From Nostoc punctiforme PCC 73102 (GTDB lineage: Bacteria > Cyanobacteriota > Cyanobacteriia > Cyanobacteriales > Nostocaceae), in NCBI RefSeq assembly GCF_000020025.1, contig NC_010628.1:330001-362000 (forward strand): a stretch of 32,000 bases of DNA. Reading direction: 5' to 3'. Below, one piece after another: positions 1 to 32,000 of this stretch; the first letter of the stretch is position 1, and each line of letters opens with the position of its first letter. A program made the position numbers and the translations under genes. Under the pieces are notes generated by a model. It saw only the letters and a program-made list of their open reading frames with translations, ran no database searches and had not been told where the DNA came from.

Positions 1-145
1 ATTTTTGCTTGATAAATAAACTCTAAAATTTATTTGTTAAAAATTATGAATTTTAAATCAACCTTTTAATGAATAAATCATAATGTTCAGTGATTTATAC
101 TTAGCAATATGCTTGTATATAAGCAGCAGTTAGAAATTTTTATAT

Positions 146-1051
146 ATGAATTACGATGCTTTCATTGTTCCACCAGGTTCAAAGATTTCTCTGAAAAAAA
201 ATTATGACCCAGCTTATAAAACTGATTTCGATCAAAAAGCTGATGCTGCAAACAAATTGCAGACAGATATTGAGCGATTAGCGAATTACCAAAATATTCT
301 CTATGCTCAAAACACATATTCCTTGCTGATTATTTTTCAGGCAATGGATGCTGCTGGTAAAGATAGCACAATTAAACACGTGACCTCTGGGGTGAATCCG
401 CAAGGTTTTCAGGTGTTTAGTTTCAAGGCCCCCAGTGCGGAAGAATTAGATCATGACTACCTGTGGCGAACAATGAAGGCTTTGCCAGAAAGAGGTCGAA
501 TTGGGATATTCAACCGCTCATATTATGAAGAGACGCTAGTTGTTCGCGTTCATCCAGAAATGTTGAGAAAGCAACAACTTCCTTATTTTCCTAATGGAAA
601 TAAGATATGGAAGCAACGCTTTGAAGAAATTAATAATTTTGAAAAATATTTAGTAGACAATGGTGTGATTGTTCTGAAGTTCTTTCTTAATGTTTCTAAA
701 TCTGAGCAGAAAAAACGCTTTTTAGAACGAATCGAATATCCCGAAAAAAATTGGAAGTTTTCAGATAGCGATGTCAAAGAAAGAGCTTTTTGGGATGATT
801 ATATGAATGCTTATGAAGAAGTTTTTAATAAAACTAGTACAAAATCTGCCCCTTGGTATATTATTCCTGCCGATCGCAAATGGTTTACACGTCTGGTAGT
901 CGCCAACATAATCTGCACAAAACTAGAAGAACTCAATCTGCAATACCCGATAGTTAGCGACGAACATAGACAACAACTTTTGGAGGCAAAACGCATTTTA
1001 GAGCAAGAAGATGAACAGACAAGCTTAACAGATAAAGGCAAAAAAAAGTAA
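146..1051 (+). CDS. ppk2: Polyphosphate kinase 2 (PPK2) family phosphotransferase
   Basis: 301-aa ORF with an ATG start. It has a PPK2-type P-loop 'AMDAAGKDSTIKH', a 'FNRSYYEE' segment and a 'IPADRKW' lid-like motif. The length is typical of single-domain PPK2. Confidence 0.85.
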   Translation: MNYDAFIVPPGSKISLKKNYDPAYKTDFDQKADAANKLQTDIERLANYQNILYAQNTYSLLIIFQAMDAAGKDSTIKHVTSGVNPQGFQVFSFKAPSAEELDHDYLWRTMKALPERGRIGIFNRSYYEETLVVRVHPEMLRKQQLPYFPNGNKIWKQRFEEINNFEKYLVDNGVIVLKFFLNVSKSEQKKRFLERIEYPEKNWKFSDSDVKERAFWDDYMNAYEEVFNKTSTKSAPWYIIPADRKWFTRLVVANIICTKLEELNLQYPIVSDEHRQQLLEAKRILEQEDEQTSLTDKGKKK

Positions 1052-1161
1052 ATTAGTTCAAATATACTGTATAATTTATGTAAAGCAAAGATGAGCAATC
1101 GTAAATTTATTAATGCTCTCTGTAACTAATAAGTTTGGTTGGTACTGACAGCCGAAAAATC

Positions 1162-1788
1162 ATGATTCAGATGGCAGAAGATGCCAAGAATAATCCACCC
1201 CACTTTACTAATGCTGGCTTTGATATTGTGGCGATCGCAGCGTCAGCAGGTGGTCTGACTGCTCAAATTAAAGTGCTATCGACTCTACCCGCAGAATTTC
1301 CAGCCGCGATCGCTATTGTGCAACACATTTCTCCTGAACATCCGTCATTCATGGCAGAAATTCTCAGTCGGCGCACGGATATTACCGTCAAGCAGGCACA
1401 GGAAGGAGATGACCTCAGTCCAGGAACGGCTTACATTGCTCCACCCAATCGGCACTTATTGGTTAACGATGACGGCACACTTTCCTTATCACAGTCGAAA
1501 TTAGTACATTTTTTACGTCCTTCGGCTGACTTATTATTTGAATCGGTTGCAGCCACTTACAAAGAAAGAGCGATCGCCATCGTGTTAACTGGAACGGGTA
1601 GCGACGGCGCGATGGGAGTAGAAGCAATCAAAAAAATGGGCGGTACTGTCATTGTCCAAGATTTAAAAACCGCCGAATTTTCCGGGATGCCCTCAGCTGC
1701 AATTCAAACAGGCAACGTAGATTTTATTCTCCCCCTAGATGAAATCTCCAGGGTTTTGGTGAGTTTAGTCATGGGAAAATGTAACTAA
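1162..1788 (+). CDS. CheB-type protein-glutamate methylesterase domain protein (no receiver domain)
   Basis: The ORF track starts at TTG 1135; the first ATGs are at 1162 and 1171. CheB catalytic contexts are present: 'AIAASAGGL', 'IVQHISPEH', 'RPSADLLFES', 'LTGTGSDGAMG'. No REC domain precedes them. Confidence 0.8.
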   Translation: MIQMAEDAKNNPPHFTNAGFDIVAIAASAGGLTAQIKVLSTLPAEFPAAIAIVQHISPEHPSFMAEILSRRTDITVKQAQEGDDLSPGTAYIAPPNRHLLVNDDGTLSLSQSKLVHFLRPSADLLFESVAATYKERAIAIVLTGTGSDGAMGVEAIKKMGGTVIVQDLKTAEFSGMPSAAIQTGNVDFILPLDEISRVLVSLVMGKCN

Positions 1789-1922
1789 GCTAAGAATTAG
1801 GGGGCAGAGGAAATATATTTTGAAAATTAATAAAGCTTAGAACTCCTTTAATGAGTCTTTGATACTCGTAGACAAGTATAAAAACTTTAATCTTATGCCC
1901 CCTATCCCCTACGCCCAACCTT

Positions 1923-3818
1923 ATGACTTCCGCAGACAGAGATCCCAAATTTGAAAATCTACTGATTTATCTCAGACAAAGCCGGGGATTTGATTTTACA
2001 GGCTATAAGCGCTCGACTTTGATGCGTCGAGTCTGCAAGCGGATGCAGTCATTGACTATAGAAAACTTTGAAGAGTATTTGGACTATCTAGAAGTTTATC
2101 CAGAAGAATTCAATTATCTTTTCAACACTATCTTAATTAACGTCACCGCTTTTTTTCGAGATTCATCAGCTTGGGAATACCTAGCAGAGAAAATACTGCC
2201 TAATCTGATTAGTAATAAAAAAACTTCTGACCAAATACGTATCTGGAGTGCTGGCTGTGCTTCTGGAGAAGAAGCTTACACTTTAGCAATGTTGATGGCT
2301 GAAATATTGGGAGCAGAGGAATTTCGCCAACGGGTGAAAATCTACGCCACTGATGTAGATGAAGAGGCTCTCAACCAAGCTCGTCAAGCTACGTATTCAG
2401 CAAAAGATGTCCAGGCAGTATCAGATGAACTGCGGCAGAAATACTTTGAGATTGTCGGTAATCGCTATGTCTTCCGTCAAGACTTGCGCCGCTCAGTGAT
2501 TTTTGGTCGTCACGATCTGCTTCAAGATGCGCCCATTTCGCGCTTAGATTTGCTGGTTAGTCGCAATACATTAATGTATTTTAATTCGGAGACTCAAGGG
2601 CGAATTCTAGCCCGATTTCATTTTGCACTTAACGATAATGGCTATCTATTTTTAGGGAAAGCAGAGATGCTATTGATGCATTCTAGTCTGTTTACCCCAA
2701 TAGATTTAAAAAACCGGATATTTAGTAAAGTATCGTCGGTAAGTATACGCGATCGCCTCTTAGTTATGGCAAATACAGTAGATGACGAATCTAGCAGCCG
2801 TGTGTCTCGACATTTGCGGCTGCGAGATATGGGTTTCGACACATCACCAATCGCTCAAATAGTCATTGATATCAATGGCACTCTGGTAATGGTGAATGAG
2901 CAGGCACGGACTTTGTTTGCCCTTTCTCCCAAAGATTTAGCTCGTCCTTTCCAGGATCTAGAACTTTCCTATCGACCGATTGAATTGCGATCGCTAATTG
3001 AACGGGCTTATACTGAACGCCGCCCAATTACCCTAACAAATGTAGAGCGCTATTTGTCTAACACAGAAACTCAATATCTGGATGTGCGAATTACGCCTTT
3101 GCAAGAAACAGATACCAGTTTTTTAGGTGTTAGCATCTCCTTTCATAATGTCACTCGTTATATTAAACTCCAAGATGCTCTGCAACGCTCGCAACAGGAA
3201 TTAGAAACTACCAACGAAGAACTCCAATCCACCAATGAAGAATTAGAAACTACCAACGAAGAACTCCAATCCACCAATGAAGAATTAGAAACTACCAACG
3301 AAGAACTCCAATCCACCAATGAAGAATTGGAGACGATGAATGAAGAACTCCAATCTACTAATGAAGAATTACAGACAATTAATAACGAACTAAGCCAGCG
3401 CACCACAGAACTTAATCACGCAAATATTTTCCTAATCTCTATTCTCAGAAGTCTGCAAACTGGAATAGTGGTAATTGACGGCAGCTTTAATATCTCAATT
3501 TGGAATTATATGGTAGAGGATTTATGGGGGCTGCGAACTGATGAAGTTCTAGGAAAGTCTATCTTCAGCCTAGATATTGGACTACCTGTTGAGCAGTTGC
3601 GATCGCCCATCCGCGATTCTTTGTCTGGTAAAAAACAATTTCAAGAAATGATCTTTGATGCTACTAATCGTCGAGGTAGGCAAATAAAATGTTACCTGGC
3701 AATCACCCCGTTGCTTGGTATGGATATACAGGGAGCAGTTTTGATGATGGCAGATGTAGAGAGAGTCCATAGTATGATTTCTAGTCAAGATATGGAGGAA
3801 CGGCGGCAACAGGAATAA
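1923..3818 (+). CDS. CheR-type SAM-dependent methyltransferase fused to PAS, coiled coil and PAS (no kinase module)
   Basis: 631 aa. CheR N-terminal helix region and SAM motif 'IRIWSAGCASGEEAYTLAM' and 'LVSRNTLMYF'. These are followed by a PAS-like segment, the 'EELQSTNEELETTNEEL' coiled coil typical of CheB/CheR-fusion sensors, and a second PAS-like segment. The ORF ends without HisKA/HATPase. Confidence 0.85.
   Translation: MTSADRDPKFENLLIYLRQSRGFDFTGYKRSTLMRRVCKRMQSLTIENFEEYLDYLEVYPEEFNYLFNTILINVTAFFRDSSAWEYLAEKILPNLISNKKTSDQIRIWSAGCASGEEAYTLAMLMAEILGAEEFRQRVKIYATDVDEEALNQARQATYSAKDVQAVSDELRQKYFEIVGNRYVFRQDLRRSVIFGRHDLLQDAPISRLDLLVSRNTLMYFNSETQGRILARFHFALNDNGYLFLGKAEMLLMHSSLFTPIDLKNRIFSKVSSVSIRDRLLVMANTVDDESSSRVSRHLRLRDMGFDTSPIAQIVIDINGTLVMVNEQARTLFALSPKDLARPFQDLELSYRPIELRSLIERAYTERRPITLTNVERYLSNTETQYLDVRITPLQETDTSFLGVSISFHNVTRYIKLQDALQRSQQELETTNEELQSTNEELETTNEELQSTNEELETTNEELQSTNEELETMNEELQSTNEELQTINNELSQRTTELNHANIFLISILRSLQTGIVVIDGSFNISIWNYMVEDLWGLRTDEVLGKSIFSLDIGLPVEQLRSPIRDSLSGKKQFQEMIFDATNRRGRQIKCYLAITPLLGMDIQGAVLMMADVERVHSMISSQDMEERRQQE
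3198..3392 (+). repeat. In-frame 42-bp tandem repeat inside the CheR-PAS gene
   Basis: Unit 'gaattagaaactaccaacgaagaactccaatccaccaatgaa' occurs at 3198-3239, 3240-3281 and 3282-3323, identical by eye. A diverged copy follows at 3324-3365, then a partial copy. It encodes (ELETTNEELQSTNE)n. Confidence 0.9.
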
Positions 3819-3981
3819 TTTACAGCAGTTTTCCTTTGCAAAAAGTACAAAGAAAGCTACAAATTTTGATGTAGTTATTGCTGGAGTTAGAAACTCTTTA
3901 TTTATAATTTTCAGCTTTGAATTTTGTACCTAATTTACTAGTCACACTGAAAAAATATAGAGAATTAGTACTATGGCAATC

Positions 3982-5064
3982 TCAGAATTTAGATTCAATT
4001 TTTTGGCTCAACCAATCGCAAAAACTAGCATGATAGAGACTATAATAGATTTCTGTTGCTATTGAATCTAAATGTAAAAATTCTCGCCACTCGTCTAAAA
4101 TTACCTTGATTTCATATTCATCTATATCTAATCTTTCTGCGATCGCTTCTATTGAAGTTGATTGCTCTTGAACTAAGATATTTAACACCAGTAAACCCAT
4201 TCTTTGCTGTTTACTGGTGACTAAGTTTATCTTGTCTAAATGAGTTTGGTAATAAATTTGTAAGTTTTCGGGATAAATATCCTCATTAATAGCTGCTAAG
4301 ATTTCACTAACATACATAAAGTTAGTCTCGCCATCATCAAAACCTTTCTCTGCCAATTTTAGCGAAACATCTTTTGTATTCTTATCTTCGCTAAATCTAC
4401 GTTCAGAATGAGATAATTTATTTAAATGATTTTTAATATATTCTTGGATATCAGCGCGATTTTTTTCTTGGTAATTTGATAAATCTAAATATTGGGCTGG
4501 AGTTTCAATTAACAAGCCTGATTTATCTGTCAGAAATGGACGACGAGCAAGGATAAAATAAACTTTTTCTGGCAGATAACGTGGTAAATAGAATATATTT
4601 GAGCCACGTGGTTGATTGTTGATATCAATCCTATCACAGCCATCAATTGTAATAATTAACCGTTGATCGGGATGCAATCTATCGCTGATTTTTTGTAGTA
4701 ATAATGATAAAAAGCCACTGCCTTCTGTGGTAAAATCAGGAAAGTTAGCTATAATATTTGTGCTACCTTGATTTTTGGCAATTTCTATTAATTGAGTGCA
4801 AATACTTGTAAAAAATTCTTCAACGTGATTTTTACCTGCAATTTCTACATTGTAATAGACAATACCAGAATTCTGGCTGACATAATGAGCAATAATGGCA
4901 CTTTTACCAATACCAGGATCGCCGATAATAGTAAAGTAGCCACGATCGTATTGATTGATAAAATTTTTAATAGCAGAAAAAACAAATTCACGACCGATGA
5001 AATTATGATTTTTGGCGTTGATAAATTGCTCAAATTCGGCAGTATATTTAGGGATATTATTCAT
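3982..5064 (-). CDS. Minimal STAND (NACHT-like) P-loop NTPase: NTPase plus winged-helix region only
   Basis: 360 aa. Walker A 'GDPGIGKSAI' (4900-4923), Walker B 'RLIITIDGCDRID', sensor-1-like 'YFILARRP', C-terminal 'YYSLYHASFCDWL' WH-type motif. It is collinear with the NTPase part of ORF 6815-8380. Its ATG lies 3 nt after the WD40 stop, with a GGAAGGGGG SD-like element. Confidence 0.75.
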   Translation of the reverse strand: MNNIPKYTAEFEQFINAKNHNFIGREFVFSAIKNFINQYDRGYFTIIGDPGIGKSAIIAHYVSQNSGIVYYNVEIAGKNHVEEFFTSICTQLIEIAKNQGSTNIIANFPDFTTEGSGFLSLLLQKISDRLHPDQRLIITIDGCDRIDINNQPRGSNIFYLPRYLPEKVYFILARRPFLTDKSGLLIETPAQYLDLSNYQEKNRADIQEYIKNHLNKLSHSERRFSEDKNTKDVSLKLAEKGFDDGETNFMYVSEILAAINEDIYPENLQIYYQTHLDKINLVTSKQQRMGLLVLNILVQEQSTSIEAIAERLDIDEYEIKVILDEWREFLHLDSIATEIYYSLYHASFCDWLSQKIESKF

Positions 5065-5067
5065 TTT

Positions 5068-6813
5068 TTAACCCCCTTCCAAATGCAGAAAATGGACCCG
5101 ACCTGAATGTTCCCCGATGAGAAATGTTAATCCATCTGGAGAAACTGTACAGCAATATATAGAACTTTCACCCGTAAAAGTAGAGATTACCTTCCCTGTC
5201 TCTAAATCCCACAGTTTCAGGGTGGTGTCAGTAGAACTAGAAACGGCTTTTTGACCATCTGGGGTGATGGCTACTGCTGTTACCGAATCTTTATGACCGC
5301 TTAGGGTAGAGATTGCCTTTTCTGTCTGCAAATCCCATAATTTCAAGGTGGTGTCAGCAGAACCAGAAACAGCTTTTTTTCCATCTGGAGTTATGGCTAC
5401 TGCTGTTACCGAATCTTTATGACCGCTTAGGGTAGAAATTGCCTTTCCCGTCTGCAAATCCCATAATTTCAAGGTGGTGTCAGCAGAACCAGAAACAGCT
5501 TTTTTTCCATCTGGAGTTATGGCTACTGCTGTTACCGAGTCTTTATGACCGCTTAGGGTAGAGATTACATTTCCTGTTTGCAAATCCCATAACTTCAAGG
5601 TGGTGTCAGCAGAACCAGAAACAGCTGTTTGTCTGTCTGGAATAATAGCTACTGCATTTACCGAGTCAGTATGACCTCTGAGGGTAGAGATTGCTTTTCC
5701 TGTCTCCAAATCCCACAGTTTTAGGTTGGTGTCACTTGAAGCAGAAACGGCTTTTTGACCATCTGGAGTAATGGCTACTGCATTTATCGAGTCTTTATGA
5801 CCTGTAAGTGTAGAGATTTGCCATCCCGTCTTCAAATTCCACAGTTTTAGGTTATTAGAAACAGAAACAGCTTTTTTTCCATCTGGGGTAATGGCTACTG
5901 CATTAACTAAACCTCTATGACCTCTCAAGGTAAAGGTTTCTCTTCTTGTCTCCACATTCCATAGTTTCAGAGTCCAAAGCTTTAGAGTCCACAGTTTCAG
6001 GGTGTTGTCACTAGAAGCAGAAACTGCTGTTTGACCATCTGGGGTAATGGCTACTGAATTTATTGAGTTGTTATGACCTGTGAGGGTAGAGATTTCCTTT
6101 CCCGTCTTCAAACTCCACAGTTTCAGGTTATTAGAAACAGAAATGATTGTTTGACCATCTGGGGTAATGGCTACTGCATTTACTGAGGCTTGATGACCGC
6201 TTAGGGTAAAGGTTTCCTTTCCCGTCTGTAAATCCCATACCTTTAGGGTGTTGTCATCAGAAGTAGAAACAGCTGTTTGACCATCTGAGGTTATGGCTAC
6301 TACATTTACCGAAGCTTTATGACCAGTCAGGGTACGTAGTAAGTTTCCTCCCGGAGTAGTTAAGGTGGCTGTGATGGGGTAAAAGCGAGGATTTTCACTT
6401 TTACTTTGAACTGCATCTACCAATATTTTCTGAATTTCTGGTTCAGGAAAACTTTGCAATCTACCCCATAATTGCCCTACTAATTGATTTGGATCTTGAT
6501 TTAAAATATGGGCTGATAACTGTAGGGTACGTTCAATTAATTTCAGGGTTTTGACTTGCCCATAATCTACTCTTTCGTCTTCCTCTAGCCTATCTAATAT
6601 CTCTGGATCATCAATCAAATAATAATCCCTAATTAGGGTTTCTACTCCAAATTGAGGATATTGGATTTTTAGAGAAATAAAATCAAAATCCGTGAGGGTT
6701 TCATAATATTTTTTTGAGTTACCTACTTTTAATTGTTGCTCAGGAAATTGACCTAAAAACAAATTTTGAAACTCTGCTGATTTTGAGGCTAATTTAGCGG
6801 CAATTCCCCCCAT
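5068..6813 (-). CDS. WD40-repeat protein (about 10 repeats) with an N-terminal helical linker domain, no NTPase
   Basis: 581 aa. About 155 aa are helical ('LQLSAHILNQDPNQLVGQLWGRLQ', as seen between the NACHT and WD40 parts of single-chain cyanobacterial NACHT-WD40 proteins). Then come 10 x ~42-aa 'GH..V.AVAITPDG..AVS.S.D.TLKLWDL.TG' repeats. AAGGAG (6824-6829) lies 10 nt upstream of the ATG. Confidence 0.9.
   Translation of the reverse strand: MGGIAAKLASKSAEFQNLFLGQFPEQQLKVGNSKKYYETLTDFDFISLKIQYPQFGVETLIRDYYLIDDPEILDRLEEDERVDYGQVKTLKLIERTLQLSAHILNQDPNQLVGQLWGRLQSFPEPEIQKILVDAVQSKSENPRFYPITATLTTPGGNLLRTLTGHKASVNVVAITSDGQTAVSTSDDNTLKVWDLQTGKETFTLSGHQASVNAVAITPDGQTIISVSNNLKLWSLKTGKEISTLTGHNNSINSVAITPDGQTAVSASSDNTLKLWTLKLWTLKLWNVETRRETFTLRGHRGLVNAVAITPDGKKAVSVSNNLKLWNLKTGWQISTLTGHKDSINAVAITPDGQKAVSASSDTNLKLWDLETGKAISTLRGHTDSVNAVAIIPDRQTAVSGSADTTLKLWDLQTGNVISTLSGHKDSVTAVAITPDGKKAVSGSADTTLKLWDLQTGKAISTLSGHKDSVTAVAITPDGKKAVSGSADTTLKLWDLQTEKAISTLSGHKDSVTAVAITPDGQKAVSSSTDTTLKLWDLETGKVISTFTGESSIYCCTVSPDGLTFLIGEHSGRVHFLHLEGG
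5071..6345 (-). repeat. 126-bp (42-codon) WD40 tandem repeat array with near-identical internal copies
   Basis: 126-nt periodicity is visible in the DNA. Copies 5270-5395 and 5396-5521 differ at 3 positions in my manual alignment. Copy 5522-5647 is slightly more diverged. Confidence 0.9.
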
Positions 6814-6814
6814 T

Positions 6815-8380
6815 TTATGCCATCTCCTTAAGCATATAATTAGCCATACTTTTATTAACTTCTCTAAAGAGCTTTCGACCTTTACCTAGTTTGTCTTGAG
6901 ATTTGAGAAATTCCAGAAAACTTCGATGATAAATACTATAGTAAGTTTTGTGTTCATCTACATTTACTTTCGGTGTTACATATTCAACCCACTCGTTTAA
7001 TACCGATTTCACCTCATATTCTTCCTCATCAAGAATCTCGGTAATCATATTTATCGATATTGGTTCACCTCTTTCTACCAATATATAAAGTATTTTTACC
7101 TTTTTTTCATTGGATTCTTTATCCATCCCCATACGATTCCAATGAGTTGTATAATAGTCTTGAAGTCCTTGCGGTAATCCTTTTAAATTTAAATCATTGT
7201 ATTTACCCTCAGAAATTCCGGGTAAGAGATAGCGTAAATATATAAAATTATTTTCACTCTTAACAGCTATTTCTTGAGTGAAACTATCTTCAGAAATATG
7301 GCGTTCATTAATCCAATTCTTCAGGTCTGAATCATTATTCAGATATAATTCAATATACTCTTTAACATCTTCTTGACTCAAAGCTGTATAATCACCTTGT
7401 GTTAAATCTAATTCATATACAGGAGTATCTGGAGACAAAGTTAAACGTTTTGTCTCTTGATTATAAAGTCTTCTAGTCAGTAAGAAATAGACTCCATTAG
7501 GAAGATTTTGTGGTAAATCTAAAAGATTACCATTTCCTTCTTGTTCTACTTCATCTAGTGCATCAACAACAATTACAAGTTTTTGTCCTTTTAGTTCTTC
7601 ACTAGCTTTTTGCAGTAAAGTCCTTAAATCAGTGTTATCTGCATTTTGGAGAGAATAACGCTTAATTAATTGTTGACGAATACTAGCTAGAAACTTCTCT
7701 GGTTTGTTGCGTCCTTCTGCAAAAATATTAAAATAACAAGGAAATTTATAAGCTAGAACATATTTAGCAGCAATGGCACTTTTACCCATCCCTGCATCCC
7801 CAACTATACTAAAATAACCTTTGGCTTGAGTTGTAAAAAATTTTTGGATAGCCTTAAAAACAAAATCACGTCCGCAAAATAAGCGAGTTTTTTCAAAGAT
7901 TAATGCTTTAAATTCTTTGGAATAAACATCTAAGTTCCAATCTGGATAGGGCTGATATTTTGAGGATTTTGTTTGTTTGGCAACTGCAATAAAAGCTTCA
8001 CCAAATTCTTCTATTTCAGCCAAAAAATTTATTTTAGCATTGATTAACTGCATTTTTAATTCGCTGTTTTGATTAAGAAGCTTTTTTGCATTTTCTACGA
8101 ACTTAAAGGGAGTATTAGAACTGTAAGCATCCCAAAAACAACCTTTAATTTCTTTTTCTCTAAACAGGTTTAAAATTGCTTCATGCTTAAATACACCATA
8201 TCGGATCAAAGCATAAATATAGACAGTATCAATATCATCAGAAATTTGGGTAGGATTGAGTTTTAATTCGTGCAGAATGTTAATAACAGCTTCGTTTTTT
8301 TGAGCTTGTTTAATGATTAGTTGACTAGCTTGAGGGGCATATTTACTAATTACTGAAGTAATGGCAGCAAATTCTATCAT
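6815..8380 (-). CDS. STAND (NACHT-like) P-loop NTPase with an uncharacterised ~160-aa N-terminal domain
   Basis: The track ORF runs to TTG 8515. The first ATG (8378-8380, 'MIEFAAITSV') is the more plausible start. Walker A 'GDAGMGKSAI' (~7778-7801), Walker B 'KLVIVVDALDEVE', 'YFLLTRRL', 'YYSIYHRSFLEFL'. The stop codon lies 1 nt before the WD40 ATG. Confidence 0.75.
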   Translation of the reverse strand: MIEFAAITSVISKYAPQASQLIIKQAQKNEAVINILHELKLNPTQISDDIDTVYIYALIRYGVFKHEAILNLFREKEIKGCFWDAYSSNTPFKFVENAKKLLNQNSELKMQLINAKINFLAEIEEFGEAFIAVAKQTKSSKYQPYPDWNLDVYSKEFKALIFEKTRLFCGRDFVFKAIQKFFTTQAKGYFSIVGDAGMGKSAIAAKYVLAYKFPCYFNIFAEGRNKPEKFLASIRQQLIKRYSLQNADNTDLRTLLQKASEELKGQKLVIVVDALDEVEQEGNGNLLDLPQNLPNGVYFLLTRRLYNQETKRLTLSPDTPVYELDLTQGDYTALSQEDVKEYIELYLNNDSDLKNWINERHISEDSFTQEIAVKSENNFIYLRYLLPGISEGKYNDLNLKGLPQGLQDYYTTHWNRMGMDKESNEKKVKILYILVERGEPISINMITEILDEEEYEVKSVLNEWVEYVTPKVNVDEHKTYYSIYHRSFLEFLKSQDKLGKGRKLFREVNKSMANYMLKEMA

Positions 8381-8577
8381 TTTTATTCCCGAAAATTTAC
8401 TATTTTGCTGATGAGTAGTATTACAAATCTTACACAGTAGGTAATACTGGGTAATATTAATGGCGCATCTGCCAAAACTTGCTTGTGCTGCTAGAGCTAT
8501 AGCTTCCGTGGGCAAAGCCTACGCACAAGATTGTAATTGTGATGCTGATACTAAGCGTTATTTTTAACACATACTGC

Positions 8578-8609
8578 GTAGGGGCGTACAGCTAGCTGTG
8601 CGCCCCTAC
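8578..8609. repeat. Imperfect 32-bp palindrome GTAGGGGCGTACAGC-TA-GCTGTGCGCCCCTAC
   Basis: The 15-nt arms are complementary apart from one T/C position. It shares GTAGGGGC...GCCCCTAC termini with the palindromes at 15777 and 18026. It lies in the divergent intergenic region between the STAND operon and miaE. Confidence 0.7.
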
Positions 8610-8692
8610 TATAAACAAATTGCTCCATCCACGATTAAAATCAATTTGCTAAGGTACTCAGCTAAATTAAAATTCTGGAGTTTTGTGACTCT

Positions 8693-9289
8693 GTGCTTAC
8701 TCAGTTACCGACTATCAACGTCCTAAAACAGCCCACTAGCTCTGCTTGGGTTGAACAAGCGATCGCTAACCTAGACATCATCTTACTCGACCACTCCCAC
8801 TGTGAACGCAAAGCAGCAGGTGTGGCCTTGAACATGATGTTTCGCTACCCTTCCAATACTAAAATGGTGCGGGAACTAACTGCGATCGCCCGCGAGGAAC
8901 TAGAACACTTTGAGCTAGTTAACCAATGGTTAGAACGCCGGAATATTTCCTTAGCTCCCTTACCACCGCCTCCCTACGGCGCAGGTTTAAAGGCTCAAGT
9001 CCGCCCCAAAGAACCTGAGCGATTTCTGGATTCCTTACTAGTCACTGGTTTAATTGAAGCTCGTTCTCACGAACGTCTGGGACTATTAGCTGCTCACTGT
9101 CCAGAGCCAGAGTTAGCAAAATTTTATCGTGGGCTAATGGCATCTGAAGCGCGTCACTACGGTATATATTGGGTTTTAGCTGCTACTTATTTCGACAGAG
9201 AAATTGTCATGCAACGGCTTGATGAATTAGCAATTGTCGAAAGCGAGTTGCTGGCGACTTTGCACCCAGAACCTAGAATTCACAGTTAG
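8693..9289 (+). CDS. miaE: tRNA-(ms2io6A37)-hydroxylase MiaE-like ferritin-fold diiron protein
   Basis: 198 aa with a GTG start. Diiron-type motifs 'LLDHSHCERKAAG', 'EELEHF', 'EARSHERL', 'SEARHY', as I recall for the MiaE family. Confidence 0.7.
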   Translation: MLTQLPTINVLKQPTSSAWVEQAIANLDIILLDHSHCERKAAGVALNMMFRYPSNTKMVRELTAIAREELEHFELVNQWLERRNISLAPLPPPPYGAGLKAQVRPKEPERFLDSLLVTGLIEARSHERLGLLAAHCPEPELAKFYRGLMASEARHYGIYWVLAATYFDREIVMQRLDELAIVESELLATLHPEPRIHS

Positions 9290-9307
9290 TAGACTAAGGC
9301 AACAGAT

Positions 9308-9712
9308 ATGAAGCTTCAGCTAACACACCTGAGACTACTTGTCTCCAACTACAAAGATTCTTTTCTGTTCTACCGGGATCTGCTGAAATTTGATGTCGAT
9401 TGGGGCGATGAAGAGAGCGGATATGCTGAGTTGAATACCGGATATCTCAAGTTGGGTTTGTTCAAAAAAGAATTAATGGCTGAAGTAGTTCCAAGAATTG
9501 AACAGCCTTCATACATTGTCAATCGAGATAAAACGGTCTTAATTTTTGCAGTCGATAATCTGGATGAAGTTTATGAGCAAGTAAAAAATCATAATGCGAT
9601 CGTTGTGACTGAACCACAAGATCGCCCAGACTGGGGAATTCGCACCGCTCATTTTCGCGATCCTGATGGCAATCTCATCGAAATTTACAGCAATCTCGGA
9701 ATTGTCAGTTAA
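9308..9712 (+). CDS. VOC (glyoxalase/bleomycin-resistance/dioxygenase) family protein
   Basis: 134 aa. N-terminal 'HLRLLVSNYKDSFLFYRD' and C-terminal 'FRDPDGNLIEIY' are typical VOC beta-alpha-beta-beta-beta module signatures. It begins 19 nt after miaE. Confidence 0.75.
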   Translation: MKLQLTHLRLLVSNYKDSFLFYRDLLKFDVDWGDEESGYAELNTGYLKLGLFKKELMAEVVPRIEQPSYIVNRDKTVLIFAVDNLDEVYEQVKNHNAIVVTEPQDRPDWGIRTAHFRDPDGNLIEIYSNLGIVS

Positions 9713-9964
9713 AAGTTTGCTGCAACACAATTATCCAATATCTGAACTACAAACTTAGCTCTAACAGCAACGGTATTACATAATAAATAGGGGACATATT
9801 TGCGATACGTCCCCCTACAATTATTAGGACTTTCTAGCCTGAAAAATTTCTTAGTCATTCAAGCTAGAATAATATTTAATTACAGTTCTAATCGCACGAT
9901 ACTTGATTGATTTAGTTGCTTGGAGTAACGCATCCTAGAAGGTCGGGCTTACTAGCTTATAAGC

Positions 9965-11476
9965 CTACTTCTTTCCAGGGGGGAAGTGCAGGGCTAGCAA
10001 TTGACCACCTTCAACTAATTCGCCGCTAATCGGATAATGAGCTTGTACATCCAGCAGGAACCAGCCTTCACCTAGGATATCTGACGCATCTATAATCCCA
10101 GAGGATTCTTCGTCCTGAGTTAGGAATGCTGGTGCCCCTGGAGCAAAGCGATTCAGATCATGCTGTGCTATCTGGGTGAATTGATCTCTTGCAATATCAT
10201 AGCGCCAGAGCTTCGCTACATAACCTTGATTACCAGGATCTTCTTGAATGAAGATTTGTCCACGCTTATTGATAGTCAGGTTATCCATCATCTGCTGACC
10301 TTCAGTACCATCGAGCAACAGTTCGATAGTTCCCCCCTTGTTTGGGTCTGTAATATCGTCGAAAGTCAAGCGCCAGAGTCGGCTACGGCCAATCTGTGTC
10401 CCAGTACCAGCAGACACTTGATCAAAGCGATCCGTTGTGACGAAATAATATTGATTTGGATTGAGAGGATCCCAAGCACCATCTTCCGGACGGGAGAAGG
10501 TGGTTGATGCTGTGCTGTTGAGGGTAAAGCGGGTGCCGTTGGTGATGTTGGTCGCACGGGTGGTGGTGTTGGTAATTTCCACAGCGTTACCCACGACATT
10601 TACGAACTTGAGGGTGCCATTTGTTAGACCAGCTTTGTCAATTTCACTGCCGATGTTGGTCTTTGTTCCAACATAAACAGCAAGCGCACCATTCATAATA
10701 TTTAAGCCACCATCGTTGTTGCCGATCACGATTGTCTTATCTTGAGGGAAGGGATTGGCGAGAGCATTTTCCCAAGCACCAACGCCTGTGAGACCAGAGC
10801 CATTGGTGCTGAGATTGAACTTGCCAAGAACGTAGGTGCTTCCTTTGTTAGAACCAGTGGCGATCGTGGCCAATTGATAGCCAGTAGCCCCCCCTTCTTC
10901 CCCGTGCATAAAAATACGTTCTTGAGAGCCAAGTCCAGTGGCAGGGTTGTAGAAAGCTGTAGGTGATGGGAGATCGCCAGAGCAAAAGCGATTAAAAGCA
11001 ATTATACTTGCGCTATTATTAGACTGCTGGGTAATAGTATTCCATGTAAAAACTCTCTTGATCAAGTCTTCACCGCTCACAACAGTCAGGTCATCTTTGT
11101 GGATAGTCCATTGGGATACGAAGGCACCCTTAGCACCATGAGCACGAACAATTCCAGATGTATTGCCAAGCTCATGGTTCATCAACAGTGTAAACGTACC
11201 ATCACCATTATCGAACGCGCCCAGACCATCAGGGATACCAACCATGCGGTACGGCGTACCGTCAGGCTTGTTATTAACTGAATCTCCTACCGTCAGGATA
11301 GCTTTAGTGACAACCCCGGGCACTGAGCGAACAATATAGGGGGACTGAGAGCTGCTTGGGCTAGTAATCGTATTAGCAATAGCAATACTGCCAACACTAG
11401 CGAGGACAAATCCTCCAGCTAAACACACTAAGTTCTTAATCGGGAGAGATGTTATACGCAATCGAGACTTAAACAA
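9965..11476 (-). CDS. Secreted PhoX/DUF839-like beta-propeller protein (putative phosphatase)
   Basis: The track ORF begins at TTG 11521. A GGAGG element sits 5 nt upstream of TTG 11474-11476 and gives 'LFKSRLRITSLPIKNLVCLAGGFVLASVGSIAIA', a signal-peptide-like N-terminus. 'FSRPEDGAWDP', 'MDNLTINKRGQIFIQEDPGN' and 'EESSGIID' resemble PhoX-family blades. The assignment is from memory only. Confidence 0.5.
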   Translation of the reverse strand: MFKSRLRITSLPIKNLVCLAGGFVLASVGSIAIANTITSPSSSQSPYIVRSVPGVVTKAILTVGDSVNNKPDGTPYRMVGIPDGLGAFDNGDGTFTLLMNHELGNTSGIVRAHGAKGAFVSQWTIHKDDLTVVSGEDLIKRVFTWNTITQQSNNSASIIAFNRFCSGDLPSPTAFYNPATGLGSQERIFMHGEEGGATGYQLATIATGSNKGSTYVLGKFNLSTNGSGLTGVGAWENALANPFPQDKTIVIGNNDGGLNIMNGALAVYVGTKTNIGSEIDKAGLTNGTLKFVNVVGNAVEITNTTTRATNITNGTRFTLNSTASTTFSRPEDGAWDPLNPNQYYFVTTDRFDQVSAGTGTQIGRSRLWRLTFDDITDPNKGGTIELLLDGTEGQQMMDNLTINKRGQIFIQEDPGNQGYVAKLWRYDIARDQFTQIAQHDLNRFAPGAPAFLTQDEESSGIIDASDILGEGWFLLDVQAHYPISGELVEGGQLLALHFPPGKK

Positions 11477-12236
11477 ATTAACCTCCAAAAGCCTTAAAGA
11501 GAAGCCGAGTCTTATAAACAATAAATAGGGAAATACTGCTGATTACTAGCATCATTGCTAATGTTAATTCAGTAATTTTTACACACATCTATTAAGTAAG
11601 AAATATAAGTTTAAAAAGTTAAGAAAAGGTTATATTAAAATTAATTAAACAGAACTTTATACAAATTTTTATTGTTTCAACGCAATATCTATGAATGAAA
11701 TCGATAATGAATAACAAGTTTACAAACTGAAGAATTTTTCTGTTAGAAAATACTGAAAAAACTAGATAATTAATGATTAATTCTTGATGCGTATAGTTTT
11801 CAGGATCTATTAACTAAAGCCCAGCATCACCTGCTATTTAAATACGTAAGTAATATTTGATACATAAATTAGCCAGCTTTTTCTAAGACTCTTGCAACTC
11901 TATTAGATAAAACTGCCTACTTTAGCCGACTCACAAAAGGAAGTGCGATCGCTTAGGCTATTGGGCATAAAGATAAAAATTTAAGTATAAAAATATGTTT
12001 AATGCCCTCAGCCCAATCACAAATGACTTAACAGGTTAAATTTCAAGACGTAAATTCTTTGCAATAGCAGGTACAACTGCTGTAGGCACTTTGATGGTGG
12101 TCCCGTAGGTGGTGAGTCAGGTCTGTTTATTGACACCTTGAGAGTACAGCTTGAAATGGACTCTGCCAGAATTGCTATTTGCTGGGTAAATTGGGATATA
12201 GAACCAGAAAATTTTCTGTGTAAACTTGACCAGCAA

Positions 12237-12734
12237 ATGGTAATGAAAAACTATTATCAAGATTTTTTAATTCGTGATTGGGTGCAAAGCGATCGCACAA
12301 GAGCCGCCGAAGTCATCAGTTATGTATTATCAGAATACGGTCTCGGTTGGGAACCCAAGGGCGCTGACCGAGATGTGCTACGAGTTGAGGAATGTTATTT
12401 AGCTACTGGGGGAGAGTTTTGGGTAATTGAACACCAAAGCCAGTTAGTAGGAACTGGGGCATACTACCCCATACAGCGAGGTGAAAAAGCTGTAGAAATC
12501 CGCAAAATGTATCTTTTACCCAGCATCAGGGGTTTGGGATTAGGGAAATATTTGTTACAACAGCTAGAAGCAGCGATCGCAGAGCGTGGTTTTGAGCAAA
12601 TTTGGATTGAAACCGCCAGTGTTTTGGTGGAAGCAGTCAAGCTGTATGAAAGCAACGGCTACACTCCAGCAACAGGAGTAGAAACAATACGCTGCGATCG
12701 CGTGTATTTTAAGTCACTGGTTAATGGTCATTAG
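12237..12734 (+). CDS. GNAT family N-acetyltransferase
   Basis: The track ORF starts at TTG 12138; the ATG at 12237 ('MVMKNYYQDFLIRDW') gives a typical GNAT length. Acetyl-CoA binding motif 'LLPSIRGLGLGKYLLQQLE'. Confidence 0.75.
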   Translation: MVMKNYYQDFLIRDWVQSDRTRAAEVISYVLSEYGLGWEPKGADRDVLRVEECYLATGGEFWVIEHQSQLVGTGAYYPIQRGEKAVEIRKMYLLPSIRGLGLGKYLLQQLEAAIAERGFEQIWIETASVLVEAVKLYESNGYTPATGVETIRCDRVYFKSLVNGH

Positions 12735-12800
12735 TCATTGGTCATTGGTCATTAGCTAAGAACAAAGGACAAGTGACAAAGGACAAAGGACAAAGGACAA
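12726..12800. repeat. STRR-type heptamer repeat block (GTCATTG x3-4, then GACAAAG x4)
   Basis: The sequence is 'ggtcattagtcattggtcattggtcattag...gacaagtgacaaaggacaaaggacaaaggacaa'. It overlaps the GNAT stop codon and ends just before comF. Confidence 0.85.
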
Positions 12801-12806
12801 TTCTAA

Positions 12807-13484
12807 ATGCACACTTGGATTAAAAATCTCACAGGCTTACTCAATCTTTTTCTTCAATCCCATTGTCCACTATGCCAACGCGCAACTTCCCAAGAATTTT
12901 GTCACAACTGCACCAGACAACTGCAAAAATGTCAACGTAAAAACCCAATGTCTCTATGGAAAGAGCCAATACCAGTGTTTGGCTGGGGAGAGTATGGTGG
13001 CCCAGTGAAACGAGCGATCGCGGTGATGAAATACGAAAATCAACCCCAAATAGCTCGCCCTTTGGGTCAATGGTTAGGAGAAGCATGGTTATTAAATTCA
13101 CCTAAGCGAGATAGCCAGCCTGTGGTGGTTCCCATTCCACTACACCCTAGCAAGCAAAAGCAACGTAAATATAATCAAGCTGCACTAATAGCACAAAGCT
13201 TCTGCGAAATAACTGGATTAAAATTGAAACTAAACGGTTTAGCCAGAGTCCGAGAAACTGAAGCGCAATTTGGTTTATCGGTATCTAAGCGAGAAAAAAA
13301 CTTGGCTCAAGCTTTTGCTGTCGGACAAGAATTTCGCGATCGCCCCCCAAATGTTCCTGTGCTGTTAGTGGACGACATTTATACTACTGGTGCTACTGCC
13401 AGGTCTGCTGTGCAAACTCTTCGTCACTATGGAATAGTGGTCTTAGGATTAGTAGCAGTAGCCACTGCCGTTAAAGACGGATAA
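12807..13484 (+). CDS. comF: ComF family protein (phosphoribosyltransferase domain with N-terminal Cys4 finger)
   Basis: 225 aa. 'CPLCQR...CHNC' zinc-finger-like N-terminus and the PRTase motif 'VLLVDDIYTTGATA'. Confidence 0.8.
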   Translation: MHTWIKNLTGLLNLFLQSHCPLCQRATSQEFCHNCTRQLQKCQRKNPMSLWKEPIPVFGWGEYGGPVKRAIAVMKYENQPQIARPLGQWLGEAWLLNSPKRDSQPVVVPIPLHPSKQKQRKYNQAALIAQSFCEITGLKLKLNGLARVRETEAQFGLSVSKREKNLAQAFAVGQEFRDRPPNVPVLLVDDIYTTGATARSAVQTLRHYGIVVLGLVAVATAVKDG

Positions 13485-13570
13485 ATCAAAAATTAATGAG
13501 CTAAATTGAACATATAAGCGCATAATCGACCGAATTACTCTATTTTTGTGGAAAAAATTGCTTGAAATGT

Positions 13571-14026
13571 ATGAATAAAGTTTTTGCGGCGGGTTTAAAA
13601 CAACTCATAATTATTCCTGCCACATTGCTGGCAATAGGCGTAAGTACAAGCGCAGCTTTTGCTCAAAATAAGTTGTATAGTCCAATTCCTTTATCTAACA
13701 GTACTGAACTTTCCGATAGCCTCTCAGATAAAGACATTCCCACAGGTCAAGGTGGTTTTGCTCGTGATTATACTGTGAAGTTACAAAAGGGCGATAATTT
13801 AGCAGTTGACCTGTCATCTGAAAATTTTGACAGCATAATTACACTGCTAGCACCTGATGGATCGACTCTGGCAGAAAATGATGATGGTCCCGATGGTAGT
13901 AGCAATTCCCTACTATTTACCCGCATCGTAGAGACAGGCAATTATGTGATTCGTGTCCGGTCTTTTGGGGAAACTGGGGTGGGGGCTTTTAAACTCAAGG
14001 TGACAAAGCTGCAACCGATTAAATGA
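13571..14026 (+). CDS. Small secreted protein with a pre-peptidase C-terminal (PPC)-like domain
   Basis: ATG at 13571 (the track starts at TTG 13562). Signal peptide 'LLAIGVSTSAAFA-QN'. 'DSIITLLAPDGSTLAENDDG...GNYVIRV' is typical of PPC / bacterial collagenase C-terminal domains. Confidence 0.65.
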   Translation: MNKVFAAGLKQLIIIPATLLAIGVSTSAAFAQNKLYSPIPLSNSTELSDSLSDKDIPTGQGGFARDYTVKLQKGDNLAVDLSSENFDSIITLLAPDGSTLAENDDGPDGSSNSLLFTRIVETGNYVIRVRSFGETGVGAFKLKVTKLQPIK

Positions 14027-14028
14027 AG

Positions 14029-14125
14029 TAGTCATTTGTCATTTGTCATTGGGGATGGGGCATTGGGCATGAAGCATTGATCAATAATTAATAGTTATTC
14101 TTCCCCTACTCCCCACTCCCCCATT
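14029..14125. repeat. STRR-type heptamer repeats in an imperfect inverted arrangement
   Basis: 'gtcatttgtcatttgtcattggggatggggcattgggcatg' faces 'cccctactccccactccccc'. It lies between the convergent PPC-protein and cobS genes, so it is probably a bidirectional terminator structure. Confidence 0.75.
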
Positions 14126-14127
14126 GA

Positions 14128-14901
14128 TTAAAAAACGGTCAATACGCACAGAAATAAGGCTTCAGTCCACTCGACGACTGCGCCGTAGGTATCTCCGGTG
14201 TGTCCGCCTAATTTGTGGTTGAACCATGCACCGGTTAAAGTGGCGATCGCACTTCCAGCAATTATCATTGCTAGTGCGAGAAATAATTGCTGTTTATCTA
14301 TCAACACAAGTAAACCACTCAAACTCAAGAGCAATAACAATCCTGGTAACAAATCTTTGTAAGAACGAATGGCTTGTTTGTGAAATGCACCTTTGCCAGT
14401 TGGTTTTAAATAAGGATATCGTGCGATCGCTAACTGTTGTCCCCAACGTCCCCAGCCACAAGCAGCCATCAGCAATAAACAACGGTTTTCTGGCAAATCT
14501 GTTAAGGCTGTGATTTTGAGCAGCACTAAGGCGATCGCAGTCATTGCCCCAAATGCACCTGTAGCACTATCTACCATCACCTCCAGCCGCCGCTTTGGGT
14601 CGCCCACTGCCAAACCATCGGCAGTATCCATTGCCCCATCTAAGTGCAGTCCTCCGGTGATGCCAATCCAAATGCTTACTACCAAAGCACTACGAGTTAA
14701 CACTGGCATCCCAAGATAATCGATCCCCGTATCCAGTAACCCTAAAATTCCCCCAATTATCAACCCTACATGCGAAGCAAGACGTGCCACTCCCTGAAAA
14801 TCTAATCCATTCAAATACGGCAACGGAATACTCGTGTAAAATATAATACTAGCTGCCAGCTTTAACAGCAGCCTTTTCCACCACTGTTGCTGTTTCGTCA
14901 T
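14128..14901 (-). CDS. cobS: Adenosylcobinamide-GDP ribazoletransferase (cobalamin synthase)
   Basis: 257 aa and polytopic. '[11 protein letters not shown]' and '[10 protein letters not shown]' are CobS signature segments. Confidence 0.85.
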
Positions 14902-15279
14902 CGTAGTTACATTAATATTTGGCTAATTGCTGGATAATCATCATAATTTGACTACAAGTGAACATCAGTACACTTTAAAGCTTTAGATAAGATTTACTTC
15001 TGTTAGAGATTATCACTGAAAATTTTGTTATGCTGGTCTAAGTAGTAAATAAAAAGTTTTGAGTAATTTTTTATACAAAAAACAAATGATTCAGGAAATT
15101 AAAATTCCATCAGGAATCAAAATTTGTGTTTTGTATTCGTTAACTAAAAACTTCCTCCAAATTGTTAGACGATTGCCCCACAAAATTGATATTTTTTTAA
15201 ATGTAGGGAGTAAACAAGCTATTCAATTATGACTGTTTAGCTCTGTTGTTGCTCTCCTTAGCTCAATCGCTATTTTCCT

Positions 15280-15732
15280 ATGAGTCACCATCTACCCGAC
15301 ACCAGGATACCAGCTCCGTGCATTATTAACACGGGCATCATTGTGAATAAGCTCGACATCCGGCGATTGCTGGCAGATTTAGGTCGAGTCCACTACATCT
15401 ACACCCAAGAAGATAAGGTACTGAGCGAGGGTGAAGGGGATGTGATGGAAGTTTTTGCTAATCCACAAAGGTCTACCTTAGTGGCTAATCATGCGCTATA
15501 TTTGAATGTTTGTAGTTTTGATTACTTGGAACTCAAACAGTCATCGCAACAAGAAACTTACTTCGATTTGATGCAAGAAGGAGTGTGTCTGCGGTTGATT
15601 CCCCGCTCAACCCCCATACAAGAGCGACGAGAGCGAACCTTCAATGTCAGCGCCATAGAAGCGATGATGGAGCAAGTTCTCTCAGCCAGATGGGATGCAG
15701 AAATTGACGATGACTGTTCTGATTCTTTTTAA
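15280..15732 (+). CDS. Hypothetical protein
   Basis: 150-aa ORF with coding-like composition and an acidic C-terminus. I recognise no motif. Confidence 0.5.
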   Translation: MSHHLPDTRIPAPCIINTGIIVNKLDIRRLLADLGRVHYIYTQEDKVLSEGEGDVMEVFANPQRSTLVANHALYLNVCSFDYLELKQSSQQETYFDLMQEGVCLRLIPRSTPIQERRERTFNVSAIEAMMEQVLSARWDAEIDDDCSDSF

Positions 15733-15776
15733 AATAGCGGCTACTATACCAATTTGATGTAAGGCTGGGCTTTATT

Positions 15777-15810
15777 GATGTAGGGGCAATTCATGAATTG
15801 CCCCTACATC
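15777..15810. repeat. Perfect 34-bp palindrome GATGTAGGGGCAATTCA|TGAATTGCCCCTACATC
   Basis: I checked the arms by reverse-complementing them. It lies between the hypothetical gene and tgt. A related copy is at 18026-18057. Confidence 0.9.
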
Positions 15811-15856
15811 GTATAGTTTTGCTTAAGTCCTAAAAGGCGCATCTTCAAAAATCTAA

Positions 15857-17002
<1,146 letters not shown>

Positions 17003-17091
17003 GGTATTAATAACAAATGACCAATGACCAAACCATGTTAAGATATTTCTCAATTATGAAAGCTGTGTTGGATAGGTGGATTTAAACAAAC

Positions 17092-17229
17092 ATGGAAGCA
17101 GCACTTTTATTAGCAAAACTGCCTGAAGCTTACCAAATCTTCGATCCTTTGGTAGACGTTCTCCCAGTCATCCCTGTATTCTTCTTGTTACTTGCTTTCG
17201 TTTGGCAAGCAGCCGTGGGATTTAGGTAA
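17092..17229 (+). CDS. psbK: Photosystem II reaction centre protein K
   Basis: This 45-codon ORF is absent from the track because it is under 60 aa: [45 protein letters not shown]. That is the canonical PsbK sequence including its propeptide. Confidence 0.95.
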
Positions 17230-17253
17230 GTTAATCTATTTTTCAATTGAGTA

Positions 17254-17284
17254 GGACAGGTAATATACCTGTTCTATTTTTTTG
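17254..17284 (+). terminator. Intrinsic terminator after psbK
   Basis: Stem 'ggacaggta'/'tacctgttc' with a 3-nt loop, followed by the T-run 'tattttttttg'. Confidence 0.7.
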
Positions 17285-17415
17285 TGGAACTATGTTTGAT
17301 AAAATTTACATTTATTAATATTTTGTAATGTTTTAATATAATAAACAAGATGTGAATCAAGCCATGTCAATATGAAGCCTTGAAAGCCAAGCTTAGAGTC
17401 AAGGAGGAATAAATT

Positions 17416-17712
17416 ATGGGTAATATCAAATTCGTTAAAGAGAATAAAGAAGTAGTAGCGGCGGATGGTGCCAATCTCCGACTCAAAGCCATGCAAAATG
17501 ACATTGATATATATACATTCATTGGCAAGATGACCAATTGCGGTGGTAATGGTCAATGTGGTACTTGCATTGTTGAAATAGTCGAAGGACTAGAAAATCT
17601 TTCCCCCCGCACAGACGTAGAAAATCGTAAATTCAAGAAAAAGCCTGAAAATTACCGCCTTGCGTGTCAAACTTTAGTGAATGGCTCAGTCAGCGTAGTT
17701 ACGAAGCCTTAA
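17416..17712 (+). CDS. 2Fe-2S ferredoxin-like protein
   Basis: 98 aa. Cys pattern '[11 protein letters not shown]...LACQ'. A strong SD 'aaggagga' lies upstream of the ATG. Confidence 0.8.
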
Positions 17713-17829
17713 GTTTTTTAGGATCATCCGTGGTTAGCATTTGAGAAAGTAAAAAGTTTGGGCTAACTCTGTCATTGATAATGGTATCCTAATGTTGTTG
17801 ACTGGAAATTTAAGAGAGGCTTTCTTGCC

Positions 17830-17946
17830 ATGCAAGTTAATGACCTGGGGTTCGTAGCGAGCATTTTGTTCGTATTAGTTCCCACTGTATTTTTACTCAT
17901 TCTGTACATCCAAACTGCTAGCCGCCAAGGTGGAAAAGATAGTTAA
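17830..17946 (+). CDS. psbM: Photosystem II reaction centre protein M
   Basis: This 38-codon ORF is absent from the track: [38 protein letters not shown], which is canonical PsbM. Confidence 0.95.
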
Positions 17947-17969
17947 GAATTTGTGTATAAAATAAATAA

Positions 17970-17997
17970 CCCCTGCACTAGTAATGTGGGGGTTTTT
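17970..17997 (+). terminator. Intrinsic terminator after psbM
   Basis: Stem 'cccctgca'/'tgtgggg' (with G-U pairs) followed by 'ttttt'. Confidence 0.6.
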
Positions 17998-18025
17998 ATT
18001 TATCAACCGCTAACTGGTAGCATTT

Positions 18026-18057
18026 CTGTAGGATCAATTCATGGATTGCCCCTACAG
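18026..18057. repeat. Degenerate copy of the GTAGGGGCAATTCATGAATTGCCCCTAC palindrome
   Basis: 'ctgtaggatcaattcatggattgcccctacag'. Its right arm matches the 15777 element and its left arm carries about 3 substitutions. It lies between the convergent psbM and USP genes. Confidence 0.75.
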
Positions 18058-18168
18058 TCCCATAAGCACAGCTTCAAACAAAAATAGTATGATTGCTGAG
18101 TATTAGAAAGAAAATCTTGCTTCTCTAGTATCTTATTACAACAAATCTAATACTCAGCATTGCTTAGT

Positions 18169-19020
18169 TTAAGCGATCGTCCGCGCCAACAATACCGGAC
18201 AAGTGGCATTGACTCGAACATAGTCAGACAAGGAAGATCCGATGAGTCGATCTATATCAACAAAACTCTTAGCAATAGATGGACGACGATCTGGAGAACC
18301 GAGCAATAATAAGTCTATATTCAACTCTTCTGCTAACCGACAGATTTCTTCACCAGGTTTACCACTGCTGATATAAGCACGAGATTGGATACCTTGTTTT
18401 TGAGCTTCTGCAACTGCGGCTGCTAAAACTGGATTTTTATCTGAGTTAACCTCGGTTATTTCCGATTTTTTACCACCTAAATCTGTACTTATATTTGCCA
18501 AAATTAACTGACCACCCTGAATATCTCGCAGTAAAAACAGTGCCAATTTCAAGCAGTTTTTTGCAGAATCAGAGTTGTCTATTGCCACCATAATGCGCTT
18601 AATTCTTTTAACATAAATGTCATCTTTTACCAGCAACATGGGGCGAGAAGACAGCTGGAAAACATACTGACTAACTGAGTTCGATAAAATCGATTGCAGC
18701 CGCTTCAGTCCGCGTGAACCCATAACAATCAAGTCAGCATCGATTTCATCAGCTACTTGGCAAACTACATCTTTGGGGTCGCCTTCGCGCAAAATTGAAG
18801 AAACCTGACTAGGATCTAAGTTCAAAGTTTGAATGGCATTAGCCAGAATTTTACCACCATTTTCCCATTTAGCTGTCATGGTAGCAGCAGTATTTTGTGC
18901 CTGAACAACATGTAAAATTGTAACTTTCGCAGATTCAATTGAAGGGATTTCTCTCAGGGTTTTGAGCATTTCTTCTGCGTGTCCCAATCCCGATACAGTC
19001 AGCAAAATTTTGTTTATCAT
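18169..19020 (-). CDS. Universal stress protein, tandem USP domains
   Basis: 283 aa made of two USP halves, each ending in a 'G(S)RG/GSP...S(V/L)S..V' type motif: 'VMGSRGLKRLQSILSNSVSQYV' and 'LLGSPDRR...GSSLSDYV'. Confidence 0.8.
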   Translation of the reverse strand: MINKILLTVSGLGHAEEMLKTLREIPSIESAKVTILHVVQAQNTAATMTAKWENGGKILANAIQTLNLDPSQVSSILREGDPKDVVCQVADEIDADLIVMGSRGLKRLQSILSNSVSQYVFQLSSRPMLLVKDDIYVKRIKRIMVAIDNSDSAKNCLKLALFLLRDIQGGQLILANISTDLGGKKSEITEVNSDKNPVLAAAVAEAQKQGIQSRAYISSGKPGEEICRLAEELNIDLLLLGSPDRRPSIAKSFVDIDRLIGSSLSDYVRVNATCPVLLARTIA

Positions 19021-19482
19021 CTTACCTAATTGTTTTTAAGTTTACTTTTGTTTTCGCTTTTAGTACTTGGCTCAGGTCTGATTTTTACCTTTTTACTCGA
19101 TAATCTAGTTAGTAAGTTGGCACAAGAAACTTTGTTTTTTAGTATTTAAAACTTACAAAAATGGCAAAGTACAAAATACTCAACAAATATTTAAGTTTGT
19201 TTGTACCTAGTTACTTACAATTCTCAACTAGACTTCAATTGTTAAGCATACTCTCAATTTAGCCTGAGTAACTTAATAAAATATGATGTTAGTTATCATT
19301 GTTAATCTATGTTCACTTTTTTTAATTAGAAGTTAGTTAAGTCTTGCAAAGAAATTCCCAAATAACTTTTTATAAGAATTGATTTACTATATCGCTTAAT
19401 AAGCGATCGCTATCGGTTTGAATATTCTAAAGTCATATTTAATACTATAAAGACCTCTCCCTGGTGTGACTACGCAAAACCG

Positions 19483-19505
19483 TCCCTCTCCGAGTCGGAG
19501 AGGGA
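19483..19505 (-). terminator. Hairpin about 50 nt downstream of phoD
   Basis: Perfect 10-bp stem 'tccctctccg'/'cggagaggga' with a 3-nt loop. On the minus strand it is followed by 'cggttttg'. Confidence 0.6.
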
Positions 19506-19553
19506 GAGACTTGAACTTTTGTTGAAGTCAGGAAGAGGTTGATCGAACTCACG

Positions 19554-21122
19554 TTAACTTAGCTGCGCTCCTGGTTGTCCGTTTTGGACTACAAACGAAG
19601 CTAAGGTTTTAACAGAGGCATTCAAGTCAACGATGCTTGATACAACGCGGTAGTCAGTTTGCCAGCGTTGTGGAGTAAGGTTGCAACGGACGTATCCCCG
19701 GTAAGCACCGTCAAAGAACTTAGTATGGGGATTGTTGGGTAGAGCAGCTTGAACTGGAGCAATAAATGCTGTGGGAAAGTCAGAGGTAATTGAGGTTCCG
19801 ACAAACTCAGTGCCGACTGTGGCTGAGTTGGGGTTATTAAAATCCAGCTTCAGGTCGTGTACCCAACTAGAATGGATATCTCCGGTAATCACTACTGGAT
19901 TAGAAGGTTGGCGCTGGTTGAGAAAACTCAAGAGCCGATTACGTGCAGCCACGTAGCCGTCCCACTGATCCACATTGAAGACACCTGAACCAGGACTACT
20001 ATTAAAATTGTACTGGCCAAGCATCGTCTGTTGAGCAATCACATTCCAGCGCGATCGCGACTGATCTAACCCTTTTCGTAGCCACTGCTCTTGTTCTGAG
20101 CCCGTCATAGTAGCATTTGGATCAAAAGCTTCTGGGCAGCGAGGCTTCAGTCCATCATTACAAGGTTGGTTAGTGCGGTACTGTCTGGTATCTAGGACGT
20201 TGAACTCAGCTAAATTACCGAAAGTCAACCGCCGATAAAGCAGTGCGTCTGGGCCTTTAGGCAAGGAAGACTGACGGAGGGGCATGTGTTCGTAGTAAGC
20301 CTGGTAAGCACTAGCTCGGCGTTTCCTAAAAGTCTCTTCGCTTTGGTTATCTTCGGGAATTAAGTTGGCGTAGTTATTGTCAACTTCATGATCGTCCCAA
20401 GTGACAATCCAGGGAAAAGCAGCATGAGCAGCTTGGAGACTCTGGTCTGTTCTGTACAGGGCGTAGCGATCGCGGTAGTCTGCAAGAGTGATGATTTCTG
20501 GACTATTGTGCTGGCGTGGGCCACCAGATTGTGGCCCATATTCGTAAATGTAATCACCTAGATGAACTACAAGGTCGAGGTTTTCTTCAGCCAAATGGCG
20601 ATAAGCCGTGTAGTAGCCATTTTGCCAGTCTTGACAGGAGACAAAAGCAAAGTTTAGTTGTTGAGTATAGCTATAAAATGCTGGTGCTGTGCGAGTCCGT
20701 CCAATGGGGCTAACTTCCCTACCCGCTTGAAATTGATACCAGTACCAACGGTCAGGGTCTAGCCCACGCACATCAACGTGGACTGAGTGCGCTAACTCTG
20801 GTGTTGCCAGCACTGTTCCTCTCCGCACAACCCGTTTCATATTTTCATCAAGGGCAATTTGCCACCGCACTGGCACATTTACCACTGGCATTCCACCTCC
20901 AGAAAGTGGATTTGGAGCCAGCCGCGTCCAAATAACAACACCATCCGGCAAAGGATCGCCAGAGGCAACACCAAGATTGAACGGATAGCTAGAAAACCTT
21001 GAGCTAGCCAATACCGGATGCCACTGGCTAGCAATTGTTAACCCAGTTAAGAATCCTGCACCCAACAAAAAACTCCGCCGTCTACACCGATTTGCTAGCA
21101 GTCCGCCATCCATAAGTTCCAT
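19554..21122 (-). CDS. phoD: Alkaline phosphatase D (PhoD) family protein with a Tat signal
   Basis: The track ORF starts further upstream. The ATG at 21120-21122 gives 'MELMDGGLLANRCRRRSFLLGAGFLTGLTIA', a twin-arginine signal. PhoD metallophosphatase segments include 'FVSCQDW', 'HLGDYIYEY', 'WDDHEVDNNY' and 'VITGDIHSSW'. Confidence 0.85.
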   Translation of the reverse strand: MELMDGGLLANRCRRRSFLLGAGFLTGLTIASQWHPVLASSRFSSYPFNLGVASGDPLPDGVVIWTRLAPNPLSGGGMPVVNVPVRWQIALDENMKRVVRRGTVLATPELAHSVHVDVRGLDPDRWYWYQFQAGREVSPIGRTRTAPAFYSYTQQLNFAFVSCQDWQNGYYTAYRHLAEENLDLVVHLGDYIYEYGPQSGGPRQHNSPEIITLADYRDRYALYRTDQSLQAAHAAFPWIVTWDDHEVDNNYANLIPEDNQSEETFRKRRASAYQAYYEHMPLRQSSLPKGPDALLYRRLTFGNLAEFNVLDTRQYRTNQPCNDGLKPRCPEAFDPNATMTGSEQEQWLRKGLDQSRSRWNVIAQQTMLGQYNFNSSPGSGVFNVDQWDGYVAARNRLLSFLNQRQPSNPVVITGDIHSSWVHDLKLDFNNPNSATVGTEFVGTSITSDFPTAFIAPVQAALPNNPHTKFFDGAYRGYVRCNLTPQRWQTDYRVVSSIVDLNASVKTLASFVVQNGQPGAQLS

Positions 21123-21254
21123 ATTCACCTCTACCCAGATGTAAATACAGTTGGCAAACTTTAGGAGAGTCAGTTGTGAAAAGCACAAATAATAGCTTGA
21201 TTCAACTTGTCTCCTAATCGCTGCTCAACCAAACACAAGGAACCTAGCAACCTC

Positions 21255-21284
21255 GGATCAAGCAGAAATTAAGATTTTGTTAAG
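21255..21284 (-). promoter_or_regulatory. Candidate Pho box (three 8-bp direct repeats in 11-bp phasing) upstream of phoD
   Basis: On the minus strand it reads CTTAACAA-aat-CTTAATTT-ctg-CTTGATCC, 133-162 nt upstream of the phoD ATG. It resembles the cyanobacterial SphR/PhoB consensus PyTTAAPyPy(T/A). Confidence 0.35.
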
Positions 21285-21382
21285 TCTAAGATTGGATTGG
21301 GACATTAGATATTTAGACCTCAACTAAGCAGCACTGCTGCTATCGGCTACTTTTATCAAACCGTTTTCTAATTACGAATTAT

Positions 21383-22648
21383 TTAAAACCTGCCATTTCC
21401 CTGAACAATGTGCTTAACGGTGGTCAAGGTTTCTAAGCTGATAAATCCTCGACGATGGCCTTTTTGGTTAGACATACCGAGAAACACTGAATCTCCCCGC
21501 GAGGGGTTGCGGGAAAAACGCGGGGAAGTATTGATGTAGGTAGAGGCGCTGTTAACTCCTAAAGCAAACTGCCGACTTTCTTGGTAAGATTCAGTAACGA
21601 TGGAGTCGGCATGACCACTACTGTGTTCATTAATCCAAGCGATCGCACTTTCTAAGCTATCCACCAGTTTAAAAGCTACCGTCTTTGTTAAATAAGGATT
21701 TCCCCATTCCCCCTCCTTCACCAGCTGCAACTGGGGAAAAGCTTGTACTAGTTCTGCATCCCCTCTAATTTCAAAGCCTTTTTCCATCAAGCTGTTCCAC
21801 AGAACTGCTAAGGATGATGGCAAGGCTTGACGATGAATGAGTACCTTTTCAATCGCATTGACTTGATCGGGTTCGCTTTGATGGCTATCAAGAATCATCC
21901 AGCGCACCATTTCTAAGCTGGAATTTAGCGACCAGTAGAGATAACAGTTACCCATCGCGGACTTTAAGACTGGGCAAGTTGACTGTCGTACTACCTGCTG
22001 TACCAAGCTAGAACGTCCGTAGGGAATAACTAGATTCACGTACTGGTCTTGGGTGACTAAATCCCGAATTGAAGCACCATGTTCGGCTGTGATTAGCTCT
22101 ACACAGCCTAAAGGTAGACCAACTTCTGCGATCGCATTTTGCAGTGCCTCAGCGATGGCAGCGTTGGAATGGCTAGCTTCAGTACTGCCTTTGAGAATTA
22201 TACTATTGCCAGTTTTAATACAAAAACCTGCTGCGATCGCCCCTAAATCGGGAAAGGCTTCATAAATAAATCCAATCACTCCCAAAGGCATTAACTGGGT
22301 GTAACTCTGGGAATCTTCCAGTTGATAATCAGCCGTTCTAACGCGCCTTAGCGGATCTGATAATTCCCCTAACCGTTGTAAAACGTCTACTGTCATCTCT
22401 AGCCTTGTGGGAGTCAGCTTCAGCCAGTCTAATATCAACTCTGGCACTGCCATTTCTCGACTAGCTTCTAAATCCAACGTGTTGGCTTCTAGAATGTCGT
22501 CAAATGAGCGCTCAAGAGCTTGTGCCATCGCCAATACTGCACGACTTCGGTCTGCTCCCTTTGTGATCCCTAACTTTAGGGAAGCTTGATAGGCTCGTTG
22601 GGCACTAGTAATCGGTTCGGGGTGGTCATCTAAAACTTCAACACTCAT
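21383..22648 (-). CDS. Gamma-glutamyl phosphate reductase (ProA) family protein lacking the catalytic cysteine
   Basis: 421 aa. It aligns without gaps to ProA as I recall it over 'PLGVIGFIYEA', 'NSIILKG', 'VIPYGR', 'HSSGHADSIVT' and 'LTTVK'. The nucleophile motif x-C-N-x-x-E-T reads 'QVNAIEK' here, with Val codon GTC at 21860-21862. Confidence 0.7.
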   Translation of the reverse strand: MSVEVLDDHPEPITSAQRAYQASLKLGITKGADRSRAVLAMAQALERSFDDILEANTLDLEASREMAVPELILDWLKLTPTRLEMTVDVLQRLGELSDPLRRVRTADYQLEDSQSYTQLMPLGVIGFIYEAFPDLGAIAAGFCIKTGNSIILKGSTEASHSNAAIAEALQNAIAEVGLPLGCVELITAEHGASIRDLVTQDQYVNLVIPYGRSSLVQQVVRQSTCPVLKSAMGNCYLYWSLNSSLEMVRWMILDSHQSEPDQVNAIEKVLIHRQALPSSLAVLWNSLMEKGFEIRGDAELVQAFPQLQLVKEGEWGNPYLTKTVAFKLVDSLESAIAWINEHSSGHADSIVTESYQESRQFALGVNSASTYINTSPRFSRNPSRGDSVFLGMSNQKGHRRGFISLETLTTVKHIVQGNGRF

Positions 22649-22652
22649 TGAG

Positions 22653-23126
22653 TTAACGTCTGTAGGTAAGCCAGACCATTAATGCTGGCAGAATAGCTAA
22701 TAGCACCGCCACCATTGCCCAAGCAATAATGCTGGAACCATTTGCTAATCGCAGTGCTAATGGCAGCCATATAATCACTAGCACGAAAATAATGCCAAGT
22801 GCTATAGGCAGATAGCTTTCTCCCAAGCGGGGATGGACAACGTGCCAACTATTTCCCATCCAACGCCAAGCCCGCTTGTAGGGATAGGTGGTAGAAAGTT
22901 GTTCTAGGACATGACCATTATCTTCTACGACAAAGATTTGCTGACAGCGATCGCAACCAAATGCTTCTGTCAACGTAATCGGAATTAACTGACCCCGGCG
23001 ACGACAGGGACAGGGGTATTCAGCATTGAAATCTATTTTTTCGGGTTTTTGAGATTGCACAAGCGTTCTAGTAACTTGAGCGTGTTTTACACGAACTACG
23101 ACAATATAATCCTTTGGTAAATGCAA
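22653..23126 (-). CDS. Hypothetical Zn-ribbon membrane protein
   Basis: 157 aa. 'CPCRRRG...CDRCQQ' forms a Cys4 pattern and the C-terminus has two hydrophobic helices. The start is uncertain because only TTG 23126 is available. The stop lies 4 nt before the ProA-like ATG. Confidence 0.55.
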   Translation of the reverse strand: MHLPKDYIVVVRVKHAQVTRTLVQSQKPEKIDFNAEYPCPCRRRGQLIPITLTEAFGCDRCQQIFVVEDNGHVLEQLSTTYPYKRAWRWMGNSWHVVHPRLGESYLPIALGIIFVLVIIWLPLALRLANGSSIIAWAMVAVLLAILPALMVWLTYRR

Positions 23127-23710
23127 TAGAAGCTTCTGCTACTATAGATTGCTCTCTTTATATACATGTACTGACAATACAAATATCGCCATGATTGCAA
23201 ACAGTAGATGCAGCAGACTCTAAGTATCCTAATTTTCATATCAGTACGGGGTTTTTTATTTGTAATATTTCCCCGAAGCTGACAATCTTATTTAAAATTT
23301 CCTTCTACTAGATAAAATCTAGACAAAGCTAGATGATATTATTTGACATTTCAAAGGGAGCATAGGAGCGGTTATCCCTTAATGTCGAGACACGATTTAG
23401 CTATCCGTGCATAAGTTTTAAAATGTTTAGATGTATATAACACTTCGGCTACGCTCAGTGTGAAATCTTAGTCAGCACACTGCTGACATTTATGACATAC
23501 ATCAACCTGTTTTAAGAGACTAATACCCGTGAATTCCCCCATAGTTTAAACAAGTTTTACTAGATGGGTAAAATCTATCCACAAATAAACAGTTTCACCA
23601 TATCTAAATTACTTTATATTCTACTATCTATGAAATTCATCAAAATTATGAACGATTCACAGGAATACAGCGCGAATCGCCAAAGACTTCAATGCACCCT
23701 AAAAATACTA

Positions 23711-23740
23711 AACCTCTTGAAGTTAAAACTATCAAGAGGT
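23711..23740 (-). terminator. Hairpin immediately downstream of tRNA-Gly
   Basis: Stem 'aacctcttga'/'tcaagaggtt'. On the minus strand it is followed by 'tagtattttt'. Confidence 0.6.
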
Positions 23741-23750
23741 TTTAGTTGGA

Positions 23751-23822
23751 AGCGGGTGACGCGATTCGAACGCGCGACATTCACCTTGGCAAGGTGACGC
23801 TCTACCACTGAGCTACACCCGC
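23751..23822 (-). tRNA. tRNA-Gly (anticodon GCC), CCA not encoded
   Basis: Manual cloverleaf: GCGGGTG-TA-GCTC-AGTGGTA-GAGC-G-TCACC-TTGCCAA-GGTGA-ATGTC-GCGCG-TTCGAAT-CGCGT-CACCCGC-T. All four stems pair. The discriminator is U and is followed by TCC rather than CCA. Confidence 0.95.
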
Positions 23823-23887
23823 AATCAATTGCCATATATCAATATCTCAAATTTATCTCTGATTGTCAACCCCTTTATTTATTAATT

Positions 23888-23965
23888 TGTCATTAGTCAT
23901 TGGTCATTGGCATTGGTCATTAAGTGAATAACAGACAAAGGACAACAGACAAATGACTAATGACA
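23888..23965. repeat. STRR-type heptamer repeats in an inverted arrangement
   Basis: 'tgtcattagtcattggtcattggcattggtcatt' faces 'acagacaaaggacaacagacaaatgactaatgaca'. It lies between the ribH stop and the tRNA-Gly 5' end. Confidence 0.8.
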
Positions 23966-23969
23966 TACC

Positions 23970-24548
23970 CTAGCCGAGTTCTTCTGACTCCGCCGTTAAA
24001 TTGCCAATGCTGGCACTTTGAAAAGAGGCTGGCAAAGCCTGGCTGTTACGAGAATATGGTTCTGCTAGGTTAGAACGCAATTGCCGCATCAGGCTTGCCA
24101 TTTCTAGGGCGTTTAGGGCATAATCCCAGCCATGATTACCTTTGATACCTGCCCGTTCTAAGGCTTGCTGCATAGTATCTACTGTCAAAATGCCAAAAAT
24201 TACTGGCACTCCAGTTTGAAAGCTAGCGGCGGCAATACCTTTAGAAACTTCGGCGGATACATAATCAAAATGGGGTGTTTGCCCGCGAATGACTGCACCT
24301 AGACAAATTACAGCATCATAACGATGGGAAAGTGCTAGTTGGCGAGCTACTAAAGGTACCTCAAAACTTCCTGGAACCCAAACATAGTCCACCTGATTAC
24401 CTTGGGGGTTAGGATCTACACCGTGGCGTTTCAAGCAATCTTGACATCCCTCTAGCAGCTTTCCGGTAACAAGGTCATTAAATCGACCAATCACCACTGC
24501 AAACCGCAAAGGCTCAGTTTGGGTAAAAGTTCCCTCGAAAACTGCCAT
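23970..24548 (-). CDS. ribH: 6,7-dimethyl-8-ribityllumazine synthase
   Basis: 192 aa. '[14 protein letters not shown]', 'VPGSFEVP', '[19 protein letters not shown]' and 'GILTVDT' are canonical RibH segments. A ~35-aa C-terminal tail follows. Confidence 0.9.
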
Positions 24549-24600
24549 GACTGCCTCTTAATCAACTATAGTTCTGGTCAATATACATTTCTTATTTAAA

Positions 24601-24697
24601 TGTAGAGGAGCAGGAAAGCAAGGTCATAAAAAAGGAAATCGGAAAAAACTTCTCCTTTTTTCCTTTGGTCTTTGACCTTGGCTTTTCTGCCCCTCTA
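24601..24697 (-). other. Long composite stem-loop between psbZ and ribH
   Basis: The outer arms 24601-24625 and 24674-24697 pair over about 23 bp with one bulge and one mismatch. An inner A/T-rich hairpin forms from 24628-24636 and 24653-24661. Confidence 0.6.
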
Positions 24698-24737
24698 GTT
24701 CTTATATTATGTGCCTGAGCCAGAGCAAAGCCGTCGT

Positions 24738-24926
24738 CTACACGACAAAAAAGTTTAACAAACCAACTAAAAATACCAAAGCAATCCAGACGGCAGAACC
24801 AACCCAGAGCAGTTTTTTAGATTCAACCCAATTTTGGGGAGTAGCGTAAGCAACCGGAACGCCTACAACCAAGACAAAGGACAATAGGACTAGACCGATC
24901 AAGGCAAATTGGAATATTATGGTCAT
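24738..24926 (-). CDS. psbZ: Photosystem II protein Z (Ycf9)
   Basis: The ATG at 24924-24926 gives the 62-aa sequence [62 protein letters not shown], which is canonical PsbZ. The track ORF carries a 5-codon extension. Confidence 0.9.
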
Positions 24927-25076
24927 TTTTGCTTCTCCCAATACAGCGAAATACTAAGGATAGAATATCCTAAAGGGCGACACTGACACTTTCTTATTAT
25001 TTTTAAGCTAGCAGAAATTGCAACATTTTAGTCATTTGTCCTTCATCTAAGTACCGATGACTAATGACTCTTAACT

Positions 25077-27773
25077 ATGGATTTAATTCTTTGCCACACA
25101 ACCGCAGATTTTGACGCACTAGGTGCAGCAGTAGGGTTAACGCGCCTACTACCGGGAAGTAAGATTGTGCTGACTGGCGGTTCTCATCCTCCTGTGCGGG
25201 ACTTTTTAGCATTGCATCGGGATGAATATTCGCTAATTGAACGCCGTTCGGTGAATCCTGAAAAAATTCGTTCTCTGACTGTGGTGGATACGCAACAGCG
25301 CGATCGCTTGGGTAAAGCTGCTGAGTGGTTAGATTTACCCCATCTTGGGGAAATTATAGTTTATGACCATCACTTAGGACAAGAATCAGATATTCCTGCC
25401 ACGCGATCGCATATTTCCTCAGTAGGAGCCGCTACAACTTTAATTGTGGAGCAATTGCAACAACAGGAAATTTCCTTGACTTCTGCCGAAGCTACAGTGA
25501 TGGCTTTGGGTATCCACGTTGATACTGGCTCCTTGACCTTTGAGCAGTCGACACCACGGGATGCCTTAGCTTTGGCTTGGTTGATGCAACAAGGTGCTAG
25601 TTTATCGGTAATTTCTACCTACCGTGACCCTGGCTTGTCTTTGCAATTGCAGCAGCTATTAACTGAGGCGTTGGAAAATCTAGAATATCTTTGTCTGCAT
25701 GGATATACAGTTGCTTGGGTAACTCTGAAAACAGATAGTTTTGTGCCAGGGCTATCGAGTTTGGCTTCAGAACTCGTGGAATTAACCGAAATTGATGCCA
25801 TTCTGTTGGCTAATGAGTATCCTTTGAGTGAAAATGACTCACGTTTAACAATAATTGGGCGATCGCAAATTCCCAAAACAAATCTTAATCTATTATTCCA
25901 ACTCTTGGGCGGCGGCGGTCATTCAAAAGCCGCATCACTAAATCTAAGAGGAGTGGATTCACAAGCAATATTAAAACAACTCCTTGATGGAGTAAAAGCA
26001 CAAATTCCCCACCCCCTCACTGCGAGGGATTTGATGTCCTCTCCTGTCCGCACGATTCTGCCTGAAACCACAATTGCCGAAGCCCAGCGTATTTTATTAC
26101 GCTATGGACACTCTGGTTTATCTGTAGTCGATGCCCAAGGGCAGCTAGTAGGTATTATTTCGCGCCGGGATCTTGATATCGCTTTGCACCACGGATTTAG
26201 CCATGCGCCAGTCAAAGGCTACATGACCACGAATCTGAAAACAATTACACCAGATACGACACTGCCACAAATTGAGTCGCTGATGGTGACTTATGATATT
26301 GGACGCTTGCCAGTCTTGGAAAATGGGCAGTTAGTTGGTCTTGTCACTCGTACTGATGTTTTACGCGAATTACATCAAGAAAGGGATGAAGACGGAGGAG
26401 GGGAAGAGGTACAGAGGGGGAAAAGTAATATTAATCTCCCGCAATTGCAAAATAAACTTGCTCCTCAATTATGGCAATTGCTCACCATCGCATCGCAAGA
26501 AGCAGAAAAACGGGGTTGGCATCTTTATCTAGTTGGGGGTGCAGTGCGAGATTTGCTGTTAGCTAAGACAGCAGGTAGCTTGATGATTAAAGATATTGAC
26601 CTAGTAGTTGATGGCTTTCACAAATCAGCAGATGTTGGTGCTGGTGTGGAACTAGCAAAAGCCCTCCAACAACTTTACCCTGCGGCTCGTTTAGAAATCC
26701 ACGGGGCTTTTCAAACTGCTGCTTTGTTGTGGCACAAAGACCCAGAATTAGATTCTCTGTGGGTAGATATTGCCACCGCTAGGACAGAATTTTATCCTTA
26801 CCCAGCTGCGAATCCAGAAGTTGAGGCGAGTTCGATTCGTCAAGACTTGTATCGTCGAGATTTTACTATTAATGCGATCGCTTTGCGGCTCACTTCCCCT
26901 CGTTCCGGTGAGTTACTCGATTTTTTTGGCGGTTTACTCGATTTACAAGCCAAGCAAATTCGGGTTTTATACGCCAACAGCTTTATCGAAGATCCCACCC
27001 GCATTTATCGCGGCGTGCGCTTTGCTGTGCGCTTCGGATTTGAAATTGAACCACAGACTGAAGAGTTTATCCGCTATGCCATCAACAGTGGTGTTTACGA
27101 TCGCACTTCCCAAGAGAATACCAAAACTCCAGCCCTGCAAACTCGACTCAAAACAGAATTAAAACACATCCTAGAAGCGCCCTACTGGAAATCAGCTTTG
27201 CAGTTACTCGATAACTTAGGGGCGTTGCAATGTATCCATCCTACCCTCAAGCTAGATGGGTCACTCCTACGGCAATTACGTTTGTTAGAACGCTGTTTGC
27301 GGCGATTTGATGCTGAACAAACTCTCATTCACTGGCAAATGCGTCTAGAAGCATTAATCGCCCACCTAGCACCTGAATATCGGGTGAAAGTAGCAAAAAA
27401 TCTGCAATTGCAAGAGGATAGCATTCTGAGGTTGAAGAACTTAGTCCAAAGCTTTAGTCAAGTAATAGAATGTTTACCCACTTTGCAACGCCCCAGTCAA
27501 ATAGTACAGTTGTTGCGACAATATGATTTACCAATACTGATTTTAATTGCTTTGCAAAGTCCGCGATCGCTTAGACATCAAATTTGGGAATATTTAACTG
27601 TTTGGGCTAATGTGCAGCCATTATTGAATGGCAATGATTTAAAGAAACTTGGTTACAAACCAGGACCACTGTATCGGCAAATATTAGATGATGTAGTTGC
27701 TGCTACCTTAGATGGAGTCATTAAAGATAGGACTGAAGCTGAGGAGTTTTTAGCACAACACTATCCTAATTGA
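25077..27773 (+). CDS. DHH/DHHA1 phosphoesterase, tandem CBS and tRNA nucleotidyltransferase (CCA-adding / poly(A) polymerase family) fusion protein
   Basis: 898 aa. DHH motifs '[11 protein letters not shown]', 'VYDHH' and '[10 protein letters not shown]'. Two CBS repeats ('GHSGLSVVD', 'IGRLPVLE'). Then nucleotidyltransferase motifs '[11 protein letters not shown]', 'DIDLVV', 'RRDFTINA' and '[12 protein letters not shown]'. Confidence 0.85.
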
Positions 27774-27785
27774 AATAGCTCTGGT

Positions 27786-28508
27786 CTAAATTGTATCTGG
27801 ATCGATATTTAACTCCCGCAGTTTTGCTGCTAAACGTTCAGCCTTTTGTTCGGCTTGTTCTGCTTGTTGTTGTGACTGTTCAGCCTTTTGTTCAGCTTGT
27901 TCTGCCGTTTCTTCCGGTGTTGCTACTAGTTGCCCATCTCGCGTAAAAAACCGTAATAAACCTTCATAAACTCCCAAATATAACCCTAGCTGATGACTCC
28001 ACAAATGTCCTTGTTCACTTGCTTGTAGAGGTTGATATTCTCCATCTACTAAATGAAATCCCGCAAATTCTTGTGTATAAGGGTCAAACCAAAAATAATC
28101 GGGTGTACGGAAGGTATCTTGATAAATTGTTTTCTTTAAACCTTTATCAGTATTAGTTGTTGAGTTAGACAAAATTTCTAGAATTACATTCGGATATTTA
28201 CCATCTTCTTCCCAGACTACCCAACTTTTGCGGGTTTTACGTTCAGTTCCCAGCACAACAAAAAAGTCTGGCCCCCGGAAGTATTCCGATTTGCGTTGGC
28301 GCGGACTGTAGTAAATAGTTAGATTTCCCGCCGCATAGAAATCATTTCTATCTCGCCACAACCATTCCAGACATGTTAATAGTAGGATTATTTGCCGTAA
28401 ATGCAGTTCGCTTTCCAAGGGAGGCTCATCACTATATAAATCGCCAGGGGGAAATATAACATCTTGGCGGATGCCTTTTTGATCGTCTAATTCTTGAGCT
28501 ATGGTCAT
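27786..28508 (-). CDS. Uma2 (DUF820) family endonuclease with a C-terminal AEQ-rich coiled coil
   Basis: 240 aa. PD-(D/E)xK-like core 'PDFFVV...VILEILS', typical of cyanobacterial Uma2 proteins. The C-terminal repeat is 'AEQAEQKAEQSQQQAEQAEQKAERLAAKLRE'. Confidence 0.75.
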   Translation of the reverse strand: MTIAQELDDQKGIRQDVIFPPGDLYSDEPPLESELHLRQIILLLTCLEWLWRDRNDFYAAGNLTIYYSPRQRKSEYFRGPDFFVVLGTERKTRKSWVVWEEDGKYPNVILEILSNSTTNTDKGLKKTIYQDTFRTPDYFWFDPYTQEFAGFHLVDGEYQPLQASEQGHLWSHQLGLYLGVYEGLLRFFTRDGQLVATPEETAEQAEQKAEQSQQQAEQAEQKAERLAAKLRELNIDPDTI

Positions 28509-29032
28509 AGAATGGATACGGCATCAAGTATTTATGAATTTATTTTAACAGTCTTGTAGTTAGCGATCGCGCGTACCTAATCGCTTATTTTTAGGGTACA
28601 GGTAAATTGTCCAATTCAGGCTTTATCATCTCAGAACCAATTTCATAAAGATGAATATCTTACCTCTGCGTTCTCTGCGCCTCTGCGGTTAAGAATCTTT
28701 ATTTACCACTGAAAACGAGCGATCGCTACTTTTCCGAGATACCTTTATGCTACATTGTAGTCAATATCAGAACCTCATCAAAACTCCAACGAGATAGCTG
28801 AAATGAAGTAGTACCAAACACCTGTTGCGCCAAAGCAACGAATGTCAACGAAGAATAAATGCAACTAGTTTGACAGGGTTACTTCACATAGCCATGTACT
28901 AAAGATATTGTCATCACTCCTATCTAAATTTAACTGCTTGGCAAGTGTCTACGGCTAATTTTTTTGTGTCTAATATACCCGTAATTGTTATGAACATGCG
29001 GGTGGAAGTTTGCGAATTGAGGTTTGAAAATA

Positions 29033-30667
29033 ATGCAGAAAAAATCAATCTTATTAGCTGAGAATTTAGCCTACGAACTCAGTTTAGCTCAAACTTTGTT
29101 TCAAAAAATACAAGTGAGTATCGAGGCCGGCGATCGCATTGCTTTAGTCGGTCGCAACGGAGTAGGAAAATCAACCCTATTAAAGATACTTGCAGATCAA
29201 ATCAAACCCAGCGTCGGTTCTGTTTGGTCTAATGGTGTTGTCTACTGTTTGCCACAAATCAGCGCTATCAGACAAGAGATTACAGCAGATACAGTACTTG
29301 ATTTTTTGATTTCCATCTCAGATGAATGGTGGAAGATTGAGGAGATTTTGCAAACACAATTCGATACAAATATTAATCTTTATCTACCAATTACTAACTT
29401 GAGTGGTGGAGAACTGACAAAACTATTTATAGCAATCGGATTATCTCAACAGCCCAATTTGCTGTTGCTAGATGAGCCAACTAACCACATGGATTTGCAA
29501 GCTTTAGAAAACTTAAGACAATTTCTGCAAAATTTCACTGGTGCGTTTGTAATTGTCTCACATAAACCTTTTTTTTTAGACCAAGTTACAGATGTTACTT
29601 GGGAACTCACACCTGATGCTTTGAAAGTATATGGAGGAAATTTTTCTCAATATCGAGAACAGAAACAAATCGAACTAGAAGCAGCATTGCGATCGCACGA
29701 AATCGCCAGAAAGGAACTAAAACGTACCCAAACCACAGCTATACAAGAACAGCAACGCGCAGCTCAATCTAGCTGCAACGGTCGCGCCAAGTTTCTTAAT
29801 GGCAGTATTGATAGAATGGCAGCAGGACTAATTAAAAGCAAAGCTGAAGTGTCTACTGGAACTGCGAAAAAGAAACACGAAGCAGCAGTAGCAAAGGCTA
29901 ATGAAAAGGTTGCAGAGACGAAAATCAAAACTACGAAAGTCACAAGTATTCAACTAGAGGAAAAAAATCAAAAGCGCCGAAATCTAATTAATATCCAGGG
30001 TGCAAATCTTAGGGTATCAGAACGTCTATTGATTCAAAATATTCAATTGCATGTATCATCTAGCGATCGCATAGCCATTGTCGGCGCAAATGGTTCTGGT
30101 AAATCGAGTCTGGTAAAGGCTATTTTAGGAATGGAAAACCAAACAATAGTTTTGGACTCAGGTGAGGTTTTGCTTGCACCAGCAATGAAAGCTGTATATC
30201 TCGATCAAACATACGAATTGGTAAATCGACAATACACAATTCTGGAAAATATGCAAGCGGCCAATCCTAGTCTCAGCTATCAGCTTTTGCGTCAACAGTT
30301 GGGACACTTTCTCTTTAAATATGATGACGTTCAAAAAAGCGCCTCTGTCCTGAGCGGGGGTGAATTGGCAAGATTAGCGCTCGCTATGATCGGTATCTCA
30401 GAAATCGATCTGTTGATTCTCGATGAGCCAACTAATAACCTAGATATTGAAACCGTTGAACAAATGGTAGTAGGTATCAATGACTATCAAGGAGCTATTT
30501 GGGTCATTTCCCATGATTTCGATTTTCTCAGTCAGATTAACATTACTCAAAGTTTCAACTTAAAAGAGCAAGCCTTGCAAATTACAACTTATTTACCCAA
30601 TACACCAGAACAATATTATCAAGAGTTAGTGAAATGTCATGATATATGTTATTCCCGATCGGTGTAG
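29033..30667 (+). CDS. ABC-F family ATPase (two ABC domains, no TMD)
   Basis: ATG at 29033 (the track starts at TTG 29024). Two Walker A motifs ('GRNGVGKST', 'GANGSGKSS'), two LSGGE signatures, two 'LLLDEPTN/LILDEPTN' Walker B motifs and a basic interdomain linker. Confidence 0.85.
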   Translation: MQKKSILLAENLAYELSLAQTLFQKIQVSIEAGDRIALVGRNGVGKSTLLKILADQIKPSVGSVWSNGVVYCLPQISAIRQEITADTVLDFLISISDEWWKIEEILQTQFDTNINLYLPITNLSGGELTKLFIAIGLSQQPNLLLLDEPTNHMDLQALENLRQFLQNFTGAFVIVSHKPFFLDQVTDVTWELTPDALKVYGGNFSQYREQKQIELEAALRSHEIARKELKRTQTTAIQEQQRAAQSSCNGRAKFLNGSIDRMAAGLIKSKAEVSTGTAKKKHEAAVAKANEKVAETKIKTTKVTSIQLEEKNQKRRNLINIQGANLRVSERLLIQNIQLHVSSSDRIAIVGANGSGKSSLVKAILGMENQTIVLDSGEVLLAPAMKAVYLDQTYELVNRQYTILENMQAANPSLSYQLLRQQLGHFLFKYDDVQKSASVLSGGELARLALAMIGISEIDLLILDEPTNNLDIETVEQMVVGINDYQGAIWVISHDFDFLSQINITQSFNLKEQALQITTYLPNTPEQYYQELVKCHDICYSRSV

Positions 30668-30807
30668 CTGTCGCTTGTATGTCTGTCAACTCCGCGAATG
30701 ATTGAATTGGCATATATTTCTAACTCTAAATCTCTAACTCTCCAGTAGAAGCCGTAAAGCATACAGGCAAGTTATAATTCTCTTGCGGATCAACGTAACA
30801 AAAATTT

Positions 30808-31134
30808 ATGAGTAACCCACTAGTACAAGCCTTTTTCGTAGGCAGAGCAGTAGCCGAAGTAGTTAATGAGCGTTTAGAGGTCGCCTTGACCGATGCTTTG
30901 AGCGATCTGGGCAAATTTGATGCAGAAGCTAGAGAGCAGTTGCGCCAGTTTACAGAAGAAGTCCTAGAGCGGGCAAATCGGTCAGCAGAAGCAGCTAATT
31001 CTGGTCAAGCTACTACAGGTAGTGGACAAACCAATTCTGATTCAGGTGACTTGCAAGCAGATATTGATGAATTACGAGCAGAAATTGCCTTGTTACGCAC
31101 AGAATTGCAACATTATCGCAGAACTTCTGCGTAA
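30808..31134 (+). CDS. Hypothetical coiled-coil protein
   Basis: 108-aa ORF with good coding appearance. Helical N- and C-terminal segments flank a low-complexity '[16 protein letters not shown]' linker. I recognise no family. Confidence 0.5.
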
Positions 31135-31140
31135 ATTTTA

Positions 31141-31207
31141 GTCATTGGTCATTGGTCATTGGTCATTGGTCGAAAATTACTCACAAATGACAAATGACAA
31201 ATGACAC
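31141..31207. repeat. STRR-type heptamer repeats in an inverted arrangement
   Basis: (GTCATTG)x4 at 31141-31171 faces (ACAAATG)x3 at 31183-31207. Six of every seven positions pair. It lies directly after the stop codon of ORF 30808-31134. Confidence 0.85.
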
Positions 31208-31286
31208 TTATGAAAAAACAGTTTAGGAATCAGAGTGTCTTCTTTTTCAAGTGATTCGGTTGCAAACCAACGGTACACAAAAGGAT

Positions 31287-32000
31287 ATGGAACAAGGTTA
31301 TTCAGATAAGGCATACCGTTGGAATCGGGAAAAATACTCTAGCAGACGGCGTTTTGTGGACATTTGGTCTTTTGTCTTGACCTTATTGTTCAAACTTTGG
31401 CTATACAACAAATCTTGGAGTTATCCGGGTGGCGTGACTGAGGTAAAGCAAACTGCAAGACGCAAAACCCAAGCGGTCTGGATTCGCAATACTCTGCTGG
31501 ATTTAGGCCCAACCTTCATCAAAGTTGGGCAACTGTTTTCCACTCGTGCTGATATCTTCCCTGGTGAATATGTAGAAGAACTAGCCAAATTACAAGACAA
31601 AGTACCGGCATTTAGCTATGAGCAAGTAGAAGCGACCATTGAAAAAGAATTAGGCAAAAAAATTCCTGAACTCTTCGATAATTTTGAACCAATTCCCTTA
31701 GCTGCTGCTAGCTTGGGGCAAGTACACAAAGCTGTGCTGCATAGTGGGGAATCGGTTGTTGTTAAGGTGCAACGTCCTGGATTAAAGAAGTTATTTGAAA
31801 TAGATTTACAAATTCTCAAGGGAATTACTCGCTACTTTCAAAACCATCCTAAATGGGGACGTGGAAGAGATTGGTTAGGTATTTATGAAGAATGTTGTCG
31901 CATTCTTTGGGAAGAAATTGATTATCTTAACGAAGGTCGTAACGCCGATACTTTTCGCCGGAATTTTCGCGGCTACGATTGGGTGAACGTCCCAAGAGTA
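31287..32000 (+). CDS. ABC1/UbiB (AarF) family atypical kinase, 3'-truncated by the window end
   Basis: Not in the track because no stop codon is reached. The frame is open from ATG 31287 to 32000: 'MEQGYSDKAYRWNREKY...LGPTFIKVGQLFSTRADIFP...AAASLGQVHKAVL..VVVKVQRPG'. These are the classic ABC1 kinase N-terminal motifs. Confidence 0.85.
   Translation, partial: MEQGYSDKAYRWNREKYSSRRRFVDIWSFVLTLLFKLWLYNKSWSYPGGVTEVKQTARRKTQAVWIRNTLLDLGPTFIKVGQLFSTRADIFPGEYVEELAKLQDKVPAFSYEQVEATIEKELGKKIPELFDNFEPIPLAAASLGQVHKAVLHSGESVVVKVQRPGLKKLFEIDLQILKGITRYFQNHPKWGRGRDWLGIYEECCRILWEEIDYLNEGRNADTFRRNFRGYDWVNVPRV

Follow-up and report, generated by a model that had tools for sequence, protein, structure and literature searches.

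Organization of the Locus

Three genes, here designated g1, g2 and g3, lie on the minus strand of a 32,000-nt stretch of DNA from Nostoc punctiforme PCC 73102, referred to here as the window; their coordinates and those of their features are listed in Table 1. The preliminary description had reported three packed minus-strand ORFs with gaps of 1 and 3 nt and an AAGGAG ahead of the ATG of the WD40 gene, and direct reading of the sequence bore out both observations, with Shine-Dalgarno-like sites present at both junctions. The g1 ORF could also be read from an alternative TTG start (6815..8515), but the ATG start (6815..8380) was favored because about 120 homologs share this methionine as their first residue and have a length of about 521 aa. 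Promoter and terminator scans of the locus returned matches at chance level, and the Logan contigs that cover g1 and g2 end in repeats on both sides.

Table 1. Genes, domains, motifs and junctions of the three-gene locus (window coordinates).
Feature	Position	Strand	Basis or remark
g1, NNH5 domain and NACHT-type STAND NTPase, 521 aa	6815..8380	-	ORF; ACC79051.1 / WP_012407078.1
NNH5 domain of g1, aa 4-139, all-alpha, N-terminal	7964..8371	-	Pfam PF22736
NTPase module of g1, aa ~165-495 (NBD, helical lid, winged helix)	6896..7888	-	Secondary structure, fold matches
Walker A of g1, GDAGMGKS, aa 194-201	7778..7801	-	G-x-x-G-x-G-K invariant in 72 g1-type sequences
Walker B of g1 with NACHT signature, VIVVDALDE, aa 269-277	7550..7576	-	D-A-L-D-E in 72/72 g1-type sequences
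C-terminal tail and helix of g1, aa 497-521	6818..6892	-	Helix ~503-520 in AF2 model
g1/g2 junction	6811..6829	-	AAGGAG 6829-6824, TAA 6817-6815, 1-nt spacer (6814), ATG 6813-6811
g2, stand-alone predicted sensor (helical linker and 10 WD40 repeats), 581 aa	5068..6813	-	ORF; Pfam WD40 2.5e-92
N-terminal helical linker of g2, aa 1-161, Apaf-1 HD2-like	6331..6813	-	Sub-threshold APAF1_C match and position in relatives
WD40 array of g2, aa 162-581, 10 repeats, 126-nt period	5071..6330	-	Repeat dissection
Micro-tandem repeat in WD repeat 3, 15 nt x 2.9 (LKLWT-LKLWT-LKLW)	5958..6000	-	Repeat dissection
g2/g3 junction	5062..5080	-	GGAAGGGGG 5080-5072, TAA 5070-5068, AAA spacer 5067-5065, ATG 5064-5062
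g3, bare NACHT-type NTPase paralog, 360 aa	3982..5064	-	ORF; ACC79049.1 / WP_012407076.1
Walker A of g3, GDPGIGKS, aa 48-55	4900..4923	-	G-x-x-G-x-G-K core in 53/53 g3-type sequences, final Ser in 51/53
Degenerate Walker B of g3, IITIDGCDR, aa 137-145	4630..4656	-	First Asp invariant

The Two NTPases

An N-terminal domain had been proposed for g1 without further assignment; it exists and could be specified as Pfam NNH5 (E 5.8e-40), the NNH naming being that of the bNACHT study (bioRxiv 10.1101/2022.07.19.500537). Its AF2 model (pLDDT 85.7) has 8-9 helices, and Foldseek found for it neither a structural analog in PDB or BFVD (best E ~0.8) nor a recognizable enzymatic or pore-forming fold. The remainder of g1 matched the Pfam NACHT model PF05729 marginally (27.4 bits, cut-off 26.7) and NPHP3_N above its cut-off (29.2 bits, cut-off 24.8), together with AAA_22 and, weakly, AAA_lid_TANC1 and a wHTH structure (2d1h) within the NTPase module. 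The AF2 model of g1 (pLDDT 84) had as best Foldseek matches Apaf-1 (1z6t/3sfz), MalT, CED-4, the plant NRC resistosomes and Cdc6/ORC with E-values down to 1e-7, and STAND-TPR 6mfv was also matched (probability 1.0 throughout); the modeled fold shows the STAND arrangement of nucleotide-binding domain, helical lid and winged helix.

By its motifs, g1 conforms to the extended Walker B hhhhD[GAS]hDE of the NACHT clade. Both g1 and g3 have the Walker A consensus GxxxxGK[ST] of STAND NTPases, and the last Walker A residue of g1-type sequences is Ser in 70 and Thr in 2. His485, in the winged-helix motif YH[RA]SF, does not vary among 52 g1-type sequences and is found also in g3 of the window; from its position in the winged helix it may be the equivalent of the ADP-contacting His of MHD/LHD-type motifs. 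It is established how P-loop, extended Walker B and winged-helix His contribute to switching in NLRs and Apaf-1.

That the two NTPases are collinear paralogs, as the preliminary description held, was substantiated by the alignment of g1 aa 149-495 with g3 aa 3-355 (35% identity, E 2e-58), and all motif pairs quoted there are present in the translations. The accompanying statement that both proteins end at the winged helix fits g1 only roughly, since g1 has an additional C-terminal helix (aa ~503-520) beyond the end of the alignment at aa 495 that is missing from g3; this tail and helix are a candidate docking element.

The g3 protein has neither an N-terminal domain nor a sensor, and in this sense its designation as a minimal NTPase holds; the designation has to be extended by a degenerate extended Walker B that is shared across the g3 family. 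Its Pfam matches are AAA_16 (3e-11), NPHP3_N just under the cut-off (24.5 bits, cut-off 24.8) and a weak NACHT match below the cut-off (15.3 bits, cut-off 26.7), and one g3 homolog matched HTH_TANC1. The best 120 of 623 matches to the g3 family are all stand-alone proteins, with full-length members of 340-420 aa. Among 53 g3-type sequences position 144 is D in 62%, N in 30% and H in 8%, and position 145 is mostly R, C, A or F and never E among the residues listed. Although g3 retains P-loop, Mg-binding Asp, sensor-1 Arg pair and winged-helix His, the acidic 'DE' pair of NACHT is lost; g3 is a divergent paralog of a NACHT module and not a canonical NACHT. Because the P-loop is kept and the final Glu is missing, g3 is predicted probably to bind nucleotide and to hydrolyze it poorly.

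The Linker and WD40 Array of g2

The middle gene had been described as a helical linker followed by ten WD40 repeats, and both parts stand: ten repeats were counted after a non-repeat region of 161 aa. Within this region aa 33-115 matched Pfam APAF1_C (PF17908) below the cut-off (E 0.0068; 16.8 bits, cut-off 22.8), and one g2 homolog is named 'APAF-1 helical domain-containing' in UniRef. An exhaustive HMMER search located the linker at the N-terminus in close relatives and internally, between a STAND NTPase and WD40 repeats, in distant single-chain proteins, one of which (P0284) consists of DUF4062, NACHT/nSTAND1 (300-559), the linker (739-873) and then WD40 repeats. Since distant single chains hold the linker in this position, g1, g2 and g3 together would sum to one NLR.

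The number of WD40 repeats varies between 2 and 15 over the orthologs, with a mode of 13 detected repeats, and repeats 7 and 8 of g2 in the window are 97% identical in DNA. Sequence entropy of the repeats is maximal at D-1, where it reaches 3.69 bits, and over GH+1 to GH+5, which are hot-spot positions of the WD40 top face. The g2 of the window is atypical in that it has 10 repeats and an odd LKLWT micro-duplication compared with about 14 repeats in most orthologs, and its propeller geometry is uncertain.

Taxonomic Distribution and Genomic Context

The survey comprised 80 cyanobacterial loci carrying the closest g1 relatives (g1 identity 46-90%), many of them from Nostoc MAGs, so that the counts are phylogenetically redundant; the loci stem from Nostocales, Chroococcidiopsis, Crocosphaera, Coleofasciculus, Okeania, Rivularia and Fischerella. 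A g2-type gene follows g1 in 73/73 loci, and g3 is next in order and on the same strand in 49 of the 53 loci with enough DNA, which upholds the proposal of a conserved split STAND/NLR-like three-gene module across several cyanobacterial orders; repeated in dozens of genomes, the arrangement is far beyond chance. The g3 gene is lost or a remnant in 4/53 loci and is therefore not strictly essential. The preliminary description regarded one uninterrupted NACHT-WD40 ORF in close relatives, with the split as a frameshift unique to this strain, as fatal to the system interpretation. Such a g1-g2 fusion was found at 0/78 related loci, each of which, like the window, has a stop codon between the two genes. 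The split layout is real and is not a strain-specific frameshift.

Start-stop coupling of g1 and g2 is kept across loci, with a 1-nt spacer in 34 and an overlap in 14; the motif RRGRAGATGGCRTRA-N-ATGGG with the 1-nt spacer occurs at the boundary in 34/78 loci. The g2-g3 spacing is tight (<=12 nt or overlapping) in 24/54 loci. Purifying selection acts on each of the three genes (dN/dS 0.11-0.32), and g1, the g2 linker and g3 have correlated pairwise distances (r ~0.8). Two g2 sensor genes are present at some loci (L004, L012, L042), and in L012 the second g2-type gene lies directly 3' of g3.

The NACHT genes are AT-rich (GC 0.32 vs. ~0.41 in the flanks). Their neighbors in the window are housekeeping genes (PPK2, CheB, CheR-PAS, MiaE, CobS, TGT) and do not form a defense island, and the flanking genes of the window are common to none of the 80 loci. 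A variant of the cassette is located on a plasmid adjoining a tyrosine recombinase, and a search of phage and viral contigs turned up no relatives. The search against PADLOC-DB v2 gave no significant system match, with weak partial matches to STAND_TPR (2.3e-6 and 4.2e-5) and Avs1b (1.2e-3), the g2 matches being generic WD40.

Related NACHT proteins carry EAD4, EAD10, trypsin or HTH domains in the slot that NNH5 occupies in g1, and the domains found there mark this slot as a putative output or adaptor slot. EAD4 is found in a Nostoc linckia plasmid protein (with its downstream gene outside the sequence seen) and trypsin in a related Bradyrhizobium protein, and the EAD10 (Pseudanabaena) and HTH-like (Chroococcidiopsis) proteins are paired with a g2-type sensor. 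The plasmid pairs of Pseudanabaena ABRG53a and Chroococcidiopsis pB resemble g1-g2 in that the NACHT module, 42-51% identical, ends past the winged helix and a gene for a g2-type linker and propeller comes next (HMM E 8.5e-51 and 2.8e-65); they differ in the slot, where NNH5 is replaced by MinD and EAD10 or by an HTH-like segment. A g3-like gene (Walker B DALDA) is also present on Chroococcidiopsis pB, whereas the Pseudanabaena pair has no g3 and lies among caspase and CHAT genes; the Rhizobium plasmid split pair, likewise more distant, also lacks g3. Single-chain proteins with NNH5, NA-iREase1 and NACHT (e.g., L069, 2987-5551) share NNH5 at the extreme N-terminus (E 3.7e-55) and a downstream WD40 ORF, but have an inserted inactive-REase domain, the classical NACHT motif DGFDE and a C-terminal region that runs on in cis past the NTPase, and they lack a g3 partner.

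Comparison with Known Systems

Read in order, g1 and g2 reproduce the succession of Apaf-1/CED-4, namely N-terminal domain, NBD, lid, winged helix, HD2-like region and WD40 propellers, and Apaf-1 is both the best structural match to g1 and the source of the weak APAF1_C match of the g2 linker. Apaf-1 is one polypeptide, whereas here the chain is broken between the winged helix (with the C-terminal helix of g1) and the HD2-like linker; moreover, the Walker B (DALDE) is of the NACHT and not the NB-ARC type, NNH5 takes the place of CARD, and the bare g3 is additional. The bNACHT and Avs systems, of which relatives are antiphage (bioRxiv 10.1101/2022.07.19.500537; PMC12803255), share a NACHT-type NTPase, a repeat sensor and an N-terminal slot for an effector or adaptor, and the family is abundant in cyanobacteria. 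Characterized members are single-chain and reportedly rare in operons, those being poorly conserved. The locus does not have the single-polypeptide effector-NTPase-sensor architecture of canonical NLR, bNACHT and Avs proteins: its sensor is encoded by a gene of its own that is strictly linked, and the cassette contains a second NTPase paralog. Paired NLRs (NAIP-NLRC4, RGA5/RGA4, NRC network) likewise have two paralogous NTPases side by side, one with an output domain and the other specialized or degenerate, but each partner has its own repeat sensor in cis, while here neither NTPase does and a third protein supplies one; this likeness would be functional, with homology confined to the STAND module. 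The papers searched contained no earlier description of a three-gene split NLR layout.

Putative Function and Alternative Explanations

The best explanation of the locus, with a probability of roughly 0.6 in our estimate, is a conserved three-gene cyanobacterial operon whose three polypeptides together form an NLR/Apaf-1-like STAND system, g3 being an ancient paralog of the NTPase module of g1; the predicted function is probably in immunity or conflict. In such a system g1 would combine an output or adaptor domain (NNH5) with a catalytically complete NACHT-type NTPase, and g2 would be a ligand sensor acting in trans through its HD2-like linker and fast-evolving array of WD40 propellers. The linker may dock non-covalently on the winged-helix/C-terminal region of g1, and possibly on g3, to give an autoinhibited Apaf-1-like unit, and binding of a foreign or danger-associated protein to the WD40 top face would release the inhibition. 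Nucleotide exchange would then lead to a g1 oligomer with g3 as a non-hydrolyzing scaffold, nucleator or brake, and the clustered NNH5 domains may recruit an effector or assemble directly into a toxic structure, with growth arrest or cell death as the outcome. Counting against this explanation are the lack of a recognizable enzymatic or pore-forming fold in NNH5, the weak generic PADLOC matches, the housekeeping neighborhood, the chance-level promoter and terminator scans, the atypical WD40 array of g2 in the window, the loss of g3 at a few loci and the redundancy of the surveyed loci.

More tentatively, and at somewhat less than even odds, the locus may represent a modular trans-sensor NLR, in which a free HD2-WD40 receptor serves two paralogous NACHT switches, one complete with an output domain and the other hydrolysis-impaired, and in which sensors and outputs are swapped or duplicated independently. 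It would be a counterpart of sensor/helper NLRs reached by another route, with NNH5 as a new, structurally unprecedented output domain.

The alternative that fares best, unlikely as it is, concerns g3, which instead of being a co-activated partner could, as a hydrolysis-dead, effector-less NACHT, act as a decoy or as a negative regulator. It would cap or sequester g1 (or g2) in an antitoxin-like manner and so keep the system from autoactivating, leaving g2 to serve only g1. Such a role would agree with the lack of an N-terminal output domain and of the C-terminal helix of g1, with the degenerate extended Walker B of the whole family, with the loss of g3 in a few lineages and with the distant Pseudanabaena and Rhizobium plasmid pairs that do without it. 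However, the P-loop, the sensor-1 RR pair and the winged-helix His are kept under purifying selection, which suggests a real nucleotide switch and not an inert decoy, and the second g2-type gene right after g3 in L012 hints at pairing of g3 with a sensor.

Immunity itself could be the wrong frame, the module being an intracellular switch for an endogenous cue (stress, development, programmed cell death in populations) with the WD40 array as a scaffold for host proteins. The housekeeping neighborhood, the PADLOC result and the search of phage and viral contigs would fit this reading, as would the existence of STAND proteins that are regulators, MalT, one of the best fold matches to g1, being an example. 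We nevertheless consider it rather improbable, since the flux in WD40 repeat number and the hypervariability confined to the top face are typical of non-self recognition, and since the sensor gene duplications, the variable genomic context, AT-rich composition and plasmid-borne copies, the sister architectures with EADs, trypsin and caspase/CHAT neighbors and the antiphage activity of bNACHT and Avs relatives also speak against it.

The split could be only apparent if the stop codon of g1 were a site of programmed +1 frameshifting that gives rise to a full NNH5-NACHT-HD2-WD40 fusion. The junction has a geometry resembling prfB (the SD-like AAGGAG, 3 nt, GCA, then UAA-A), 46 of the 56 loci with tight linkage have g2 in the +1 frame, and the nucleotide motif RRGRAGATGGCRTRA is conserved while the tail it encodes varies. 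Recoding is nonetheless very improbable: a P-site GCA/GCG is unable to re-pair in the +1 frame as prfB-type slippage demands, g2 is in frame behind an intervening stop in 6 loci, in the +2 frame in 4 and separated by gaps of 50-600 nt in 19, its start codon and MG(G) N-terminus are kept in all spacing classes, and stop-N-ATG and ATGA overlaps represent ordinary translational coupling.

Finally, the locus could be a decayed single-chain NACHT-WD40 gene that a frameshift has disrupted in this strain, accompanied by a leftover paralog and devoid of three-part function. This would account for the one-base offset between g1 and g2 and for the single-chain relatives with the same linker at greater distance (including the fused Rhizobium L086), but is effectively refuted by the unfused loci, the constant length of the g1 homologs (down to 54% identity), the g2 ATG-GGN start, kept even with gaps of 50-550 nt, and the purifying selection on all three genes.

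Significance

To our knowledge, the bacterial NLR-like proteins studied to date hard-wire sensing, switching and output together in a single chain. If the split three-gene system is correctly interpreted, NLR logic can be built non-covalently from three separate parts, which would account for the exchange of sensors and outputs in arms races; the sensor duplication at some loci and the varied N-terminal slot domains fit this view. NNH5, being without a structural relative in PDB/BFVD, is a candidate new output module. The locus would further provide a tractable model for signal transfer from a sensor to a separate NTPase, as in animal and plant NLR pairs, and for the contribution of a hydrolysis-impaired paralog.

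Gene Structure and Junctions

The ORFs of g1 (NNH5 plus NACHT-type NTPase), g2 (linker plus WD40 sensor) and g3 (bare NTPase paralogue), together referred to as the cassette, abut end to end on the minus strand. At the g1/g2 junction the ATG of g2 is preceded by TAA and one spacer base and, 10 nt upstream, by AAGGAG; the g2/g3 junction reads GGAAGGGGG, TAA, AAA and ATG. Read from the sequence, both junctions agree exactly with the preliminary description. A TTG-extended reading of g1 up to position 8515 was unsupported because ~120 homologues are ~521 aa long and share the identical start Met. The exact g2 protein was absent from a collection of 15 billion proteins, so g2 may be annotated with a different start or otherwise differently. 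A promoter and terminator scan performed no better than chance, and Logan contigs were uninformative on transcripts because they break at 8610, next to a palindrome upstream of g1, and within the WD repeats (5597), with one contig being chimeric past 8610. Since public short-read assemblies break or turn chimeric exactly at 8610, the palindrome is probably a dispersed genomic repeat.

Coordinates of the cassette genes and of further features in the window and at related loci
Feature	Record	Coordinates	Strand	Description
g1	window	6815-8380	minus	ORF from ATG, 521 aa; ACC79051.1/WP_012407078.1
g2	window	5068-6813	minus	ORF, 581 aa
g3	window	3982-5064	minus	ORF, 360 aa; ACC79049.1
AT-rich NACHT genes	window	4001-5000, 7001-8000		GC 0.32 vs about 0.41 in flanks and about 0.40-0.48 in neighbouring genes
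Micro-tandem repeat	window	5958-6000		15 nt x 2.9 in WD repeat 3, giving LKLWT-LKLWT-LKLW
Palindrome	window	8578-8609		32 nt, near-perfect, ~200 nt upstream of g1 start; GTAGGGGCGTACAGCT followed by AGCTGTGCGCCCCTAC
CheR-PAS gene	window	1923-3818	plus	
Heptad-like repeats	window	3150-3410		within CheR-PAS gene; near-identical TNEELQS/TNEELET, about 8 copies
Second NNH5 protein and WD40 ORF behind it	L069	1095-5551	minus	NNH5 + NA-iREase1 + NACHT, 854 aa; ~5 kb upstream of cassette
Uma2 gene	L037	13964-14539	minus	
Variant three-gene cassette	L081	5758-12930		Chroococcidiopsis sp. CCNUC1 plasmid pB
Two-sensor cassette	L004	11567-16386		
Two-sensor cassette	L042	2278-8119		
Two-sensor cassette	L012	11669-15962		second g2 copy behind g3

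Conservation of the Three-Gene Order

A g1 profile scan of one genome per species yielded 316 relatives, the best 80 of which were examined. These 80 included Nostocales, Fischerella, Rivularia/Calothrix, Chroococcidiopsis, Crocosphaera, Coleofasciculus, Okeania and Trichodesmium; one record was labelled Acetobacteraceae, possibly a mis-binned lichen MAG, and the others were cyanobacterial. Linkage was strict: a gene of the g2 linker type came next after g1 in all 73 loci whose downstream sequence reached 700 nt or more, and a same-strand g3 orthologue followed in 49 of the 53 that extended 6.5 kb or further, two of the remaining four retaining short g3 fragments. A single ORF comprising g1 and g2 was found in none of 78 loci. 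Nei-Gojobori dN/dS ratios against nine orthologues (g1, 0.13-0.24; g2 linker, 0.11-0.32; g3, 0.18-0.28) indicate purifying selection on g1, the g2 linker and g3. The pairwise distances of the three genes correlated with r of about 0.8 (42 loci), not far from the 0.89 between the two domains of g1, and in a mirror-tree comparison the co-evolution of g2 with g1 could not be distinguished from that with g3. The preliminary description had considered that relatives might carry one uninterrupted ORF, the split being unique to this strain, or that the gene order might not be kept elsewhere; the lack of fusions, the retained order, the low dN/dS and the correlated distances speak against both, and show that the cassette is a long-lived three-gene unit and not a broken gene.

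The Two NTPases

Residues 4-139 of g1 match the Pfam family NNH5 (NACHT N-terminal helical domain 5; E-value 5.8e-40), and the P-loop module that follows matches the Pfam models NACHT (27.4 bits, cut-off 26.7), NPHP3_N, AAA_22 and NB-ARC, with a weak TANC1-type match in the lid. The AF2 model of g1 (pLDDT 84) comprises an NBD, a helical lid, a winged helix and a last C-terminal helix, and because its best PDB matches were ADP-bound and full-length Apaf-1, MalT, Cdc6/ORC, CED-4 and plant NRC resistosomes (E-values down to 1e-7), g1 can be classed as a STAND NTPase. When the g1 profile and the linker of g2 were searched against PDB sequences, a single wHTH match (E-value 0.026) stood above noise; the NCBIfam search gave no meaningful match for the cassette proteins, and the PADLOC models no specific one.

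The g3 protein is collinear with residues 149-495 of g1 (35% identity, E-value 2e-58) and has neither an N-terminal domain nor a C-terminal tail. Every g1-type sequence (n = 72) has GxxGxGK as its Walker A core, D-A-L-D-E as its NACHT signature and T-R-R at sensor 1. The winged-helix His of YH[RA]SF was invariant in g1 (52 sequences) and is also present in the g3 of the window. All g3-type sequences (n = 53) share the Walker A core, the R-R-P motif and the initial Asp of Walker B, and their acidic pair is degraded, position 144 being D (62%), N (30%) or H (8%) and position 145 mainly R, C, A or F, with E never among the residues listed; a plasmid-borne g3-like gene has DALDA at Walker B. The catalytic motifs of the two NTPases are thus asymmetric in a conserved fashion and, by analogy with NLR ATPases, g3 probably binds nucleotide and hydrolyzes it poorly. 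Two metagenomic g3 orthologues (P0404 and P0405) have at their N-terminus an ~80-aa segment of the MNT nucleotidyltransferase type (PF01909/PF18765), which could reflect either a rare fusion or the merging of two genes in annotation.

The NNH5 Domain and Its Position

The AF2 model of NNH5 was confident (pLDDT 85.7, pTM 0.81; 8-9 helices) and had no analogue in PDB or BFVD (best E-values 0.8-0.9); its conserved residues are chiefly aromatic, which argues against an enzyme. NNH5 is also N-terminal in the single-chain NNH5-iREase-NACHT protein of L069. Behind the gene of the latter a WD40 ORF follows after a break of ~200 nt, which may be a frameshift. In sister proteins retrieved by plasmid searches the NNH5 slot holds different domains, namely an HTH-like N-terminus before NACHT, followed by a g2-type sensor and a g3-like gene and adjoined by a tyrosine recombinase (Chroococcidiopsis pB), MinD and EAD10 before NACHT, followed by a g2-type sensor and surrounded by caspase and CHAT genes (Pseudanabaena plasmid), EAD4 before NACHT (Nostoc linckia plasmid3), and trypsin before an NTPase (Bradyrhizobium); Rhizobium jaguaris has a fused form of 1025 aa. 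The slot is therefore the swappable position for an output or adaptor domain.

The Linker and WD40 Sensor

The g2 protein consists of a 161-aa non-repeat N-terminal region, the linker, and 10 WD40 repeats. The linker had a sub-threshold match to the Apaf-1 helical domain (HD2; PF17908; E-value 0.0068), and one of its homologues carries this domain name in UniRef. An exhaustive HMMER search with the linker returned 1186 relatives; it is N-terminal in all of the closest ~95, so stand-alone sensors make up a large family, and internal in more distant ones. P0284 has the order DUF4062, NACHT/nSTAND1 (300-559), linker (739-873) and WD40, and in P0246 (SMEK_N) and P0297 (DUF4062) the internal linker is immediately ahead of the WD40 repeats. 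These single-chain relatives offer Rosetta-stone evidence that g2 provides what comes after the winged helix, with the split point located behind the winged helix and short C-terminal helix of g1 and right before the HD2-like linker.

The WD40 repeats of g2 have a period of 126 nt, and repeats 7 and 8 share 97% DNA identity; repeats 2 and 4 each lack 2 aa. In 59 orthologues 2 to 15 repeats were detected (mode 13, with a degenerate last blade about 14), compared with 10 in the window. Over 610 repeats the entropy peaked at the residue preceding the conserved Asp (3.69 bits) and at the residues after GH (2.4-2.9 bits), positions which are hot spots of the WD40 top face. The sensor thus diversifies in the manner of a recognition surface. 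Three loci (L004, L042 and L012) contain two g2 genes, and L010 has a 3.4-kb insertion between g1 and g2.

Genomic Context

The two NACHT genes are AT-rich, which fits either acquisition from a foreign source or a base composition peculiar to their family. The flanks of the window are housekeeping genes, as were most of about 130 neighbor ORFs inspected by eye, and none of the 80 loci shared the flanking genes of the window. Clustering of all flanking ORFs revealed no conserved fourth gene except, in one subclade, an antisense gene for a Uma2-family putative endonuclease (PF05685, E-value 9e-35). In 18 loci the Uma2 gene separates g2 from g3, and in two it lies just behind g3; it is absent from the window and is 68-100% identical among loci (including L027, L028, L033, L034, L037, L038, L044, L049, L064 and L073) of, among others, Nostoc, Fischerella, Calothrix and Coleofasciculaceae; it could be an accessory/effector gene or a hitch-hiking element. 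The variant cassette of L081 directly adjoins the tyrosine recombinase and also a UPF0175/DUF3368 toxin-antitoxin-like pair, a plasmid setting which hints at mobility. No relatives of the cassette were found in the phage and viral collections INPHARED and IMG/VR. The repeats in the CheR-PAS gene of the window form a coiled-coil-like tandem array.

Putative Mechanism and Alternative Explanations

In the general model, to which we assign a probability of about 0.6, g2 would act as a sensor in trans. Its linker would dock on g1, and perhaps also on g3, in the winged-helix/C-terminal region and thereby rebuild an autoinhibited Apaf-1-like unit; a ligand at the propeller face would then trigger nucleotide exchange and co-oligomerization of g1 and g3, and the clustered NNH5 domains would give the output. 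That g3 is instead a brake or decoy seems unlikely, and that the cassette is a non-immune switch less likely still.

A prfB-like +1 frameshift yielding a g1-g2 fusion is highly improbable: the SD-3 nt-GCA-UAA geometry is intriguing and g2 is in the +1 frame in 46 of 56 loci, but GCA is a non-slippery codon, and such a frameshift is contradicted by the junctions that are in frame, in the +2 frame or have a long gap. The junctions comprised 1-nt spacers (34 loci), overlaps (14), in-frame 0- or 6-nt spacers (6), 13-nt spacers (2), gaps of 50-600 nt (19, several with hairpin-like inserts) and broken or interrupted forms (3), and the conserved ATG-GGN begins g2 in every class. That the locus is a pseudogene can practically be dismissed, a frameshift origin being ruled out by the ~521-aa homologues, the 0/78 fused loci and the dN/dS of 0.11-0.32.

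NNH domains were named in the bNACHT paper, according to which bNACHTs occur in operons only rarely and these are poorly conserved (bioRxiv 10.1101/2022.07.19.500537). The cassette is not described in this paper, in the Aravind-lab conflict-system papers or in a 2026 STAND survey, and literature searches found no description of it, although such absence from the papers searched is no proof of novelty. The split STAND/NLR-like module proposed in the preliminary description is real and conserved and, as far as sequence goes, its interpretation is largely supported; the genes add up to one NLR. The cassette appears to encode a STAND system of NLR type whose conserved architecture comprises a trans-sensor and two NTPases, and the chance that it has an immune or conflict role is roughly even.
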